A DNA stretch of 64,000 bases from a virus. A program made the position numbers and the translations under genes. The notes under the pieces are model-generated. The model had not been told where the DNA came from. It was given only the letters and a program-made list of their open reading frames with translations, and did no database searches. Shown one piece after another: positions 1 to 64,000 of the stretch. How positions within the stretch are numbered: the first letter of the stretch is position 1; each line of letters opens with the position of its first letter. The stretch spans positions 8,894 through 72,893 of IMG/VR virus record IMGVR_UViG_3300037247_001118; one strand, 5' to 3'.

Positions 1-55
1 TAGTCAGGACACATGTAACTAATCGCCCGGCACACCGAACAGTCTGGGAGGTCAC

Positions 56-730
56 ATGATCTTTATCACTGGTCTGGGCAAGTGCGGGACTTCGTTCGTC
101 GCCGAATGCTTTCTAAAGCTAGGACTCGATCCCAGTGGGAGTTTCGATCTGACTATGAATGCCGGGTGGGAACACGTCCAGACACATGTCCTGTGTCGAG
201 AGCTTCTCTTCGGCCCGACGCAGGCTCGATTCGTAACGTGCCGGCGAGCCGAGAAGTTGATGAAAAAGCCGATCTCTAAACGGGATCCGCGACCACTGAG
301 ACAGCGCCTATTGGAGTCCCTGCCCCCGCCAACCTGCGTGGTCAAGTCCCCATTGATCTTGCCACTACTAGAGCTGTGGATACATGCGGGGCTGGTAAGT
401 CGCATTGTCTGGCCTCAGCGTCCGCTGGCACAGATTGCACGCTCGTGGGCGGCATGGGATCCGCGTGGCCTTCGGGGCATTTACACTGTCGGAGAAGGTG
501 AAGACCCGGCGGAAATCCAGCGGGCGGCGCTTGACTATGGACGGCAGGCATGTGATCGCCACCACATCCCAGTATGCACGTTCCGCTTTCCCGAGGTACT
601 CACTCCAGGAACCGAGGATGCTGAACTATTCCTAGGGGAGTTGATGTTCACTACGGGAAAGGGACGCAGTGAAGTAGTCGCGGCCGTGGCCGCTGTGAGT
701 CGACCAGAGACGATGCGCGTTGGGAGGTAA
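56..730 (+). CDS. Sulfotransferase-family (P-loop) protein
   Basis: N-terminal ITGLGKCGTS resembles the 5'-PSB loop; VVKSP and WPQRPLAQIARS resemble the 3'-PB region; GGAGG RBS upstream. Confidence 0.65.
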   Translation: MIFITGLGKCGTSFVAECFLKLGLDPSGSFDLTMNAGWEHVQTHVLCRELLFGPTQARFVTCRRAEKLMKKPISKRDPRPLRQRLLESLPPPTCVVKSPLILPLLELWIHAGLVSRIVWPQRPLAQIARSWAAWDPRGLRGIYTVGEGEDPAEIQRAALDYGRQACDRHHIPVCTFRFPEVLTPGTEDAELFLGELMFTTGKGRSEVVAAVAAVSRPETMRVGR

Positions 731-731
731 C

Positions 732-3428
732 ATGACGATTAAGGTCTTTCTACACCCCGACTTCACTGGTACGGACAAGGGCGATGGTGGCATTAGGCGC
801 GTTGTTGAGGCACAGCGTCGGCACCTTCCAGATCACGGGATCGAGCTCGTCGACGATGTCCAGAAAGCGGATCTGATTGCTACACACATCCTTGTTGACA
901 AGCCAATCCTGCGAACCGACACACGTGTACCTCTCGTCGTCCACAATCACGGCCTGTACTGGACCGAGTACGACTGGGATGAGGGCATCAAGCCCGAATA
1001 CGCGAATTGGTGCATCAAGGTCAACGCTGAGTGTCTGAAGGCGATCCGCATGGCGGATGCGGTTACGAGTCCCAGCGAGTGGGTAGCACAGGCGCTCCGC
1101 CGTAGCAGTCTACGTCGGGTCGTTCCTATCGGGCATGGTATCGAGGCGAAGGAGTGGCCGGCGCCACGACCGCGGAAGCAGGCCAGTTACGTGCTGTGGA
1201 ACAAGACGCGACCCGATGCTGTTTGCGACCCGGAGCCGGTCAACATCCTCGCCAAACGCGTGCCCGGCGTGAAGTTCGTCACCACCTTCGGTGATAAGAG
1301 TCTAGCGAATGTCGAGGTGACCGGCCGCGTTCCGTACGAGCGTGCCAAGCAGTACGTGCGCAAAGCTAGCGTCTATCTCTGCACACCACGCGAGACCTTC
1401 GGCATCGGCACCATCGAGGCGATGGCTGCCGGCGTGCCGATCCTCGGCTGGCGCTGGGGTGGTCAGGCGGAGTTTATCGAGCACAAGGTCACTGGCTGGC
1501 TCTCCAAGCCCGGCGATTACGACGACCTCATGCGCGGGCTCTCCTACTGTCTGGAGCATCGCGTTAGGATGGGGCAGGCCGCCCGCAAGGTGGCGTTGGC
1601 CCAATATCAGTGGAAGGACATCATTGGTGCCTATGCTGACCTGTACAGGGAGACGCTTGAGGCCACGCGCCGTGAGCATCCGAAGATATCCGTCATCCTC
1701 CCAGCCTATAAGCTGGCCGAGCATCTCCCTGCTGCGATTGCGTCCGTACGAGCTCAGACCGAGCAGGATTGGGAGTGCATCATCGTCGACGACGCCTCCC
1801 CGGACAAGTGCGGCGAGATTGCCGATGCGGCTGCTGCGGATGATCCACGATTCAAGGTCGTTCACAATGAGGAGAATCTGCACGTAGCCGGAACACTCAA
1901 TGCCGGCGCAGCGGTGTCAACAGGTCGGTACCTTCTGCCCCTTGACGCCGACAATACCCTCCCTCGCCGAACGCTGGAATATCTCGCGCGAGCGCTTGAC
2001 AAGGACCGCGCTATTGACATCGCGTACGGAAACGTCCTATTCCGAGATCTCGATGGGAAGGAATGGCATTCGGGCTGGCCACCCGAGTTCGTGGCAGAGC
2101 AGCAGGTGCTGAAGTTGACGAAGCCTGGCCAGATACCTGCTAACCTCATCCCCTCGACGGCACTATTCCGCCGCCGCGTCTGGGAACTCACGGGGGGTTG
2201 GCGACGGCGCCGCCGGAACGGAGAGGATCCCGACTTCTGGATGCGTGCGACTAGCTACGGATTCGTGGCTAAGCGCGTGACCGAGGCGGATACGTTGGTG
2301 TACCTGAACCGGCCGGACTCTCTGAGCCGAACCGAAACCCTTACCGATTGGACCACATGGTTTCCTTGGGCACGCCAACTGGCACCGCCGCCGTCGGCAA
2401 TTGACTTCGATGGAGAGGTGCTCGTCCCGTCCTACGAGCCGCTGCTGGTGAGCGTCATTATTCCCGTCGGGCCCGGGCACGAGGAGTTGGTGATCGATGC
2501 GCTCGACAGCGTTGACGCACAGACCTTCCGCCTGTGGGAGTGCATCGTGGTCAACGATACTGGCAAGCCGTTGCGCTATACGCCGTCATGGGCGCGAGTC
2601 ATCAACACGCCCGGCAAGGTAGGTGTGGGTGCGGCGCGCAACCGCGGCATCGCCGCGTCGAAAGCGGCACTCTTCCTGCCGCTGGACGCTGACGATACGC
2701 TTGAGCCGGACGCGCTCACTTACCTGTACGCCGCCCACAAAGAGGTCGGCGGCGTTGTCTACTCCGACTGGTACGAGCGGTGGGAGGGCCAGCCTGTCAA
2801 GGTCTGGCAGACTCCCGAGTACGACGCCAAGGACCTCCTGGCTAAGGGCTGCATCCACGCCATCACAGCGCTGTACGTGAAGGCGGACTGGGAACGCGTC
2901 GGTGGCTTCGATGAGAAGGTGCCTGCATGGGAGGACTGGGACTACCAGCTCAAGATGGCCGAGATCGGCGTCTGCGGTACTCGCATTCCGCAGCCGCTCT
3001 TTACCTACCGCAAGGACGAGGGGATGCGCCGGGAAGACAACTACGCGCGCTTCCAGGAGAACAAGGAGGTACTGGGCAAGAAGTGGGCCAAGTACGTAGA
3101 CGGAAAGGAGACACTCATGGCATGCAGAAGTTGCTCGAAGAAGAAGGTGAAGGCTCTCGCCGGCGACGTTTCCGCAGGGCCGACAGCCGCTCAGCGAGTG
3201 CGGGCAGCTACCGCGAACGGCGGCGCGGGCGCTGAGGGGGGCGAGTATGCTATCATAGAGTACGTGGGGCGCAAGCGCGGATCACAGAACTTCCGTGGCC
3301 CCAGCGGGACTCAATACCGGTTCGCCGCCGACGGTCCCGACCAGGTCAAGTACGTGCTCGCGGCAGACGCGGCCTACTTCCTGGCCAAGATAGACTTCCG
3401 CCGAGGCGAAGTTCGACAGGAGGCATAG
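732..3428 (+). CDS. Multidomain glycosyltransferase (GT4 + GT2 + GT2) with a C-terminal small domain
   Basis: GT4 motif ETFGIGTIEAMAAGVP; two GT2 domains (ISVILPAY..IIVDDAS..LPLDADN and VSVIIPV..IVVND..LPLDADD, EDWD). Start set at ATG 732 after GGAGG. Confidence 0.9.
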   Translation: MTIKVFLHPDFTGTDKGDGGIRRVVEAQRRHLPDHGIELVDDVQKADLIATHILVDKPILRTDTRVPLVVHNHGLYWTEYDWDEGIKPEYANWCIKVNAECLKAIRMADAVTSPSEWVAQALRRSSLRRVVPIGHGIEAKEWPAPRPRKQASYVLWNKTRPDAVCDPEPVNILAKRVPGVKFVTTFGDKSLANVEVTGRVPYERAKQYVRKASVYLCTPRETFGIGTIEAMAAGVPILGWRWGGQAEFIEHKVTGWLSKPGDYDDLMRGLSYCLEHRVRMGQAARKVALAQYQWKDIIGAYADLYRETLEATRREHPKISVILPAYKLAEHLPAAIASVRAQTEQDWECIIVDDASPDKCGEIADAAAADDPRFKVVHNEENLHVAGTLNAGAAVSTGRYLLPLDADNTLPRRTLEYLARALDKDRAIDIAYGNVLFRDLDGKEWHSGWPPEFVAEQQVLKLTKPGQIPANLIPSTALFRRRVWELTGGWRRRRRNGEDPDFWMRATSYGFVAKRVTEADTLVYLNRPDSLSRTETLTDWTTWFPWARQLAPPPSAIDFDGEVLVPSYEPLLVSVIIPVGPGHEELVIDALDSVDAQTFRLWECIVVNDTGKPLRYTPSWARVINTPGKVGVGAARNRGIAASKAALFLPLDADDTLEPDALTYLYAAHKEVGGVVYSDWYERWEGQPVKVWQTPEYDAKDLLAKGCIHAITALYVKADWERVGGFDEKVPAWEDWDYQLKMAEIGVCGTRIPQPLFTYRKDEGMRREDNYARFQENKEVLGKKWAKYVDGKETLMACRSCSKKKVKALAGDVSAGPTAAQRVRAATANGGAGAEGGEYAIIEYVGRKRGSQNFRGPSGTQYRFAADGPDQVKYVLAADAAYFLAKIDFRRGEVRQEA

Positions 3429-3430
3429 AC

Positions 3431-3649
3431 ATGGCTAGCGTGACCGTAGACTTTGAGGACAAGGACACAGTGGCAATCCGCATCGACGACAGCGGCTTCT
3501 TCGGCTTGGCCACAGACAAGTTCGATGTCGAGTTCGAGGAGCGGGGGATGCAAGGCGGTGCCGTTACCGTTGCCGAGCTGAGCCTCCGTCCAGCTACCGC
3601 CCGTGCGCTTTTCCTCCGCCTTGCCGAGGCGCTCACAGAGGAAGTGTAG
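3431..3649 (+). CDS. Hypothetical protein
   Basis: 72-aa ORF with AGGAGG RBS, packed between neighbours. Confidence 0.6.
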   Translation: MASVTVDFEDKDTVAIRIDDSGFFGLATDKFDVEFEERGMQGGAVTVAELSLRPATARALFLRLAEALTEEV

Positions 3650-3958
3650 ATGGGCATCGAGCAAGCCATCCTCATCGGACTTGCCGCGTGGCGCCTGACG
3701 GCTCTTCTCTCCTATGAGCGGGGTCCCTTCGACGTATTCGTACGACTGCGCACCCTGCTCGGCTTCGAGCACGACGACGAAGGGCGTCCCGACTCGTGGC
3801 CGAGCGGAGTGCTGCGAGACGTGATCGCCTGCCCCTGGTGCCTCGGCCTCCCGATGGCCGCTGTAGCGTTCGGCCTCTGGCAGGCCGTGCCGCTCGCCGT
3901 CATCGTACTGGCCGCCGCGACGGTGGTCGTGGCTGTGGAGAGGTGGACGAACTCATGA
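3650..3958 (+). CDS. DUF1360-like membrane protein
   Basis: WRLTALL..GPF..LR and CPWC motif followed by hydrophobic helices. Confidence 0.75.
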   Translation: MGIEQAILIGLAAWRLTALLSYERGPFDVFVRLRTLLGFEHDDEGRPDSWPSGVLRDVIACPWCLGLPMAAVAFGLWQAVPLAVIVLAAATVVVAVERWTNS

Positions 3959-4116
3959 CGTCGAAAGTAACCCTGTGGGAGTTGATAAGTAGGCCGCCCT
4001 ATCCTTCTGCGGTCATCTCCGACCCGCCGAGCGGTAGCCACATGGTAACGAGCATCTACGTGGACAGTGACAAAAAGCTAGTGATCGCATACAGCGATAT
4101 TCCGAGAGGAGACTGA
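3955..4116 (+). CDS. Hypothetical protein (MTSKVTLWEL...)
   Basis: ATGA overlap with the previous stop; 53 aa. Confidence 0.5.
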   Translation: MTSKVTLWELISRPPYPSAVISDPPSGSHMVTSIYVDSDKKLVIAYSDIPRGD

Positions 4117-4119
4117 CCT

Positions 4120-4443
4120 ATGGCCATCGCAACGTTGACCATAGACCCAGGCGCAGCGGCTCTGACACCTAATGAGCATGTTGCGGCGATCAACTCAGCG
4201 ACTGCTGTGATTGACCGAGCAAGTTCTGTAGACCCGGCCGCCAGACCGATTGCGCCTGGCGAGATAACTATTGCCGAGTTAGCGAGTGCAGCGGCCAAGG
4301 GCAACTTGGACGCCATGCCCGACGTGGATCGCGGCTATATTCAGACTCGTCCGGTGGCCACTAGCGGCGATTTCAAGGTCATCGCGCTCAAGAGGACATC
4401 AGTCGGACTGGTCGAGGTCGAGTACGACGACGTCGCCGTCTAG
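4120..4443 (+). CDS. Hypothetical protein, possibly virion-associated
   Basis: 107-aa ORF with GAGGAG RBS in the structural region. Confidence 0.6.
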   Translation: MAIATLTIDPGAAALTPNEHVAAINSATAVIDRASSVDPAARPIAPGEITIAELASAAAKGNLDAMPDVDRGYIQTRPVATSGDFKVIALKRTSVGLVEVEYDDVAV

Positions 4444-4461
4444 GGTATTGGAGTTGTTCTG

Positions 4462-5718
4462 ATGGCTAGAGCAGAGACAAAGACGAAGCTCCCCCTCGAC
4501 CGCTGGGCGCAGATTGTCGGCATCAATCCGATGCACTTCAACGGCGTCTACGTCCGCGCTCCCACAACTTGTGCCGAACCGTGGCTCCAATTCCCGTACC
4601 AGACCGCCGACCGCGTGAGCCGTGAGGAGGTGGCGATTGCCATCGCGCACGCTGAGGCCATGTGCGAGCGGTTCCTCCGATACCGACTGCTCCCCACATG
4701 GGAGACCGACGAGTGGCACGAGAGCATCCGGCCGAATCTGCCCGAGCTCCACAACATCAGCGTCAGCGATCTGCGAGGGTATTCGCAGACGGTGCAGGCC
4801 AAGCACGGACACTTCCTCTCAGGAGGAATCCGAGCGTCGACGCTCATTGAGGCGGACACCGCCGTCGCATACACCGACCCGGACGGCGACAGCTACGACG
4901 AGGTCGCTACGGTCACCGTCACGGTAGATGTGGGACAGAGCGGCTGCGAGCTGCGCGTCTACTTCCCCGTCTCCAACACCATGGTAGCCACCGGAGGCGA
5001 GGACCAGTGGGAGATCAAGCCCATCAGCGTCTCGGTCAGTGGCACGACCGCGACCATTACCTTCCGGCGCGAGCAGGCAGTCCTGCCGCAGCTACAGGTA
5101 GACCTGGTGCCGCCGACGGACGACAGCCACCTTCGCGGTGTGGACGGCGCAGACGCTGCCAACTTCCTTGACGAGGTCGATGTCTACCGCGTCTACAACG
5201 ACCCGCAGACACAGGCCACATTCCTGTGGGAGCCGTTCGAGTGCGACGACGCTGCGCTAGGCTCGTATATAGCGCAGACGGGGTTCCTGATGATACGCGA
5301 CGATCCGCGGCTGAGCCGTGTTGGCTACCGCGCTGGCACATGGGACTCTGCGACCTCAGCGTTCGTAGCGGTGGAGTGGGCACGCCAGCGGTCGCCGGAC
5401 ATCGTGCGGCTCTGGTACTACGCAGGCCTGCGCACCAAGAACCTTGACTGTCCGACGGTGGCGATGGATCCCGACTGGGAGCGCACCGTCGCCTACTTCG
5501 CGGCGGCGCTGCTGGACCGCCCCATTTGCGAGTGCAACAACGTCCAGGCGTGGGTGGCGCACTGGCAGCGCGACCTGGCGATTGCCGGCGAGGAGGAGGG
5601 GCTATCCATCTCTCCCGCCGATCTAGACAGCGAGTTCGGAACACGACGCGGAGCGGTCGCAGCATGGCGGCGCGTGATCGGCGAGGACGGCGCGGTAGGG
5701 CATGGAGTGTCCCCATAG
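4462..5718 (+). CDS. Putative virion structural protein (head-tail connector region)
   Basis: 418-aa ORF between the glycosylation genes and the tail genes; function inferred from position only. Confidence 0.55.
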   Translation: MARAETKTKLPLDRWAQIVGINPMHFNGVYVRAPTTCAEPWLQFPYQTADRVSREEVAIAIAHAEAMCERFLRYRLLPTWETDEWHESIRPNLPELHNISVSDLRGYSQTVQAKHGHFLSGGIRASTLIEADTAVAYTDPDGDSYDEVATVTVTVDVGQSGCELRVYFPVSNTMVATGGEDQWEIKPISVSVSGTTATITFRREQAVLPQLQVDLVPPTDDSHLRGVDGADAANFLDEVDVYRVYNDPQTQATFLWEPFECDDAALGSYIAQTGFLMIRDDPRLSRVGYRAGTWDSATSAFVAVEWARQRSPDIVRLWYYAGLRTKNLDCPTVAMDPDWERTVAYFAAALLDRPICECNNVQAWVAHWQRDLAIAGEEEGLSISPADLDSEFGTRRGAVAAWRRVIGEDGAVGHGVSP

Positions 5719-5726
5719 GATGCGTC

Positions 5727-5906
5727 ATGTACGCCCAGATCAGCCTACGCTCTCATGTTGCCAAAGGCTCGGCGAGCTTTCTGGCCGCAGCGGTAACTCT
5801 GGCGATGGCTCAGGAGTGGGCCACGTGGGCGTTGGCACAGCGCAAGTGGTGGAAGCTGATCCCTGCCTACGTCCTGGCCACCTTCGCCCTTTTCGAGGCG
5901 CACTAA
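5727..5906 (+). CDS. Small hydrophobic hypothetical protein
   Basis: 59-aa ORF filling the gap, with hydrophobic segments; reading frame uncertain. Confidence 0.35.
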   Translation: MYAQISLRSHVAKGSASFLAAAVTLAMAQEWATWALAQRKWWKLIPAYVLATFALFEAH

Positions 5907-5944
5907 GTCTGGATCCGGGTCGAGACGATTGCGGGGTGGCGTAG

Positions 5945-6241
5945 ATGAGACAGGCCAGACATACCGACGACAAGGGCCGCATCCATGTCGTGCTCCTACC
6001 TGACGATGCACCCGACAGCCACGCCGCATTGGGCATTCCGGTCGGCCCACCCTCGCTGAAGTCGCTGGGGTTGCCGGAGGAAATCGAGACGCGCCTACAC
6101 AACCAGCTCGTCGCCCGACGCATCCTGACGGCAGCCGACGCGAAGGCACACCGAACCGACGTTTTCGGCGCCTTGCAGAAGGCGCTATCAGTGGATATCA
6201 ACCGGGTCATAACGTGCTATAATGAGGATGCAACCGAATAG
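5945..6241 (+). CDS. Hypothetical protein
   Basis: 98-aa ORF immediately upstream of the tail tube candidate. Confidence 0.65.
   Translation: MRQARHTDDKGRIHVVLLPDDAPDSHAALGIPVGPPSLKSLGLPEEIETRLHNQLVARRILTAADAKAHRTDVFGALQKALSVDINRVITCYNEDATE
6215..6223 (+). promoter_or_regulatory. Extended -10 promoter (TGcTATAAT) upstream of the tail tube candidate
   Basis: Consensus TGnTATAAT about 50 nt before the AAGGAGGT-preceded ATG at 6272. Confidence 0.55.
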
Positions 6242-6271
6242 CATACACCCTCAGAAGGAGGTTACCTAGAC

Positions 6272-7768
6272 ATGCCACCTGTACGAAGCCCATTCTCCCG
6301 TGTCTTCACAATTGAAGACCGCGCTGGCCCGGCAAACGTGCCGGTCTACCTTGGCGAGGGTCGCGCCATGGGTCCCAGTTGGGGATTCGGCGACCGCACC
6401 CCGATCCGAAAGCCAGACCCGAACCGCTACGGCGCGTTCACCATCGTCGACGCTATCAAGGCTGAGCGTGGCCTTCCCGCCCTGAGCATCGAGAACCGCT
6501 ACCAGTACACCATTTCGGACTTCCTCCGAATGGCGCGGCGCGGCTGCGCGATTGACCTGCAAGTCCACTTTGGCCAGTGCGCAGATCCGCGCGACTTCAA
6601 TGGCGGCTGGGACAAGATTCTGGTACTGGAAGGGGCGGACTTCTCCAACTTCAACACAAACGAGTTGGGAGCGCTTGAGCAGGGCGAGGACGCCGTCGTC
6701 AACGAGACCGTTGACTTCAACGGCCTCGACATGTACGAGATCCTGAAGATCTCCTTCGCCGAGTTGGCGAGTACCGAGGTCATGGGTCAAGTGTATGCGG
6801 TCGTGATCTGCGACTCCGTAACCTGTGGCGAGTGTGGATTGCCGTCTACAGGCTGCCAGCGCATCTTCGCCGTTACCGAACTTCAGCTCGGATCACCGGG
6901 ACTGCCGGCTGAGTTGATCTTCAGCTCAGATGGGGGCGATACCATCGGCGAGACAAACATCTCGACACTGGGCCCGACCGAAGACCCGAGTGGTATGGCG
7001 TGTGTGGGGACGAACCTAGTAGTCGTCTCGAACGACTCCTGCTCGATCCACTATGCGCCCATCGCGGATATCCTTGATGGGATCGAGACCTGGACGGAGA
7101 TTGCGACCGGGCTCACGTGTGCCGCGGGCGCCCCGAACGCCATCTTCAGCCTTGGGAGCCGGTTCACCTGGATCGTCGGCGATGGTGGGTACATCTACTT
7201 CACCAACGACATCACGGCCGGCGTTGATACACAGGATGCCGGGGTGGCGGTCACTGATGACCTGAACGACATCCACGGCTTTGACGAGCTCAACCTCGTA
7301 GCGGTAGGCGACGCTGGCGCGGTTGTCGTCACCAGGAACGGCGGCGAAACGTGGGCAACGGCTGCCAGCGAGCCGCCCGGAAACCTAGAACTTACGACCG
7401 TGTGGATGCGGAGCGCAGACGAGTGGTTCGTCGGCACGGCCACTGGGCTCCTGTTCTACACCCGCAACGCGGGAACCACGTGGGTAGCGAAGGCATTCCC
7501 TGGCTCTGGTGCTGGCCAAGTCCGAGATATCGTCTTCGCAACGCCGACTGTCGGTTACCTCGCGCACGATACTATCGCGCCGCTCGGCCGGATTCTCCGT
7601 ACCATTGATGGAGGCCAGAGCTGGTACGTGCTGCCCGAAGGAACGGGCGCCATTCCCACTAACGCTCAAATCAATTCGCTTGCTGCTTGCGCCGAAGATG
7701 TAAACATCGTTTACGGTGGTGGTCTCGGGGCCGGCGACGACGGGTTCCTCGTGAAGGCATCAGCGTAA
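6272..7768 (+). CDS. Putative tail tube protein fused to an Asp-box/Ycf48-like beta-propeller
   Basis: Sits directly before the chaperone and tape measure genes with a strong RBS; C-terminal repeats SSDGGDT, TRNGGETW, TRNAGTTW, TIDGGQSW. Confidence 0.6.
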   Translation: MPPVRSPFSRVFTIEDRAGPANVPVYLGEGRAMGPSWGFGDRTPIRKPDPNRYGAFTIVDAIKAERGLPALSIENRYQYTISDFLRMARRGCAIDLQVHFGQCADPRDFNGGWDKILVLEGADFSNFNTNELGALEQGEDAVVNETVDFNGLDMYEILKISFAELASTEVMGQVYAVVICDSVTCGECGLPSTGCQRIFAVTELQLGSPGLPAELIFSSDGGDTIGETNISTLGPTEDPSGMACVGTNLVVVSNDSCSIHYAPIADILDGIETWTEIATGLTCAAGAPNAIFSLGSRFTWIVGDGGYIYFTNDITAGVDTQDAGVAVTDDLNDIHGFDELNLVAVGDAGAVVVTRNGGETWATAASEPPGNLELTTVWMRSADEWFVGTATGLLFYTRNAGTTWVAKAFPGSGAGQVRDIVFATPTVGYLAHDTIAPLGRILRTIDGGQSWYVLPEGTGAIPTNAQINSLAACAEDVNIVYGGGLGAGDDGFLVKASA

Positions 7769-7786
7769 TGGGAAAGGTAGAGGTGT

Positions 7787-8434
7787 ATGCCAGCGAAGAG
7801 AAAGGCCAAAGCTAGCCAAAGGGCATTCGATGCAGCTGTAGGCGGCAGCAGCGTCGCACCAGAGGCGGCGCCGACAACTGTCACCCTAAGTTGCGGGGTG
7901 GTTCTGCGGTTCAAGCCAGTACCGAGCCTCGCTATCCGCGAGGCCGCGATGCGTATTGAGGCGCCAGCGGTGCCTACAGTTCACATCGAGGACAAAGGGC
8001 GCGACGAGGAGAATCCCAACGACCCGGCCTATAAGTGGGCGGTTGCTGAGTTTGAGGCGGCTCGGGCGATGGTCGCCAACGACGTCATCCTTCTCTTGGG
8101 CAACGAGATCGAGTCGGTACCCGAGGACGTGGCAGCCATACAGGATCAGAGCTGGATCGAAGACCTACAGGCAGTCGGCATCGAGTTCGACGCCGAGAAC
8201 CGAGCAGCCCGCAAACTGGCCTGGCTCAAGTTCTACGTCCTCCGCACAGACGCGGACTCGCTGAAGGCGCTCATGGGACCGATGCGCTCGGCCGGAGTGG
8301 GGGAGGTGGACGTGGCGAAAGCCATGGACTCCTTTCGGGATCGAGAGGAACGGTCGGCCGATAACGGAGCTGGGCTTCCGGACGGTGGCGACGGGGCTGA
8401 CGATACCGAGCCAAGTGCCGGGGCTGGTGCCTGA
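7787..8434 (+). CDS. Tail assembly chaperone (gpG-like)
   Basis: Position between tail tube candidate and tape measure; overlaps a downstream ORF that lacks a good start. Confidence 0.7.
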   Translation: MPAKRKAKASQRAFDAAVGGSSVAPEAAPTTVTLSCGVVLRFKPVPSLAIREAAMRIEAPAVPTVHIEDKGRDEENPNDPAYKWAVAEFEAARAMVANDVILLLGNEIESVPEDVAAIQDQSWIEDLQAVGIEFDAENRAARKLAWLKFYVLRTDADSLKALMGPMRSAGVGEVDVAKAMDSFRDREERSADNGAGLPDGGDGADDTEPSAGAGA

Positions 8435-8612
8435 GTTCGAGGAGCGCGAGGCAGCTACCGCAGGGAGGTACACGTGGACAGATTGGCAGCAGCTCCCCTA
8501 CGCGGAGCGTGTGGATGGAGTCGCTCACTACCGACTCCATCTCTTGATATCTCTACACCGGCAGGACGCATCCGACCGGCACACGGCACAGAGGCAGAAG
8601 AGGCATAAGTAG
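8334..8612 (+). CDS. Tail assembly chaperone extension (gpT-like), reached by a probable +1 frameshift
   Basis: The +1 frame is open from TCC TTT CGG (8330-8338), reading FGIERNGRPITEL...YTWTDWQQLP...HYRL, to TAG abutting the tape measure ATG. Confidence 0.6.
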   Translation, partial: FGIERNGRPITELGFRTVATGLTIPSQVPGLVPEFEEREAATAGRYTWTDWQQLPYAERVDGVAHYRLHLLISLHRQDASDRHTAQRQKRHK

Positions 8613-11255
8613 ATGGCCCTAGAAGACGTTGGGGTACGCGCGGTCGTTCAGGGGATCGGCCCCTACGAGCGCAATGCCAAGAAGGTCCAGAAGGCGCAGC
8701 AGCGCATGGGCGATAGTGCTGTCAAGGCAGCTAAGCAGTCGGGCTTCCTGAGCAAGGCGCTCGGCCAGGTCGCCTCCACTGCCGGCGGTTTCCTTGTCGC
8801 CCGTGGGGTGATGGCTATCCCACAGATACTTGGTGGCATCCTGAGTACGTCACGCGACCTTGAGCTCCAGATGAAGAAGGCGAACATCGTCTTCGGCGAC
8901 CAGATCGATATCGTCAAGGAGTGGGCGAAGACGAACGCGAAGGCGATGGGCCTCTCCGCGTCCGCGGCTACGAACCTCGCAGCGCGCTTCGGTGACATCC
9001 TCATTCCGATGGGGTTCGCTCGGGATGTTGCGGCCGAGATGTCCACAGAGGTTGTGGGCCTGGCCGGCGCCCTGTCCGAGTGGTCTGGTGGCCAGCGGTC
9101 GGCAGCCGAGGTGGCGGACACCCTTGCTAAGGCGATGACCGGAGAGCGTGAGGCGCTGAAGGGTCTGGGAGTCGTCATCACCGAGGCAGATGTCACTGCC
9201 AAGCTAGCGGCTCGTGGCTTCACCGACCTTGCCGGCGCTCAGCTTCAGCAGGCTCGGGCCACGGTCACACAGGAGCTCATCTTCGAGAAGTCCACAGACG
9301 CACAGGCAGCCTACGCCGACGGCGCCGGCACTGCCGCGAGGAAGCAGGCAGAGTTGTCTGCTGCGATGGCGGAGGCGAAGGAGACCATCTCTCTAGCTCT
9401 GACCCCAGCTCTCTTGGCAGTGACGGGTGTGGTAGCTGAGAAACTCGTACCCGGCCTACTCATGGCTGCTGCCGGCATCGGGAAGTTCATTGATGCTGCT
9501 GGTGCGATGGCTGATCGTGTGAAGGAGAATAAGGATCTCCTCGTAACGTTCGCCGTCGTCTCCCTCGCCGCAGTGTTGATTCCCACTATCGTTAGGGCCG
9601 TCACGGCTCTATGGCAGTTGCATGAAGTTTTCCAGGCGTTGGCGATCGCACGAAACATATCGATCTTCGAGGCTGCTATCCGCAGCTTGACCTTGCCTAC
9701 CATCGGTCTGCCAATGCTCGCCATCGGTGCGGTGGCCGCGGGGCTCGCCATCTTCGGGCTCGCTCGCCATTTCCTCCGTGGTAAGAGCGCTGCCGACGAG
9801 TTCAAACAGGCTCAGTCCGAGCTACAAGAGACACTCGCCGAAACGGCACGTATTGCGCGGTTCGCAGGAATGGATGAGGGTGCTCGTACGGTGGCGGCAT
9901 TAAGTGCAGAGTTCCTGGATCTTGAGACCTCGGTGCAGACGGCGAATGATCACATCCGCGAGAATAAAGCGAGAGTCGTTGCTGCCTTCCAGACATACGG
10001 CCCTATGAGTGATGAGGTCCGAAACGCAGCGGAGGCAGTTGCTAAGTGGCGGGGGCAGCTAGAGGACCTTGAGCCTAAGATGGCGGCAGTGAGTGCGGAG
10101 GCGAAGACGCTGGGGGCCGACACGGAGGATGTGCGGTTGGCTGCTGAGGCCTTGGGCGTGCCAATCGAGGACTTGGTGGGCCTGTTCCCAGCGTTAGGGC
10201 TTGCGGCTGCCGAAGCCAACCAGGATGTTGGCGAGTTCGCAGACGAGGCCGCGACGGATCTTACAGAGGAAGCTAAGAATCTCGGCGACGCGCTGGGAGG
10301 CGTCGTAGATGCGCTCAGCGGAATCCGCTCCGAAATCTCCAAGTTGCTGGGTGTGGAGACGAAGGAGGAGGCTGCGCTGCGCCTCCAGATCAGCTCCCGT
10401 GAATTGACCATCGCCAAGGCCAAGGAGTGGGTGCGTGTAATAGGCCGTGAGCTGACACCTGCTGAGGAGAAAAGTCTCGAAGTGGTTGGTCTGGAGATCG
10501 ATGCTCTGAAGGAGCAGCTAGACCTTATCGGGCTGACGAAGGACGTCACCGAAGACTATGCGGTGGTGATGAATAGTGACTTGCAGCCAGCTCTGGAGGA
10601 TATCCTTGATGTAACAGGGGACGTTGCGAAGGGGCTCCAGGATGAGGTTGTCCAGAGTGATATTGCGGCGATTCGTGCTGCTGTTCTGCGAGACGCCGTT
10701 GACAAGCTGAGGGAGGAAGGATTCAATGAGGCGGCTAAGGATTTGGAGGATGGGCTCCTCGCTGATCTCGAAACGCTTGCGGGCATCGATATTGAGACGG
10801 AGGTAAATGTAGACACAGATAGGGCGAAGCAGATGGTACGCGAGTTTCTGCTTCTGGCTGGAGAAATACCTGATGCCCTCGATGTAGCACTTGTGCTAGC
10901 GACGGGAGAGGCTGAGCGAGAATTGCGGAACTTTGCCCGCCAGAGAGACACACTCTTGCGGCAGCAGGGGGGGTCGGAGGCTGTCACCTCATACCAGTCT
11001 GGAGGCATCGTCCCGGGCCCCGTCGGCCAGCCTACGCTGGCACTTGTGCACGGCGGCGAGCGCGTGACGCCTGCTGCCAGTGCCGGCGGTGGGCAGTCCA
11101 TCGCCGTGACAGTGAACGCGCCAGTCTCCATGCAGGATCAGATGGACTGGTCATCGGTGCGGCGAGCAGTCCACCAGGAAGTCGATGACGCGCTTGACCA
11201 GGCACGGAGCCAGGCGCTCCGGTCGGGGGCGCCTCTGAAATCGGAGATTGGATAA
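8613..11255 (+). CDS. Tail tape measure protein
   Basis: 880 aa, Ala-rich and helical, with central hydrophobic segments; C-terminal YQSGGIVPG...LALVHGGERV motif typical of tape measure proteins. Confidence 0.9.
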   Translation: MALEDVGVRAVVQGIGPYERNAKKVQKAQQRMGDSAVKAAKQSGFLSKALGQVASTAGGFLVARGVMAIPQILGGILSTSRDLELQMKKANIVFGDQIDIVKEWAKTNAKAMGLSASAATNLAARFGDILIPMGFARDVAAEMSTEVVGLAGALSEWSGGQRSAAEVADTLAKAMTGEREALKGLGVVITEADVTAKLAARGFTDLAGAQLQQARATVTQELIFEKSTDAQAAYADGAGTAARKQAELSAAMAEAKETISLALTPALLAVTGVVAEKLVPGLLMAAAGIGKFIDAAGAMADRVKENKDLLVTFAVVSLAAVLIPTIVRAVTALWQLHEVFQALAIARNISIFEAAIRSLTLPTIGLPMLAIGAVAAGLAIFGLARHFLRGKSAADEFKQAQSELQETLAETARIARFAGMDEGARTVAALSAEFLDLETSVQTANDHIRENKARVVAAFQTYGPMSDEVRNAAEAVAKWRGQLEDLEPKMAAVSAEAKTLGADTEDVRLAAEALGVPIEDLVGLFPALGLAAAEANQDVGEFADEAATDLTEEAKNLGDALGGVVDALSGIRSEISKLLGVETKEEAALRLQISSRELTIAKAKEWVRVIGRELTPAEEKSLEVVGLEIDALKEQLDLIGLTKDVTEDYAVVMNSDLQPALEDILDVTGDVAKGLQDEVVQSDIAAIRAAVLRDAVDKLREEGFNEAAKDLEDGLLADLETLAGIDIETEVNVDTDRAKQMVREFLLLAGEIPDALDVALVLATGEAERELRNFARQRDTLLRQQGGSEAVTSYQSGGIVPGPVGQPTLALVHGGERVTPAASAGGGQSIAVTVNAPVSMQDQMDWSSVRRAVHQEVDDALDQARSQALRSGAPLKSEIG

Positions 11256-11635
11256 TGGCCTACCCCTGGCCCGGCTTTAGTTCGATCCTGTTCTCCCGCG
11301 AGGAGATCCCGATCTTCGGCACCGATATGGGCTGGCAGCGCTTGCCCAGCATCGACCGCGCGCGCCCGCTCGGCTCGGCTACCGACAGCATCGTGACTAC
11401 CGCGGCTGGCTCTGCCACCCGGGCGTTTGAGCTCTACCTCAGCCCCACACGGTTGGCCGCGTTGGAGGCTCTGGTCAATACGACAGCAACATTCACCGAC
11501 TGGGAGCGCCCTACGCCCGATAGCCGCTCGGCGTTCCTGCGGGCCCTGCTCAACCTAGAGCGGCTCGCTGTGAAGTGCCACGACGGCGTGACGCGACAGC
11601 GCTTCCGCGTTCGTGTAGAGCTAATTAGTCAGTAG
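11255..11635 (+). CDS. Putative distal tail protein
   Basis: 126 aa, directly after the tape measure gene with a TAATG overlap. Confidence 0.55.
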   Translation: MAYPWPGFSSILFSREEIPIFGTDMGWQRLPSIDRARPLGSATDSIVTTAAGSATRAFELYLSPTRLAALEALVNTTATFTDWERPTPDSRSAFLRALLNLERLAVKCHDGVTRQRFRVRVELISQ

Positions 11636-11639
11636 CCCC

Positions 11640-14600
11640 ATGCCTACTCTCTCTGACATCTACGAAGAGAACGATACGCGCCGCGTGGCGCACCGCGTAG
11701 TCATTGCTGGCGTCGAGGAGCTGCCCGGCGTCCAGGAGCTCGACATCCAGTTCGCGCCGGCCAAGGTGCCGACGGCGACCGTGCGGATCGCACACCCGAC
11801 TCCGGCCTCAGCCGTCTTCTTCTCAGACATCTACATCGACCTTGGATTCGATGGCATTGCCCCGCGCGCCTTCACAGGGAAGATCTGGAATGTGCGCAAC
11901 GACGCCGGCGGCACCGTCCTCAAGTGCGTAGGCAAGTCCTGGCCGCTCGACACCGACTACCGCAAGGTTGTCGTCACACTGGACAGCACGACCTCCGCAG
12001 CGGCCGTGGCCGCCCTTCTGAACGAGCTCGGCATCACCGACTACAATATTGACATCACGGCATGGACTATCGCCACTATCGATCCGGTGACGTTGAAGTT
12101 CAGCACCTACGGCGAGGCCATCATGCATATCGTAGAGGTCGGTGGTGGCAAGTGGTGGGAAGCACCGACCGGGACGGTCATGGTAACGGAGTGGGATGAG
12201 ATTCCTAGTGCCGACGCCGCTCGGTCCTACTTCTCCATGGAGTTGACAGGTCTGGTGGAGGCATACCCTACAGGGTCAGGTATCAGCGCTGGGCGTCCGC
12301 GTATCCGACGCGCTCGCCAAATCGAGCAGGTCGAGGACGTGAAGAACCGCGTCTTCGTCCGCGGCGCGGCTATCACCACTGTTGACGGTGATGGGGTGGA
12401 AAACACAGCGGATATCGAGGTCTCGGCATCAGCTCCCAGCGAGTGGGTTCTACACGCCGACGGCAGCCAGTCGTACAACGACCTCCTCTTCGCCAACGAG
12501 CTGATCGAGACGGAGGCGAAGGCAGTAACCGAGGCAGCACGGCTGGTGACCCTCCGCAACCGACTCGGCGTGTTGGGCTCGGTTGTGATCGATGGTGACC
12601 CTCGGCTGAAGCTATCGGAAACGATCCAAGTCGAGGACCCAGCCTACTCCGGCATGAGCGGGAACTGGTTCGTCGAAGCCTACAGTCTGGTACTTACGCC
12701 CGCCGCCTTCGTCGCGGAGCTTGAGCTCCTGGGTGGGGATGAGATCGGGAGTACGGTCAACATCGCGCCGATCCCGCTCTTCGACTACAAGGTCGAGCGC
12801 GAGGTCATCGGTGACCGCGTGTGGGCCGTCGTGACCTTCAACGCCACAACCAGCCACGACTCGGACGGATCCATTGCAACCTATGCCTGGACAGATAATC
12901 AGGCTCCTCCCCTCGCTACTGGTAGCGACGCGATCTTTTCAATCCGAGTCGATCCTAGCACGCTCTCCGAACCGTGGGACGTGTCGCTCACAGTAACCGA
13001 CAACGACGGAGAATCGGTCACGCTGACTCGAACCGTCGACATCGGCCAAGGCGAGGAGGACGTCTTTATCCCGGTCGTCTATACCGCGTTCGACATCGCG
13101 TTCAGTTGCACGCCAGATGGCGGAGCGACTTGGAATGACCAGGCCTACCCTGCTGGGGGGGTTATCAGCGTCGCTTGCTGGCCGAACGCCATACCGGGAC
13201 GTGCGTGCTTCGGGACGGATGATGGCCAGATTTACCTCACCGACGACTTCTGCGAGACCGCGCTGGACCAGCGCCTTGCGGTTTTCGGAAGTGACAATGC
13301 CATCGTCTATATCGTATGGGACTGGAGGGATCCTAACCTCGTATGGGCAGTGACACAAGGGGGGCGCCTGTACCTCTCCCAAGACAGCGGCACTACCTGG
13401 AACCTCTATACAAACCTACGCGAGCGGCTTGACATCCCCGGCCTGCGCGTCAATCACATGGGGCTCCCCGGAGAGGGAGGCGTGTGGGTCTATGGAGGGA
13501 ACGGCGCGGGCATCCCGGTCATAGCCTTCCTACGCAACGTAGGGGGGCAGGAGTGGGGATTGGTGGCGCTCGGAGGTGACCTACTCGAAGACGTGATCGG
13601 AACGCTGACTGCCGATCTCCACATCGCAGACGCGGCCGACCGCGGGAGCGGCTTGGCGATCATCCTCAACAGTGCCACTTTTACACCGTCGGTCTACTTC
13701 AACGACGACCCGCACGGTGATGGCTCCCACTGGACTCGGGCCACGGGGCTGCCGGCCAAGAGTCAGGGAGTCTGGATCGACTACGACTTGCAGGATGACC
13801 GCTTCGCTTTCCAGTACAAGGACCGCGTAGTCTACTTGGGTGATGTGAACTTCGGCGTCGACCCAGCTGTGATGGCCGCATCCGCCGCAGCGGGCACGCT
13901 TGACGCTGGCGACGAACCCAATCATGGGATGGCGCTGACGACCGCATTCGGCAACCCGTTCAGCGGCGCATACCTCGTCTCAGGCGAGGGTGCGGTCGAC
14001 GGGACTCTCTACAAGACATGGGATCGCTTCACCACGGTCGCCAAGCTCCGACCGGCGACTGGCTTCCCTGTATCGCCAGCGGGCAGTAACGCGAAGATGA
14101 GCGCCATCGGTCGGCGTGTGCTTCTAGCCGACGTAGATGAGCGGGTTCTGGCGATTGCGTCCGACGGCGGCACACCAAAGGAGACAGCACTCCTCAGTGC
14201 TGACGGCACCTGGACCGCTCCCGATGTGGTCGGGGCCGGGCTGGGTATTGCGCCGAGAATCTACCCTATGACCGACCAGCTCTGGTTCGCGGTCAACGGG
14301 ACAGGGAGCGCTCAGCAGGCTTCGGGTCCGGGTAGGCGCACAGAGGATGGAGGCGATACGTGGGGGGCCACTCCCGATCCTCGCCCTGCCGGAAACGGCG
14401 TGGTAGCCTTCGCACGTGATGCAGGCGGGCGTGTCTGGTGTGTAGTATTCCACTCGACGATTGACAACGCGTACGTCTACTGGAGCAGCGACGACGGAGA
14501 CAACTGGAATCTATCGCGGACGATCAGTAATGGGCTGGTCGACGCTGTGTGGAAGATTCTGCCCCATCCTTCCAATCAGAATACGCTAGCCGTCATTAGC

Positions 14601-15236
14601 TACAGCACTGTCTCCAGCAAGGGATCAATCGACTACACACTTGACCGAGGAACTAGCTGGAATGTCAACAACAGTATCGAACTCTACCGGTGGGCTGCGA
14701 GTACCCAGCTATACTACGATGCCGTGCTGCTCAGCAACAACCGCATCGTCGCCATCGGCCCGCTCGCCGCGAGTGGTGGCTCCCCCCTCTGGCGGGCGAT
14801 TTACAGCGACGATTGGGGGGCCAACTGGTCAGTAGCATTCTCGGTAGCCGGCGCCAACGTACGCTTCAGCAACCTCTTCGCCAACTCGGGAGGCACGCGG
14901 CTTGGCTTCGTTTACGTCGAGGATCGCACAGCGTCCCCAGGTGATTGGCACCTCGCACTTTCGACCAACGGAGGAAACTCATTCACCGTAACTGCTCTGG
15001 CTGCGGAATTGGAAACGCTCTGGACAACGGATGTTGACAACGACGGCTTCTTGTCAACCATGTCGCCCGAGCGCGATGCAATCTATTGCATTCTTCGCAA
15101 GACCAATACCCCCAAAGCCTTCAGGCTTACACCCATCAGCGCGGCCGGAGTGTGGGCGGACATCACCAGCGATCTGGATGCTGCTCTGGACTACAATATC
15201 AAGGGCATGGCGGTCATCCCACGGGTGGGTGCCTAA
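11640..15236 (+). CDS. Tail hub/tip protein with PKD-like and Asp-box propeller domains
   Basis: N-terminal hub-like region; PKD-like SHDSDGSIATYAWT...VSLTVTDNDG; many S/TxDxGxTW Asp-boxes. Confidence 0.75.
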   Translation: MPTLSDIYEENDTRRVAHRVVIAGVEELPGVQELDIQFAPAKVPTATVRIAHPTPASAVFFSDIYIDLGFDGIAPRAFTGKIWNVRNDAGGTVLKCVGKSWPLDTDYRKVVVTLDSTTSAAAVAALLNELGITDYNIDITAWTIATIDPVTLKFSTYGEAIMHIVEVGGGKWWEAPTGTVMVTEWDEIPSADAARSYFSMELTGLVEAYPTGSGISAGRPRIRRARQIEQVEDVKNRVFVRGAAITTVDGDGVENTADIEVSASAPSEWVLHADGSQSYNDLLFANELIETEAKAVTEAARLVTLRNRLGVLGSVVIDGDPRLKLSETIQVEDPAYSGMSGNWFVEAYSLVLTPAAFVAELELLGGDEIGSTVNIAPIPLFDYKVEREVIGDRVWAVVTFNATTSHDSDGSIATYAWTDNQAPPLATGSDAIFSIRVDPSTLSEPWDVSLTVTDNDGESVTLTRTVDIGQGEEDVFIPVVYTAFDIAFSCTPDGGATWNDQAYPAGGVISVACWPNAIPGRACFGTDDGQIYLTDDFCETALDQRLAVFGSDNAIVYIVWDWRDPNLVWAVTQGGRLYLSQDSGTTWNLYTNLRERLDIPGLRVNHMGLPGEGGVWVYGGNGAGIPVIAFLRNVGGQEWGLVALGGDLLEDVIGTLTADLHIADAADRGSGLAIILNSATFTPSVYFNDDPHGDGSHWTRATGLPAKSQGVWIDYDLQDDRFAFQYKDRVVYLGDVNFGVDPAVMAASAAAGTLDAGDEPNHGMALTTAFGNPFSGAYLVSGEGAVDGTLYKTWDRFTTVAKLRPATGFPVSPAGSNAKMSAIGRRVLLADVDERVLAIASDGGTPKETALLSADGTWTAPDVVGAGLGIAPRIYPMTDQLWFAVNGTGSAQQASGPGRRTEDGGDTWGATPDPRPAGNGVVAFARDAGGRVWCVVFHSTIDNAYVYWSSDDGDNWNLSRTISNGLVDAVWKILPHPSNQNTLAVISYSTVSSKGSIDYTLDRGTSWNVNNSIELYRWAASTQLYYDAVLLSNNRIVAIGPLAASGGSPLWRAIYSDDWGANWSVAFSVAGANVRFSNLFANSGGTRLGFVYVEDRTASPGDWHLALSTNGGNSFTVTALAAELETLWTTDVDNDGFLSTMSPERDAIYCILRKTNTPKAFRLTPISAAGVWADITSDLDAALDYNIKGMAVIPRVGA

Positions 15237-16900
15237 TGTCGGAAATCCAACGAATCCGCGACGACGTCCTTGAACTGGATCGACAGATCCGCCGGCTGCG
15301 TGCTCAGCAGCAGCAGCGCGGAGCTGGGGACTTCGTTCGTGCTAACGCGATTGTCGGCGTTCTCCCGTCGGCCAACGTCCCAGCGCACGGCAGCATCGGC
15401 CTGTGGACAAACCAGTCCGGCGGCGCGTTGGGCATTGGTGCCGTGGTCGTCCAGAACGGCGATCGCCAATTTGGCACGACCACCACCGCAGATGATCTAG
15501 ATGTAATAGGTGTGCTAACTGAGGCCGTTGCCGATACCGCAGAGGGCCGCCTTCGCCATCAGGGCTATCACCCCAGTGTCATCGTAGAGGGAGCAGTCGT
15601 CGCCGGCCAATTCCTGCGAACGAGCACGACGGCTGGTGCGGCCGAGGATGCAGGCGCGACGCCCACCTCCGGCGCCTTCGGCATGGCGCTCACTACCTTT
15701 GCAGGTCCGGGTGCCGGAACCGTTGCTGCTTACCTGTTCGGCGCGGTCATGGGGGGAGGAGGTCCCTCCCAGGACTTAGACTTTTTCAACGGCACGTTTG
15801 TGGAGACGCTTGATGCGGATGTGAGCGAGGCCGCCGGCGTAGTCACTCTCTCTCTCCAACAGGAGGGAGGTGGCGATCTCACCATGCGGTTCAGTGACGG
15901 GCTGACTGTTCTCTCCACACCGGTGACAATCGCCCTGACCGTAGGCGACGATGACTCACCCCAGACAAATTACATATACATCCCGATAGCTACGAAAGTA
16001 CTCACCAAGTCCACAACTCAGTGGCCCGCGACCGAGCATATCAAGGTCGGCTACTACCTCGTCCCCTCGGCAGCCTTCGTAGCCGCCAACGGGTGCTACA
16101 TCCAGCAGCAGTGGAACGATCACCGGATGGGGACCGACAATATGGGCCACCTGGCCCACATGGCCGCACGTCAACGCCTAACGCCAGCGCGGTACTTCGA
16201 TGGCATCGACCCTAACGGTACGACGAGCTACCTGACCATCGTAGGTGCCACTGTCGATTACAAGGCCACCTCAGGCGTGATCTTCCAGATGCACGATCAT
16301 GCTTCCCCGGCCGTTGACACCTCTGCCGGAGACAAGGTGCTCGTCGTCAATTGGAGCGGCGATGCGTTCCACGACATCACGAACCTATTCGATATCATAC
16401 GCGACTCCGGCGGGAACCTGATCGGCAACAACAAGTGGTTCAACCTCGTCATCTGGGGGGTGGCGAACAAGTCCGGCACGTACGAGCCCACGATGATCAA
16501 CCTTCCGGGCGGCTTCTACAACACTCAGGCTAGCGCGGAGCAGGACATCTCAGGCTTCGACAACTTCGACCTGCCCCGTGAGTTCGACCTCGAATCCTCA
16601 ACGGCGTTCCTCATTGCTAGGCTGACCATCCAGAAACAGGCGGGCACTTGGGCCTTTGGCTCAGTTGTGGACCTGCGAAGAGGAGACCTCCTGGGAGCCA
16701 GGGGCGGCGCTTCCTCGTCTGAGACAGAGTTTCCCGATAACACGTTCAACATCTTCGATGCGACGGACAACACCAAGGTAATCGACTTCCAGGCCGACCA
16801 GATCGCGACGGGCACAACACGGACGATTACTATGCCGGATGAAGATGTTGCGCTCGTAGCCCATCCCTCAGACAGGACCTTTGTGATTGCAATGTCATGA
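15236..16900 (+). CDS. Putative tail fibre/minor tail protein
   Basis: Start MSEIQRIRDD overlaps the previous stop (TAATG); short coiled coil followed by Gly/Thr-rich beta regions. Confidence 0.6.
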   Translation: MSEIQRIRDDVLELDRQIRRLRAQQQQRGAGDFVRANAIVGVLPSANVPAHGSIGLWTNQSGGALGIGAVVVQNGDRQFGTTTTADDLDVIGVLTEAVADTAEGRLRHQGYHPSVIVEGAVVAGQFLRTSTTAGAAEDAGATPTSGAFGMALTTFAGPGAGTVAAYLFGAVMGGGGPSQDLDFFNGTFVETLDADVSEAAGVVTLSLQQEGGGDLTMRFSDGLTVLSTPVTIALTVGDDDSPQTNYIYIPIATKVLTKSTTQWPATEHIKVGYYLVPSAAFVAANGCYIQQQWNDHRMGTDNMGHLAHMAARQRLTPARYFDGIDPNGTTSYLTIVGATVDYKATSGVIFQMHDHASPAVDTSAGDKVLVVNWSGDAFHDITNLFDIIRDSGGNLIGNNKWFNLVIWGVANKSGTYEPTMINLPGGFYNTQASAEQDISGFDNFDLPREFDLESSTAFLIARLTIQKQAGTWAFGSVVDLRRGDLLGARGGASSSETEFPDNTFNIFDATDNTKVIDFQADQIATGTTRTITMPDEDVALVAHPSDRTFVIAMS

Positions 16901-17220
16901 CAGATGCGTACAAGAAACTCGCCCAGGTAGAACTCGCCCAGGACCCGGCGACGACGACGATCTACACCGTGCCAGGTGCCACTCAGACTATTGTGAAGCA
17001 CATGACGGTGGTGAACTCGACTGGTGGGCCCGTAACCTTCAAACTTTGGCGCGATGGAGTGGCTGATGTTAACCTTATCACCGTGGAGGTGATCCTAAAA
17101 TCTGGTGCTTTTGGGGAGTGGGATGGTACAATATTTATGGAGGCGGGTGATACGTTGGTCGGCCAGTCGGACACAGCTTCGGCAGTGACCATCACTGTCG
17201 ACGGGGATGAGGTAACATAG
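16897..17220 (+). CDS. Small beta-rich virion-associated protein
   Basis: TTTIYTVP...IVKHMTVVN...MEAGDTL..VDGDEV pattern common in phage tail-region proteins. Confidence 0.6.
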   Translation: MTDAYKKLAQVELAQDPATTTIYTVPGATQTIVKHMTVVNSTGGPVTFKLWRDGVADVNLITVEVILKSGAFGEWDGTIFMEAGDTLVGQSDTASAVTITVDGDEVT

Positions 17221-18417
17221 ATGGCTTGGGAGTTCTACGCCGCTACGAGCGCTACCGGCCCTACCGGCCCCACCGGACCGCAGGGAACGGCAGGAACCTC
17301 TGGTACTGCCGGTACTGGCCCAACAGGCCCAACAGGACCAACAGGCCCTACTGGGCCACAAGGGACGGCGGGCACGTCGGGAACTGCTGGCACTGGGCCA
17401 ACCGGGCCAACGGGGCCGACTGGACCAACAGGCTCACAGGGGACGGCAGGGACAGCGGGCACGGGCCCTACCGGTCCCACTGGCCCTACCGGACCTACAG
17501 GCCCGCAGGGTACGGCGGCACAACTGACAGGTCCTACGGGTCCTACGGGTCCTACAGGCCCGACAGGTCCTCAAGGAACGGCCGCGCAGCTAACTGGGCC
17601 TACTGGGCCCACTGGCCCTACGGGCCCGACTGGGGCTCAAGGCACAGCGGCGCAACAAACCGGTCCAACGGGACCAACTGGCCCGACCGGGCCGACTGGC
17701 GCCCAGGGTACGGCAGCACAGCAGACTGGGCCTACCGGCCCGACGGGACCTACGGGAAGCCAGGGAACTCAAGGGACGGCTGGCGCAGCCGGCTCTACGG
17801 GCCCTACAGGGCCTACCGGGTCGCAGGGAACTCAAGGAACCGCTGGTGCCCAAGGTACGCAAGGAACCGCTGGGGCCACGGGCCCCACAGGCCCCACGGG
17901 AAGCCAAGGTACGGCTGGCACTGTAGGCGCAACCGGTCCTACCGGACCAACAGGGCCTACGGGGCCACAAGGGACTTCCGGGACGGCAGGCACGGGGCCA
18001 ACAGGTCCTACCGGACCTACGGGGCCGACAGGATCACAGGGAACAGCAGGCGCGAGCACGCGCAAAATCCTCATCGTCATGGACGGTGGCGGTAGTGTGC
18101 TCGAAACCGGCACCCGGCCGCCAATCGACATGCCAAACGTGGCACTCACCTTGAAGCGTGGGCGGCTTCTGGCTGACGTGACCGGCAGTATCAAGGTGGA
18201 CATCTTCGTTGATAGCTTCGCGAACCATCCGCCCGTCGATGCCGACTCAATCTGCGCCGGCCATGAGCTGGAAATCTCAGGCGCTATCAAGGACGAAGAT
18301 CAGACGCTCACAGGATGGGAAACGACGCTGGCGGCGCGTGCCGTCATGCGGGTCAACATAGATAGCGTTTCAACCATCACCCAATGTACAGTGACTCTAG
18401 AGGCTGACCCCACATGA
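17221..18417 (+). CDS. Collagen-like (GPT/GTA repeat) fibre protein with a C-terminal globular domain
   Basis: About 270 aa of interrupted Gly-X-Y repeats, mostly GPT, then a roughly 120-aa beta domain. Confidence 0.9.
17251..18055 (+). repeat. Collagen-coding degenerate 9-nt repeats
   Basis: GGNCCNACN units repeated with synonymous variation. Confidence 0.9.
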
Positions 18418-20033
18418 TGAAGAACGCCTCCTACTACGACAAGGTGTACCGGGGCGAGTACGCGGTGGACGAGAAGCGCGTCCAGTTCGTGGCCGAGCTC
18501 TGCCGTGGCCGCGTGCTCGATGTGGGCTGCGGTGATGGGGCCTTGGCAGCGGCGCTGGGCGACGGGCGGCAACAATTCTATGTGGGCGTGGACTTCTCGC
18601 GGGAAGCCTGCCGCCGTGCCCAGGAGCGAGCACCTAGCTTCTCGCACCAGTTCATCGTCCGCGACTTCCTAGGCGAGGGGCTGCCTAGCCCAAGGGGTCC
18701 GTGGGATACGATTGTACTTGGCGAACTTCTCGAACACCTGGACGATGCGGCAGAGGCTAAGCTCCTCAAGAAGGTCCAGCGTGCTCTAGCGCCGAACGGC
18801 CGGCTGATCGTCACAACGCCTAACGGCGACGCAGTGCCCGATGTCGCCCACGTCCGAACCTTCCACCTCAACGGCATGACGGAGAAGCTGGGGCCCTTCG
18901 GTGAGGTGTGTGGCCACGCCTACTCGGACAGGTACGTGATCGCCTCGGCGCACCCGGCGGGCCGGCCCAAGCTCACTGTCGTGCTCATCACCAAGAATGA
19001 GGAGGAGCTGCTGGGCCAGTGCCTTGAGTCATTGGAAGGGGTCTGGGACGAACTGGTAATCGTGGACACAGGCTCGACGGACAGAACGATTGAGATCGCC
19101 GAATCCTTCGGTGCCCACATCGGTCACTTCCCCTGGGTTGACGACTTTGCGGCGGCCCGCAACTACGCCGAGAGCCTATGCTCGGGCCAGTACGTCTACT
19201 GGCAGGACGCCGACGAGATTCTGCTTGAGGGCAAGGAGGCTATTCGCGGGGTCGTAGAAGAGGGCAAGCAGGATGGCCTCTCTCCGAAGCTCATCTTCAA
19301 GCGCGATGCAAGCGGCGCACCCATCAATGAGTTCCTTCGCCAGGAGATGCTTCACAAGCACAACGGCGAGTGGCGCTGGGAAGGCGCCGCTCACAATTGG
19401 CTATGCGGCCCGGTCAGAACGGCGGCCCCGCAGATTCTGGTTGAGCACCTTGATCGCCCCAGCGGGGACCGGCCCAACCATACAGACATCTTCGTGGCGC
19501 TGCGGAGCAACCTGAAGATCGAGGGCGCACCAGAAGAGCGCAGCCTCTTCTACCTGGCCCGAGAACATTACAACAAGGGGCACTACCACGAGGCAATCGG
19601 CACCATTGGCCTCATGCTTCAGTCGCCCATTTCCTGGCCGGTGCAGAGGTCGAGAGGGTGCCTCATTGCCGGCCACTGCCAGCAGGCGTTAAAGAACCAA
19701 GAGGCGGCCGCGCAGGCGTACCTCAAGGCCATCGAGGTATGCCCAACGGTGGCAGAGGGCTACTACTATCTGGGCAAGCTGCGCTATGAACAGCAGCGGT
19801 ACGAGGAAGGGGCGACGTGGTTCAAGGCGGCCACGGTGCCCGGCCCGAAAGGCTTCTTCGATGACCTGGACATCTACGAGTGGCGCCGGTACGACCTCCT
19901 GGCCGTCTGCCTCCACAAGATGGGGCGTTCGGAGGAGGCGCGGGTCTACGGGGCGAAGGCGCTTTTGGTCCGTCCGAATGACGAACGGCTGAAGAAGAAC
20001 ATGGAATACTACGATGCTGCAATCGCTCGCTGA
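18414..20033 (+). CDS. SAM-dependent methyltransferase + GT2 glycosyltransferase + TPR fusion
   Basis: VLDVGCGDG; [34 protein letters not shown]; TPR-like LFYLAREH and YYYLGKL. Confidence 0.9.
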
Positions 20034-20256
20034 CTTCAACACCTACGTCGATGACCGCCCCGGCACGGTGGCCGACAAGGACGCGATCAAGACAGGGGGC
20101 GCTACTCTCGCCCGTGCTGCTGTGGCTGAGGCGGTAGCCCACGCCAACAAGCACCTGAACGCCGTGATGGGCGACAACCCCGCCGACCTAGAGATGACAG
20201 GGCGGGTCTTCATGCTGCAACGCTACTTGGACTCAGTGGAGGCTTCTGATGGTTAG
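20014..20256 (+). CDS. Hypothetical protein (paralogue of 20391..20678)
   Basis: 80 aa; N-terminus [11 protein letters not shown]. Confidence 0.55.
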   Translation: MLQSLADFNTYVDDRPGTVADKDAIKTGGATLARAAVAEAVAHANKHLNAVMGDNPADLEMTGRVFMLQRYLDSVEASDG

Positions 20257-20398
20257 GCTCCTGTGGCACAGGCACTTCGGTCATGGAAAGCGCCGACTCA
20301 CGCCAGGTATAGATGATGGCTGGGGTAAGCCCAGGAACGCTTGGCCCCTCTGTCTCTGTGGAGTGGAACTCAAGTGGGAGCTGATGTCTAATGGCTAG
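20249..20398 (+). CDS. Small hypothetical protein (MVRLLWHRHF...)
   Basis: 49-aa ORF with GGAGG RBS, overlapping both neighbours. Confidence 0.4.
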   Translation: MVRLLWHRHFGHGKRRLTPGIDDGWGKPRNAWPLCLCGVELKWELMSNG

Positions 20399-20678
20399 TC
20401 CGGGCCTCGCCGCCTTCGACGCCTACGTGGACACCCGCTCGGCCACGAAAGCCGCCAAGGCGGCCCTGAAGGCCCGTGGCGAGCAACTGTACCTCGATGT
20501 CTACCGCGAACTGCCTGACCTTCTGGACAAGCTGGGCGATGCAGATGTTGCGGCGAACATTGGCGACGTTGACCTCGCCACCCGGCAGACGTTGTTCAAA
20601 GGCTGGTGGGCTGAGATGCGGGCTGAGGACGGCATGATCCAGCAGGATATCATCGACCGCTTAGAGGGCAAAGTCTGA
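20391..20678 (+). CDS. Hypothetical protein (paralogue of 20014..20256)
   Basis: 95 aa; N-terminus LAAFDAYVDTR. Confidence 0.6.
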   Translation: MASPGLAAFDAYVDTRSATKAAKAALKARGEQLYLDVYRELPDLLDKLGDADVAANIGDVDLATRQTLFKGWWAEMRAEDGMIQQDIIDRLEGKV

Positions 20679-21895
20679 TGGCTGATGTCGCAGTAGAAAC
20701 AGGCGCGTTTGGGGCATCCCACATCAGGGCTCAGCGGTCAGGCCCCGTCTGGACCGATGAGAACACCGGCTACATATTCTTTATAAACAGCGCCAACGAT
20801 GTGCGGTATCGGAAAACCACAGATGGCGGCGCGAGCTGGGCTGCCTCTGTGCTGATTGACGGGACCACCGCGACTAGCCTAGATGTCTGGTTCGACAAGT
20901 GGACTCCGGGGGATAGCGGTACGCTCATCCACATCTGGTGGCTTGAAAGCTCTACCGACAATGTTCATTGGCGGAGTCTCGACACGTCATCCGACACGTT
21001 GGGGACTGATAGAACCGTCTTCAGTGGGGCGTCGTTTAGCAGCACTGCCAACAGGCAGTCCCACGCGATTAGTGGGACCAAGGCGGTAGGTGGCAATTTG
21101 TATGTGCAGTTCTGGGGGGATGCTCTTGGTGAGCAGGACTTCTATCGCTCGACTAACGGGGGGACGACGTGGACCAATCGCGCTTCCGGCGGAGATGGTA
21201 ATGAAGTGGATGAGATTATTTGTCTTCCTGACGATGACGCTGCCGACAACCAAGACATTGTGATGATCTATTGGGATAGGTCGGCCAACGAGATCAGCAT
21301 CAAGAAGTATGATGATTCTGGGGATTCGTGGAGCGAGACTTCTATCTCAGGCAGCATGTTCGACACGAACGCGATCATGCAGATGAGCGCAGTTGTGCGG
21401 CACTCGGACGGCCATATCATTCTCGCTGCTTGGAGCAATCTGGATAACGCTACAGCCGACCTGAGGGTTTGGGACATCACCCTGGCTACCCCGACGATCA
21501 CGGCGAAGACGGACGTGGTCACGGACTCCAGTGATTGTGTGGGAGCGGCCCTCTTTATTGACCAGAACAATGATGATCTCTACTGCGGCTACTTAGGGAA
21601 TGAGGACGGAAGCGAGACATGGCAGGGTGCTACGCCCAATGGCATCACGGCATTCCTCAAGAAGTCTATTGATGGCGCTGCTACATGGGGCGCGCAGACG
21701 GCTTACCAAGAGGCAGCGGCTGCCGATGCGAGATACATTGACGCAGGCCATTCTACTCCCGGCAGTGCGGCAGGGCGCTTCGAGCCGGTGTGGTTCGATG
21801 CTGACCTCTTTGACCTGTTCGTCAACAAGGTCAACTCGGTGGAGATCACGGTAGCGGTAGCAGGCTTCGCCCACAGCTATGCGGTGATCATCTGA
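20678..21895 (+). CDS. BNR/Asp-box (sialidase-fold-like) protein, probably virion-associated
   Basis: Asp-boxes TTDGGASW, STNGGTTW, SIDGAATW; last gene of the tail module. Confidence 0.7.
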   Translation: MADVAVETGAFGASHIRAQRSGPVWTDENTGYIFFINSANDVRYRKTTDGGASWAASVLIDGTTATSLDVWFDKWTPGDSGTLIHIWWLESSTDNVHWRSLDTSSDTLGTDRTVFSGASFSSTANRQSHAISGTKAVGGNLYVQFWGDALGEQDFYRSTNGGTTWTNRASGGDGNEVDEIICLPDDDAADNQDIVMIYWDRSANEISIKKYDDSGDSWSETSISGSMFDTNAIMQMSAVVRHSDGHIILAAWSNLDNATADLRVWDITLATPTITAKTDVVTDSSDCVGAALFIDQNNDDLYCGYLGNEDGSETWQGATPNGITAFLKKSIDGAATWGAQTAYQEAAAADARYIDAGHSTPGSAAGRFEPVWFDADLFDLFVNKVNSVEITVAVAGFAHSYAVII

Positions 21896-21916
21896 TGGGC
21901 GCGCGTGAGCATTGTC

Positions 21917-21945
21917 TTGACAATGATTAACACCTGTGCTATGCT
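21917..21945 (+). promoter_or_regulatory. Sigma70-type promoter with ATGATTAACAC motif in the spacer
   Basis: TTGACA-17-TATGCT with extended TG. Confidence 0.8.
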
Positions 21946-21986
21946 CAGCATGTGACCCAATACGTCCACACTGTAGGAGGAGACAC

Positions 21987-23057
21987 ATGAAGGTAGCAGA
22001 CTTCGGGGCGTTCGTGCGCCTCACAGCACTCGCGGACCTTGACCCCGGCGCGGCCCAGCTCGGATTCAGAGGCAAGCCGCGGCTGCTCGCTTGGTATCAG
22101 GGGCAGCACCTTGGCGCGGTAACTGCTGCTGAGAGCGCTGTCACCATCAAAGGGCTCTCGGGCGAGAACGCATCCTGTGCCGTTGATACAGTACGCCTCG
22201 CAGCCGCGCTGCGGCTCTTCCCCGACGCCGACGCGCCACTCACGGTGACGTTCACACCGCCGGACCTGACGCTCTCTGTACCGGGCATGCGCCTCGCGCT
22301 CCGCACGATAGCGGACTCCACACCGCCTCAGATGGGCAGTAAGGGTGCCGACCAGATGTTCACCGTCGCCGAGACCGACCGGGCGTTGCTGAGCACGGCT
22401 CTGGGCATCCTCAGCGACGTGTCGGGAACGCGTCCGCTCAAGCCGGTGCTAGCCGGCACGCTGGCGTCCGTCAAGGATGGCACGCTACGGCTGGCAGCGA
22501 CGGACGCCATATCGGCTGCCATCGTGGAGATACCAGTTGAGGGTGCAGACGGTGACTACGGTATCATCCCCATCGCTGACCTACGCGCTGCGTTGGCTAC
22601 CTTTGGCGACGAGAAGCTGAAAGTCGGCTTGCAGGGCGGGCGTGTTGACCTAACGTGTGGTAGGACGCGGATCCGGCTGGCGCTGTTCAACGACACGTTC
22701 CCCGACATCCTAGCCGCTACGCCAGCGAAATACGCACAGATCGTTGAGCTCTCGGCGCAAGCTGTCGCTACAGCAGCCAAGGCTGCGACGGTACTGGGCA
22801 CCACATCACAGGTGATACTCAAGGCGAGGCAGGGTAAGATCGTACTCCTAGTCAACACCCAGGAGGTCGGCTCCTTCCAGACGGTCGGTGGCGCCGGCGC
22901 ACTGGACTGCGAGCTCACGCTCGGCAGTAGCTATTTGGAGAAGGCTCGCGCGTTCGGTGACACGCTCAAGCTACACCTGAACGACGCGAAGTCAACGATC
23001 ATGATCGAGGGCGAGCACCCCGGCTGGCGCTACTGGCTTGCGCCGATATCGCGCTAG
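21987..23057 (+). CDS. dnaN: DNA polymerase III beta sliding-clamp-like protein
   Basis: About 356 aa; KPVLAG...LRLAATD, FPD near the domain II/III junction, and C-terminal YWLAPI match the clamp layout; AGGAGGAGA RBS. Confidence 0.7.
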   Translation: MKVADFGAFVRLTALADLDPGAAQLGFRGKPRLLAWYQGQHLGAVTAAESAVTIKGLSGENASCAVDTVRLAAALRLFPDADAPLTVTFTPPDLTLSVPGMRLALRTIADSTPPQMGSKGADQMFTVAETDRALLSTALGILSDVSGTRPLKPVLAGTLASVKDGTLRLAATDAISAAIVEIPVEGADGDYGIIPIADLRAALATFGDEKLKVGLQGGRVDLTCGRTRIRLALFNDTFPDILAATPAKYAQIVELSAQAVATAAKAATVLGTTSQVILKARQGKIVLLVNTQEVGSFQTVGGAGALDCELTLGSSYLEKARAFGDTLKLHLNDAKSTIMIEGEHPGWRYWLAPISR

Positions 23058-23065
23058 CCCACTGA

Positions 23066-24445
23066 ATGTCTGATCTCTACCCCTATCAGACGCGGGCGGC
23101 CCAGAAGCTCATTCGGCTGGACGGGCGTGGCGGCCTCTTTCTCGATATGGGTACTGGCAAGACGCGCACGGCACTAGCCATCGCCTGGCACCTCCGCTGT
23201 CGCAGGCTCCTCATCGTAGTCCCGCTCTCAGCAGTCGGCGTGTGGCAGGCAGAGGCTGCACTCTTCTGGCCGAAGCTACGCGTGTGCGACGCCACAGTAG
23301 GCACCATCGCCAAGCGTGCCGCCTGCGTTCAGGAGGGCGAGTGCCACGCATACCTCGTCGGCTACGAGACGTTCTGGCGCGAGCCGCTGCGGAGCGCGAT
23401 CCTGAAGTGGCATCCCCACATGGTGATCTACGACGAGGCCCACCGGCTCAAGGGGCGGTCGTCGAAGCAGTCGCGGTTCGCCGGGCGGCTGGTGGAGATC
23501 GTGCCCCGGCGCCTTGCGCTGACGGGGACGCCGATGCCGAACGGGCCCGAGGACCTGTATGGCCTCTACCGCGCCATCGACCCCGCCATCTTCGGCTCGC
23601 GTTGGGCGGACTTCGAGCGCCAGTACCTCATAAAAGGCGGCTACCTCAACTACCAGACGGTAGGCTACAGGAACGTCCACGAGATCAAGCAGAAGCTGAG
23701 GGCTACCTCGGCGCGGGTAACGAAGGCGAACGCGCTGGACCTCCCGCCGCAGGTCGACGTCACCGTGCCGGTCACGCTCGACCGCGCTACGCGCGAGCTC
23801 TACGATGAGATGCGCAAGAAGGCCATCGCCGAAGTAGAGGGCTACGCCGGTGGCAAGACGGTCGCCGGCATCACACTGGCGCGGAGCGTGCTGACGAACA
23901 TCCTCCGGCTACAGACCATCACGGGCGGCTGGACGAAGCTGGCCAGCGGCGAGATCGTGGACCTGTCCTACGAGAAGCAGAAGCTGCTCCTGGACCTGCT
24001 CAGCGACGCCGTACCACAGGTTGGTCGCGTGGTCATCTTCTGCCGTTTCCGCCACGACATCGACCGGCTGACCGAGGCGCTGATGGGTAAGGAGTACACC
24101 TTCGTCCTGGACGGGCGGACGCCTCCTGCGGCTCGGGCGGAGCTGCTGGACAAGTTCCGTGCTGTCAAGTATGGGTATCTCATCGCACAGGTCGCTGTCG
24201 CATCACTCAGCATCGACTTGACATGCTCGCATCTAGGAGTGTTCTACAGCAGCGACTACAGCTTCGCCAATTACGAGCAGTGCCGCAATCGCCTCCACAG
24301 ACACGGGCAGGAGCAGAAGGTCACCTACCACTCGCTCGTCGCCACAGACACGGTTGACGAGCGCATCTACAAGGCGCTCCAGGACAAGGCCGAGCTGTCG
24401 AAGTCGATCCTGGACGTAGACTCGGCGAGGGAGCTGTTCGGGTGA
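23066..24445 (+). CDS. SNF2-family (DEAH) helicase
   Basis: DMGTGKT, YDEAH, LALTGTP, QCRNRLHRHGQ. Confidence 0.92.
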   Translation: MSDLYPYQTRAAQKLIRLDGRGGLFLDMGTGKTRTALAIAWHLRCRRLLIVVPLSAVGVWQAEAALFWPKLRVCDATVGTIAKRAACVQEGECHAYLVGYETFWREPLRSAILKWHPHMVIYDEAHRLKGRSSKQSRFAGRLVEIVPRRLALTGTPMPNGPEDLYGLYRAIDPAIFGSRWADFERQYLIKGGYLNYQTVGYRNVHEIKQKLRATSARVTKANALDLPPQVDVTVPVTLDRATRELYDEMRKKAIAEVEGYAGGKTVAGITLARSVLTNILRLQTITGGWTKLASGEIVDLSYEKQKLLLDLLSDAVPQVGRVVIFCRFRHDIDRLTEALMGKEYTFVLDGRTPPAARAELLDKFRAVKYGYLIAQVAVASLSIDLTCSHLGVFYSSDYSFANYEQCRNRLHRHGQEQKVTYHSLVATDTVDERIYKALQDKAELSKSILDVDSARELFG

Positions 24446-25143
24446 AACCCTACTATCAAGACGCCTCCGTGAAAATCTACCATGCGGATTGCCGCGAGAT
24501 GCTCGCCGCGATGAAGCCGAGCAGCGTTGATCTGGTGCTGACGGACCCTCCGTATGGCGTGCAGCGGGATAAGGGGTTCGGGGGGTTCGGGGGGTTCGGG
24601 GGGTTCGGGAAGCCGATAGCCCGGCGACAATACGGCGATGATTGGGACGTCGCACGACCAGATGCCACATGCTTCGCAGCCATCGTTGCGGTGGGGAAGC
24701 AGACCATCGTTTTCGGCGGGAACTTCTTCGCCGATCTGCTGCCACCATCCACACACTGGATCGTGTGGGACAAGCTCAACACCATGCCCACCTTTGGCGA
24801 TTGTGAGCTGCTGTGGACGAACGTGGATCGTAAGTCAGTGAAGAAGGTAACGGTACAGTACAACGGGCTGCTGGGGAAGGAGCAGCATCGTTGGCACCCA
24901 ACACAGAAGCCTCTGAAGTTGCTGCATTGGTGCGTTGACCACTACTCAGCGGTCGGAGACCGCATCCTCGATCCCTTCATGGGCTCAGGTACGACGCTCC
25001 GTGCCGCAAAGGACTTAGGCCGGAAGGCTGTCGGCATCGAGATCGAAGAACGCTACTGCGAGGTCGCTGCCAAACGCATGGAGCAGAGCACGTTGGGATT
25101 CGCTCTTGACCAAGCAGACACAGAGGATCAGGAGGAGGAATGA
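24442..25143 (+). CDS. DNA N4/N6 methyltransferase (beta class)
   Basis: TDPPY, HPTQKP, ILDPFMGSGTT, GIEIEERYC. Confidence 0.93.
   Translation: MKPYYQDASVKIYHADCREMLAAMKPSSVDLVLTDPPYGVQRDKGFGGFGGFGGFGKPIARRQYGDDWDVARPDATCFAAIVAVGKQTIVFGGNFFADLLPPSTHWIVWDKLNTMPTFGDCELLWTNVDRKSVKKVTVQYNGLLGKEQHRWHPTQKPLKLLHWCVDHYSAVGDRILDPFMGSGTTLRAAKDLGRKAVGIEIEERYCEVAAKRMEQSTLGFALDQADTEDQEEE
24574..24609 (+). repeat. (GGGTTCGGG)x4 in-frame tandem repeat
   Basis: Four perfect 9-nt units encoding GFG x4. Confidence 0.95.
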
Positions 25144-27560
25144 CCCTCCGCTTCGACCCAGCCTGTACGCGGTGCCTGCTCTCTGCGTGCCCACGCTCGG
25201 CTGGCGCACACGTCTGCGTCCCCGGCATGGGCGCTGTCCCGTCCGGCATCCTGGCCTACGGTGAGGCGCCAGGGGCCAAGGAGGAACAGGATGGACTTCC
25301 CTTCCAGGGGAACGCCGGTGGGCTGCTGGACGAGATTCTCGGCATGGCCGGCATGACGCGCAGCGATCTCTACATCGGCAACGTAGCGCGGTGCCGGCCT
25401 CCGGGGAACCGCAATCCCAGCACCGACGAGTTGGAAGCCTGTCGGCTCTACACGTCGCGGGAGCTTGAGGCGGTCCAGCCGAAGGTGATCGTCTCACTCG
25501 GTGGCGTGCCGCTGAAGGCACTCACCGGCAAGACAGCCATCGGCGAGAACCGGGGCAAGCTGCTCCCGCTGCTGCCCGCCTACCGCTCGAACGTCCGCGT
25601 CATCCCATCCTACCACCCGGCGTCGATCCTGCACCAGCCGTCGATCCGCGCCGTGCGGATGCAGCAGATCGCCGACGACCTGAAGCTGGCCAAGAAGTTC
25701 ACGACCGGCGGCGTGTGGGACGCGACGATAGTGATCAACCCCGCGAAGGTGCCGAAGGCGCTCGACCTGCTACAGCGCTGCGACCGCCTAGCCTGCGATC
25801 TCGAATGGGAGGTGTTCCCGGGACGGAAGACGACCTGGCCCTGGTCGCGGCAGGATGGAGGCGCGCCGCGGCTGGTGAGCTATGGCCTCGCGGGGCGTGT
25901 GGACGGGCGGCTGCTGGCGTGCTCGTTTGACGCCGCCGACACTCCCGATCTTGTCAAGGAGATGCTGGCACGGATACCCACTATCTACCACAACGCTGTC
26001 GCCGACGTAATCTGGCTGCTCTCTCGTGGCATCCACCCGATCATCGCTGGCGACACCTGGATTCGCGCCTTCCTCCTGAACATCCAGTCGTCGCTGAGCC
26101 TCAAGGCGCTCGCACCGACGCTGACCTCGGTCCCCGCCGGCTGGGGCGACGAGATGGGAGACCTGCTCGGGAAAGTGCCGGAGACGCCCGAGGAGTGGCA
26201 GCAGACCAAGGAGTACAACGCCAAGGACGCGGTGGCCACGTTCTTGCTTGACGAGGAGCTTGAGACGCGCTCGGAGGGGAAGCCGTTCATGCCCCTGTAC
26301 CGTGAGGTCCTGCTGCCAGCCGCTCTGCGCCTGTCGGAGGCCAGCCTCGCCGGCGTCCCGTTCGACACCAAGCGGCTGCACGAGCTGGCGGAGGCGGCGA
26401 AGGGGCGCATCGAGACGCTGACCGCACGGATCCGTGACACGGTGGGGAGTTCGCGGCAATCAGATATCGCTCACGCCGTCGAGCGCGTTGCGGGAATTAT
26501 GCTACCACGGACGGAGAAGACGCAGCAGCCCTCAATAGCCGAGGAGGCGCTGTTGCCGTACCGGGATCGGCATCCGTTAGTGAAGGACATACTCACCGCC
26601 GGCAAGCTCAAGAAACTGGACGGGACGTATCTGCGCCCGTGGGGGCAGTCGCTTGCGGAACAGGGCGACCACCGGCTCCATACCCTCTACCGCCTTGCCG
26701 GGCCACGCACCGGGCGGACGGCGGCTGAGCAGGAGCAGGGCGGTACAGTCCAGCAGTACCCCCGCTGGCAGCCGCTGAGGGAGTGTGTCAAGGTACCAGA
26801 CGGCTGGAAGCTGATCTCCGCCGATCAATCAATGATAGAGATGCGTATTGCGGCTTGGATAGCACAAGACCAGCAGCTACTCGCATTCTTTCAGGAAGGG
26901 CGCGATGTCCACGTCTGTACTGCCTCATGGATCAGAGCTCTTGCGGCTGGCTGCTCGCTGGCCGAGTGGAAGCGAGATATGGATGCGTGGATGGCCAAGG
27001 TGACAGCCGCCGATAGGTACGCAGCGAAGGCGCCCAACTTCGGCTTCCTTTTCGGGCTACGCGAGGAGGGATTCATCAAGCAGGCACTGAAGAAGTACGG
27101 CATCACCTTCACGATGGACACCGCTGCTCAGGCACGGGCTGGCTACTTTGAGCTGTACGCCGACCTTCTGTCCTGGCACGAGGACTCGTGGAAGTGGGTA
27201 CACCTGGGCTACGTGGACACTGCCACGGGGCGGCGGCGGATGCTCGGCGGCGAGGACGAGAACGCGCTGCACCGGAAGGCGATCAACACTCCGATCCAGG
27301 GACCGGCGTCGGACCTCTCAATTGCAGGTGGCGTCAAGGCCTGCCAGCGACTTGAGGACGAGGGGCTACTGGGAGACTCCGTGCTCTACCTCGGCTTCAT
27401 TCACGACGACAACCTCTTTATGGCCAAGGACGCGGCCGTGCCGGGAGCCGTCGAGATCATCGAGCACGAGATGGAGCACCCCGGCCTGGACCGCATTGGC
27501 ATGGGCGACTTCGACGTGCCGCTGGTGGTCAAAGCTAAGGTCGGACAGACGTGGAGTTGA
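25140..27560 (+). CDS. polA: Uracil-DNA glycosylase (family 4-like) fused to a family A DNA polymerase
   Basis: CTRC, GEAPG, CRPPGNR, YHPA; exonuclease motifs DLE, HN..D, YNAKD; polymerase motifs ADQSMIEMR, KAPNFG, IHDD. Confidence 0.92.
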   Translation: MTLRFDPACTRCLLSACPRSAGAHVCVPGMGAVPSGILAYGEAPGAKEEQDGLPFQGNAGGLLDEILGMAGMTRSDLYIGNVARCRPPGNRNPSTDELEACRLYTSRELEAVQPKVIVSLGGVPLKALTGKTAIGENRGKLLPLLPAYRSNVRVIPSYHPASILHQPSIRAVRMQQIADDLKLAKKFTTGGVWDATIVINPAKVPKALDLLQRCDRLACDLEWEVFPGRKTTWPWSRQDGGAPRLVSYGLAGRVDGRLLACSFDAADTPDLVKEMLARIPTIYHNAVADVIWLLSRGIHPIIAGDTWIRAFLLNIQSSLSLKALAPTLTSVPAGWGDEMGDLLGKVPETPEEWQQTKEYNAKDAVATFLLDEELETRSEGKPFMPLYREVLLPAALRLSEASLAGVPFDTKRLHELAEAAKGRIETLTARIRDTVGSSRQSDIAHAVERVAGIMLPRTEKTQQPSIAEEALLPYRDRHPLVKDILTAGKLKKLDGTYLRPWGQSLAEQGDHRLHTLYRLAGPRTGRTAAEQEQGGTVQQYPRWQPLRECVKVPDGWKLISADQSMIEMRIAAWIAQDQQLLAFFQEGRDVHVCTASWIRALAAGCSLAEWKRDMDAWMAKVTAADRYAAKAPNFGFLFGLREEGFIKQALKKYGITFTMDTAAQARAGYFELYADLLSWHEDSWKWVHLGYVDTATGRRRMLGGEDENALHRKAINTPIQGPASDLSIAGGVKACQRLEDEGLLGDSVLYLGFIHDDNLFMAKDAAVPGAVEIIEHEMEHPGLDRIGMGDFDVPLVVKAKVGQTWS

Positions 27561-27592
27561 CAACAGTGGGCGCGGTGCCGTATGATTAACAC
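27557..27592 (+). promoter_or_regulatory. Sigma70-type promoter with overlapping ATGATTAACAC motif
   Basis: TTGACA-18-TATGAT. Confidence 0.65.
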
Positions 27593-27614
27593 ACATGTAC
27601 AGGAGGAGGAGAGA

Positions 27615-27950
27615 ATGATGAAATTCTGTCTATATCGCTGGGGCTTCGCATTGGGGACTAAACGCTGGAGCTACTACATCACTTGGCGTCGAGGCAGCCT
27701 CGGCTTTCACATCGGTCACCTTCAGTTGGTCACCCTATGGTACTGGAAGCCACGATGGCCGCACTTCCTTGACACAGAGCGATTTGTGCAGCGGCTTCTC
27801 GGCTCCAATGGGCGCTGGACCTCGCGCAATATGAAGCTATCGGTGTGGCCAGTCATCGTCAGCCTTTATTGGCACGCAACCTGCCCCGGCTGTGTCAAGG
27901 AATACAGCCTGGATTACGACGTGTACCAGCAGCTCCAAGAGAGCCGGTAG
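27615..27950 (+). CDS. Trp/Tyr-rich hypothetical protein
   Basis: Strong AGGAGGAGGAGA RBS downstream of a promoter. Confidence 0.55.
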   Translation: MMKFCLYRWGFALGTKRWSYYITWRRGSLGFHIGHLQLVTLWYWKPRWPHFLDTERFVQRLLGSNGRWTSRNMKLSVWPVIVSLYWHATCPGCVKEYSLDYDVYQQLQESR

Positions 27951-27961
27951 GAGGAGGTCAA

Positions 27962-28999
27962 TTGAGGATCACATTCTCATCTGCCACTAGCTGGCGGCGC
28001 TGCCAGCAGGCTTACTTCTACGAGTACGTCGAAGGGCTCAAGCCGAAGCAGGAGTTCGCGCCACCGCTCCAACTGGGGCGTGTGGTTCACCGCTACCTTG
28101 AGAGCTTCTACGGGGCGCTGATCTCCAAGCGGAAGACGCCAATCAAGCCGTCGACGCGCCACGCCAACGCGCTCATGCAGATCGACCACGAGTTCACCGA
28201 GCCGACGCGGCAGCTCGCCGTCGCGGCACAGGTGGCCGGCGAGGACGAGCTCGGCAAGGAACTGCTCGGGCTGGTACCGAAGGCGGCGCGGCTCTGCCAG
28301 GCGTACTTCGAGCTGCGCGGCGGCCGCGACACGCATCGCGTTCTCTTATGTGAGGAGTACGTCCGGTTCCCGCTCACCGACAAGGACGAGGTAGTGGCCG
28401 TCATCGACCTGGTGACACAGGACGAAGACGGCAGCGTATACATCTGGGAGCACAAGACGACCAAGAACGTGCCCATGCAGGGACGGCGCCTACGCGACCT
28501 ACAGACGATCCTCGGCGCGGTGCTCCTGGAGGAAGTGCATGGTCTGAAGCCGGTCGGTGTCATCTGGAATTACTTCCGCACGCAGGAGCCCACTGAGCCG
28601 CGGCTGCTCAAGGACGGTACGCTAAGCCGGGCGAAGCAGGACACTACGTGGCGGGCGTACGAGCGGGCGCTCCAGGCTCACCAGCTCGACCACGCTGACT
28701 ACAAGGAGATGTATCACATCCTGGCCGACAAGGAGGAGAAGGTCTTCTTCCCGCGCATGCAGATGCAGCTCTTCCAGTCGGAGGCGGTGCTGCTGCGCGA
28801 CCTCCTCTCGACATGCGGCGAGATTCGCGCAGCCGTCAGCGATCCGGGATTCGTCCCGGTGCGGAACATCGGACAGAACTGCGACTGGTGTCGCTTCAAC
28901 AAAGTCTGCGAGGCGGCGCTGCTGGGCGGAGACGAGGCCGAGCTCAAGAGAATGCTGTTCGTAGCGAAGGGAGTACGAGATGGCTACAGCGCCGACTAG
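27962..28999 (+). CDS. PD-(D/E)XK (RecB/Cas4-like) exonuclease
   Basis: TFSS...C...Y, GRVVH, IDLV...WEHKT and C-terminal CDWCRF..C; TTG start after GGAGG. Confidence 0.85.
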   Translation: MRITFSSATSWRRCQQAYFYEYVEGLKPKQEFAPPLQLGRVVHRYLESFYGALISKRKTPIKPSTRHANALMQIDHEFTEPTRQLAVAAQVAGEDELGKELLGLVPKAARLCQAYFELRGGRDTHRVLLCEEYVRFPLTDKDEVVAVIDLVTQDEDGSVYIWEHKTTKNVPMQGRRLRDLQTILGAVLLEEVHGLKPVGVIWNYFRTQEPTEPRLLKDGTLSRAKQDTTWRAYERALQAHQLDHADYKEMYHILADKEEKVFFPRMQMQLFQSEAVLLRDLLSTCGEIRAAVSDPGFVPVRNIGQNCDWCRFNKVCEAALLGGDEAELKRMLFVAKGVRDGYSAD

Positions 29000-29798
29000 C
29001 GCATCGAAAAGCATCGCCGACAGGATCGCCAAGCCGTCGGGGCAGATGGGGTATGTGGGAGCGACGATCTTCGGCAAGGGAGGCGTAGGCAAAACGACGC
29101 TCCTGGGAACTATGCCGGGAATGGGCGTCGTCATCGACATCCCGCAAGTCGAGGGAGGCACCTGCGTCCTGGTGGATCAGGTTGACCACGTGCGCGTCCT
29201 GCCCGTCACGACCTGGGATGATCTGGACGCTGCCCACAAGTACCTCCGCGACGAGAAGCATGGCTTCAAATGGTACGCCATTGACACGGTCACGGCCACG
29301 CAGGAGTTGGCGAAGCGAAAGACGCTGAAGGAACGTGATCTCTCGGGTGACCCGCGCATCATTGATCGGCAGGACTGGGGCAAGATCGGCGAGTTGCAGA
29401 AGTCGCTGTTCTACAGCTTCCGCTCCCTGCCGATGCACGGCATCTTCCTTGCGCAGGAGAAGTTGCGTGAGGGCGGCGAGGGTGGTGCGCTTGAGTACCA
29501 GCCCGACGTATCGCCGGCGTCCCTGAGTGGACTGGTGCCCTCCATGTTCTTGATCGGTCGCATGTTCACGCGGGAGATCGAAGACCCGAAGGCAAAGGAA
29601 TTGGTGATAGAGAGGAGGCTGCGAGTCGGCACACAGACGCTGTCGGTTGCCAAGGTTCGAGCACTACCCACCCGACAGCTTCCCCCGGTGCTCAAGAATC
29701 CGCACCTAGGCCGGATCTTCGCCTGGCTACTCGGGAGCCCGAAAGCGACGTGCCCCGAGGCAGCAGGCGCAGACCCGGACCTGTTCGCTGGCGGCTAG
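28980..29798 (+). CDS. AAA_24 / Sak4-like ATPase (recombinase)
   Basis: GKGGVGKTT, AIDTVT, DWG; lies between an exonuclease and an SSB. Confidence 0.8.
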   Translation: MATAPTSASKSIADRIAKPSGQMGYVGATIFGKGGVGKTTLLGTMPGMGVVIDIPQVEGGTCVLVDQVDHVRVLPVTTWDDLDAAHKYLRDEKHGFKWYAIDTVTATQELAKRKTLKERDLSGDPRIIDRQDWGKIGELQKSLFYSFRSLPMHGIFLAQEKLREGGEGGALEYQPDVSPASLSGLVPSMFLIGRMFTREIEDPKAKELVIERRLRVGTQTLSVAKVRALPTRQLPPVLKNPHLGRIFAWLLGSPKATCPEAAGADPDLFAGG

Positions 29799-29828
29799 CC
29801 ACAAGAGGGATTCACAGAAGGAGACACT

Positions 29829-30416
29829 ATGGCCAACACAATGGAGTTTGACTTTACCGGAGCGCCTCCGGTGCAGGGGAAGGTCGGAGGCGATAGGATC
29901 GCACCCGGCACATATCTGCTTGAGATCGGCAAGCTGGATCCGACACCGGCCAAATCCGGTCGGGCGATGATCACCGCCACATTGGTGGTGAAGAACGACG
30001 GCCCCTACGTGGGCAAGAAGCTGGTCGAGCGGTTCTCGTTTCCGAGGCCGGGCAGCGATGACTCTTCCTTCCCCCTCCAACGCTGGCACGCCTTCCTGGT
30101 GGCCATCGGCATGAAGGAGCGGAAGGGCAAGCTGTCGTTGGACATCGACACGCTCATCGGCAAGGAGATAGTGGCCGAGGTCGACGACGAGTTCCAGGAA
30201 GCCAAGGACAACTTCCCCGCACGCACAGTGTCGCGTCCGATGGCGTTCCACCGCACGAAGTCGCCGGAAGCCGAAAACGTCGGCCAGACGACCGCCGTGC
30301 CGGCCGCCGCTCCGGCACCGGCACCCGCTGCCGCAGCCGAGGCACCTGCCGTTGCCGAGGCACCTGCGGAGGCAGAGGCAGCGGACGAGGACCTCTTCGC
30401 TGGCCTAGAGGACTAG
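29829..30416 (+). CDS. DUF669-like single-stranded DNA-binding protein
   Basis: FDF...IAPGTY...KSGRAM; Ala/Pro linker and acidic EDLF tail. Confidence 0.7.
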   Translation: MANTMEFDFTGAPPVQGKVGGDRIAPGTYLLEIGKLDPTPAKSGRAMITATLVVKNDGPYVGKKLVERFSFPRPGSDDSSFPLQRWHAFLVAIGMKERKGKLSLDIDTLIGKEIVAEVDDEFQEAKDNFPARTVSRPMAFHRTKSPEAENVGQTTAVPAAAPAPAPAAAAEAPAVAEAPAEAEAADEDLFAGLED

Positions 30417-30434
30417 GCAGACCGCACCTGATAC

Positions 30435-30466
30435 CCTGGGGCGCTCTCGTGTGAGGGCGCTCCAGG
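30435..30466 (+). terminator. 14-bp GC-rich hairpin after the SSB gene
   Basis: CCTGGGGCGCTCTC-gtgt-GAGGGCGCTCCAGG with two G-U pairs; no U tract. Confidence 0.5.
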
Positions 30467-30486
30467 CTGAGGAGGAACAGATAGAA

Positions 30487-30738
30487 ATGCCACCACGACG
30501 CGGGCCCCAATGCAGCCTACTATGCAGCGAGCCGGTGACCTACTCGGAGCGTGGTCACCCCCTCGCCGGTGACTACTGTGACAAGCACGGCTTAGCCGTC
30601 CACCGGCTGCGGCGCGGTTCGCCCTGCCCCTGCGGGCACTGCGATGGCGCTCGTGGGCGGGTACAGCGAAAGATCGAGCGGGAGGCCGTGGAGCAGGCGG
30701 CGGAGCCGAACCGTGCAGAGGAGCCCGATGCCGACTGA
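30487..30738 (+). CDS. Small Cys/His-rich protein
   Basis: CSLLC, CDKH, CPCGHC; GAGGAGG upstream. Confidence 0.5.
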   Translation: MPPRRGPQCSLLCSEPVTYSERGHPLAGDYCDKHGLAVHRLRRGSPCPCGHCDGARGRVQRKIEREAVEQAAEPNRAEEPDAD

Positions 30739-31021
30739 GACACAGCTCGTCGCACGGATCATGCTCATGCTGGAACGGCGCGGTGCCTACGCCAACAAGA
30801 ACCACGGCAGTCCGTTTCAGCGCCTGGGTCGGCCCGACATTGAGGGGTGCCTGGATGGGAGCTTCTTTGCCTTCGAGGTCAAGCTGCCGGGCAAGAAGCA
30901 CTCCCTCACACGGCTGCAAGTACAGGCACTGATCGAGATTCGAGAGGCTGGAGGATGCGCCGAAGTTGTCGAGAGCGTGCAAGAGGCAGAGGATTTGCTG
31001 CGTGCCTGGAACCTCGCCTAA
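30728..31021 (+). CDS. VRR-NUC domain nuclease (Holliday junction resolvase-like)
   Basis: ETQL...GRPDI...FEVK...LTRLQ. Confidence 0.88.
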   Translation: MPTETQLVARIMLMLERRGAYANKNHGSPFQRLGRPDIEGCLDGSFFAFEVKLPGKKHSLTRLQVQALIEIREAGGCAEVVESVQEAEDLLRAWNLA

Positions 31022-31229
31022 CCCTCGCCTCGCTCAGGCCCGCGATATTATCCGCCGGAAGGCCAAAGCGGTGGGCGAGATGGGGCTGTTCGACGCCGTC
31101 CACACGCTCGGCTGGTTCGACCAGATACACTACGACGAGGAGTGTGTCCTGCAAATACGAGACCTCGGAGACTTGCAGACGGTGGCGCTGGCCGCTGCGC
31201 TGATCGCCTACGCGGAGGGGATGCGTTGA
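31002..31229 (+). CDS. Hypothetical protein
   Basis: Fills the gap before the primase gene; start uncertain. Confidence 0.45.
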   Translation: MPGTSPNPRLAQARDIIRRKAKAVGEMGLFDAVHTLGWFDQIHYDEECVLQIRDLGDLQTVALAAALIAYAEGMR

Positions 31230-34078
31230 CCAAGATCAAGACCGCCGCACTACAATTCGCCGACGCAGGCCTACCCGTCCTGGCGATTCACCTGCCGGAC
31301 GGCACGGACGGCTGCACGTGCTCGAACCCCGACTGCGCCAGTCCCGGCAAGCATCCGCGGGCGGATCTGTGCCCGCACGGTGTGCTGGACGCGACGACGG
31401 ACGCGGAGGTGATCTCCGGCTGGCCTGACGATATCAACATCGGTGTGGCTCTCGGCGCGGCCGCTAGTGGCGTCATGGTGTTCGACGTTGACCACTTGGA
31501 GATCGCCGCACGCTTCCTCGACCCCGAGTACGGCATACCCGACCAAACTGCCATCGCGTCCAGCGGGCGCCTCGGGGCGCACATCTGGTTCCGCACGACG
31601 GGCCCGACTAAGACGTTCCACCTCCGCGCTGCGACAGGTGAGAAGATCGGCGAGGTACGCGGTGACGGTGCCTACGTCGTCGTCCCGCCATCGCTGGCGA
31701 TAACCGGTAGGCGCTACCAGTGGGTAGGACAGCCCGCTAGAGTGGACGTTACGCGCTTCCACGCCACAGACGACCCCCGAAGCTACATAGAGGGCCTCCT
31801 GGCCGACGTGGGGACCGCTGTAGGCGACGGTGGGGGTGGTGCGGCCACCTCGACGCCGGACAAGTACCGCCAGCTGCCACTTGCAGCTATCGACATTCCC
31901 GAGCGGATCGTCAAGCACTCGCTCATGCAGCGCTTACGGCAGCAGCTAGCCGGTCACCACACGAAGCCCGCCGGCAAGTCCGACCCGGACCGCTCCAAGC
32001 GTCTGATGGGCGTCGGCTTCGCCGCACGCGACGCTGCGAAGGAGATGGGCCAGCCACTCACAGTAGAGGAGTGCGCAGGCATCGTCAAGATGGCCGTCAT
32101 CGGATGGTATGGCAAATACGACGAGGGGCGCTCCGACATGGACTTCCGGTGCTGGGAGATCGCCTGGAAGGCGTTCGATGAGATCGGCGTCACTGAGACG
32201 GGCATTCCGGCGGTGACTACGGGCGGACCGAAGTACAGCGCCGACAATTACTTCTGGGACGAGTCGGACGGCAAAGTCTACAAGCGGATTCACCGCAAGG
32301 ACGGTGAGGATGCGCAGGAAATCTGCAACTTCCTCCCCGAGATCATCGAGGACATTGAGCTCGACGCCGGCGGCACCACCGACGAGGGCGAGCGCGTCTG
32401 GCGCGTGCGCTTCACCCGCCCGGGCAGCGTCCACGAGCTGGTGCTGCGCGTTGACGACCGCACGCGCAAGAAGGGACGGCTAGAGGCGGCGCTGGCCGGC
32501 AGTCTCCTGCCAAGCGACTTCATTGTCTGCGCGCGGCATGCGCCCGAGGTGCGCGAGGCGATGCAGGCGCTGAGCGATCCCGAGCGGCGCAAGGCGTTCG
32601 CGGTCACCGGCTGGATGGACGACCACACCGTCTACGTGCTCCCCGGTGCCGACGGCGGTATCTCGGCGCAGGGAGTGGACGAGTTGCGGCGGATCGACCC
32701 AGACCGGCTGCCCACCGGCGCCATTGTGATCCGCTCCGAGCTCATGCTCTACGGACAGGGGGTACGGCCACCGACGACTCCCGAGGAGCGGGCAGCGGCG
32801 TGGCAGGCGTTCCGCACCCTGATCGGCGTGGCACCCCCCCGCGTGTCCGTCCCTGTTGTCCTACAGGTGCTTGCCGGCCCCCTGGCGTCGAGCGGTATCG
32901 GGGCCGTGCCGCCGCTGGTACACGTCATGGGCAAGACCGGCATTCTCAAGACGAGCTTCTGCCTCGCAGCGCTCTCGCTCTTCGGGAAGTTCAAGAACAA
33001 CGCGCCCACACCGTGGACCTCGACGACGACGTTCCTCACCTCGTTCCTTCACACCGCCAAGGACCTGACGGTGCTGGTAGACGACTACAAGCGCAGCGTC
33101 GTCAAGCCGACCGAGTTCACCGCGTTCATTCAGAACTACGCCGACCGTACAGGCCGTGGCCGCGGCAACCCGGACGGTACGGCGCGCGTCACACAGATCG
33201 CACGTGGGCTGATGCTGAGCACCGGCGAGGACAAGTGGGAGGGCGAGGCGTCCGTAGAGGCGCGTACCATCATCGTCCCGCTACAGGGTGGCGACATTGA
33301 TCTTGAGCGGCTGAGCGCCACCCAGGCGCTGGTACAGCGGCAGGAGCTCCAGCTCTTCGGCGGTGCGTACCTACTGTGGCTGGCTAAGCACGGCAAGCTA
33401 CTGGGAGAGAATGCGTTGGACGACACCTGCGAGCGGTGGCGCCTCAAGCTAGTAAAGGCCACAGGCCAGGGCGATGGCATACACTTGCGTATTCTCAGCT
33501 CCTACGCCTCGCTGCTAGCTGCCGGCGAGGTCGTCGTGCGGTTCGTCCGCGCCACCTTCGGCAAGGAGGCCGGGCAGGAAGTCATGGACTGGATCAGGGA
33601 GGCCACGAAGGCGCTGGTCGCCGGAGCCGAGGAACAGGCCAAGGACATCGCCAGCTCGTCGCCGTACCGGAAGATGGCGACGGCGCTCTCCGAAGGCCTG
33701 GCGGCGCGCAAGATCCGCCTCATGCCGGCGGTAGGTGTCGACGCGTCACACTCCGCCCACCCGGACAGTGCACCGGCTGCTGAGACGGTAGGGTACTGGG
33801 AAGAGAAGCACGGCGTCGTGTTCGCGCTGCTCACCCGGGAGAGCACCTACGGCTGGTACGAAGGCGTCCAGGTCCGGCGCGGCAGCCGCGTTGGCTTCTC
33901 CTGGGCGGCGGTGTTGAAGGAGGCGGTGGACGAGTTTGGTGGAGAACGCGTCGAACGAAAGCGGGTAAGGGTGGGGGATAAGACCTCACAACTCAGCGGC
34001 GTCCTTGTCCCGCTGGACACCCTCACTCAAGAAAACGACTCACAAGAATCACTAGACTCACAGCTAGATCGTAGCTAG
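31226..34078 (+). CDS. Bifunctional primase-polymerase fused to a helicase-like (DUF927-like) ATPase
   Basis: CTC..C..PGKHP, NIGV, VFDVD, GAHIWF, YVVVPPS; Walker A GKTGILKT and Walker B LVDD. Confidence 0.88.
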   Translation: MTKIKTAALQFADAGLPVLAIHLPDGTDGCTCSNPDCASPGKHPRADLCPHGVLDATTDAEVISGWPDDINIGVALGAAASGVMVFDVDHLEIAARFLDPEYGIPDQTAIASSGRLGAHIWFRTTGPTKTFHLRAATGEKIGEVRGDGAYVVVPPSLAITGRRYQWVGQPARVDVTRFHATDDPRSYIEGLLADVGTAVGDGGGGAATSTPDKYRQLPLAAIDIPERIVKHSLMQRLRQQLAGHHTKPAGKSDPDRSKRLMGVGFAARDAAKEMGQPLTVEECAGIVKMAVIGWYGKYDEGRSDMDFRCWEIAWKAFDEIGVTETGIPAVTTGGPKYSADNYFWDESDGKVYKRIHRKDGEDAQEICNFLPEIIEDIELDAGGTTDEGERVWRVRFTRPGSVHELVLRVDDRTRKKGRLEAALAGSLLPSDFIVCARHAPEVREAMQALSDPERRKAFAVTGWMDDHTVYVLPGADGGISAQGVDELRRIDPDRLPTGAIVIRSELMLYGQGVRPPTTPEERAAAWQAFRTLIGVAPPRVSVPVVLQVLAGPLASSGIGAVPPLVHVMGKTGILKTSFCLAALSLFGKFKNNAPTPWTSTTTFLTSFLHTAKDLTVLVDDYKRSVVKPTEFTAFIQNYADRTGRGRGNPDGTARVTQIARGLMLSTGEDKWEGEASVEARTIIVPLQGGDIDLERLSATQALVQRQELQLFGGAYLLWLAKHGKLLGENALDDTCERWRLKLVKATGQGDGIHLRILSSYASLLAAGEVVVRFVRATFGKEAGQEVMDWIREATKALVAGAEEQAKDIASSSPYRKMATALSEGLAARKIRLMPAVGVDASHSAHPDSAPAAETVGYWEEKHGVVFALLTRESTYGWYEGVQVRRGSRVGFSWAAVLKEAVDEFGGERVERKRVRVGDKTSQLSGVLVPLDTLTQENDSQESLDSQLDRS

Positions 34079-34285
34079 GGTGAGTGTTGTGAGTGGTGTG
34101 AGTAGAGAAAAATATATATATATATAGGAGAGAATTGGAGTGTTCGTTCAGACGCGTCAGAAATATTTGGGGGATCAGAATCTCTATACATACATGTGTA
34201 GCCCCAAACGCCGTCACATCCCTCACATCCGTCCCTTTCGTATCTGAAAACGTGTGAGACAGGGTGTGAGTGTTGTGATAGAAGG
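34079..34285. other. Putative replication origin
   Basis: The only strongly AT-rich non-coding stretch (AAAAA followed by an AT run); direct GTGAGT repeats, TCACATCC x2, and a second GTGAGTGTTGTGA copy; immediately after the primase gene. Confidence 0.6.
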
Positions 34286-34295
34286 AGAAAGTGCC

Positions 34296-34499
34296 ATGCC
34301 TGAACAAAATGACCAGCCCGAGAACACAGTAGGCGACGAGCCGACCTGCCCTTGGTGCGGCGAGCCCATAGGCGACGAGCCCTTTATCGCTCCGCCCGAA
34401 GTCCGTTCCCCCCAGAACCGCATCCACCTGCGCTGTACGTCGCCCATGATCGCCGAACTAGAGGAGAAGCTGGCGGCGTTGGAGGCGGCGACAGAGTGA
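34296..34499 (+). CDS. Small Zn-binding hypothetical protein
   Basis: CPWC...HLRC; AAGGAG RBS. Confidence 0.55.
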   Translation: MPEQNDQPENTVGDEPTCPWCGEPIGDEPFIAPPEVRSPQNRIHLRCTSPMIAELEEKLAALEAATE

Positions 34500-34528
34500 G
34501 GATTCAGGAGCAGAAAGGACAAGACAAC

Positions 34529-35563
34529 ATGGCAAAGGTGAAGAAGACAGGCACGAAGTTCCAGCTCTTCCCCGCGTTGCGGCCTGACGAGTACGATGCG
34601 CTGAAGGCGGACATCGCTGAGCGCGGCGTCCTTGTCCCCGTGGAGATCGATCAGGATGGGCAGATGCTTGATGGCCACCACCGGCTGAAGATCGCCGGCG
34701 AGCTGGGGATCGAGGCGCCGACGGTACAGCGAGAGTTCACAGATGACGACGCGCGGATGGCGCATGTGATCGCCCTGAACCTCAAGCGGCGACATCTGGA
34801 TGCCGTGACATGGGGCGAGATGTTCATTCGCTATGCAGAGGCGCGAGGTGTGCGGCTCGGAACCCAAGGGAGGCAATCGGAGAAAACGGACACAGTGTCC
34901 GTTTTAGCATCCGAACTGGGTGTGGAGGAGCGGACGGCAAGACGCCATGTTGAAGCTGCCCACCTGTCCGAGCCCATGAAGGAAGCGGTACGTTCTGGTG
35001 CAAAGACGGTCTCTACCGCAAAGCGTGAAGCCAAGCGTACCGAACGCCGTGAGTCTGATCCCGGCCCACCGCCGACGGGCACCTTCCGAACCATCGTCAT
35101 TGATCCGCCCTGGGATTACGGTGACCATTCCGTGCGTGGTGCCGCTGCTACTCACTACGCCGTCATGTCACTGGCGGACATCACAGCGCTGCCCGTCAAG
35201 GACATGGCCGGCGAGGAGGCACACCTCTACCTGTGGGTGACGAACCCACACATGCCCATCATCTGGGACATCATCGAAGCCTGGGGCTTTGACTACAAGA
35301 CCATGCTGACCTGGGTGAAGCCACAGATGGGCACTGGCCACTACTTCCGAGGTGCGACCGAGCATGTTGCCTTCTGTACACGGGGCAACCTGCCGTTGCG
35401 GAAGGCCAACATCCGCAACTGGTTTGAGGCAGATCGTACCAAGCACAGTGCGAAGCCCGAGAAGTTCTACAAGCTAGTTGAGGAGGCCAGTCACGGCCCG
35501 TATGTGGAACTGTTTGCGCGAACACGGCGCGAAGGATGGGAGGGGTGGGGCGATGAGCTTTGA
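34529..35563 (+). CDS. ParB-N domain fused to an MT-A70 family adenine methyltransferase
   Basis: LDGHHR, NLKRRHL; IDPPW, LYLWVT, WGFDYKT, HSAKPE, ELFAR. Confidence 0.9.
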   Translation: MAKVKKTGTKFQLFPALRPDEYDALKADIAERGVLVPVEIDQDGQMLDGHHRLKIAGELGIEAPTVQREFTDDDARMAHVIALNLKRRHLDAVTWGEMFIRYAEARGVRLGTQGRQSEKTDTVSVLASELGVEERTARRHVEAAHLSEPMKEAVRSGAKTVSTAKREAKRTERRESDPGPPPTGTFRTIVIDPPWDYGDHSVRGAAATHYAVMSLADITALPVKDMAGEEAHLYLWVTNPHMPIIWDIIEAWGFDYKTMLTWVKPQMGTGHYFRGATEHVAFCTRGNLPLRKANIRNWFEADRTKHSAKPEKFYKLVEEASHGPYVELFARTRREGWEGWGDEL

Positions 35564-36068
35564 CTGGGACGGGGACGTGAAAGGAAGTAGCGGGGCTGAG
35601 AAGCTGACCGTCGGCATTCTTCAGAGCGGCTGGCGCGGTGCGCGCGATGTGCGAAACATCAGCGACCATCACCTCCCGTGGGATCACGAGGCGTTTCTTC
35701 CAGAGTTCGGGCGTGTCGTTCGCATTGATACGAAGGCGGTGAAGAAGACTTACCCGGCGATCTTCTGGGAGACGCGGCATGAGGGAATTGAGACTCCCAG
35801 TTGGGGCACCGAGGAGCGACTGGACCTAATTTTCTATTACATGCCGACCCGCTGCTACGTGCTCGATGTGGCGAAAGCCCGCAGCCTGATCGATGGGCAC
35901 TTCGTAGAGATGCGCCTGTCCCAACCGACAGTTAGAGCCGAGCGCTCCTGGTACACGTTCGGCTGTGTCGTACCTATTGAGCGCATACGAAGCGCACTGG
36001 TGGCAGACTTTGGGCCACCGGGACCTGAGCCAGAAGAGGAACCATCGGGACCCGAGTGGGAAACGTAA
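35553..36068 (+). CDS. Putative PD-(D/E)XK nuclease-like protein
   Basis: GAEK...WD...RIDTK...IFWET pattern; overlaps the MT-A70 gene end. Confidence 0.5.
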   Translation: MSFDWDGDVKGSSGAEKLTVGILQSGWRGARDVRNISDHHLPWDHEAFLPEFGRVVRIDTKAVKKTYPAIFWETRHEGIETPSWGTEERLDLIFYYMPTRCYVLDVAKARSLIDGHFVEMRLSQPTVRAERSWYTFGCVVPIERIRSALVADFGPPGPEPEEEPSGPEWET

Positions 36069-36086
36069 GGAACTAGGAGGTACCCC

Positions 36087-36287
36087 ATGACCAAGCGACA
36101 GAAGACCTGGACCTCGACGGCGATCAAGCGCCTGCGCAAGCGTCGGCGCGCGTCGCAGACGGCCTTCGGCATATTGCTCGGCGTGTCGATCATGACCGTC
36201 TCGCGCTGGGAGCGCGGCGTCTCAGTGCCGGCGCCACAACAGCGGACGGCGCTGGACAAGCTAATGGGAGAGCCGTCCAATGGCTGA
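36087..36287 (+). CDS. XRE-family HTH regulator
   Basis: IKRLRK..SQTAFGILLGVSIMTVSRWERG..P. Confidence 0.9.
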   Translation: MTKRQKTWTSTAIKRLRKRRRASQTAFGILLGVSIMTVSRWERGVSVPAPQQRTALDKLMGEPSNG

Positions 36288-37146
36288 TCTCATTCGAGTA
36301 GTAGACGTCAGCGAGTTCACCACGACGATCCCGCACTCGTGGTGGCGAGACCTGCGCGACAGGCTCGGCGTCAAGGCCGCCGTGATTCAGGCGTGGGGTG
36401 GCGGCTACGTCCCGGGACGCCGCAACGAGCACTTCGCACAGCACGTCGAAGGCGCACTCCGCGCCGGCATGAGCGTCGCTGCCTACGTGTGGCCCCCAGA
36501 CGAGTACGTGGATGCCTTCCGCTGGATCGAGCAGTCTGGCTACAAGTCCGAGCTCGCGTTCTACGCCCACGACGTGGAGCAGGGTGCCGGCGTCACACAG
36601 CAATACGTCGAGGCCGCGGACCAGTGGCTCGGCCGGCCGTCGTGGATTTACGCGTCGCCCGGTTCGTGGCGGAATATCCAGAGCGCCACTCAGCGGAGCC
36701 AACTCCTGTGGTACGCCGACCACCCGCTGTGGCTGGCACGCTACCCGCTGTCACCGGAGCGCCTCGGCGGCAACACCGTCTGGTGGCCGCGTGACGAAGC
36801 CGACCCATTCGGCGGCTTTGAGGTCGGCGCCTGGCGCGAAGCCCGCGGCTGGCAATTCCAGGGGACGACGCGGATCGGCAACGAGACCTGCGACCTCAAC
36901 CTATTCCACGCCGACGCGTTCGACATTCAGCAGCAAGGAGAAGATGACATGTCAACACCTGAGTACGACGAACTGAAGTCCCGCCTGGACGGCTTGCAGG
37001 CCCTGGTCCGCGCCTCCGCTAACAATCTCCACGCCCGTGTGGGAGACCTAGAGGACGGCGACCTGGAAGTGCTTATCTGGCCGGTGGGGCTGGTGGAACT
37101 GCGGACGCTGCGCCACCGCGCCTACTACAGCAAGCAGGCCGACTAG
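36280..37146 (+). CDS. GH25 muramidase-like endolysin
   Basis: VDVSEF, HDVE, WIY, LWLARY, GWQF, CDLNLF. Confidence 0.8.
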   Translation: MADLIRVVDVSEFTTTIPHSWWRDLRDRLGVKAAVIQAWGGGYVPGRRNEHFAQHVEGALRAGMSVAAYVWPPDEYVDAFRWIEQSGYKSELAFYAHDVEQGAGVTQQYVEAADQWLGRPSWIYASPGSWRNIQSATQRSQLLWYADHPLWLARYPLSPERLGGNTVWWPRDEADPFGGFEVGAWREARGWQFQGTTRIGNETCDLNLFHADAFDIQQQGEDDMSTPEYDELKSRLDGLQALVRASANNLHARVGDLEDGDLEVLIWPVGLVELRTLRHRAYYSKQAD

Positions 37147-37170
37147 CACTACCGCCGCAGCATAGCGCGC

Positions 37171-37199
37171 TTGACAAGCATGATTAAACGTGCTATGCT
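37171..37199 (+). promoter_or_regulatory. Sigma70-type promoter with ATGATTAAAC motif
   Basis: TTGACA-17-TATGCT with extended TG. Confidence 0.8.
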
Positions 37200-37220
37200 G
37201 CGGGGGAGGAGGAGAGTACA

Positions 37221-37451
37221 ATGATCCCACTGATTCTTATCGGAGCAGCCATCGTGTATGCGGTATGTAGCCTGTTGGCGTACAAAGCGACATTCGCGTA
37301 CTTTCAGAAAGAGTACCCCCGTATCGCCGAGTCCACAAGGGGCAGCGATAGAGCTATCGCGGGATTCATGGCAGCGATTGGTCCTCTGGGTCTGGCCATT
37401 GCCGCTACGCATGGAGGCTTCTTCAAGCACGGTTTCACGACGAAGTCATGA
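37221..37451 (+). CDS. Small membrane protein (two transmembrane segments)
   Basis: Two hydrophobic segments; AGGAGGAGA RBS. Confidence 0.6.
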   Translation: MIPLILIGAAIVYAVCSLLAYKATFAYFQKEYPRIAESTRGSDRAIAGFMAAIGPLGLAIAATHGGFFKHGFTTKS

Positions 37452-37753
37452 CCAACCCTACTCTACAGGACGCACCCGACGCCACGGCGGATCGCGGCAC
37501 GCTGCTTGCGTGGTACCGTGACGTAGTGCAGACCTTCGCCGCCTGTCACCACTACGAAGCCTTCAGGGGGCTGTGCTACTGGTGCCTCGGAGAAGAGCAG
37601 CAGTTTCGGGCGCGCGGTGCCCGCCGAGACGACACTGTCAAGTATTGCTCCACCCGCTGCGTTGACGCCGCCGACGCATACCGCACCAAGGTTCTGCACG
37701 GCGGCAAGACGCCGGCGCTAGACGCCGAGAACGAGGCAGGGGACGTAGCATGA
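37448..37753 (+). CDS. Zn-finger hypothetical protein
   Basis: CYWC...YCSTRC. Confidence 0.6.
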   Translation: MTNPTLQDAPDATADRGTLLAWYRDVVQTFAACHHYEAFRGLCYWCLGEEQQFRARGARRDDTVKYCSTRCVDAADAYRTKVLHGGKTPALDAENEAGDVA

Positions 37754-38469
37754 CCGACCGCGACAGCATCATCGAGAAGGTCCAGGCGATGCTGGAGAAG
37801 GTGCCCGAGCGCGGCGCGACAGAGGCTGAGGCCGCGACGGCGCTAGAGATGGCGCATCGGCTCTTGGTCAAGCACAACCTGTCGATGGCGGAGGTCGAGA
37901 CGATCACGGAGGAGGCCGGCCAGGTCGTGGAGGAATGCGATCTGGGGATAGGCGCTAATGGCGCCCTTCTGCGCAATACACGGCAGAGTTGGCAGGGCGC
38001 ATTGGCGGCGGTGATCGGTCGCCACTTCTTCGTCCAGGTACTCTGCTTCCACGGGACGCTGATCTTCATCGGTCGGGCCGACAACGTCGCCACTGTCCGG
38101 GAACTGAATGCCTGGATCGTCGGCCAGGTATCGCGGCTGGCGCTTGAGGCATGCCACGAGGAGGGGCGGGTGGCGCGCTACGAGAAGACCTGGATTCGGT
38201 CGTGCCGGATCGGTATCGTGATGCGCATTCACGAGCGGTTAGAGGCGCTGGTCGCGGCGCAGGCGGCGAAGGATGTGAAGCTGCGCGCACTGGTCGTGCG
38301 CTACGATGACGAGAACGCCAAGTATGTCAAGGACCGATATGGCAAGCCGCAGTCAGCGCCGCCACTGGGCGGCATCAATCCCGAAGCAGTCGAGGCCGGC
38401 CTAGAGACCGGCGACCGCGTTAGCCTTCACCCGGCGGCACATCAGGTACAAGGAGGATCGCAGCAGTGA
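37750..38469 (+). CDS. DUF2786-like protein
   Basis: IIEKVQAML...ATEAEAATALEMAHRLLVKHNL. Confidence 0.8.
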   Translation: MTDRDSIIEKVQAMLEKVPERGATEAEAATALEMAHRLLVKHNLSMAEVETITEEAGQVVEECDLGIGANGALLRNTRQSWQGALAAVIGRHFFVQVLCFHGTLIFIGRADNVATVRELNAWIVGQVSRLALEACHEEGRVARYEKTWIRSCRIGIVMRIHERLEALVAAQAAKDVKLRALVVRYDDENAKYVKDRYGKPQSAPPLGGINPEAVEAGLETGDRVSLHPAAHQVQGGSQQ

Positions 38470-38681
38470 CCACCATCGTAGGGCCAGTAGTGACAGAGGT
38501 GTCAGGGGAGAAGTGGCCGGGGGGCGCGACGAGCTCCTCGTTAGTTTTCCTCCCCCTTCCATTGCGGCCACAGCATAATTGGACAGCGGTGACGATCCCG
38601 CAACTGGCCCCCACCCTTCAGATTCTTGGCGTCGTGCCGATGCTAGTGGAGGAGGAGTACTATGCCCCAACAGGTCGGTAA
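38466..38681 (+). CDS. Hypothetical protein
   Basis: GTGA overlap with the previous stop; AGGAGG RBS. Confidence 0.45.
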   Translation: MTTIVGPVVTEVSGEKWPGGATSSSLVFLPLPLRPQHNWTAVTIPQLAPTLQILGVVPMLVEEEYYAPTGR

Positions 38682-38853
38682 GCAGTGCCCGCGCTGCCGC
38701 GGCGCGATGATGCCCGAGCGCGACTTCCACGGTGAGTACCTGACCTGCCTTCAGTGCGGCCACGCCGTTGACATGCTGCACGGTAGCGAAGTCAAGCCTG
38801 CGTCGCGGGAAGAGCTCGGCTACGCCCGACCGAGACGGAGCTCGTACCGATAA
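38662..38853 (+). CDS. Zn-ribbon protein
   Basis: CPRCRG...CLQCG. Confidence 0.65.
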   Translation: MPQQVGKQCPRCRGAMMPERDFHGEYLTCLQCGHAVDMLHGSEVKPASREELGYARPRRSSYR

Positions 38854-39059
38854 TGAGCAAGCGAAACTGCACTCACTGGTGGAAGGTGCCGGCGCAGCAC
38901 CTGGGCCCGGACGCGCCGGCTACCTGCAAGCGCTGTGGGGCGACGCGAGTGTTCCCCCGGACGCTGCCTTCACAGACGTGGTGTCTGCGCCGGAAGTCAT
39001 GGCGCGGTCAGATCCAGGACATGCAGGATCGCCTGCACGAAGCGGAGAACGTACAGTAG
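38853..39059 (+). CDS. Small Cys/His protein
   Basis: CTHWW...CKRCG. Confidence 0.55.
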   Translation: MSKRNCTHWWKVPAQHLGPDAPATCKRCGATRVFPRTLPSQTWCLRRKSWRGQIQDMQDRLHEAENVQ

Positions 39060-39074
39060 AGGAGGAGATTCACG

Positions 39075-39800
39075 ATGACACTAGCGAAGCAGTTACCGGA
39101 AGTACTACAGAACGAAGCGGTCGTCTTGGCGACGCAGGCTGTCGAGCGTGAGGAGGCGACGAGCATTAGGTTCGCTTCCACGGTGGAGCGCCTAACGATC
39201 AAGACTCCTAAGGAGTTGGAGGCCAGCACCGATCTGCTCGCGACTGTCAAGGCTCGGCAGAAGATACTGACAGATTCGCGCCTGTCGATCACCCGACCGA
39301 TGGACGAAGCTAAGAAGCAAGTCATGGCGCTATTCCAGCCCGCCGTAGACCGGCTAGCGACCGCCGAGCAGACCATCAAGGCGGCGGTGCTCACCTACAC
39401 CCAGGAGCAGCGGCACCTACAGGCTGAGGCGCAGGCGCAGCTCGACGCGGAGGCGGACCGTGAGCGGCTGCGCCTAGCAACCCTTGCGGAGAAGCAGCGC
39501 GGTGCCGGCAGGGACAACCGCGCCGAGGCGACCGAGGAACGGGCCGCAGATGTCCAGGCACCTACCGTAGCAGCAGCAGAGGCGCCGACTGGAGCCGTCC
39601 ACGTCCGTACGACCTGGCACGCTGAGGTGACGGATCTCGCGGCGTTGGCACTTGCGTGTGTGAAGCAGCAGCAATCGCTCACATTGATCCAGCCCAACAT
39701 GGCCGAGTTGAACGCATTGGCGCGGACGATAAAGGGAGGCCTTGCCATCCCCGGCGTCAAGGCGGTGTCGGAGGAAGGAGTCTCGGCGCGAGCCGGGTAG
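39075..39800 (+). CDS. Coiled-coil phage protein
   Basis: SITRPM..AKK, long coiled coil, and C-terminal IPGV. Confidence 0.7.
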   Translation: MTLAKQLPEVLQNEAVVLATQAVEREEATSIRFASTVERLTIKTPKELEASTDLLATVKARQKILTDSRLSITRPMDEAKKQVMALFQPAVDRLATAEQTIKAAVLTYTQEQRHLQAEAQAQLDAEADRERLRLATLAEKQRGAGRDNRAEATEERAADVQAPTVAAAEAPTGAVHVRTTWHAEVTDLAALALACVKQQQSLTLIQPNMAELNALARTIKGGLAIPGVKAVSEEGVSARAG

Positions 39801-39941
39801 TCATGATTACCGTCGGACCCCCAGCGTCACCGATCAGCTCGCTCTGGTGCGACGCCTGCGCCGAAGGTCGGCACGCCGACTGCGTGCGGCTCTGGGAGTG
39901 TACATGCTGGGCGTACGCCCGATGCTCCAAGGAGAAGCCCC

Positions 39942-40235
39942 GTGTCTAACGTCGGCCGCGAGAACTTCTACACGTGCGACGTCTGCGGCACCGTCATGGT
40001 GACCGTGGACGTGGACGAGGGCACGACGCCGATGCTGACCGACTGCCGCGCTGGTAGCTGCGACGGCATAGCGCACTCGGGCTGGTACGAGCCGAAGCCG
40101 GTAGGTGCCAGCACTGTCAAGTGGGAGTGGTACCGCCCGGCCAAGAAGACGACGCGCGGCCTGAGCACCGAGGACAAGCTGCACGTGTCGCTCGGCGGGC
40201 TGCTGCTGCGCCCGCGAAGTGGAGGAGGAGCATGA
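39942..40235 (+). CDS. Hypothetical Zn-binding protein
   Basis: YTCDVCG...TPM..C....C, WEWYRP. Confidence 0.6.
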   Translation: MSNVGRENFYTCDVCGTVMVTVDVDEGTTPMLTDCRAGSCDGIAHSGWYEPKPVGASTVKWEWYRPAKKTTRGLSTEDKLHVSLGGLLLRPRSGGGA

Positions 40236-40453
40236 CCAACGGATGCACCGTCACCTACAGCCGAGGCTGCCTGCAAGGCACCTGTCGGTACTCTTCGGGA
40301 CTTCAGAAGTCGAATCGGTGGGCGGCACTGAAGTTCGCCTGGCACACACTGTTCTGCCGCTGGGCACGGTGGCCGGAGCACAAGTCGCTACCGCCGGCAC
40401 CGAGGCGCTTCTACGTGTCCGATCCGAAGGGCCAGGACGAGGAGACGCCGTGA
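40232..40453 (+). CDS. Hypothetical protein
   Basis: ATGA overlap; GGAGGAGG RBS. Confidence 0.45.
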   Translation: MTNGCTVTYSRGCLQGTCRYSSGLQKSNRWAALKFAWHTLFCRWARWPEHKSLPPAPRRFYVSDPKGQDEETP

Positions 40454-40758
40454 CCAACCCGAACCTGCTGCTGCGCCTCGCGGTCATGGTCATTAGCGCC
40501 CCTAGCCGTGAGCACGCCGTTCAATTCTTCAGGGCGCTCTGCACCACGGACGCGGATGCGGCCGCGAGGTTGGGGGATTTCTTGATACAGGTGGTGCCCG
40601 ATCTGGAGGCGCTGCTGATGCCGATCTTCATGGAGGTGGTTGCGCAGCAGCCTCTCCCGCCGCCGTTCCTCTGGACCGACGCGGACTCGGCGGACACCGC
40701 AGAGTCCATCGACGCGCACCTACACGAAGGAGGAGACCATGGTCCAGCCACCCAGTGA
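40450..40758 (+). CDS. Hypothetical protein
   Basis: GTGA overlap; GAGGAG RBS. Confidence 0.45.
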   Translation: MTNPNLLLRLAVMVISAPSREHAVQFFRALCTTDADAAARLGDFLIQVVPDLEALLMPIFMEVVAQQPLPPPFLWTDADSADTAESIDAHLHEGGDHGPATQ

Positions 40759-41062
40759 CAGCCTCATTCTCCCGCCCGGCATCCGGCCGCCGAAGGCGAT
40801 CCCGAAGTGCCCCGGCTGCCAGGAGGAGTTCACACCCGGCCAGCTCATCGTCCACTTCATCGGTGCGGTGGCGCCGGGTGCGCTAAAGACAGCGCCGATT
40901 CACTTCGGCTGTGCTCTAGCGGCGGCGCAAGCCGCGGCTCAGCAGGCGGAGGAGGCGGAGGATGCGGAAGTGGCGCAGGAAGTAGAGGCGGGAGTAGAGG
41001 AGGCTAAGGCATGGGTACACGGCGACGTGGGAGCGGAGGCGGAGGCAGAGGAGTCTGACTAG
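40739..41062 (+). CDS. Hypothetical protein with CxxC...HxxC and an acidic tail
   Basis: CPGC...HFGC; GGAGGAG RBS. Confidence 0.55.
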   Translation: MVQPPSDSLILPPGIRPPKAIPKCPGCQEEFTPGQLIVHFIGAVAPGALKTAPIHFGCALAAAQAAAQQAEEAEDAEVAQEVEAGVEEAKAWVHGDVGAEAEAEESD

Positions 41063-41066
41063 CCCC

Positions 41067-41411
41067 ATGCGGTACCACGAGCACAGAATCACACTTGACG
41101 ACCGGGAGCGCCTTGCGCTTGACGTACTACTTGAGTCGCGGAAGGATGATTCGATGACTCCGCAGGCGGCGCGAGTTCTGCTGGGAATCCGATTTGGGGA
41201 GTTCATGGACTGCCTTGATGCCGCTAGGCGGAGGACAGATACCCGATCTATCAAAGGCCTCCCGCCCAAGGCGCTTGAACGCCTCAACGAGGCGATGGAT
41301 CGCGCCGACGAGTACGACGACGCTGGGCGACATGTGGGCAGCCCGGCGATACGCAACCGGTTCGAGTACGACGAGGAGCGCGGGATGTCGGCGATCCTGC
41401 CGCTGAAGTAG
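41067..41411 (+). CDS. Hypothetical protein
   Basis: 114-aa ORF in a packed gene array. Confidence 0.55.
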   Translation: MRYHEHRITLDDRERLALDVLLESRKDDSMTPQAARVLLGIRFGEFMDCLDAARRRTDTRSIKGLPPKALERLNEAMDRADEYDDAGRHVGSPAIRNRFEYDEERGMSAILPLK

Positions 41412-41420
41412 GAGGACGAG

Positions 41421-41615
41421 ATGCCGATCTACGAGTTTCTATGTGAGGACCCAGGGTGTCGGCACCACAAGGAGCGCTTTGACATGCTGAACATTGCCCC
41501 ACGGAATACGCTCGCGTGGTTTCGGCGAGCACCGTGCCCAGCCTGCGGCGGGCCCACGATACGTTGCGAGGTGCCATCGTCGCCGGCGTCGTTTCGGATG
41601 GGAGGTGCCAAGTGA
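41421..41615 (+). CDS. FmdB-like Zn-ribbon protein
   Basis: MPIYEFLC....C...CPACG. Confidence 0.75.
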   Translation: MPIYEFLCEDPGCRHHKERFDMLNIAPRNTLAWFRRAPCPACGGPTIRCEVPSSPASFRMGGAK

Positions 41616-41929
41616 ACGTCTATTTCGTCAACGCAGGCGAGGTCACGACCTACGAGCGCATTGCTGCCGACCTTCACGTGCCCGAGACGGGCTGCCTCGT
41701 TGAGCTCGTCGCGGCGCCTACGCGCAGCGCAGCCACCTACGCTATGTGGAAAGAGCACGAGCGCGACCTCGGTGACCTGCGCGACCAGCGCTGGGAGACG
41801 AAGCTGATCGCCAAGGGTGTGGACCGCGAGCGCGGCATCCTGCCGTACAACGATCCGCTGTGGCGGTCGCCGAAGCTCTGCGGGGCGGACTGCGAACCAG
41901 ACTGCGTACCGGAGGAGGCAGTAGTATGA
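41612..41929 (+). CDS. Hypothetical protein
   Basis: GTGA overlap; GGAGG RBS. Confidence 0.55.
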   Translation: MNVYFVNAGEVTTYERIAADLHVPETGCLVELVAAPTRSAATYAMWKEHERDLGDLRDQRWETKLIAKGVDRERGILPYNDPLWRSPKLCGADCEPDCVPEEAVV

Positions 41930-42288
41930 CCAACCGATTCTACATCGGCAAGAAGGACCAGGCGGACTGCGAGTACTTGGAGGAGTGGATCGCGGACAAG
42001 ATTCCGCACCCATCTGCTGGCCAAAAGTGTGAGTGTGACAAGGATATCCACGCGCACGAGTCGGAGCCCGATGCTGAAGGTAAGGTTGAGATTGTGGACT
42101 GTCCAGAGCTGGCCACGGCGCATCTCTACCAGATCAAAGGCGACCACGTTTGCTACACTTTCGTCTGTCAGGACTGCTGCGAGGCGAATGCCTCTGAGGA
42201 GTACCTCGATGACCGGGAGTACCTCGATGACCGGGAGTACCCCGTCACCGGCAGTGGCCACGCGGTGACGCCGAGGCACTGCGCGTGA
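41926..42288 (+). CDS. Cys-rich hypothetical protein
   Basis: ATGA overlap; contains an 18-nt tandem duplication. Confidence 0.55.
   Translation: MTNRFYIGKKDQADCEYLEEWIADKIPHPSAGQKCECDKDIHAHESEPDAEGKVEIVDCPELATAHLYQIKGDHVCYTFVCQDCCEANASEEYLDDREYLDDREYPVTGSGHAVTPRHCA
42199..42241 (+). repeat. 18-nt perfect tandem duplication (EYLDDR x2)
   Basis: GAGTACCTCGATGACCGG twice plus a partial third copy. Confidence 0.9.
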
Positions 42289-42779
42289 TGGCCAAGCTGT
42301 ACCTGATCGGCTCACTGCGGAACCCCGAAGTCCCGCTCCTGGCCAACCGCATCCAGGACCTCGGCTTCGATGTGTTCTCAGATTGGTACGCTGCTGGAGA
42401 GCGGGCCGACGACTGCTGGCAGGACTACGAGACGGTACGTGGCCGTTCCTACGCTGAGGCGCTGCGCGGCTACGCTGCCAGGCACGTGTTTGACTTCGAT
42501 CACCACCACCTGGATACCTCGGACGCCGCAGTGCTGCTACTGCCGGCCGGCAAGTCGGGGCACCTTGAGCTCGGCTACATCCGCGGCCAGGGCAAGCCCG
42601 GGTACGTGCTGTTCGACGCCGTCCCCGACCGGTGGGACGTGCTCTACCAGCTAGCGACGGACGTGTTCTTCGAGCAGGAGGCGCTGCTCGGCGCGCTGAC
42701 CGCGCTGCTGGCGTCGACCAACGTGCGGGACTGGCAGGCGTCGGAGGCTCAACGAGAAGGAGGATTTTATGTCAGCTGA
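42285..42779 (+). CDS. Nucleoside 2-deoxyribosyltransferase-like protein
   Basis: LYLIGS...FDFD...SDAAVLLLPAGKSGHLELGY. Confidence 0.75.
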   Translation: MMAKLYLIGSLRNPEVPLLANRIQDLGFDVFSDWYAAGERADDCWQDYETVRGRSYAEALRGYAARHVFDFDHHHLDTSDAAVLLLPAGKSGHLELGYIRGQGKPGYVLFDAVPDRWDVLYQLATDVFFEQEALLGALTALLASTNVRDWQASEAQREGGFYVS

Positions 42780-43155
42780 AGAAGACGCACGACAAGACGT
42801 ACTCGACGCGGTCGAGCGGCTCCGGGGGCCCGCGAGCCTACTGCCCCCGGTGCGGGTCCAGCGCCAGTACGAGTTCGAGCGCTTGCTGGACGCGTATGTG
42901 GAGGTGGCTACTGAGGACGCGTTTAACGGTGGCGTCTCGGCCGGCAAGAGCGACGGCTTCGATATCGGCAAGGACGAAGGCCACAATGAGGGCATCGTGG
43001 AGGGCAGGGAAGAGGGCGAGCGGGAAGGCGACGCGGCCGGCTACGCTCGGGGATACGATCAGGGGAAGGCGGAGGGCTCCCGCTTGGGCGACGAGGAGGG
43101 CTACGCGCGCGGCTACCGAACCGGCTTTGATGCGGCGGAGAGGGGGAGGCTGTAG
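42769..43155 (+). CDS. GxxxG-repeat (FliH/Yae1-like) protein
   Basis: Long G-x-x-x-G periodic helix. Confidence 0.65.
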   Translation: MSAEEDARQDVLDAVERLRGPASLLPPVRVQRQYEFERLLDAYVEVATEDAFNGGVSAGKSDGFDIGKDEGHNEGIVEGREEGEREGDAAGYARGYDQGKAEGSRLGDEEGYARGYRTGFDAAERGRL

Positions 43156-43156
43156 C

Positions 43157-43624
43157 ATGACCGCAGTAATCGCAATCGCCGGAATCCTAGTTCTGATAGG
43201 CGCGTGGCTGCGTCCCGAGCCCCGTCGGCTGCCAGAACCCTGCCCATGCAAGCACCTGCCCTACGAGACACTGGTGGACGATCTGGAGCGGTGCCACGAG
43301 GAGCGGCTGCGCGTCCTGGCGGAGAACGAGCGGCTGGCGGCTGTGAAGAACGACATGTACGGTCACCCGATTTGGTTACTGGGAGACACAGGGTACGGTG
43401 TCAGCGTTTCGGTCTACACTCAGGGGGATGGTCCGCCTACGCCCGATTTCACGCTCTTCCACCACAGCGATGGCTTTCGGCAGGCGCTGTTCTCAGTAAC
43501 CGCACGCGGGATGTTTTCGGAGAGGCGGGGTCCAGAGGTCCATAACGTCTTCGAGCACCGCGTGGCTGGCGTGCTGGCGGTAGCCGAGGAGTGTTCCGCT
43601 GAAGCAGCGGAGGAGGACCGTTAG
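43157..43624 (+). CDS. Hypothetical protein with an N-terminal membrane anchor
   Basis: MTAVIAIAGILVLIGAW; GGAGG RBS. Confidence 0.55.
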   Translation: MTAVIAIAGILVLIGAWLRPEPRRLPEPCPCKHLPYETLVDDLERCHEERLRVLAENERLAAVKNDMYGHPIWLLGDTGYGVSVSVYTQGDGPPTPDFTLFHHSDGFRQALFSVTARGMFSERRGPEVHNVFEHRVAGVLAVAEECSAEAAEEDR

Positions 43625-43703
43625 CCATGATAACACACTGCCCACGTTGCGGACGCAAGAGCTTAGTGATGACTGACGGGCGCAGCTACTGCGTGCGCGC
43701 TGC

Positions 43704-44120
43704 GTGCGGGTACAGCTCGTGAGGCGACTCACCGACAAGCAGCAGGCGAAGCGCATCGGCCGCATCATGGAGCGATGGCTCCGGCGCCTGGATTTATACA
43801 ACACGTGGGCCGTCAGTGTCGAGGTAGTGTGCCCATCCGACCTTCCTAAAGACGCACTTGCGTCAGTTGACCTCAGCCTGCCCTACCAGCGGGCGACGAT
43901 CAAGGTCAACCGCAGCTACCTGGCCAAGGCTCCCGACGGCGACCTAGAGCACAATCTGCTGCACGAGCTGGTACATCTCGTGCTCCAGCCACTCACCATC
44001 GTGGCTGAGAAGCACATCCCGAAGGACACCAAGGCGCAGTTCCAGTACGCCCACGAGTCGGTGACGGACGCGATTACGCACCTGCTACTGTGGGACAGCA
44101 AAGGCGAGCGCAACCGATGA
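43704..44120 (+). CDS. HExxH zinc metallopeptidase-like protein
   Basis: LLHELVHL with a downstream E (HESV). Confidence 0.7.
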   Translation: MRVQLVRRLTDKQQAKRIGRIMERWLRRLDLYNTWAVSVEVVCPSDLPKDALASVDLSLPYQRATIKVNRSYLAKAPDGDLEHNLLHELVHLVLQPLTIVAEKHIPKDTKAQFQYAHESVTDAITHLLLWDSKGERNR

Positions 44121-46072
44121 CTCAGGGACTCATCATCGTAGGCGACGTCCTCGACGGCCTAGCGCGGCTGGACGACAACTCGGTTGATGTTGTCGTTACG
44201 GATCCGCCGTACGAGCTCGCCTTCATGGGGTCCAAGTGGGATGCGACGGGAGTGGCCTTCCGCCAGGAGACCTGGGAGGCGTGCCTGCGCGTCCTGAAGC
44301 CTGGCGGGCACCTGATCGCATTCGGCGGCACCCGCACGCATCACCGGATGTGGTGTGCCATCGAGGACGCGGGCTTCGAGGTACGGGACATGTTGACCTG
44401 GATGTACGGTACAGGATTTCCGAAGTCGCTGGACGTGAGCAAGGCTATCGATAAGGCGGCAGGGGCGGAGCGGAAGGTGATTGGGGTGAATCCGCACCAT
44501 AGACCTCGTAGTCACATGGAGGAAAATACTTGGCGTCAGGCAGAGGGTCGAGGTGCCAGTCCTATGAGTTCGCCAGACCTCACCACCCCGGCTACCGACG
44601 AAGCCAAGCAGTGGGAGGGATATGGCACGGCGCTCAAGCCCGCTGTCGAGCCCATCCTGTTGGCGCGGAAGCCGCTGTCGGAGCCGACGGTCGCGGTCAA
44701 CGTCCTCAAGTGGGGGACTGGAGCCTTGGCGATTGACGCGACGAGGATTGGGACGGAAAAGATCACACAGCACGGTCGGGATGATAGTGAGAATCGTGCG
44801 ATGTCTGGACGCAATTACGCCGAACCTGCGGGTCGTGAATGGGTTGGGCGCTGGCCCGCGAACGTGATCTTCGAGTGTACCTGCGACGACCCCCAGCCGT
44901 TGCCGGAGAAGGCGCGCGAGCGCAAGGGCGAGCCGACGCAGAGCAAGCTGTACAAGGACGCGGGCGCTACCAACTTCGCCGCCAAGCCAGGAGCCGTACG
45001 CCGCGAAGGCGGCGGCTTCGTCCACCAGCCGGACTGTCCGGCGGGGATGCTGGACGCGCAGAGTGGGAAACTGCATGCTCCTGTTAGTAGTGGTCGGAAG
45101 GGTGCTGCCTCGGCGAGCGGATTCCTCGGTGAACTCGGCGCTCAGTCACAGGAGCGTAACTATGATGACTCCGGCGGCGCCTCCCGGTTCTTCTTCACTG
45201 CCCGATCCTCTCAGGACGAGTTGCTTCTTTGCCGAGCAAAGGCTATAATGGAGGCATGGAATCCCGACCTTGCGAACACTGTGGACAGCTCTTCTTGCCT
45301 GTCAAGCGAAGCCGTCGTTTCTGCTCTAAGCGATGCAGTGGTCGTGGCCAGTTGCGGGGAAATGCGCGTAAACGAATGCCAGGTACCTTCTACAGGCGCA
45401 ACGCCGAGCGCGTTAAGGCGGCTATGCGAAAACGCTATCATTCTGACCCTGAGTACCGAGCCAAAATCCTTGCCCGCGTCATTTCGTATCGACACGGTAC
45501 CATCGAAGGTCAGCCGTGCGAAACGTGCGGCGCGGAAAAAGCCGACCGGCACCACGACGACTACTCCAAGCCGCACGAGTTCCGATGGCTATGCCGTCGT
45601 TGTCACATTGGCTACCATCGGAAGCAGTACGGAAGCTGGGGCAGCGGGCTCCGCAACAAGGTTCCGCTACGCGGCGAAAGCGTCACGCGCTGAGCGCGAA
45701 CGCGGCCTGGAGGACTTCGAGCCGGTCACAGGCGCAGAGGCGGTCAACCGCAAGCCCGACACCGCCGGCCTGAAGTCGCCGCGTGCTGGCGCTGGACGGT
45801 CAGCTAAGGAGATTCGCAACACGCATAATACGGTCAAACCTATCGCCCTGATGCGCTGGCTGGTGCGGCTGGTCACGCCACCAGGCGGTTTGGTACTCGA
45901 CCCCTTCTGCGGTAGCGGCTCGACGCTGATCGCCGCCCGCGAGGAGGGGCACGACTTCGTCGGCATCGACCTCAGCCCTGAGTATTGCCGCATCGCCGAG
46001 GCGCGAGTAGGCGGCGCAGAGCTAGTGGCGGTGGAGACATCAGAGGACACGGACCCGGAGTGGGAGGAGTAG
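44117..46072 (+). CDS. DNA N4/N6 methyltransferase (beta class) carrying a 158-aa in-frame insertion
   Basis: TDPPY, LKPGG, GFPKS, ALKPA.EPI, RWPAN, HNTVKP, VLDPFCGSGST. Confidence 0.92.
   Translation: MTQGLIIVGDVLDGLARLDDNSVDVVVTDPPYELAFMGSKWDATGVAFRQETWEACLRVLKPGGHLIAFGGTRTHHRMWCAIEDAGFEVRDMLTWMYGTGFPKSLDVSKAIDKAAGAERKVIGVNPHHRPRSHMEENTWRQAEGRGASPMSSPDLTTPATDEAKQWEGYGTALKPAVEPILLARKPLSEPTVAVNVLKWGTGALAIDATRIGTEKITQHGRDDSENRAMSGRNYAEPAGREWVGRWPANVIFECTCDDPQPLPEKARERKGEPTQSKLYKDAGATNFAAKPGAVRREGGGFVHQPDCPAGMLDAQSGKLHAPVSSGRKGAASASGFLGELGAQSQERNYDDSGGASRFFFTARSSQDELLLCRAKAIMEAWNPDLANTVDSSSCLSSEAVVSALSDAVVVASCGEMRVNECQVPSTGATPSALRRLCENAIILTLSTEPKSLPASFRIDTVPSKVSRAKRAARKKPTGTTTTTPSRTSSDGYAVVVTLATIGSSTEAGAAGSATRFRYAAKASRAERERGLEDFEPVTGAEAVNRKPDTAGLKSPRAGAGRSAKEIRNTHNTVKPIALMRWLVRLVTPPGGLVLDPFCGSGSTLIAAREEGHDFVGIDLSPEYCRIAEARVGGAELVAVETSEDTDPEWEE
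45221..45249 (+). promoter_or_regulatory. Internal promoter for the nested HNH gene
   Basis: TTGCTT-17-TATAAT; the ATG at 45256 is 7 nt downstream, consistent with a leaderless transcript. Confidence 0.6.
45256..45693 (+). CDS. Nested HNH/His-Me finger nuclease in an alternative frame
   Basis: CEHCG..FCSKRC zinc finger, basic helix, CETCG...RHHDDYSKPHEFRWLCRRCH...H. Confidence 0.8.
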   Translation: MESRPCEHCGQLFLPVKRSRRFCSKRCSGRGQLRGNARKRMPGTFYRRNAERVKAAMRKRYHSDPEYRAKILARVISYRHGTIEGQPCETCGAEKADRHHDDYSKPHEFRWLCRRCHIGYHRKQYGSWGSGLRNKVPLRGESVTR

Positions 46073-46075
46073 ATC

Positions 46076-46468
46076 ATGAGAGTGATAGTATGCGGTGATC
46101 GACGCTGGGACCTGCCCCGAGTTATCCAGGCGCGCCTGTTGAAGTTGCCGCTGTTCGCGGTTGTGATTCACGGGGCGGCGCCCGGTGCGGATACTGCTGG
46201 GGGACAGATTGCCGCTGCGTGCGGGTTCGGAGTTGAGCCGTACCCGGCGCATTGGCGACACACCGAGGACTGCCCACCGAACTGTTCTGAGTATGTGGGT
46301 CCAGGCGCCGGCCCAATCCGCAATCGGCGGATGCTCGCGGCGAAGCCGGATCTCGTCCTGGCGTTCCACGCCGACCTTGCGCACAGCAAGGGGACGAAGC
46401 ACATGGTGGGCATCGCCCGAAAGGCTGGGATTCCGGTAGAGATCATTACGGGGATGGAGGAGGAGTAG
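46076..46468 (+). CDS. YspA/SLOG (DUF2493) family protein
   Basis: MRVIVCGDR, IHGAAPGAD, AGPIRNRRM, KGTKHM. Confidence 0.88.
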   Translation: MRVIVCGDRRWDLPRVIQARLLKLPLFAVVIHGAAPGADTAGGQIAAACGFGVEPYPAHWRHTEDCPPNCSEYVGPGAGPIRNRRMLAAKPDLVLAFHADLAHSKGTKHMVGIARKAGIPVEIITGMEEE

Positions 46469-46470
46469 AT

Positions 46471-46743
46471 ATGACCGCAATTGAACGAGCCGAAGCACTG
46501 CTGGCGGAGAACGATCTTGAGTGTACGGGAGTGGCATACTGTACGCCGTGTCAGCGTGCGGAGAGGGCCGACAGCACGATTAAGGAGGAGGCAATCGCCA
46601 CTCTACGCGGCTACATCGGTGCTGTCAAGGCGTTGGAGGCGTGGGAGTCGGGTGGCTACATCGCAGAGTGGAAGCGCCTGCGCGGCGAGGCCATCGCCGA
46701 CTTCGAGCGCCTCTTCCCGGAGGCGCCGGCGAGCGCCGATTGA
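46471..46743 (+). CDS. Hypothetical protein
   Basis: 90 aa; strong RBS. Confidence 0.55.
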   Translation: MTAIERAEALLAENDLECTGVAYCTPCQRAERADSTIKEEAIATLRGYIGAVKALEAWESGGYIAEWKRLRGEAIADFERLFPEAPASAD

Positions 46744-46769
46744 CAGGCGGGGTTAATCAGGGGTATACT
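46740..46769 (+). promoter_or_regulatory. Sigma70-type promoter with an inverted TGATTAAC motif
   Basis: TTGACA-18-TATACT; GGTTAATCAG in the spacer. Confidence 0.65.
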
Positions 46770-46779
46770 ATAGGGCACC

Positions 46780-47679
46780 ATGCGAGTCGGTAGTCTCTTC
46801 TCAGGTATCGGCGGGATCGATCTTGGCCTTGAGCGGGCGGGCATGGAGGTCGTCTGGCAGTGCGAGATCGACTCCTACTGCCGCAAGGTGCTGGCTAAGC
46901 ACTGGCCTGACGTACACTGCTACGAGGATGTGAGGACGCTCGATGACACTACGCCGAAAGTTGACATCATCTGCGGAGGATTCCCCTGCCAGCCGGTCTC
47001 ACATGCGGGTCGGCGCAAAGGGATGCAAGACGACCGCTGGCTCTGGCCCGAGTTTGTGCGAGTCATACGCGCAGTTAGGCCCCGATGGGTCCTGGCTGAA
47101 AATGTACCAGGACTCCTTTCAATTGAAACTGGACGGCTCTTCGGTGGAGTGCTCAGAGACTTGGCCGAGAGCGGGTATGATGCGGAATGGGACTGCATAC
47201 CGGCGGCAGCCCTTGGTGCCCCGCACATCCGCGAGAGGGTCTTTCTCATTGCCCACACCGACAGCGATAGGGATGCAGCGCGGCAGCAAGAGCACACGCC
47301 CGCACGGCAATCTACACGACTTGGCGCGGACGGGGATGTGGCCCACGCCAGATACGGCTTTAGGGCCCCATGGGCCAAGGGGAGGGCGCACGAATCAGAG
47401 GGGGCATCAAGAGACGCTTCAAGACGCGGTGAAGCGCTGGCCAACGCCGCAGCAGAGCGATTGGAAGGGCCCCAACTATTCGGGCAGCGGCTCTCAGAGC
47501 AGCGAGGGCCTGAGCACCAAGGCTGGTGGGCAACTGAACCCGACGTGGGTCGAGTGGCTCATGGGGTTCCCGCCCGGGTGGACAGACTTAGAGGACTCGG
47601 CAACGCCGTCGTGCCCCAGGTCGCCGAGTACGTCGGACGGATGATCATGGAGGCTGACGCGAGTAGGAGGGTACGATGA
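46780..47679 (+). CDS. dcm: C5 cytosine DNA methyltransferase, alpha polypeptide
   Basis: LFSGIGG, GGFPCQ, ENV, HIRERVF, LGNAV; motif IX is absent from this frame. Confidence 0.93.
   Translation: MRVGSLFSGIGGIDLGLERAGMEVVWQCEIDSYCRKVLAKHWPDVHCYEDVRTLDDTTPKVDIICGGFPCQPVSHAGRRKGMQDDRWLWPEFVRVIRAVRPRWVLAENVPGLLSIETGRLFGGVLRDLAESGYDAEWDCIPAAALGAPHIRERVFLIAHTDSDRDAARQQEHTPARQSTRLGADGDVAHARYGFRAPWAKGRAHESEGASRDASRRGEALANAAAERLEGPQLFGQRLSEQRGPEHQGWWATEPDVGRVAHGVPARVDRLRGLGNAVVPQVAEYVGRMIMEADASRRVR
46943..47644 (+). CDS. Overlapping beta polypeptide of the C5 methyltransferase
   Basis: +1 frame, 233 aa, GAGGA RBS; repeated (W/L)PTP and motif-IX-like LNPTWVEWLMGFPPGWT. Confidence 0.75.
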   Translation: MTLRRKLTSSAEDSPASRSHMRVGAKGCKTTAGSGPSLCESYAQLGPDGSWLKMYQDSFQLKLDGSSVECSETWPRAGMMRNGTAYRRQPLVPRTSARGSFSLPTPTAIGMQRGSKSTRPHGNLHDLARTGMWPTPDTALGPHGPRGGRTNQRGHQETLQDAVKRWPTPQQSDWKGPNYSGSGSQSSEGLSTKAGGQLNPTWVEWLMGFPPGWTDLEDSATPSCPRSPSTSDG

Positions 47680-48065
47680 CACGACTATTGACAGTTACGA
47701 CCGACATAGAACTGGAGACTGAGGAGTGCTCCGAGTGTGGAATCGTCTTCGCCATGCCGGCGAGGTTTCGCCAAGAGCGCGAGCGGAAGAAGGACGACTT
47801 CTACTGCCCCGCAGGTCACTCCCAGGCCTATCAAGGAGTGGCCCAAGCGGAGAAGCTGCGTCGGGCTGAGGCACATGCCCGGGACCTGAGCATTGACAAC
47901 ACGCGACTCGCCGACGACAACATGGACCTGGCTAGGAAGAGCACGGCGCTACGCCGGAGGAACACCGACCTCCGCAAGCGCGCCAAGAACGGGACGTGTG
48001 CGTTCTGCCGCCGGACGTTTCGCAATGTGCAGGCGCACGTCGAGCGTCAGCATCCGGACGCCTAG
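47676..48065 (+). CDS. Zn-finger/coiled-coil protein
   Basis: CSECG, FYCPAGH, CAFC..H...H. Confidence 0.7.
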   Translation: MTRLLTVTTDIELETEECSECGIVFAMPARFRQERERKKDDFYCPAGHSQAYQGVAQAEKLRRAEAHARDLSIDNTRLADDNMDLARKSTALRRRNTDLRKRAKNGTCAFCRRTFRNVQAHVERQHPDA

Positions 48066-48077
48066 GAGGGCGCTGAG

Positions 48078-48518
48078 GTGATGGAGACGATAGCAACGTG
48101 TATGATGTGCGAGCAGGTGTTGACAGGCGGGCGGTGTACGAACGGAATGTGCCCAGGCTATGCGCCGCTGGAAGAGGCCGAGCACGAGGAGTGCCATACG
48201 CACCTCGCCGAGCTAAGGGCTGAGGTGGAGATGGCGAACCTGCGAGTGGACGCCTGGTACGGCAACTCTGACGACTGGCAGGAGGAGAACGAGCGGCTGC
48301 CGTGCGGGTGTAGAGTTGATGGCGTCCCTTGGGCACACACAGCACTACACGCATCCGCAAGCGAGCCGCCAGGGGTGGGAGCAGTGCTCGTTGGCAGAGT
48401 GTGTGTCAGCCCGAAAGGTCCTCGCGCCGAGGGCCGATGCCTAGCCGCGCTAGGTATAGCAGCGATAGGTATAATCACCGACCGCGACTTCGTATCGAGT
48501 GATGTGGAGATTAACTAG
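48078..48518 (+). CDS. Cys-rich hypothetical protein
   Basis: CMMC..C...C; RBS present. Confidence 0.5.
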   Translation: MMETIATCMMCEQVLTGGRCTNGMCPGYAPLEEAEHEECHTHLAELRAEVEMANLRVDAWYGNSDDWQEENERLPCGCRVDGVPWAHTALHASASEPPGVGAVLVGRVCVSPKGPRAEGRCLAALGIAAIGIITDRDFVSSDVEIN

Positions 48519-49102
48519 TGGCTACGAAGAGGAAGCCGTCGAAGAAGCAGAACGCAGCCGCTCGGCTCCGAGCACGGTCGCAGAGGGCGGCCAAGGTGTG
48601 GGATCTCTTCATGCGCGGGGTGCCGATGTCAACCATCGCTACCACTGTGGGCTGCGCACCGCAGACGGTCAAGAATGACATCACGGACACAGAGCAGGCG
48701 CTCAAGGAGCTTGATGCTCTGCGGGCTACGGACACCCGGGAGCGGGCGGTCGATAAGCGGCGCCACCTTCAGGGGCTTGCGTTGAAGAGTAGCGAGGAGG
48801 CGGATCCGAAGGATCGCGCTCCGCTGTATGGCGAGGTCCGCAAGAACCAGGACGGCATCGAGAAGCTGCAAGGCCTGGATCCGGACGAGCCGGGACCACC
48901 ACAGGCCAACGTGTACCTCTTCCCGCTGGGCGACGGCTCCTCTCCGAAGATGGATGAGCTGACTCGGGAAGAGCGTGCGGCGGCCAAACTCCAGATCGAC
49001 GCCGAGCTGGAGGCACTGCCCGAGCCGTCCGCGGAGGAGCCAGCGGCCGAGTACACGCCGGTGGAGGAGCCGACAGAGCCCCCTCCCGAAACTCCCTCCT
49101 AG
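48518..49102 (+). CDS. terS: Putative terminase small subunit (N-terminal HTH)
   Basis: WDLFMRGVPMSTIATTVGC..TVKND helix-turn-helix, helical body, KLQGLD; TATAAT at 48470. Confidence 0.6.
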   Translation: MATKRKPSKKQNAAARLRARSQRAAKVWDLFMRGVPMSTIATTVGCAPQTVKNDITDTEQALKELDALRATDTRERAVDKRRHLQGLALKSSEEADPKDRAPLYGEVRKNQDGIEKLQGLDPDEPGPPQANVYLFPLGDGSSPKMDELTREERAAAKLQIDAELEALPEPSAEEPAAEYTPVEEPTEPPPETPS

Positions 49103-49149
49103 CCCTTCAGGGTATCGGTGGTAGTGCCGATAATACTATGGAGGACCAA

Positions 49150-49293
49150 ATGATTAACGCAACGCAGACCACGCCCCCGACCGAGAAGACCCCCGGCGTC
49201 CCGTGCCAGCACTGCGGCGAGCAGGTCAAGCTGAACGAGATCGTTCGCTCGGCGACCCATGACCTCGGCTGCAAGCACTGCTTTCGGAGCTAG
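49150..49293 (+). CDS. Small Zn-ribbon protein
   Basis: CQHC...CKHC; GGAGG RBS. Confidence 0.5.
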   Translation: MINATQTTPPTEKTPGVPCQHCGEQVKLNEIVRSATHDLGCKHCFRS

Positions 49294-49307
49294 CAGCGGA
49301 TCGCTAG

Positions 49308-49336
49308 TTGACAGCCATGATTAAACATGCTACACT
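49308..49336 (+). promoter_or_regulatory. Sigma70-type promoter with ATGATTAAAC motif
   Basis: TTGACA-17-TACACT with extended TG. Confidence 0.8.
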
Positions 49337-49359
49337 AGGAAGTGAAGGAGGAGACGAAG

Positions 49360-49647
49360 ATGAGAACGCTACGCAGAACGATTGATATCCTTCCAGACAG
49401 GGAGATTTTCTGGCACGACAATTACCCCGAGCCGCCAGCACCAGTGAGCCGCTGCACTTCCAGCAGACCGCAGGCGGTCTGCACCTGTGAGAAGTACAAC
49501 CTGAAGTGGGAAGACCGGTGGCCTGACGAGCGCGCCGACGCCGAACGCGAACAGGCCCGCGCCGAGCATCTCGGCGAGCTGGCGGCGGAGCGCGAGATGG
49601 TGCAGGCGCAGACGCCTGTGGTGAACGTGCAGGAGGCGGCTGAGTGA
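49360..49647 (+). CDS. Hypothetical protein
   Basis: AGGAGGAGA RBS after a promoter. Confidence 0.6.
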   Translation: MRTLRRTIDILPDREIFWHDNYPEPPAPVSRCTSSRPQAVCTCEKYNLKWEDRWPDERADAEREQARAEHLGELAAEREMVQAQTPVVNVQEAAE

Positions 49648-50292
49648 TGGAGAGTCCGGCAACCAGTATCGCGGCTGCGAAGAGGCACCATAAGCGCCAC
49701 GGGGACATGGACGGGCACACGTGCCTGCTGTCGGCTTGCGCTCTGCACTATCCGAAGGTAGTGAAGCAGTGACCACCATCGCAGCCGTCCGCGCAGCAGT
49801 AGCCCGAGCACTAGCGCCGGCACCTATACCGCGGTGCCACTGCGGCCTGGCGGTGGGCGGACCGAACCCGGTGCGGGGCCGGGTAGGCGACATCATCATA
49901 GGCTGCGCCACATGCAGCCCGGAGAGGAGACGAGAATGAGCGACGAGAAGACATGCGAGCGAGTGACCAAGAGCGAGACGCGTCAGGACGTGGAGCCGGA
50001 GCTATGTGGGAAGGCGCACGCGCACTTCTGGGTACACTTCGGGCTCGTGCTCTGCCACGATTGCGGTACCGAGATGGCGCGGGCGGATGAGCTCTCACCG
50101 CTAACGCGCTATGGGAGAACACTATGAGAACCCCCATCGACATCCGCCGCAAGCGCGACGCCCGCAAGCCATGCAAGCGCGACCACAGTGAGTGCTGCGA
50201 GTACGTCCAGTGCATCGTCTGGACTAAGGAGCTGCCGCCGTTCCTGGAGCGCGGTCGCACCGACGTCCAGCAGATCAGGTAGTCGCTGGCGC

Positions 50293-50321
50293 TTGACAAA
50301 CGTGATTAACCGTGCTACACT
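50293..50321 (+). promoter_or_regulatory. Sigma70-type promoter with GTGATTAACC motif
   Basis: TTGACA-17-TACACT with extended TG. Confidence 0.8.
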
Positions 50322-50343
50322 GAGCACGAAGGAGGAGAGCAAG

Positions 50344-51465
50344 ATGACAGACTTCACATCAGCGAATCGGGCTCTACACGACGCGATTTGCCAGTACACG
50401 AATGCGCGGGAGGCGCATGACGGTGGGGAGGCGGCGAAGGCGACCTGGGCAATCAATGATGCCATCACCGCACTCGACAACGCAGCCTACGACCGGGCGT
50501 ACGAGCAGGCGCAGGAGGCGTGCCCAACGCCCCTACAGGTGCGCATGGATTTGGTCAACGCTCGCACGGAGAGTCTGCGGCTGAAGCAGCAGCTAGAGCT
50601 TGCGGAGCAGCAGCGAAGGCGGTGGGAGGATGATGCAGTCCGGCTGCTACGGGAGCGCGATGAGGAGCGCCAGCGCACCACGGTAATGACGCTGGCCAAC
50701 GACGACAAGCGCCAGGAGCTTCGGCGCCTCAAGCAGGATCTGGAGTTCGCGGAACATCGACGGGAGCAGGCAGAGAAGGAGCTTCGGCGCCTCCAGACAG
50801 CCTACGGCGGGGAGCGGAGGGCGGTGGTATGGCTACGGCGGAAGTACCACGAGGCTCGAACGGAACTCTCCGACGCGCGCGATACGACTCGGCGGCTTGC
50901 GGATGCGCATGCGGATGTCTTTGCTACGTCCCTCAGCCTCCGCGCCGCCTTGGAGACGCTGGCCGACAGGTACCACGCGCAATGCTGCTACAAGAACCGC
51001 CGCAGTCAGCACTCGCGGCACGGCTGCTCACATGTGCTCGCGGTGCAGGACGCCAACGAGGCGCTCGCTGGCGAGTCGGAGGAGCGGCGGACGGAGACAT
51101 TTGAGGACGCGACGGAACGGAGAGCACAGGACGAGGCGCTTGCTGGGGAAGTGGAGACGCCGCGCGACCGGGCTGCTCGGTACCGCGCGCAGGCATCTTA
51201 TCGCTGTTTCCCTGCACCGAAGGCGCAGCCCGAGATCGAGGCGGTGCTGATGGGCAATGCGATCACTTGCTACCTGGGCTGTGGCTGCGGCCGCGTCGTG
51301 GGCGCTGGCCAGTGCGCGTATCGGTACCCGAGGACGCAGAGCCAGTGGATGCAGCCGCTGTACGCGTCGGAGGCGTGCGCGCGGAAGGCGGCGCGTCCTA
51401 AGGCGCGGACCTACCCTCCCTACGCGGCCTATACGGACGCGATGCGACGGGAGAACTCGGAATGA
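50344..51465 (+). CDS. Coiled-coil protein with Cys/His motifs
   Basis: Long heptad region; AGGAGGAGA RBS. Confidence 0.7.
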   Translation: MTDFTSANRALHDAICQYTNAREAHDGGEAAKATWAINDAITALDNAAYDRAYEQAQEACPTPLQVRMDLVNARTESLRLKQQLELAEQQRRRWEDDAVRLLRERDEERQRTTVMTLANDDKRQELRRLKQDLEFAEHRREQAEKELRRLQTAYGGERRAVVWLRRKYHEARTELSDARDTTRRLADAHADVFATSLSLRAALETLADRYHAQCCYKNRRSQHSRHGCSHVLAVQDANEALAGESEERRTETFEDATERRAQDEALAGEVETPRDRAARYRAQASYRCFPAPKAQPEIEAVLMGNAITCYLGCGCGRVVGAGQCAYRYPRTQSQWMQPLYASEACARKAARPKARTYPPYAAYTDAMRRENSE

Positions 51466-51671
51466 CCGCACTACGCCTACTCGTTGACCTGCTACTCATC
51501 GCCCCGCGGCTGGCGCTAGCCTGGCTCAAGACGAAACTGCCGAGCCGGCGCGTGATAATGCGCTCCCGACACTGTCTCTGGTGCGGGTGGAGCTTCTGGT
51601 GGGAACCGGGGGCGCCGGTCGTATGTGCTGGCTGCCGAGACGAGCAGGAACGGGTAAAGGAGGACGCATGA
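51462..51671 (+). CDS. Small Zn-ribbon protein
   Basis: CLWC...CAGC; ATGA overlap. Confidence 0.5.
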   Translation: MTALRLLVDLLLIAPRLALAWLKTKLPSRRVIMRSRHCLWCGWSFWWEPGAPVVCAGCRDEQERVKEDA

Positions 51672-51966
51672 ACCCACTACGCCGACTCGCACTCTGGGTG
51701 TTCTGGAATGTCCCCCTGCCCGACTCGCTGGCACCGCACGTGCTGGGCTTCGCGTTGGGGAGTAGGGCGCGGAGGGTGCGAGAGGAGGACTAGATTGCGA
51801 TTTTCAAATTACGGCTACGACCGACCTAAGCATTGTCGGAGTTTCTGGCGCTGGCTTTTCTGGTGTTGGCAATGGAGCTCCCTGCCTCCGGGGCGGACTG
51901 GGTGGGGACTTAGGATTTTCGGGTACTGGCTCAGCGTTAGCTGGAGGTCATAGTCCTAGCCATCTG

Positions 51967-51975
51967 TGCTATAAT
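51967..51975 (+). promoter_or_regulatory. Extended -10 promoter
   Basis: TGCTATAAT before AAGGAGG and ATG 52002. Confidence 0.55.
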
Positions 51976-52001
51976 GCCCCCATAGGACAAGGAGGCACCA
52001 C

Positions 52002-52136
52002 ATGCCGCAGAAGACGCAGACCCCCACCAGGACGCCGACGCGTACCGAGCCGGCGATTGACCCCGACCCGTACTACAACCCGGAGCGGCTCTGCCCATCG
52101 CAGCGCGAGGACGCGGAACGGCGCAGCAGGCCGTAG
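52002..52136 (+). CDS. 44-aa Pro/Thr-rich peptide
   Basis: MPQKTQTPTRTPTRTEPAIDPDPYYNPERLCPSQREDAERRSRP; AAGGAGG RBS. Confidence 0.55.
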   Translation: MPQKTQTPTRTPTRTEPAIDPDPYYNPERLCPSQREDAERRSRP

Positions 52137-52320
52137 TATGCTGGCCATCGGTCGCAAATATGGAGTGCGAGTAGACCGCTTTGTTGGCTGGTGGGCGGCA
52201 CTCGGCATCCACATCCACTTCTGGCCACCACACAAGGCACACCTAGACCTGCACCTGCTGCATTTGCTGATCACGTTCGGCCGACACTATGCTGGGCCGA
52301 GAGAACATTAGGACTCCACA

Positions 52321-53070
52321 ATGTCACGCGAAGAAGTCACACCGCCGCGGACGCTCGCTGACGAGCACACGCTGATCGCTCAGCGGTACGCCGGCGCGCT
52401 CGTAGGCCACCCGTACCGCAATGACCAGCAGAGCACCGTCATCACCGTGGACCGGGCTCACCCCTGGCGGGAGCCGGCCGTCGTCAGCGACAACTGCCTC
52501 TTCTGCGTGCGGCTGACCGACGAGGAGGCCATCCGCCGCGTCGAGGGCTTCCAGCACCAGATCGATATCGAGGCGACGCGGGTGAAGTACCAGTACCTGA
52601 CGCGGTGGCTGGAGAAGGGCTCGCCGGACGTGCCGAACCCCGGGCACGACCATCGCAACCGCGCCAACCTGCGGCGCTTCTGCGAGCTGTTCCAGGACAT
52701 GCCGACCGAGAGGCGCCCCAACGGCTGGCGCACCAAGCCGTTCCCGATGGTGGCGCTACCGCTCCGGCTCAAGCGGAAGATGTGCGTTGAGTGGAACCAC
52801 CTGTACCTACGCTGGATGGAGGAGAACGGGCTCCAGTACGATTGGGAGCAGCACGTGTTCTGGCACGAGGTCGAGTCCCTGTCTGAGGTAACGTTTCCTA
52901 TATGCACAGCCTGTGCGGCGGAGTTGGGTCCCGATGCCGAGCACGCCGACGGCTGTACGGGCGTGGCCGGGGAGCCGATTCGCCGCCCGCCGGGGGCACA
53001 TCCGCCCGCTGACCTCTCAACGTGGATGGGCTACGGCGGCTACGCGCCGGCGGAGGACTGCCACTCATGA
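52321..53070 (+). CDS. Hypothetical protein
   Basis: 249 aa with strongly GC3-biased codons. Confidence 0.7.
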   Translation: MSREEVTPPRTLADEHTLIAQRYAGALVGHPYRNDQQSTVITVDRAHPWREPAVVSDNCLFCVRLTDEEAIRRVEGFQHQIDIEATRVKYQYLTRWLEKGSPDVPNPGHDHRNRANLRRFCELFQDMPTERRPNGWRTKPFPMVALPLRLKRKMCVEWNHLYLRWMEENGLQYDWEQHVFWHEVESLSEVTFPICTACAAELGPDAEHADGCTGVAGEPIRRPPGAHPPADLSTWMGYGGYAPAEDCHS

Positions 53071-53474
53071 GCGGCGACGGCCGGCAATTCCTCCACCTGC
53101 GGCTGACGCTGCAACACTGCGCGGGGCTGCGCGAGGCGATCAGTCCCCTGGAGCCATGTGCGCTAGAGCAGTCGCAGATCGTCAACTTCTGCGCTCGGCT
53201 CTACATTGCCTACTACGCGCTGGAGGCGGATCCTGACCTTGAGGTGGTTCCCTTCCCAGCGGATCACGCCGACATCATGCTCATCAACAACTTCCTCTCA
53301 GCGGAGGAGGGCGACTGGGCCAAGGACCTGCTGCACCAAACGCGCCAGGTGCTCTTCGAGCTGCACACTGGCAAGGAGGCGGTCAAGCTCGCGTCGTCTG
53401 AGGACACGCACGCGCTCTTCCAAGATGTGGCGCTTGAGGGTGACAATCCGCCGGCGGTAGACGAGAAGCTGTGA
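53067..53474 (+). CDS. Hypothetical protein upstream of terL
   Basis: ATGA overlap; GGAGG RBS. Confidence 0.65.
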   Translation: MSGDGRQFLHLRLTLQHCAGLREAISPLEPCALEQSQIVNFCARLYIAYYALEADPDLEVVPFPADHADIMLINNFLSAEEGDWAKDLLHQTRQVLFELHTGKEAVKLASSEDTHALFQDVALEGDNPPAVDEKL

Positions 53475-54991
53475 CCACTACCCCTGATCGGGCGGAGCAA
53501 CTGCGCCAGGCTCGGCGGGAACTTGATCTCCTAGACGCTAAGGAGGATGCTGCGGCGTCCTTCCGCGCGTTCCTGCCTTACTGGCACTTCAAGAACCGTG
53601 AGACTGGCGTTGTCAAGACCTTCCTGCCGTGCCTCCACGCCGACCCCAACCACCAGAAGCACGAGGCCGAACTCTGGGAAGGACAGGACGCCTTCGTTGA
53701 GGCGATGGCGCAGCACCCGCGGCTCTACGCGCTCAAGGCAGGTAAGCTCGGCTTTACTGAGCTTGAATGCGCCTTCGACGCGTGGGTAGCGCTGTTCCGA
53801 CAGGCCAACGCCCGGGTCCACGTCTTCTCTATGGGTGACCGCGCATCACAGGATGTTCTTACCTATATCCGCTTCGGCCTGACACACCTGCCGGCGTTCC
53901 TGCGCCCTACGCTGTTGGCACGGCCCACACAGGTGACGCAGGATGTCAAGACACGTGGGGACACGATGCACCAGCTCTCGTTTGAGGGGACGGCTGCGCC
54001 TGACGACGTCCGCATCATCGCGTCCTACCCGGCCGGCGCCAACGTCTCGGTCGACCAGACCTGTCAGCACGCCCACGTCGACGAGATGGCGCGGATGCCG
54101 TTCCCCAAGCAGACGTGGCAGGCGGTTCACTCAACTATCGCACCCGGCGGCTCCTGCCACATCGTTACCCGAGGCGCCGGTGAGGATAACTACGCCGCGG
54201 AGCTCTGGCAGCAGATCGAGGACGGCTCCGGCGAGATGTTCCCCTTCTTCCAGCCGTACACAGCACGCCCCGGGCGGGATGCCGCATGGCGTGCAGAAGT
54301 GTCGAAGCCGATGACGACGCAGGGCATCGCCCACTTCGCACCCGAGACGGTGGCCGACGCGCTGGCCGGCGACGAGCAATCGTCGTTCATTCCCGAGCAG
54401 CTCTATGACGCCTGCCTGGAGGAGCTGCCGTCCTTCGCGCCTGAGAAGGTGGGGCTGGCGGGGACCAAGGAGCCCGTCGTGCTCGCCGCTGACGCTGGCG
54501 TATCCAACGACTGCTTCGGCATCGTAGCGGTGACGCGGCATCCGCATCCCTCGCGGCACGCCGACGTCGCCATCCGAGCCATACGGCTATGGGAGCCGCC
54601 CAAGGGCGGGCACATCGACTTCGCGGAGCCGGAGAAGTTCATCCGGGAGGCCTGTCGTCTCTACAATGTCGTGCAGCTTGCCTACGACCCTTACCAGCTC
54701 GAGTCCATGATGCAGAACCTCACGCGCGACGCGGTGGTCTGGTGCGAGCCATTCAATCAGGGGAAGGACCGCCTGATCGCCGACTCGGAGCTCCGAGACC
54801 TCATCGTCAACCGCCGGCTGGCGCACGACGGCAACCGGTCGCTGCGCGAGCACTTCCTCAACGCGGCCGCTAAGCTCCAGGCGAAGGAGGACTCGCAGAT
54901 CCGCATCGTCAAGAAGGCGCCGCACCGGAAGGTGGACCTGGCGGTGGCGACGAGCATGGCTTGCAATCGCTGCCTGTATCTGCTACTATGA
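53471..54991 (+). CDS. terL: Terminase large subunit
   Basis: LKAGKLGFT, HVDEMA, nuclease motifs AADAG, AYDPYQ, KVDLAVA. Confidence 0.9.
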   Translation: MTTTPDRAEQLRQARRELDLLDAKEDAAASFRAFLPYWHFKNRETGVVKTFLPCLHADPNHQKHEAELWEGQDAFVEAMAQHPRLYALKAGKLGFTELECAFDAWVALFRQANARVHVFSMGDRASQDVLTYIRFGLTHLPAFLRPTLLARPTQVTQDVKTRGDTMHQLSFEGTAAPDDVRIIASYPAGANVSVDQTCQHAHVDEMARMPFPKQTWQAVHSTIAPGGSCHIVTRGAGEDNYAAELWQQIEDGSGEMFPFFQPYTARPGRDAAWRAEVSKPMTTQGIAHFAPETVADALAGDEQSSFIPEQLYDACLEELPSFAPEKVGLAGTKEPVVLAADAGVSNDCFGIVAVTRHPHPSRHADVAIRAIRLWEPPKGGHIDFAEPEKFIREACRLYNVVQLAYDPYQLESMMQNLTRDAVVWCEPFNQGKDRLIADSELRDLIVNRRLAHDGNRSLREHFLNAAAKLQAKEDSQIRIVKKAPHRKVDLAVATSMACNRCLYLLL

Positions 54992-54998
54992 TTAACAC
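54961..54998 (+). promoter_or_regulatory. Sigma70-type promoter with ATGATTAACAC motif at the end of terL
   Basis: TTGCAA-17-TACTAT with extended TG. Confidence 0.6.
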
Positions 54999-55016
54999 AA
55001 GTAGGAGGAGGAGAGC

Positions 55017-55373
55017 ATGAGAGTCTCGGCCCTATTACGCCAAGCCCGCGCATTTCTGACAGGCTACTTCTGGCGACCATGCCCGCTGTGTGGCGAGTAC
55101 TTCGCGGGCTACGAGTGGACGGAGCCGGACCAATTCATCCTGAAGCCCAGCGGTACAGGCACGGCCATTTGTCACGCCTGTATCCTAGAGGCACGGGCGA
55201 TAGCTGCGATAGCGGTGATGGACGAATTGACCCCTGAGCAGCAGGAGAGCATCCGCGAGGCGGTGCGCAACGATCCCGAGTTCATGGCGGGCGTGCGGGA
55301 AGGCCTGAAGGCTCGGGCGGAGGGTCGGGTGACTCCCTGGTCCGAGGTCAAGAAGGAATTGGACATCAAGTAG
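55017..55373 (+). CDS. Zn-ribbon protein with an antitoxin-like C-terminus
   Basis: CPLC...CHAC; ends DPEFMAGVREGLKARAEGRVTPWSEVKKEL. Confidence 0.55.
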   Translation: MRVSALLRQARAFLTGYFWRPCPLCGEYFAGYEWTEPDQFILKPSGTGTAICHACILEARAIAAIAVMDELTPEQQESIREAVRNDPEFMAGVREGLKARAEGRVTPWSEVKKELDIK

Positions 55374-55381
55374 GAGGAGCG

Positions 55382-55732
55382 ATGAAGATTAGCAGTTTTG
55401 GCTTCAATGATATGGCTAAGGTCCCAGACAGCCAGAACACGGTGCTGTTCGATTGCCGCGACTTGCCGATGCCACGGGTAAACGAAAGCGGAATGGAGGA
55501 GGCAACGCGGGACGACGTTCTCCAACACACCGTAGCGCAAGACTTGGTGGAGCAGGCCGTGAGCGTAGCAGTCAACGCGCCGCGTGACGTAGCCTTTGGC
55601 TGCATGTCAGGCTTTCAGCGGTCGGTTGTACTTGCTGAAGAGGTCGCCCGCCGAGTGCGCGATACGGGCGTAGAAGTTGAGGTAGAACACCGAAGCCTGG
55701 ATCCCATCTTTCTGGGTACGGAGGAGAACTAG
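55382..55732 (+). CDS. Stand-alone RapZ C-terminal-like domain protein
   Basis: ISSFGF, DCRDLP.P, VAFGCMSGFQRSVVLAE, VEHR. Confidence 0.75.
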   Translation: MKISSFGFNDMAKVPDSQNTVLFDCRDLPMPRVNESGMEEATRDDVLQHTVAQDLVEQAVSVAVNAPRDVAFGCMSGFQRSVVLAEEVARRVRDTGVEVEVEHRSLDPIFLGTEEN

Positions 55733-55733
55733 C

Positions 55734-56342
55734 ATGTCCCACTACCAAGGAGACGACTGCCCGAAGCGGCACTGCCCCGACCTAGGCCTCGTCGGCCTGA
55801 TGCGGTCGGGGAAGGACAGCGTAGCCGACTGGCTCATCGAGCACTACGGCTATCGCAAGATGGGCTTCGCCACAGCGCTCAAGGCGGAGGTGGCGCGTGG
55901 CGTCGGCTGCCGCCCCGAGCAGCTCAACGAGGAGCCGCTCAAGAGCCAGGTGCGGCAGGTGCTACAGGTCTGGGGCACCGAGTTCCGGCGTGGCCAGGAC
56001 CCGGACTACTGGGTGAGGAAGGCGGCTGATGCTATCTATTGGCAGCCTGGCACACGGAGGATAGACCCGCTCGTCTTCACCGACGTGCGCTTCCAGAACG
56101 AGATCGACATGCTCCGCGACCACGGCTTCCTGATCGTCCACGTGGACATGCCTCGGTGGCAGGTGCGGGATTACTTCGCGGAGCGGGGCAAGCTCCTATC
56201 GGAGATCGACGCGATGCTCTCGCACCCGTCGGAGCAGGAGTGGCAGCGCGCCGAGGTCAACGAGCGCCTCAAGAGCAAGCGCGGCGACCTGCCGGGGCTG
56301 TACGCGCAGATCAAGGCGCTGGTGGAGCGGCACCACATTTGA
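55734..56342 (+). CDS. Deoxynucleoside monophosphate kinase
   Basis: GLMRSGKDS, FATALK, RQVLQVWGTE.RR..PDYWV, TDVRFQNE. Confidence 0.9.
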   Translation: MSHYQGDDCPKRHCPDLGLVGLMRSGKDSVADWLIEHYGYRKMGFATALKAEVARGVGCRPEQLNEEPLKSQVRQVLQVWGTEFRRGQDPDYWVRKAADAIYWQPGTRRIDPLVFTDVRFQNEIDMLRDHGFLIVHVDMPRWQVRDYFAERGKLLSEIDAMLSHPSEQEWQRAEVNERLKSKRGDLPGLYAQIKALVERHHI

Positions 56343-56367
56343 CAACCTGTGTTAATCATGCTATGCT
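56339..56367 (+). promoter_or_regulatory. Sigma70-type promoter with an inverted ATGATTAACAC motif
   Basis: TTGACA-17-TATGCT; GTGTTAATCAT in the spacer. Confidence 0.75.
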
Positions 56368-56535
56368 GAGGTCAACGGAGGAGATGTGAAGAACCCTTTT
56401 GTACCGCAGTCTGGATATGGGTCGATCTGACCTTGGCCGCTACGCGTCGCGTCCAGCAGGTGACGGTGGACACGTGCCGGGAGTGGAAGCGGGTATCACA
56501 GTGCAGCGCCAAGCGGCGCGAGGAGGAGAGATAAC

Positions 56536-56739
56536 ATGAGCAACCTGTCGTATGCCTATAGGCGTTTTCGTTCCGAATCGCGCCCCGAGCAAATTGAGGC
56601 TAAGCTGAATGAGGCGCGCTCACGCGGTTGGGAGCTTCACACATTCGCTGATGAAACAGATGCGGTGTGCGCTTCGGCTGTCTTCCGTTGGGTGGGACTG
56701 GCCCCACAATGCTCCCCATTTGAGGACGATGAGGAGTAG
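56536..56739 (+). CDS. DUF4177-like small protein
   Basis: IEAKLNE...GWEL. Confidence 0.5.
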   Translation: MSNLSYAYRRFRSESRPEQIEAKLNEARSRGWELHTFADETDAVCASAVFRWVGLAPQCSPFEDDEE

Positions 56740-56750
56740 GAGGAGAGCGA

Positions 56751-56990
56751 GTGATGATACACGCGCGTAGGGTGACGATCCACCTATTCGATGGGGAGTC
56801 CTATCGTGTCGAGCAGGACGTGAACGCTTTCCTGCAAGCACGTGGAGCGCAGGGCGGTGCTGAGCGAGAATTAGTCAGTATCCAGTACAACTATCAGGCA
56901 CCGGAGGTCAACGAGAGCGGAGATGAGGTTGGCTCGGCGACCCACGGCGTATGCGTAGTGCTAGCAGAGAGGTTGGAGGTTAACCAATGA
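56751..56990 (+). CDS. Hypothetical protein
   Basis: VEQDVNAFL...SIQY; strong RBS. Confidence 0.55.
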   Translation: MMIHARRVTIHLFDGESYRVEQDVNAFLQARGAQGGAERELVSIQYNYQAPEVNESGDEVGSATHGVCVVLAERLEVNQ

Positions 56991-57448
56991 CCAGACAAGC
57001 AACACCGAAGGCGATTGAGGCGTACCGCGAGAAGCTGCTGACGAACCCGGTGACGTTCGGCGCACGGCTGCGCGCGGTGCGGGAGGACTTGCGGGCGCGG
57101 TCCGAGGTCCTGTTCATTGACCGGGACCTGACCGCCGACGACAAGGCGGTGGACGAGGAGGGGCGGACGGCGGAGTTCGAGCGCATTGACGAGCAGATTC
57201 TCCGCGTCGGCGCGCGCATCGATGACCTCGACCAGCAGATCGAGGCGCACAACAAGGCACACCCGGACGCGGAGCTCGCGGCGAAGCTCATGGAGGCGCC
57301 ACCGCCCGGTGCCGCGATGAATAGGCAACATCGACGCGAGATAGGGCAACAGCGTGCGCGGGCTGCTGCGAAGGCGGAGAAGGCGCCGGCGGCGGAGGAT
57401 GTTCCGGCCGAGGAGCCGACCGCTGAGGAGACGCCGAAGGCGGAATAG
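56987..57448 (+). CDS. Coiled-coil hypothetical protein
   Basis: 153 aa; ATGA overlap. Confidence 0.65.
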   Translation: MTRQATPKAIEAYREKLLTNPVTFGARLRAVREDLRARSEVLFIDRDLTADDKAVDEEGRTAEFERIDEQILRVGARIDDLDQQIEAHNKAHPDAELAAKLMEAPPPGAAMNRQHRREIGQQRARAAAKAEKAPAAEDVPAEEPTAEETPKAE

Positions 57449-57546
57449 ACGATGCCGCTCCGCGAAACGATGACCGAGCTGGTCCCGACCGTGCTCGCGC
57501 TGAGCATGTGGATCACGGGCTGGCGCCTGGTGTGGAGGGCGCTGCG

Positions 57547-57831
57547 ATGACGGCACAAGCCAACCAGGTGTGGGATATCCGCTACGTCTACGGCGGTCGG
57601 CAGCGGGGCTTCTGTTGGGAGATTTTCTGCCGGCTGCACGACGAGGTTGACGGCATTTGCCCTCACCCTGAAGAAGCTATCGAGCACGCCGAGTATCTGA
57701 ACGAACAGGAGCGCGGTCCTCAGATGCGCACCCGTCGGGCAACCAATTCGTGGACGGACGAGTCTTGGCAGGTCGTGGAACACTGGGAGCACACGCCGCG
57801 CCCCGGGCATCCCGCCGGATGGCAGCAGTGA
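57547..57831 (+). CDS. Hypothetical protein
   Basis: GGAGG RBS; packed against the next gene. Confidence 0.5.
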   Translation: MTAQANQVWDIRYVYGGRQRGFCWEIFCRLHDEVDGICPHPEEAIEHAEYLNEQERGPQMRTRRATNSWTDESWQVVEHWEHTPRPGHPAGWQQ

Positions 57832-58112
57832 TGATCGACCTCATCCGCGCCAACGCCGACGCCATCCTCGCCGCGGCGTCCATCGTGTTCGCCGTGGCGT
57901 TCCTGCCGCAGGTGTACCATCAAGCGAAGGCGCGCGCCTGCACGGTGCCGCTGATGACGTCGGTGCCGTACATGGGGGCGACTTGCGTTATGGGCGTCGT
58001 CTTTGCTACGCTTAACATGTGGCTGACAGCCGGAATCGACGTTCTGATGGTGGCCCTATGGCTGGTAGTGATCCGGCAGCGCATCACCTACGGAGACGGC
58101 AGTACCCAGTAG
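57831..58112 (+). CDS. PQ-loop/SemiSWEET-like three-helix membrane protein
   Basis: AFLPQV followed by hydrophobic helices. Confidence 0.6.
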   Translation: MIDLIRANADAILAAASIVFAVAFLPQVYHQAKARACTVPLMTSVPYMGATCVMGVVFATLNMWLTAGIDVLMVALWLVVIRQRITYGDGSTQ

Positions 58113-58127
58113 GAGGACACCTCCCTC

Positions 58128-59441
58128 ATGCAGAACACCATCCCTCCGGAAGCCTGGGAAGAGGTCAAGCGCCTACTCGCCGAGGGGCTCAATCCGCGGC
58201 AGGTGGCGGAGATCGTCAAGCCTAAGTATGGTGGCCCGGCTCGGCCCACAATTGGGCACTACATCGCAGAGCACCCTGAGCTTCGCAAGATATCCCCCGA
58301 CGACGTAGCACAGGCCAAGGAAGTGACGCCTCCGCCCGGTCCGGCGCAGTGGGACGAGGCGGAGTGGGGCCGACGGTCGACGGCGTTCCTGGACGACTAC
58401 GTGCCACTGCCACAGGTGCCCACACACATCGCGGCGGTGCGGAAGGAGGAGATGGGCTTCGACACCGTGCAGAAGGCCATCTCGCTCTTCTCCGACCTTC
58501 ACCGCGGATCCGAGATCGACATACGTGTGTCCGGCGGCCTGGCCGAATACTCGACCGAGATTGCCCGGCGCCGCCTGACCCGCTGGCGGGACACGCTACT
58601 GCGCTTTACGCAGATGAACCAGCTTGCCGTCACCGTCAACGATCTGGTGATGTTCGCTCTCGGGGATGACCTTGAGGGCCACGGCAAGATGTTCGGCACA
58701 CAAGCATTCCAGATGGACCAGACCGCCTTCTTCCAGTACATGGGCTTCGTCATGGACATGGAGGAGATCATCCTGTCGCTCTTAGCCCGGTTCGAGACGG
58801 TGACAATCTTCAAAGTGTACGGCAACCACGGGCGCATCGCTACGGGTTGGAAGGACTGGTATGGGCCCGACAATATGGAGCTGATGGCCTGGGAGCATAT
58901 CGGGGACCGCCTCCGCGCTAGCGTCGGTGGGGAATGGTCGTGGTCGAAGAATGGAGCCCACCTGCTGACCGGCGGCCGTGTCAATCTCTGCATCAGCCGG
59001 TCCTGGTTCGTGATGGTAGACATCGACGGCTGGCTCTTCTATGGTCGGCACGGTCACGGGATCGGTGATCTGCGCAGAACCTACACCGGGGCATTTGACA
59101 ACAAACTCCGCATGAACTCCATCGTGGGGCGCGTCATCAACTACATGGTCAAGGCACACCTGCATGAGGCGCAATCGGCGGAGTCTGAGATCGCTGGCAG
59201 TATCATCCAGAACGGGTGCTTCTCTGGCCCGTCGCTGCAAGTCTTGGAGCGGAACGCGGCGGCTGCTACGCTCCCGTCGCAGGAGTTCTACCTCCTGCAC
59301 CCGAAATACGGGCTGACTCACCACCACCGCATCCACCTAGCGACGGCCGACGAGCTGCGCCAGTTCGAGATCTTCCAGGCAGGGGACGGGGAGCTGATGA
59401 CGCCGGAGCGGGGGCTACCGCCCGGGGAGGACGCACCATGA
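58128..59441 (+). CDS. HTH + calcineurin-like metallophosphoesterase
   Basis: FSDLH, LGDDLEG, YGNHG, HGH, AHLH. Confidence 0.85.
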   Translation: MQNTIPPEAWEEVKRLLAEGLNPRQVAEIVKPKYGGPARPTIGHYIAEHPELRKISPDDVAQAKEVTPPPGPAQWDEAEWGRRSTAFLDDYVPLPQVPTHIAAVRKEEMGFDTVQKAISLFSDLHRGSEIDIRVSGGLAEYSTEIARRRLTRWRDTLLRFTQMNQLAVTVNDLVMFALGDDLEGHGKMFGTQAFQMDQTAFFQYMGFVMDMEEIILSLLARFETVTIFKVYGNHGRIATGWKDWYGPDNMELMAWEHIGDRLRASVGGEWSWSKNGAHLLTGGRVNLCISRSWFVMVDIDGWLFYGRHGHGIGDLRRTYTGAFDNKLRMNSIVGRVINYMVKAHLHEAQSAESEIAGSIIQNGCFSGPSLQVLERNAAAATLPSQEFYLLHPKYGLTHHHRIHLATADELRQFEIFQAGDGELMTPERGLPPGEDAP

Positions 59442-60022
59442 GCCGACCAACAACAGTACGCAAGCACCTGACCGACCACAGCGCGGCGGCAGTTATGCGG
59501 TGGCACAACACGCTGACGCTGAAGACCGAGTCGATAGCGGAGCACCAGTTCTTCGTCGCCGAGTCCGCGTCGCTGATCTGCCAACTGCTCAAGCACTACG
59601 GGATTGCCGAGCCCAACGAGCTCGACGCCGTGACGATGGCGCGGATGCATGACAAGGCGGAGACGGAGGTCGGTGACATCGTCGGCAAGGCGAAGCGGCA
59701 GTACAGCGACCTGGCGACAGCAGCTCGGCAGGCAGAGATAGCCGCCGTCCTTCACCACATATTCGAGGGGCTGCCACAGGCTGTGGCAAAGCACTACCAG
59801 AATCTGATGTGCCGTGCGCTGCTCCCGTCCAAGGTCGAGACCGACCTAGAAGCCCAGATCGTCCTCTACTGCGACCGCCTAGCGGCCTACACCTTCGCCT
59901 GCCAGGAGACGCACCTGGGCAACTCCGGGTTGAAGCGACTGGTCGATGCGTGCTACCAGGAGCTCCAGGAGCTGGCCTGGCCGTGGCTGGTAGAGCTACG
60001 CAAGGCGGCGGACGTGATCTAG
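59438..60022 (+). CDS. HD-domain 5'-deoxynucleotidase (YfbR-like)
   Basis: VMRW...ESIAEH.F...MHD.AE..VGDI...K, CDRL. Confidence 0.85.
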   Translation: MSRPTTVRKHLTDHSAAAVMRWHNTLTLKTESIAEHQFFVAESASLICQLLKHYGIAEPNELDAVTMARMHDKAETEVGDIVGKAKRQYSDLATAARQAEIAAVLHHIFEGLPQAVAKHYQNLMCRALLPSKVETDLEAQIVLYCDRLAAYTFACQETHLGNSGLKRLVDACYQELQELAWPWLVELRKAADVI

Positions 60023-60046
60023 GCCTCTGGCTCCGGGCCTCTCTGC

Positions 60047-60075
60047 TTGACACCTACCTGGAACTATGTTACCCT
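60047..60075 (+). promoter_or_regulatory. Promoter for putative small RNA 1
   Basis: TTGACA-17-TACCCT with extended TG. Confidence 0.6.
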
Positions 60076-60081
60076 AGTAAC

Positions 60082-60213
60082 AGTCGCCGGTGGGGTGCGC
60101 TTTGACACCCCTGATGGAGTAGCTGCAATACTATTCGCCCGACTTTATGACCTCCTCAGTCGTTTCGATGGCTGAGAGCGAAGAGCCGCCAACTCGAATC
60201 CGGCGGCTTTTCC
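60082..60213 (+). ncRNA. Putative structured small RNA 1
   Basis: Three-way junction (AGTCG/CGACT, GGGGTG/CACCCC, GAGTAG/CTATTC), UUCG hairpin at 60155-60176, terminator GCCGCC/GGCGGC-TTTT; no credible ORF. Confidence 0.55.
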
Positions 60214-60215
60214 AT

Positions 60216-60244
60216 TTGACAATGCGGCGGCGGTGCGCTATCGT
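60216..60244 (+). promoter_or_regulatory. Promoter for putative small RNA 2
   Basis: TTGACA-17-TATCGT. Confidence 0.6.
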
Positions 60245-60250
60245 GAACAC

Positions 60251-60436
60251 GAAGGTTTGAGCCGTTGATCCGGTCTAGCTAACCGGGGAGGCTCGCCTTC
60301 ACGCCACCCCAGGAGTGGTCGCAAGGCAACCCTGGGTTAACGGGGTGACCACTGGCGGGACCCCCTGTTGCTGACCGCCCCAGTCGTTTCGATGGCTGAG
60401 CGCGAAAAGCCCCCACTGCGGTCCGGGGGCGTTTCT
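60251..60436 (+). ncRNA. Putative structured small RNA 2
   Basis: Hairpin GAAGG-GAGCC-CCGGT/ACCGG-GGCTC-CCTTC, hairpin CCCAGG..GCAA..CCTGGG, the same UUCG hairpin as RNA 1, and a terminator-like GCCCCC/GGGGGC stem. Confidence 0.55.
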
Positions 60437-60450
60437 ATCTCCCGCACCGC

Positions 60451-60479
60451 TTGACATCACTAGCCTGCCGCCGTATGCT
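60451..60479 (+). promoter_or_regulatory. Promoter for the portal operon
   Basis: TTGACA-17-TATGCT. Confidence 0.7.
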
Positions 60480-60516
60480 GAATGGGGTAATGATGCCTGT
60501 AGGAGGGTGAGCAGCC

Positions 60517-62727
60517 GTGCCCCGAAAGAAGAAGTCCCCCGACCAGACGCCGAAGGCCGCGGCATCCGTCGCCGGCGAGAAGCAGGTCGATCCGAAGACC
60601 ATCGAGAAGTCGGTTATTGAGACTCCCGAGTCGTCGGGGAAGGCGCCCTCGCCGTCACTCGACTCCTCACTGCTGTGGATGGTGGCGCAGGCAGGCGATG
60701 AGATTAGCCCGTGGGGGCTGCGGCCCAAGGTGCGCGACCGGCAGCTCCGCGACTTCTACCCCACAGAGTCGCTCTTCTCCTCCGCCCTAGGTGTGGTCAC
60801 CTCGCGTAACGCTGGCTTCAAGTGGACCATCGAAGGCTCGCCGCGCGTAGCGGCTCGCGTCCACCAGATCCTGGAGGACGCCGACAGCGGCCGGGGCTGG
60901 GTCAGCTTCATCTCGAAGCTCTCGGTGGACCTCTACACTCAGGACTACGGCGCCTTCATCGAGATCGTCCGCGAAGGCAACTCGCCGGAGGGCGCCCTGC
61001 TCGGCATCAACCCGCTCGACGCGGCGCGATGCTGGCCCACAGGCGACCCCGAGAAGCCTGTCATCTACGAAGATATCAAGGGCCAGTTTCACGAGCTCGA
61101 CTGGTGGAGCGTGGTGCAACTATTGGAGCTGCCGACGCCGCGCGAGCGGTCGTATGGCCTACAGGTATGTGCACTCTCGCGGTTGCTGCTCGCAGCGCAG
61201 ATCATGAAGAACATTGCCATCTACACGAAGGAGAAGACGGGCGGACGCAACGCGCAGTCGATACACCTCATTGCCGGTATCACCAATTCTCAGATCCAGG
61301 ACGCGCTGAGCCAGGTCAAGGGCGAGGCGGATGCGAAGGGCCTCCTACGGTTCCTCGGCCCGCTCCTTGTAGGCAGCGTAGATCCCAAAGCCAACATCGA
61401 TGTCAAGACCGTAGAGCTGACATCGCTTCCCGACAACTTCAATGCGGAGGTCGTCAACAAGATCTATGTCTCGCAGATGGCGATGGCGTTCTTCGCCGAC
61501 TACCAGGACTTCGCGCCGCTGCCCGGCGGTGGCCTCGGGACCTCGGCGCAGAGCGAGATGCTGCACCAGAAGGCGCGCGGCAAGGGCTCGGCCGTCTTCC
61601 GGAAGCTGATAGTCCAGGCGATGAACTATCGCATCTTGCCTTGCGTCACCGAGTTCCAGTTTGAGGAGCAGGACCCCGACGCCGATGAGCAGCAGGCGCG
61701 GATCAAGCTGCTCCGGGCCCAGGAGCGCGCGGCGCGCATTGTGTCCGGTGAGTTGTCGGAGGACGAGGCCAGGCAGTTGGCGATGGACGACGGCGACCTG
61801 CCCGAGGAACTCTTCGAGGCGGGCGGCGCAGAGGACGCGACAGACGAGCACAAGCTCCCGTCTGGGGAGAAGCCCGAGATGCCTGATGCGTCGGAGCATA
61901 CTGAAGAGGAGGGCGAGCAGCCGGAGGAGGGTGCGAAGGGTGAGCTAGAGGTCTCTCCACCCAGCGTCCCTTTTTCCTTCGTCGAGGCAGCGCTTGGGAG
62001 TAAGGAGCGCGCTGGCCCGTTCGAGGCTGATCGCAACAAGGCAGAGCGCAAGCTAAGGCTGGCGGTCGAGAAGGCCTTCCGCCGTATCTTCACCAACATC
62101 AAGAAGCGTCTGAGGCGCGAGAGCCGCAAGGAGGCTGCCTTCAAGGGTCGCTCCGATGTGCCCAACGACGAGGCGTTTTGGGGTGTGCAGAAGGCGGAGT
62201 TCATGAGTGCGCTAGGCGACCAGCCGCAAGAGCTCCTCCAGCAGGGCGTCCAGCAGGCGTCCGACCTAGGTCTCGCCGTCGGCTTCGATGTGGTCAACCA
62301 GCAGGTGCTCGATCTGTCGGCGACGTACACCGACCAATGGTGGGAGCAGCTCTCGGGCACGACACGGAGGCAAATGCGGACGGCGGTGCAGACCCACATC
62401 GAGGAGGGCACGCCGCTCAGGACGCTCGTCAAGGACCTGGAGCCGCTGTTCGGCAAGAAGCGCGCCAAGCTCATCGCGGCGACCGAGGTCACGCGGCTCT
62501 ATACAGAGGGCAACCGCGTGGCGTTTGAGGACTCCGGCGCTGTCGATCAGGTCAAGTGGCAGACCGTCAAGGACGCGGTCGTGGACCCGGACTGCGAAGC
62601 GTTGCAGGGGCAGCAGTGGCCGCTCGGGCAGAATCCCGTCTCGCCGCCGCTTCATCCCAATTGCCGCTGCTGGCTGGCGCCGGTGGTTGACGAGAAGCCG
62701 CTGACTCGTAAGGTGCAGGCGCCGTGA
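60517..62727 (+). CDS. Portal protein fused to a MuF/SPP1 gp7-like head morphogenesis domain
   Basis: N-terminal portal-like region (DLYTQDYGAFIEI); acidic linker; RAKLIAATEVTR...W.T..D...C...PPLHPNCRC. Confidence 0.8.
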   Translation: MPRKKKSPDQTPKAAASVAGEKQVDPKTIEKSVIETPESSGKAPSPSLDSSLLWMVAQAGDEISPWGLRPKVRDRQLRDFYPTESLFSSALGVVTSRNAGFKWTIEGSPRVAARVHQILEDADSGRGWVSFISKLSVDLYTQDYGAFIEIVREGNSPEGALLGINPLDAARCWPTGDPEKPVIYEDIKGQFHELDWWSVVQLLELPTPRERSYGLQVCALSRLLLAAQIMKNIAIYTKEKTGGRNAQSIHLIAGITNSQIQDALSQVKGEADAKGLLRFLGPLLVGSVDPKANIDVKTVELTSLPDNFNAEVVNKIYVSQMAMAFFADYQDFAPLPGGGLGTSAQSEMLHQKARGKGSAVFRKLIVQAMNYRILPCVTEFQFEEQDPDADEQQARIKLLRAQERAARIVSGELSEDEARQLAMDDGDLPEELFEAGGAEDATDEHKLPSGEKPEMPDASEHTEEEGEQPEEGAKGELEVSPPSVPFSFVEAALGSKERAGPFEADRNKAERKLRLAVEKAFRRIFTNIKKRLRRESRKEAAFKGRSDVPNDEAFWGVQKAEFMSALGDQPQELLQQGVQQASDLGLAVGFDVVNQQVLDLSATYTDQWWEQLSGTTRRQMRTAVQTHIEEGTPLRTLVKDLEPLFGKKRAKLIAATEVTRLYTEGNRVAFEDSGAVDQVKWQTVKDAVVDPDCEALQGQQWPLGQNPVSPPLHPNCRCWLAPVVDEKPLTRKVQAP

Positions 62728-63107
62728 AGCTCGTAGCGATCACACCGAAAGGTAAAGGCTTCCAGCCGAAGCGGTCGAAGATCGGCGTGGCGCTGCTGCG
62801 CATCGGTCGCGCGACGCAGGGGAGAGCCGCGGACTATCCCGCGCCGCGAACACCCTACCGACGCCAAGGTACACTTGGGCGGAGTTGGACAGTCCGCGGC
62901 CCCGTTGTGGATCAGGGCGCTTTCGCTGTCATTACCGGAACTCAGGTGACATACGCCAAGTACGTCAAGGGCCTCAAGAAGAAGGATCCGAAGCAGCGCA
63001 AGCTCTTCAAGCGGCTGGGCTGGGCGTCCATTGTGGACGACGCGGAGGCGTCCTTCAAGGCGCACAAGGGAGGGCTCATCCGAGCGATCCAGGACAAAGC
63101 AGTGTAG
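62724..63107 (+). CDS. HK97 gp10-like head/neck protein
   Basis: YRRQGTLGRSW...GTQVTYAKYV. Confidence 0.65.
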   Translation: MKLVAITPKGKGFQPKRSKIGVALLRIGRATQGRAADYPAPRTPYRRQGTLGRSWTVRGPVVDQGAFAVITGTQVTYAKYVKGLKKKDPKQRKLFKRLGWASIVDDAEASFKAHKGGLIRAIQDKAV

Positions 63108-63189
63108 ACCTCGGTGTGTCGGGAGGAGCTGGGCCCGCTTTCTCCTCCTGTGACCCCCAGGGCCACTCCTCACCGGCACGCCGAGGTCT
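63106..63189 (+). ncRNA. Long intergenic hairpin with an anti-SD-like loop
   Basis: 17-bp, 6-bp and 5-bp stems; G-U pairs favour the + strand; loop GCTTTCTCCTCCTGTGACCCCCA. Confidence 0.5.
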
Positions 63190-63196
63190 GGACTGC

Positions 63197-63226
63197 TTGA
63201 CAAGGTTTCGCCGAACCCCCTATACT
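63197..63226 (+). promoter_or_regulatory. Promoter for the protease/capsid operon
   Basis: TTGACA-18-TATACT. Confidence 0.65.
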
Positions 63227-63268
63227 GAAACTACAGGAGTGCGGAAGCGGGCCGGAGAGCATCCGGCA

Positions 63269-64000
63269 ATGCCGTACACTGGCCACGACGATCCCAAGTT
63301 GCCGCCCCGCATCAAGGCGATGCCCATCGCTGCGCGGCGGAAGTTTGTCAAAGTCTTCAACGCGTTCTTCAAGAACTGCCGCAGCCCCAAGATCGGGGGT
63401 GTCGGCTCTGTGGAGAAGTGCGAGGGCGCGGCCATGAAGGTCGCCAACTCGGCGGTGAAGACGAAGGAGGTATACATGGACCCAACCGACGAGTCCGTTA
63501 CGCCTGCGCCCGATGACGAGTCCACGGAGGATGGCGAGAAGTGCAGCGACGCGGCGCCGATGTATGAGAAGCCTGTCTACTTCGGCGGGGCGATCAGCTT
63601 CGATGACGTTGACACGTACCGCGAGGCGCAGAACTTTGACCAGAACATCGAAAGCCAGAAATGGACCTTCGACGAAATCTTCCGCAACATCATGGCACAG
63701 GACACGGAAGACGTGTCGCTGGAGCAGAAGCTCTCACAGGTCAAGTCCGCCGTCGATGAGTTCGCCACCCGGTCGGAGGACCCGCCCGAGCACTGCAAGG
63801 AGGCCGGCGGCCTGGTCGGCAGGGCGGTCGACGCTGCCAAGCGCCTACTTAGCGGCGACAAGGATGCCGCGCCTGAGCGTATCGGCTACGCCGAGTTCGG
63901 TGACGGCGGCAGCTTCGTCATCACGCGGGACAAGGAGACGGGCGCCCTGCGGTGGACGGCCTTCGTTACCAACAAGTTCAAGGACCGCGACGGAGAGATA
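63269..64000 (+). CDS. ChaB-like domain fused to a putative prohead protease (truncated by the window end)
   Basis: MPY....LPPRIKAMP..ARRKFVKVFN; frame open to the window end at RWTAFVTNKFKDRDGEI. Confidence 0.65.
   Translation, partial: MPYTGHDDPKLPPRIKAMPIAARRKFVKVFNAFFKNCRSPKIGGVGSVEKCEGAAMKVANSAVKTKEVYMDPTDESVTPAPDDESTEDGEKCSDAAPMYEKPVYFGGAISFDDVDTYREAQNFDQNIESQKWTFDEIFRNIMAQDTEDVSLEQKLSQVKSAVDEFATRSEDPPEHCKEAGGLVGRAVDAAKRLLSGDKDAAPERIGYAEFGDGGSFVITRDKETGALRWTAFVTNKFKDRDGEI

What the first reader, a model, noticed from the sequence alone, without database searches (positions are those of the whole stretch)
45185..45693. Self-contained HNH nuclease cassette overprinted inside a methyltransferase gene with both frames open
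Seen: the methyltransferase motif that usually reads SRFFY.AKAS occurs twice, 474 nt apart (RFFFTARSS at 45185 and RFRYAAKAS at 45659). The 158 intervening codons are Ser/Thr/Ala-rich filler in the methyltransferase frame with no stop. In the -1 frame they encode a 145-aa zinc finger plus HNH-type protein (ATG 45256; RHHDDYSKP..RWLCRRCH). The insert carries its own TTGCTT-17-TATAAT promoter, placed for a leaderless mRNA. No intein termini or intron core are evident. Inference: a homing-endonuclease-like element that spares its host gene by dual coding in a tolerant loop rather than by splicing. Alternatively, a nested methylase-nuclease pair.
Basis: partly seen in the sequence, partly recalled or inferred. 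Interest (0 to 1): 0.87.

Follow-up and report, generated by a model that had tools for sequence, protein, structure and literature searches.

The report
Hidden HNH gene inside phage methyltransferase
A selfish DNA-cutting (HNH) gene is written in a shifted reading frame inside this phage's DNA methyltransferase gene, whose own frame stays open so it is probably read straight through; this trick was first published in 2025, and this is a separate, widespread lineage at a new site.

Summary
A 474-nt (158-codon) insert lies at window 45194-45667 in a PF01555 DNA methyltransferase gene (44117-46072). It has no stop in the host frame. In the third frame it encodes an intact 145-aa zinc-finger/HNH protein (45256-45693).

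The same cassette sits at the same methyltransferase site (G-G-A-S-R-F-F | Y-x-A-K-A-S) in 26 of 26 related viral contigs (GC 0.35-0.68), one bacterial MAG contig and 20 database proteins. The host frame has no stop in any of the 27 cassettes. Free-standing relatives carry about 3 stops per 100 codons in that frame.

Substitutions show purifying selection on the HNH frame (median pN/pS 0.39). The overprinted host frame looks near neutral (1.21). The methyltransferase flanks stay constrained (0.46). Cassette presence is patchy on the methyltransferase tree (at least 13 changes), and HNH proteins are often more alike than their hosts. No intron or intein signal was found.

The kind is already published: the ShiLan domain and Pacc40 elements (Arsenault, Gosselin and Gogarten 2025). 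This element uses an unrelated HNH and a different site. The claimed leaderless promoter is plausible but untested. This scan has noted the same kind on other DNA (58 notes, at least 53 genomes).

The parts
44117..46072 (+). DNA methyltransferase gene (651 aa plus stop), N6/N4 type, read through the insert
   Evidence: One ORF. PF01555 E 4.6e-33 in two stretches, and phrog_67 E 1.7e-69. DPPY and DPFCGSGS motifs are visible.
45194..45667 (+). 474-nt (158-codon) insert, defined relative to empty alleles (SRFF | YCAKAS)
   Evidence: Alignments with the empty alleles P0003, P0006, P0009 and P0012. In the AlphaFold2 model, residues about 361-447 are helices at pLDDT 43-65 and residues 448-519 are at about 30.
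45256..45693 (+). Nested HNH-type endonuclease gene (145 aa plus TGA), third frame relative to the host. Its last 26 nt overlap the resumed methyltransferase motif.
   Evidence: phrog_2340 'endonuclease' E 1.9e-10. tblastn hits to phage endonucleases. 25 invariant columns including four Cys pairs and H99 H100 D101 D102. Model pLDDT 79.9 with strand-strand-helix at 97-125.
45271..45336 (+). N-terminal zinc-ribbon codons (C6, C9, C23, C27)
   Evidence: Invariant in 23 of 23 aligned sequences.
45517..45618 (+). HNH core codons (C88-x2-C91 ... D97, H99 H100 D D Y ... C113-x2-C116 H117 ... H121)
   Evidence: Invariant or nearly invariant columns. The profile aligns to the HNH domain of Cas5-HNH (8yb6_A) at E 0.032.
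45221..45249 (+). Promoter-like TTGCTT-17-TATAAT, ending 6 nt before ATG 45256 (putative, for a leaderless transcript)
   Evidence: Sequence. Not called by the scan. TAnnnT is kept at this place in 5 of 7 cassettes of the window's subgroup (WIN, L008, L009, L010, L020 yes; L011, L032 no).
45185..45211 (+). Upstream motif copy RFFFTARSS. The RFF belongs to the host; the rest is the degenerate 5' end of the insert.
45659..45685 (+). Downstream motif RFRYAAKAS, the copy that aligns with the conserved Y-x-A-K-A-S-..-E-R of all homologues
   Evidence: pLDDT 83-88 in blocks 521-540 of the model.

Best explanation
This is a 'hidden' homing-endonuclease cassette. An HNH-type nuclease gene with its own start codon is inserted into a conserved motif of a phage N6/N4 DNA methyltransferase gene. 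The insert length is a multiple of three, and the nuclease lies in the third frame of the host.

The methyltransferase is translated straight through the insert. It therefore carries a 158-residue extra loop that is largely unconstrained and probably partly disordered. The loop sits between G-G-A-S-R-F-F and Y-A-A-K-A-S, and the enzyme stays functional.

The nuclease is made separately from the internal ATG. In the window this would be from a leaderless transcript of a TATAAT-type promoter or by internal initiation on the methyltransferase mRNA. In many relatives there is an ordinary Shine-Dalgarno site.

The nuclease cuts methyltransferase alleles that lack the cassette. Repair from the occupied allele then copies the cassette in (homing). 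Cassettes are later lost by in-frame deletion.

Shown here: the anatomy, the conservation of the arrangement, stop avoidance in the host frame, purifying selection on the HNH frame and on the methyltransferase flanks, a patchy host-incongruent distribution, and a deletion remnant. Inferred: absence of splicing, nuclease activity and target, methyltransferase activity with the loop, and the route of HNH expression.
For: 1. Same cassette at the same site. In 26 of 26 viral contigs with a close HNH relative (49-66% identity; 23 distinct sequences), the HNH ORF lies inside a 364-939 aa stop-free stretch in the frame +1 to it. That stretch bears methyltransferase motifs. All inserts lie between G[GS]A[AS]RFF and (RFx)Y.AKAS. 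The one close relative among 50 loci from bacterial and archaeal genomes (L089, Ramlibacter MAG) is nested in the same way.

2. The open host frame is not a GC effect. Locus GC is 0.35-0.68. There are 0 stops in the host frame in 27 of 27 cassettes (3,767 codons, my sum). Nulls drawn from host codon usage give 0.5-7.7 expected stops per cassette, with P(0) = 0.000 for L021 and L023. The 54 free-standing relatives carry 3.0 stops per 100 codons in that frame. Only 7 of 54 have none, and all 7 spans are 105 codons or shorter.

3. Frame-specific selection. Median pN/pS is 0.39 in the HNH frame and 1.21 in the host frame of the overlap. It is lower in the HNH frame in 165 of 165 pairs. The methyltransferase flanks of cassette-bearing genes have a median pN/pS of 0.46 over 47 pairs.

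4. Mobility. On a tree of 120 methyltransferases (43 with the insert, 77 empty), cassette presence needs at least 13 changes, 9 of them forced by starred branches. The window groups with the empty P0003 and P0004 (support 96*). HNH identity exceeds methyltransferase core identity in 192 of 253 pairs, for example L008-L010 at 93% against 67%. L139 keeps a 17-aa remnant of the cassette, SRFF-ATMRYSD-TEAGAAASVT-RFKY.

5. No rival signal. No intron family was found in the window region at E up to 10, nor in 20 related loci at gathering score. No Hint or intein domain was found in the 651-aa protein. The residue after the insert is Tyr.

6. Precedent. The same architecture is published for two other elements in PMC11855218 (sections 1, 3, 4 and legends read).
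Against: - Nothing here is experimental. Splicing, bypass or another removal route is excluded only by the argument that selection keeps the host frame open.
- HNH family membership is weak by curated models. Pfam PF01844 is matched by 2 of 23 members, best E 0.053. NinG matches at E 0.0015, below its cut-off. Fold searches gave no clear match: Foldseek found none at E 0.001 or better, and VIA-align's best HNH rows were Z 4.3 and 3.6.
- In the window alone, the stop-free host frame is only mildly unlikely (P 0.08).
- Lower divergence of inserts than of flanks could partly reflect the double constraint of overlapping frames rather than recent transfer.
- Tree counts cannot separate gains from losses (FastTree, local supports only).
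- The promoter was not called by the scan. No RNA data exist for this uncultured phage.
Confidence: 0.8

Rival explanations
1. The insert is a group I (or other) self-splicing intron carrying an HNH ORF, and it is removed from the methyltransferase mRNA.
For: HNH homing endonucleases are typical intron passengers (established knowledge). The 5' end of the insert resembles the start of the downstream exon. Arsenault et al. discuss such a resemblance as a possible intron signature.
Against: No intron family matched in window 44000-46200 even at E up to 10. None matched in 20 related loci at gathering score. An intron has no need for a length that is a multiple of three or for an open host frame, yet 27 of 27 cassettes have both, down to 35% GC. 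The HNH ORF fills about 92% of the insert and runs past its 3' end, which leaves no room for a ribozyme core.
Confidence: 0.04
2. The insert is an atypical intein that is removed by protein splicing.
For: It is an in-frame insertion in a conserved motif with a patchy distribution, as inteins have.
Against: No Hint or intein domain in Pfam. The residue after the insert is Tyr, not Cys/Ser/Thr, and there is no terminal His-Asn. The host-frame sequence of the insert evolves at pN/pS about 1.2, which a splicing domain could not tolerate. Half of it is modelled at pLDDT about 30.
Confidence: 0.01
3. This is a co-operating nested methylase-nuclease unit. The HNH is a restriction-like or anti-competitor nuclease, its cutting is blocked by the methylation that the host gene makes, and the pair is kept together for that reason rather than by homing.
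For: The nuclease sits inside a methyltransferase. At least four unrelated HNH families do the same: this one, ShiLan type, Pacc40 type and the HNH_3 ORF in L139 (PMC11855218). Nothing tested here excludes methylation-sensitive cutting.
Against: Close methyltransferase relatives do well without the cassette: 77 of 120 tree rows are empty, including the window's nearest. The cassette moves between diverged methyltransferases. It is lost by deletion while the methyltransferase stays intact. It interrupts a conserved motif, as homing elements do.
Confidence: 0.08
4. The methyltransferase is dead or dispensable. The HNH is an ordinary free-standing gene, and the open host frame is inherited chance.
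For: In the window alone P(no stop) is 0.08. The published authors note that this methylase is not essential in mycobacteriophages.
Against: There are 0 stops in 3,767 host-frame codons across 27 cassettes, where free-standing relatives have 3.0 per 100. Flank pN/pS is 0.46. The catalytic motifs are invariant.
Confidence: 0.04

Closest known systems
ShiLan domain: hidden out-of-frame HNH in mycobacteriophage DNA methylases (Gosselin et al. 2023, PMC9957025, passages read; Arsenault, Gosselin and Gogarten 2025, PMC11855218, sections 1, 3, 4 and legends read). It is also annotated as nested genes in StellaBean gp97/gp98 and mentioned for Applejack gp54/gp55 (PMC12613952, passages read).
   Same: The host gene family is the same: PF01555 methylases, 43-48% identical to the window's. 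Both are in-frame, stop-free insertions with an HNH gene in another frame. Both lack intron and intein signals. Both are patchy, with inserts less diverged than their hosts. In both, the first residues of the insert resemble the first residues after it. In both, the host-frame loop is modelled at low confidence with a small helical part.
   Different: The site differs: ShiLan type lies at WLYG|SGFPKS, about 240 residues upstream, and the mycobacteriophage genes are empty at the window's site. The nuclease is unrelated: window HNH against StellaBean gp98 gives best E 0.029 over a zinc-finger motif. Sizes are 145 aa and a 158-aa insert here, against 195 and 202. The start is ATG here, not GTG. 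This family is found in environmental viral contigs of 35-68% GC rather than in actinophages.
Pacc40 gp60 hidden HNH-like insertion (PMC11855218, section 3.6)
   Same: An out-of-frame nuclease-like ORF (159 aa, third frame) inside an open in-frame insertion of a phage methylase.
   Different: No sequence similarity to the window's HNH (tblastn best E 0.30). The host is a different methylase fused to a helicase, 1,342 aa long. The Pacc40 ORF had no Pfam match.
Intron-encoded and intein-embedded homing endonucleases (for example I-HmuI, PI-SceI; recalled general knowledge)
   Same: A selfish nuclease sits in a conserved motif of a host gene and spreads by cutting the empty allele.
   Different: Those elements spare the host by RNA or protein splicing. 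Here no splicing apparatus is detectable, and the host frame itself is kept open.
Free-standing homing endonucleases that split a host gene (mobE in Aeromonas phage Aeh1 nrdA, recalled) and in-frame LAGLIDADG insertions in fungal rps3 that carry a duplicated host segment (Sethuraman et al. 2009, recalled; neither paper was opened here)
   Same: A homing endonuclease gene without intron or intein lies inside a coding gene. The rps3 case also has a duplicated piece of host coding sequence at the junction.
   Different: There the host gene is split in two, or the nuclease is fused in the host's frame. Here there is one continuous host ORF and a nuclease in a different frame.

Membership tests
Hidden out-of-frame HNH insertion elements of phage DNA methylases (kind defined in PMC11855218) | [quoted passage not shown] | tested here: met
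   P0003 (73% identical) and other homologues are empty at the site. 77 of 120 tree rows are empty.
Hidden out-of-frame HNH insertion elements of phage DNA methylases (kind defined in PMC11855218) | Insert length is a multiple of three and there is no stop in the host frame | tested here: met
   474 nt with one ORF. 27 of 27 cassettes have 0 host-frame stops.
Hidden out-of-frame HNH insertion elements of phage DNA methylases (kind defined in PMC11855218) | An alternative-frame ORF within the insert encodes an HNH-type endonuclease | tested here: met
   phrog_2340 E 1.9e-10. Conserved C-x2-C / HH / C-x2-C-H motifs. pN/pS 0.39 in that frame.
Hidden out-of-frame HNH insertion elements of phage DNA methylases (kind defined in PMC11855218) | No detectable intron or intein machinery | tested here: met
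Hidden out-of-frame HNH insertion elements of phage DNA methylases (kind defined in PMC11855218) | Disjunct distribution, with the insert less diverged than the host gene | tested here: met
   At least 13 changes on the tree. HNH identity exceeds methyltransferase identity in 192 of 253 pairs.
ShiLan element proper (same lineage as ShiLan gp65 / StellaBean gp98) | Homologous HNH protein and the same insertion site | tested here: not met
   Best E 0.029 against StellaBean gp98. The site is about 240 residues away. I took StellaBean and Tarkin as ShiLan type because the paper lists cluster E. ShiLan's own sequence was not fetched.
HNH / His-Me finger endonuclease superfamily | Match to a curated HNH model above its threshold | tested here: not met
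   PF01844 is matched by 2 of 23 members at best E 0.053. NinG scores 18.8 bits against a cut-off of 25.4. The PHROG 'endonuclease' family matches at 1.9e-10.
HNH / His-Me finger endonuclease superfamily | Beta-beta-alpha metal finger with a catalytic His and zinc-binding Cys pairs | tested here: inconclusive
   The model has strands 97-100 and 109-112 and helix 114-125 over the invariant C88, C91, H99, H100, C113, H117 and H121. Structural matches are weak: Gme HNH 4h9d Z 4.3, GVE2 HNH 5h0o Z 3.6. The PDB profile match to Cas5-HNH is E 0.032.
Group I / group II introns | Conserved ribozyme core detectable by covariance models | tested here: not met
   No intron family at E up to 10 in the window region. 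None at gathering score in 20 loci. Divergent introns can escape Rfam.
Inteins | Hint splicing blocks, a nucleophile at +1 and a terminal His-Asn | tested here: not met
   No Hint domain. Tyr follows the insert. The host-frame sequence is unconstrained.
N6/N4 DNA methyltransferase (PF01555) | Pfam match above threshold, with DPPY and FxGxG motifs | tested here: met
   115.5 bits against a cut-off of 26.7. D29 P30 P31 Y32 and F597 G599 S600 G601 are conserved.
Active homing endonuclease | Site-specific cleavage of the empty allele and gene conversion | not testable with these tools
   Only the distribution pattern and a deletion remnant bear on this.

The most novel reading that the evidence does not exclude
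Out-of-frame nesting is a general, convergent way of life for HNH homing endonucleases that is tied specifically to phage DNA methyltransferase genes, and it follows rules.

- The host frame must lie +1 to the nuclease frame, because that frame has the fewest chance stops (3.0 against 7.0 per 100 codons).
- The cassette's 5' end carries a degenerate copy of the downstream host motif, which lets the interrupted enzyme fold.
- The methyltransferase protects the carrier's own DNA from the nested nuclease.

Together these would make the pair a nested drive-plus-antidote unit rather than a passenger in a tolerant loop.
Probability: 0.12. Interest if true: 0.8.

Novelty: new member of a known kind. 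Interest (0 to 1): 0.5.

Why it matters
Homing endonucleases were thought to live inside genes only with the help of a self-splicing intron or intein, or by splitting the gene. The 2025 description of 'hidden' out-of-frame HNH genes rested on a handful of mycobacteriophage genes and on structure predictions.

This window belongs to an independent lineage: an unrelated nuclease at a different site, in environmental phages from 35% to 68% GC. That lineage supplies the population-genetic evidence the published case lacked:
- selection against stops in the host frame;
- purifying selection on the nuclease frame only;
- constrained host flanks;
- host-incongruent spread;
- a deletion remnant.

It also shows that gene callers will report such genes as one long methyltransferase and miss the nuclease. 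Annotators should translate the other frames of unexplained in-frame insertions. The practical interest is modest: a candidate site-specific nuclease, and a permissive 158-residue insertion site in a methyltransferase.

Tried and rejected
- Fold searches of the HNH model. Foldseek against PDB gave no match at E 0.001 or better. VIA-align wide gave nothing at Z 5 or more. These neither support nor deny the HNH fold.
- Pfam HNH models are below threshold.
- The promoter scan called nothing in 43500-46500, so the promoter rests on reading the sequence only.
- RNA evidence: no RNA holder was listed for window 44800-46000, so expression and splicing could not be examined.
- Laying metagenome contigs. 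X1, which may be the source sample, has a 748-nt contig spanning both junctions without a difference. X3, from another study, holds pieces of the insert with 3 of 296, 8 of 167 and 6 of 124 letters different, while its flank pieces differ at 19 of 209 and 14 of 204. X1 has a loose end reading an empty-type GGASRFFYCA allele of some related gene. X4 has one contig joining 45186 to 45677 with 16 other letters between. These are short contigs of mixed organisms laid at 85% likeness, so I treat them as hints only.
- Within-gene synonymous permutation was a poor null. It expected only 0-3.4 stops because the genes' own codon sets are already depleted of the offending codons. I replaced it with host-flank codon usage and with free-standing relatives.
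- Frameshift fusion of the methyltransferase N-part to the HNH was considered. There is no slippery site or other evidence. A start codon is present a few codons before the first zinc-finger Cys in all 27 cassettes (ATG in 26, TTG in L023). I dropped this idea.
- P0004 (SRFF-TTV-RFRY) and the 14-15 aa loops of P0064, P0072, P0107 and P0111 at the site may be deletion remnants. Mycobacteriophage genes also have SRFF-PVF-KY there, so only L139's remnant is counted as such.
- Rows left out. L014, L016 and L017 (identical to L013 and L015) were dropped from the tree and the identity counts. L012 and 22 database proteins could not be split by my motif pattern and are absent.
- Papers: supplements were not opened. 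The GitHub material of PMC11855218 was not seen and may list further elements.
- The claim that this site and nuclease are not in print rests on searches, and on the parts of the two Genes papers that I read.
Full report
WHAT IS THERE. The window is part of an IMG/VR virus record of 72,893 bases, estimated 89% complete. The best holder among public runs is a marine sediment metagenome. At 44117-46072 on the + strand lies one ORF of 651 codons. It is an N6/N4 DNA methyltransferase: PF01555 E 4.6e-33 matched in two separated stretches, and phrog_67 E 1.7e-69.

Alignment with its nearest database relatives shows that P0003 (458 aa, 73% identical) reads ...GGASRFF-YCAKASRAERERG... At the same place the window reads ...GGASRFF-[158 residues]-YAAKASRAERERG... 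The insert is therefore 45194-45667, which is 474 nt. In the third frame of the host, an ORF runs from ATG 45256 to TGA 45691-45693 and gives 145 aa.

THE NESTED PROTEIN. It matches the PHROG family 2340 'endonuclease' (E 1.9e-10). By tblastn it matches 303 phage records, all under 60% identity, and many are annotated as endonuclease. An alignment of 23 family members has 25 invariant columns. They form an N-terminal C-x2-C...C-x3-C zinc ribbon and a C-x2-C...D-x-H-H-D-D-Y-x-K-P...C-R-x-C-H-x3-H block.

The AlphaFold2 model has mean pLDDT 79.9 and places two strands and a helix (97-125) over that block. The profile aligns this block to the HNH domain of Cas5-HNH at E 0.032. Curated Pfam HNH models are not reached and fold searches are weak. 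'HNH-type' therefore rests on the motif, the PHROG family and these weak matches.

THE ARRANGEMENT IS A CONSERVED FAMILY, NOT AN ACCIDENT. A scan of viral contigs with the HNH protein returned 80 loci. The 26 with a close relative (49-66% identity, full length; 23 distinct sequences) all have the HNH ORF inside a 364-939 aa stop-free stretch. That stretch lies in the frame +1 to the HNH and bears methyltransferase motifs. The third frame is closed (47 aa or less) in 24 of the 26. Four more distant relatives checked in the same call (L033-L036) have no long stop-free frame over the HNH.

All 26 inserts lie at the same place, between G[GS]A[AS]RFF and (RFx)Y.AKAS. Of the 97 database proteins I could classify, 20 also carry the insert. 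The one close relative among 50 loci from bacterial and archaeal genomes (L089) does too. Conserved islands of the host-frame translation (ANT..N.S, SALSDA, TGITTIT.S) coincide with the zinc-finger and HNH motifs of the other frame. They are by-products of those motifs.

SELECTION.
- Locus GC ranges from 0.35 to 0.68, so the open host frame is not a high-GC effect.
- No cassette has a stop in the host frame: 27 of 27, 3,767 codons by my sum.
- Keeping each HNH protein but drawing codons from the host gene's own usage gives 0.5-7.7 expected stops. P(none) is 0.082 for the window and 0.000 for the two low-GC loci.
- The 54 free-standing relatives have 3.0 stops per 100 codons in that frame and 7.0 in the other. 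Only 7 of 54 have none, and all 7 are short matches.
- Over the 165 pairs of 55-98% HNH identity (of 351 pairs), median pN/pS is 0.39 in the HNH frame and 1.21 in the host frame. It is lower in the HNH frame in 165 of 165.
- Outside the insert, the methyltransferases of cassette-bearing genes have a median pN/pS of 0.46 over 47 pairs.

The nuclease is therefore maintained as a protein. The host enzyme is maintained too. The 158 extra residues are free to vary as long as no stop appears.

The model of the whole 651-aa protein agrees. The core has high confidence, residues 361-447 are helices at pLDDT 43-65, and residues 448-519 are at about 30. The frame relation also makes sense: the host frame is the one that carries the fewest chance stops relative to a coding HNH frame.

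MOBILITY. On a FastTree of 120 methyltransferases with the insert columns removed (43 with, 77 without), presence of the cassette needs at least 13 changes, and 9 of those are forced by well-supported branches. The window's nearest rows are the empty P0003 and P0004 (96*). P0005 and P0002 are likewise sisters of empty genes.

HNH identity exceeds methyltransferase core identity in 192 of 253 pairs, with r = 0.43. L008 and L010 share 93% in the HNH but 67% in the host. Their synonymous difference is 0.23 in the insert against 0.48 in the flanks. This may partly reflect overlap constraint.

L139 shows loss. At this site its otherwise intact methyltransferase reads SRFF-ATMRYSD-TEAGAAASVT-RFKY. 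These are the first seven and the last ten or so residues of the cassette as seen in P0002 and P0005.

NOT AN INTRON OR INTEIN. No intron family is matched in the window region even at E 10, nor in 20 related loci. The HNH ORF occupies nearly the whole insert. There is no Hint domain, the residue after the insert is Tyr, and the host-frame sequence is unconstrained.

EXPRESSION OF THE NUCLEASE (INFERRED). In the window, TATAAT (45244-45249) ends 6 nt before the ATG. This is the spacing expected for a leaderless transcript in actinobacteria (general knowledge). The -35 is poor and the scan tool did not call the site. TAnnnT is kept at this place in 5 of 7 members of the window's subgroup. Elsewhere in the family, 11 of 24 cassettes have Shine-Dalgarno pairing of -5 kcal/mol or better before the start (mean -4.9 against -2.9 at control positions). 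The signals are therefore heterogeneous, and internal initiation on the host mRNA is equally possible.

THE 'DUPLICATED MOTIF'. RFF before the insert and RFx just before the Tyr are general. Empty genes with short loops also show SRFF...[RP]F.Y. Beyond that, the first nine residues of the insert resemble the nine after it. The resemblance is clear in the window (score 18) and weaker across the family (+0.84 against -5.96). The same feature is reported for the ShiLan domain, so it may be a general trait of such cassettes. Its meaning is open; it could be a target duplication or a structural patch. The downstream copy is the one modelled with confidence.

COMPARISON WITH WHAT IS KNOWN. Literature searches found three papers that bear on this.
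- Gosselin et al. 2023 (PMC9957025, passages read).
- Arsenault, Gosselin and Gogarten 2025 (PMC11855218, sections 1, 3, 4 and legends read). They describe the ShiLan domain, a 202-aa stop-free insertion in mycobacteriophage methylases that hides a 195-aa HNH in another frame. They also describe a second case in Pacc40 gp60. Both analyses are computational only.
- A 2025 genome announcement that notes the same for Applejack gp54/gp55 (PMC12613952).

GenBank annotates StellaBean gp98 inside gp97. The kind is therefore known.

The window's element is not the same lineage. The mycobacteriophage genes are empty at its site. Their insert lies about 240 residues upstream. The nucleases are unrelated.

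A further unrelated case turned up in L139. A 164-aa HNH_3 ORF (PF13392, E 5.1e-14) sits in the third frame of another in-frame insert, about 15 residues downstream of the window's site.

This scan has also noted the kind repeatedly on other DNA: 58 notes in at least 53 genomes. One of them, e1-5952665, shares 3 of 180 short words with this HNH and describes a non-splicing 157-codon methylase insertion hiding an out-of-frame HNH, so it may be the same lineage; this was not tested.

VERDICT. The finding is a new, well-populated member of a kind first published in 2025, with stronger evolutionary evidence than the published cases and no experimental evidence.

Noticed in passing
L139:2500-2994 (+), inside the methyltransferase ORF L139:1367-3121: This is a second, unrelated hidden nuclease. 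A 164-aa ORF in the third frame of another in-frame insert of the same methyltransferase family, about 15 residues downstream of the window's site, matches Pfam HNH_3 at E 5.1e-14. P0018 and P0027 carry the same insert in the host frame.
   Followed up: partly
L139, methyltransferase residues around SRFF...RFKY: A 17-residue remnant (ATMRYSD-TEAGAAASVT) of the window-type cassette sits at the window's site. It is an in-frame internal deletion that removed the HNH gene.
   Followed up: partly
P0002 (781 aa), residues after FMG..WD: A further in-frame insertion of about 150 residues carries a LAGLIDADG_1 domain (PF00961, precomputed) near the N-terminus of a methyltransferase that also carries the window-type cassette. 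It resembles the 'lone LAGLIDADG' insertion described in PMC9957025.
   Followed up: no
L001:1402-3660 (StAnnes gp70) and L003:1420-3654 (Hannaconda gp142): These mycobacteriophage methylases carry an insertion of about 340 residues at WLYG|C...N|SGFPKS that looks like an intein. StAnnes gp70 is annotated only as 'endonuclease'.
   Followed up: no
P0064, P0072, P0107, P0111, P0004 (protein ids): Empty alleles carry 3-15 extra residues between SRFF and [RP]F.Y, for example TVTEWDPIADVAP. These may be older deletion remnants of the cassette or a natural variable loop.
   Followed up: no
window 46780-47679 (+) and 46943-47644 (+): The C5 cytosine methyltransferase (PF00145, E 9.6e-51) matches only profile positions 1-178 of 324. 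A 233-aa ORF in another frame lies wholly inside it and contains WPTP and ...WLMGFPPGWT strings. That ORF has no Pfam match.
   Followed up: partly
L002:1187-2792 (GreaseLightnin gp59-gp61): The homologous methyltransferase is annotated in three pieces (gp59, a 29-aa gp60, and gp61). It is therefore either broken or mis-called.
   Followed up: no
P0010 and P0018, after DPPY: A 26-residue insertion (QGSRRGSGRSNNPDSPAGRHGTKTGG) follows the catalytic DPPYDL motif in some family members.
   Followed up: no
window 46076-46468 (+): A YspA/SLOG-family gene (PF10686, E 5.2e-09; phrog_289) lies between the two methyltransferase genes.
   Followed up: no

Follow-up and report, generated by a model that had tools for sequence, protein, structure and literature searches.

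The gap in front of the portal gene of an uncultivated marine-sediment phage holds two tandem candidate small-RNA units whose common core recurs in other phage lineages. We read the two predicted transcripts, RNA1 and RNA2, as a pair of independently transcribed sibling sRNAs that would act in trans via this conserved core, and give this reading a probability of roughly 40%. Together with relatives in three further contigs, they probably constitute a new phage RNA family with a core of about 45 nt. On the basis of five sequences, and indirectly of the contigs of close relatives, the motif is credible as a new one among phage RNAs, and the way in which it is conserved is unusual. The stretch of DNA analyzed here, referred to as the window, comprises 64,000 nt and is the final 64 kb of a 72,893-nt IMG/VR virus record.

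Almost all genes of the window lie on the plus strand (Table 1). The gap marks the boundary between nucleotide-metabolism genes and the portal gene, and a structural block of about 30 kb opens directly after it. Its length agrees with the approximately 490 nt given in the original prediction, which had been made from the letters of the window. Two other large gaps, 20034-20677 and 51466-52320, apparently contain small ORFs and not RNA genes, as judged from their sequence.

Table 1. Genes, promoters and predicted RNA features of the window (positions in nt unless given in kb).
Feature	Position	Strand	Description
Tail genes	8.6-20 kb		
Replication genes and several DNA methyltransferases	21-47 kb		
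TerL	53471-54991		
dNMP kinase	between TerL and exonuclease		
Exonuclease	58128-59441		
HD/YfbR-like gene	59216-60022		left neighbour of the gap
Intergenic gap	60023-60516		494 nt
Promoter P1	60047-60075	+	TTGACA, 17-nt spacer, TACCCT; from pattern scan and sequence
RNA1	60082-60218	+	about 137 nt; start predicted from the -10, end from the terminator; domain X (60082-60146), single-stranded tract, UUCG hairpin, terminator
Pyrimidine-rich linker of RNA1	60143-60154	+	CUUUAUGACCUC; unpaired in minimum-energy and centroid folds; overlaps ACCUCCU (60150-60156)
Conserved hairpin, copy 1	60155-60176	+	9 bp including two G.U pairs, UUCG loop; 60155-60163 pairs with 60168-60176
Terminator T1 (predicted)	60180-60218	+	stem GAAGAGCCGCC / GGCGGCUUUUC, 11-nt loop, U-rich tail entering the -35 of P2
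Promoter P2	60216-60244	+	TTGACA, 17-nt spacer, TATCGT; found by both scans
RNA2	60250-60440	+	about 191 nt, both ends predicted; domain A, domain B, then module
Domain A of RNA2	~60251-60303	+	z -2.68 when folded alone
Domain B of RNA2	~60303-60370	+	
Conserved hairpin, copy 2	60379-60400	+	core 60381-60398, in which 60381-60387 pairs with 60392-60398; C.A mismatch 60380/60399
Terminator T2 (predicted)	60404-60441	+	stem GAAAAGCCCCC / GGGGGCGUUUC, U-rich tail
Promoter P3	60451-60479	+	TTGACA, 17-nt spacer, TATGCT; found by both scans
Portal-MuF fusion gene	60517-62727	+	Pfam PF04233; PHROG portal and head-morphogenesis matches; first gene of the structural block

Scanning the window for the pattern TTGACA-N16-18-TAnnnT, with 100 shuffles as reference, returned 12 sites against 0.25 expected (shuffle maximum 2, n = 100). 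Eleven of the 12 are located on the plus strand and three inside the gap, at 60047, 60216 and 60451, which bears out the earlier claim of three TTGACA promoters with 17-nt spacers. A stricter consensus scan retained P2 and P3 only, P1 being missed because of its weak -10 (TACCCT); P1 carries a TG one base upstream of the -10, compatible with an extended -10. With -35 and -10 hexamers at a spacing of 16-18 nt, all three look like sigma-70-type promoters and would be expected to fire. Downstream of P3 come a short leader, the RBS AGGAGGG (60501-60507) and the GTG codon at which the portal gene starts; P3 would serve this gene. Both units also end like intrinsic terminators, with GCCGCC/GGCGGC followed by UUUU in T1 and GCCCCC/GGGGGC followed by GUUUCU in T2, and both are predicted to stop transcription. 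The tail of T1 and the -35 of P2 overlap in UUUUCCAUUUGACA.

Each RNA ends in a module in which a pyrimidine tract is followed by a UUCG-capped hairpin and an intrinsic terminator. The repeat copies at 60148-60191 and 60372-60415 share 89% of their 44 nt, and identity is 87% across 79 aligned columns. The 20-mer CAGTCGTTTCGATGGCTGAG is exactly conserved in both, with 0.00 occurrences expected by chance, so that the shared repeat proposed to end both RNAs is well founded. The UUCG-loop hairpin described in it forms in both copies (60155-60176 and 60381-60398). The compensatory change reported for the terminator stem is likewise present, as the pair G60188-C60204 of copy 1 is replaced by C-G in copy 2.

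The minimum-energy fold of RNA1 (-52.1 kcal/mol, z -3.05, equalled by 0 of 200 shuffles) consists of a two-hairpin 5' domain, an unpaired UUUAUGACCUC, the 9-bp UUCG hairpin, three free bases and the terminator hairpin; the 73-nt module 1 folded alone reaches z -4.01. For RNA2 the UUCG hairpin is absent from the minimum-energy fold, and it forms when module 2 is folded alone. The folded 5' domains of the original prediction therefore receive support in RNA1 as a whole and in domain A, but not in domains X and B (z -1.21 and 0.01), which, like the whole of RNA2 (z -1.76), show no significant excess over shuffles. Exposure of ACCTCCT in RNA1, also proposed there, applies to five of its seven bases, which are unpaired in the minimum-energy fold; the other two lie in a stem. 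The minus strand folds worse for RNA1 (z -1.74 vs -3.05) as well as for RNA2 (-0.96 vs -1.76), and the two G.U pairs of the hairpin become A.C mismatches on it. Since these two G.U pairs are kept and the plus strand folds better, the signal is specific for the plus strand.

The Rfam scan that had been suggested as a check covered 59000-61500 at E-values up to 10. The gap matched no family of Rfam 15, and the only two matches, both weak, lie outside it; models of ar14 or CcsR gave no match in the same region at the same limit. Word searches of the literature found no paper on this RNA, a statement that extends to these searches only.

Three further contigs, representing two lineages, contain the core. 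The first, L006, is a 2,009-nt contig found by a metagenome scan with the 20-mer. A TGnTATAAT promoter precedes the match by about 30 nt, and in the 10 bases before the match, 7 are the same as in copy 2. The other two, L095 and L096, are the whole records of L090 and L092, which were found by an 18-mer scan of IMG/VR; both have 47% G+C and are 70-89% identical to each other. A covariance model built from the two window copies only retrieves all three, with E-values of 2.7e-7 for L095, 2e-6 for L096 and 2e-5 for L006. By tblastx, these small fragments reveal no similarity to the window phage, nor does L006 to L095 or L096.

Other searches added no further relatives. The third match of the IMG/VR 18-mer scan, L091, lies inside coding sequence, and a wobble-degenerate 19-mer gave five IMG/VR matches, namely L090, L092 and three apparently coding ones. 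The exact 20-mer, two variant patterns and a 20-mer from domain B each gave 0 matches in IMG/VR. The second match of the metagenome 20-mer scan, L005, corresponds to the Anaerolineaceae coding region of L007. The phage GenBank collection contained no match to 59000-62000, the gap yielding one spurious 30-nt match.

L095 and L096 reveal the layout of RNA1, i.e., two 5' hairpins, an unpaired CUUUACAUCC equivalent to the pyrimidine linker of RNA1, the UUCG hairpin and, four free bases further on, a terminator, and fold with z -4.43 and -3.91, respectively. Both carry ParB-like, TerS and TerL genes, and the RNA follows a block of divergently oriented small genes. The unit of L006 runs from the TGnTATAAT promoter to a hairpin with UUUU. 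A tail-fibre-like ORF is located upstream, and at the contig end a minus-strand ORF, the C-terminus of an 84-aa predicted protein, faces the unit. Directly before the module RNA lies a two-hairpin RNA with CCUCC loops (z -2.92) which scores below threshold with ar14 and CcsR1, neither of them on the module. Along this line, an Rfam scan of L090, L092 and L006 returned only a tRNA and the sub-threshold ar14/CcsR1 matches beside the module. Because of its own promoter, its hairpin and UUUU end, the facing minus-strand ORF and the adjoining two-hairpin RNA, the L006 unit is not leader-like.

Conservation was studied in five sequences, the window copies W1 and W2, L006, L095 and L096. All five have the same 18-nt hairpin, loop and both G.U pairs included, at base compositions from 47 to 62% G+C, and the aligned core reads U.AC(C/A)NCC(U/C)-CAGUCGUUUCGAUGGCUGA-(G/C)..GCGRAR. 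In the model-fitted alignment, in which fitting to structure favours pairing, the UUCG hairpin (9 pairs, 5 sequences) has 7 pairs that never vary, 0 changed on both sides and 91.1% of cells paired, and the terminator (11 pairs, 4 sequences) has 4 that never vary, 6 changed on both sides and 97.7% of cells paired. Overall, covariation scores 0.225, compared with 0.098 for shuffles (none of 500 as high) and at most 0.08 for controls with slid partner columns. No covariation is seen in the hairpin among the five sequences, as 7 of its 9 pairs are invariant.

A simple seed-pairing model does not account for this invariance. At such differing base composition, it would be better explained by a sequence-specific partner common to the hosts. 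Only one of the five sequences, W1, has the anti-Shine-Dalgarno motif CCUCC; L095 and L096 have UCCUC, W2 has CCGCC and L006 has CCACC. As an account of the conserved tract as a whole, an anti-Shine-Dalgarno role thus looks weak on these sequences.

Close relatives of the window phage were found in four DNA sequencing runs (marine, sediment and cold-seep), whose short contigs were aligned to 59800-60800 at a likeness of at least 80%; among the runs listed for this stretch, none is an RNA run. Represented in the contigs are the final part of the HD gene, copy 1 of the module along with P2, domain A (60244-60303), domain B and module 2 (60303-60429), and the portal gene; 60072-60139 (5' domain of RNA1) and 60446-60479 (P3) are not covered. 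In the contigs of all four runs the module is always upstream of the portal gene, and its 5' partner is domain A or domain B by itself or another short segment (4 of 4 runs). One joint (60303 to 60147) leads from domain A directly into the module, another (60053 to 60303) from a promoter into domain B and the module, and a third (60077 to 60150) from the -10 of P1 through 35 other letters into the module. A fourth (60411 to 60202) leads from module 2 into the GCCGCC/GGCGGC terminator stem with new loops.

Among the variants listed for these relatives, a well-supported G-to-T change at 60377 makes ACCTCC the common form, by which copy 2 would gain CCUCC. An A-to-G change at 60399, likewise well supported among those listed and read in many of the contigs, replaces the C.A mismatch at the base of hairpin 2 with C-G (U-A in copy 1), and the same listing includes 1-2-nt indels in the terminator loop. 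That the family is uncharacterised, varies in its 5' part and keeps its 3' module constant, as originally predicted, is supported by the missing Rfam match, the homologues in three contigs and the exchanged 5' parts. The 3' position of the module applies to the window RNAs, but not to L006, where the core is found near the 5' end of the RNA.

Taken as trans-acting sRNAs, the two genes would be duplication siblings, each with its own sigma-70-type promoter and intrinsic terminator. Each RNA would be made up of a folded 5' domain, a pyrimidine-rich single strand of 9-12 nt, the UUCG hairpin, a linker of 3-4 nt and the terminator hairpin, and would be released as a discrete species of about 137 or 191 nt to act in trans. 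What RNA1 and RNA2 target and by which mode they act is something we infer. The conserved core, i.e., the C/U-rich single strand with the hairpin, would be the working part. The single strand may pair with purine-rich, Shine-Dalgarno-like sites of mRNAs, or it may dock on a conserved host factor; the early promoters of the window phage itself have leaders with strong GGAGGAG sites. The rigid hairpin and the terminator would shield the 3' end and may bind a protein, and the interchangeable 5' domains may tune stability or specificity.

A second reading, unlikely but the best placed of the alternatives, regards the units as a cis-acting gate on the late operon. Each unit would here consist of a promoter, a nut- or put-like hairpin and a terminator. 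Polymerase from P1 or P2 would halt at T1 or T2 unless a phage or host factor recognising the hairpin renders it resistant to termination, in which case it would continue into the portal gene and the structural block; the short RNAs would be by-products comparable to lambda 6S RNA. The units are located at the boundary between nucleotide metabolism and portal, and the conserved hairpin precedes the terminator by 3-4 nt in four of five sequences. In L096 a tRNA-Asn starts 5 nt after the terminator hairpin, followed by a Dps-like gene and structural genes, so that the RNA heads this block without promoter room after the hairpin. The terminator hairpin of L096 has a weak U run. Probably this RNA is co-transcribed with the downstream genes, and L096 fits a cis-acting or processed RNA equally well as a trans-acting sRNA.

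L004, a sequence-accessible close relative with a portal 89% identical, has a different gene upstream of the portal. There, a single TTGACA promoter and a structured leader of about 150 nt run straight into the portal RBS, which also favours a gate; the module is absent from this 38-kb record. The layout of a lambdoid late gate, promoter then terminator, is present twice in the gap. However, P3 comes after T1 as well as T2 and, having a consensus -35 and a short leader of its own, would circumvent such a gate; no Q-like or N-like factor or qut site was noticed. Relatives also have a TTGACA after the module, as seen at the loose end of one contig after the module terminator. L006 has no evident same-strand gene downstream of the unit within the contig, only the opposite-strand ORF at its far end. 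Moreover, a gate leaves unexplained why 5' domains are kept and exchanged as cassettes.

Somewhat less probable is that the RNAs serve as a decoy or sponge, the hairpin and its flanks being a high-affinity site that titrates or recruits a conserved host factor, be it a nuclease, RNA chaperone, defence protein, or a ribosomal or translation factor. The identity of the 18-nt hairpin in five of five sequences from three lineages of 47-62% G+C, next to a terminator in which only pairing is kept, is what such a site would leave behind. As no shared protein is detectable in the DNA in hand, a phage-encoded partner is argued against, although L006, L095 and L096 are small fragments and a shared phage protein could lie outside them. 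A host RNA that the hairpin might imitate did not come to light. In GTDB representative genomes, the exact 20-mer has three single matches only, all in coding sequence. If one mismatch is allowed, the 18-mer is found in 7 of the 401 Alphaproteobacteria genomes sampled, in no case together with the flanks of the module. Within the genomes searched, the core duplicates neither a host RNA nor a CRISPR repeat.

An extension of these ideas, which we regard as a long shot, would take the UUCG hairpin with its pyrimidine lead-in as a universal handle to one conserved host machine (ribosome, RNA polymerase or RNase) and the 5' domains as swapped payload cassettes. The RNAs would then form a modular, programmable system of decoys or guides across phages without detectable shared proteins.

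Plain punctuation is more doubtful still. The two terminators would then shield the late block from transcription coming from upstream, the duplicated promoters would raise late transcription, and the RNAs would have no function. With almost all genes on the plus strand, a terminator before the late block is plausible, and the overlap of T1 and P2 is compact. But punctuation requires neither an invariant non-terminator hairpin common to unrelated phages nor conserved 5' domains.

We consider it very improbable that the RNAs have a structural role in packaging or at the portal, as phi29 pRNA does. In favour of it, the window and its close relatives have the units immediately before the portal gene, and the portal protein begins with a basic stretch according to its translation. 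The pRNA of phi29 relies on loop-loop pairing and is associated with the portal, and a pRNA family is included in Rfam. In contrast, no Rfam model matches the gap, no conserved loop-loop complementarity was seen, the loops of the terminator vary freely, and the RNA does not lie beside a portal gene in L006, L095 and L096. We also compared 80 IMG/VR loci with portals 36-89% identical to that of the window. None has a BLAST match to the gap, the covariance model R1 gave nothing better than E 0.9, and the module was found in 0 of 80. Among the 73 loci examined for gene spacing, 62 have no sizeable gap, the portal lying at most 115 nt after the previous ORF, and four have a TTGAC(A/T)-type promoter within 700 nt. 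Because they are absent from these 80 more distant loci, the RNA units at the portal position represent a feature of a narrow lineage.

Least probable are small proteins from ORFs of 37-45 aa in the gap: such ORFs overlap the module on both strands and the minus-strand SAIETT frame is open in W1, W2 and L006, but they have no RBS, the four copy differences in the 44-nt repeat hit the second codon position throughout in the one frame that the copies share, on the minus strand, and thus change amino acids, identity lies at the nucleotide level, relatives have 1-2-nt indels in the terminator loop, and promoters and terminators are oriented for the plus strand.

Several other candidates were rejected. 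No cloverleaf of a tRNA or tRNA-like gene was found by ARAGORN, which predicted 0 tRNA genes in the whole window, and the gap has no match to RF00005. RNA anti-CRISPRs are solitary mimics of a CRISPR repeat, identical to the repeat of the host; the three GTDB representative matches of the 20-mer are coding, and none lies in an array. Template and variable repeats of a DGR disagree with copy differences that are not adenine-specific, and no reverse transcriptase is among the scanned proteins; neither is an integrase among the window proteins scanned, as would go with an attP site. For a pac or cos site, TerL lies 5.5 kb upstream. Antisense pairing with the phage's own genome does not exceed 11-12 nt of complementarity (best E-value 0.64), which is not above chance.

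Returning to sibling sRNAs, pairs encoded in tandem are familiar from bacteria, OmrA/OmrB and PrrF1/PrrF2 among them. The passages of PMC8034643 on the CcsR (cuckoo) RNAs of Alphaproteobacteria describe four homologous sRNAs at one locus, composed of two hairpins, each with an anti-Shine-Dalgarno CCUCCUCCC in the loop, which mask Shine-Dalgarno sequences. Like OmrA/B, PrrF and CcsR, the window units are adjacent homologous genes with a conserved segment and a terminator in common. As in C-rich-region sRNAs and in cuckoo RNAs as those passages portray them, the window tract consists of unpaired pyrimidines, here beside a rigid hairpin and a terminator. Unlike in CcsR, again as described there, the C/U tract occupies the linker and the 5' arm of the stem, and the loop is UUCG and not CCUCCUCCC. 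A further difference to sibling sRNAs and CcsR is that the 5' domains differ completely between the window siblings, which are borne by a phage and not by a bacterial chromosome. In L006, the module RNA adjoins a two-hairpin RNA that is itself cuckoo-like.

The lambda 6S RNA is a short PR'-tR' transcript, running from promoter to terminator just before the late genes. StxS is a PR'-tR' transcript of the same kind which also acts in trans. The window units resemble both as predicted short promoter-to-terminator transcripts before late genes; they differ by the two tandem units and the further promoter, and the core in L006 does not precede late genes. Since the by-product StxS also acts in trans, the readings as trans-acting sRNAs and as a cis gate need not exclude each other. 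If the units form a read-through switch, late-gene control that is protein-independent or dependent on a host factor would extend beyond the lambdoid phages.

The put RNAs of phage HK022 comprise two copies of about 65-70 nt, each with two stem-loops, downstream of promoters, and act on the host RNA polymerase without a phage protein. By this description, the window likewise has two two-stem-loop copies after promoters, and an action on the host alone would fit conservation across unrelated phages; unlike in put, the second stem-loop of the window is a canonical terminator with a U run. The species 1 and 2 RNAs of T4 are small, stable, structured RNAs in phage tRNA clusters. The L096 RNA, directly preceding tRNA-Asn, corresponds to this description, in contrast to the window phage, which has no tRNA genes.

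The listing in a 2025 review of phage sRNAs, which includes StxS of Stx phages in its Table 1, comprises about two dozen RNAs, almost all from cultured enterobacterial, staphylococcal, Pseudomonas, Vibrio or cyanobacterial phages (PMC12197685). Few phage small RNAs have thus been characterised, and the candidate family reported here stems from uncultivated sediment phages. It is unusual in that a short core is unchanged by a single base across phages of 47-62% G+C, while its surroundings have all changed, and in that the 5' domains have apparently been swapped like cassettes. Should the core bind some conserved component of the host, it would mark a weak spot of the host that is used by unrelated phages, and would provide a compact natural RNA handle.

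Half of the 12 TTGACA promoters in the window (six) carry a near-palindrome inside their spacer, centred on GATTAA/GTTAAT (e.g., CATGATTAAACATG), which is absent from the three promoters in the gap between the HD/YfbR-like and portal-MuF genes and from those at 27557 and 63197. The near-palindrome looks like an operator for a phage repressor, and such an operator would split the TTGACA promoters into two classes.

Coordinates of the features discussed in this part
Feature	Sequence	Position	Strand
Promoters with spacer near-palindrome	window	21917, 37171, 46740, 49308, 50293, 56339	
Weak hairpin	window	60021-60040	
Portal-MuF gene	window	60517-62727	
Similar record ends	G000 (whole record)	1-653 and 72241-72893 (window 63348-64000)	
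Direct repeats	L004	2780-2830	
Module RNA, tRNA and flanks	L096	1620-1960	minus
Two-hairpin RNA	L006	1585-1695	

Just before P1, the first promoter of the gap, a weak hairpin (AGGCCTCTGGCTCCGGGCCT, then CTCTGCTT) overlaps the HD gene's stop codon and includes GGCCTCT twice. In L004, an IMG/VR relative whose portal is 89% identical, two direct repeats (TACAGCTnGGTACGG) are located immediately 5' of the promoter preceding the portal gene; they may represent an activator site. The portal protein of the window is fused to a MuF domain, and some homologues (P0002 and P0006 are cited here) have greater lengths (918-1096 aa) and bear terminal ADP-ribosyltransferase-type labels (PF01129, PF03496), as taken from precomputed Pfam annotation.

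The two ends of the record are 73% identical, ungapped, over 653 nt. This similarity suggests that the assembly is circularly permuted and was closed with sequence from a strain variant, or else that the ends carry a pair of paralogous genes. IMG/VR annotates the record as linear and 89% complete.

In L096, an IMG/VR phage record containing the module core, only 5 nt separate the terminator hairpin of the module RNA from the start of tRNA-Asn(GUU), downstream of which AAACCTAACAAAACTTTAAT is present twice. Upstream of the module RNA, a T-arm-like CAGAG-UUCGAUU-CUUUG was observed, at which ARAGORN called no tRNA.

Immediately 5' of the module RNA in L006, a 2,009-nt metagenome contig, we observed an RNA of two hairpins, whose loops contain CACCUCCU and CCUACCUCC and whose fold z is -2.92. 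This RNA is a predicted cuckoo-like anti-SD sRNA on a phage-like contig; its scores with the models of ar14 (25.2 bits against 58.8) and CcsR1 (18.9 against 65.3) are sub-threshold.
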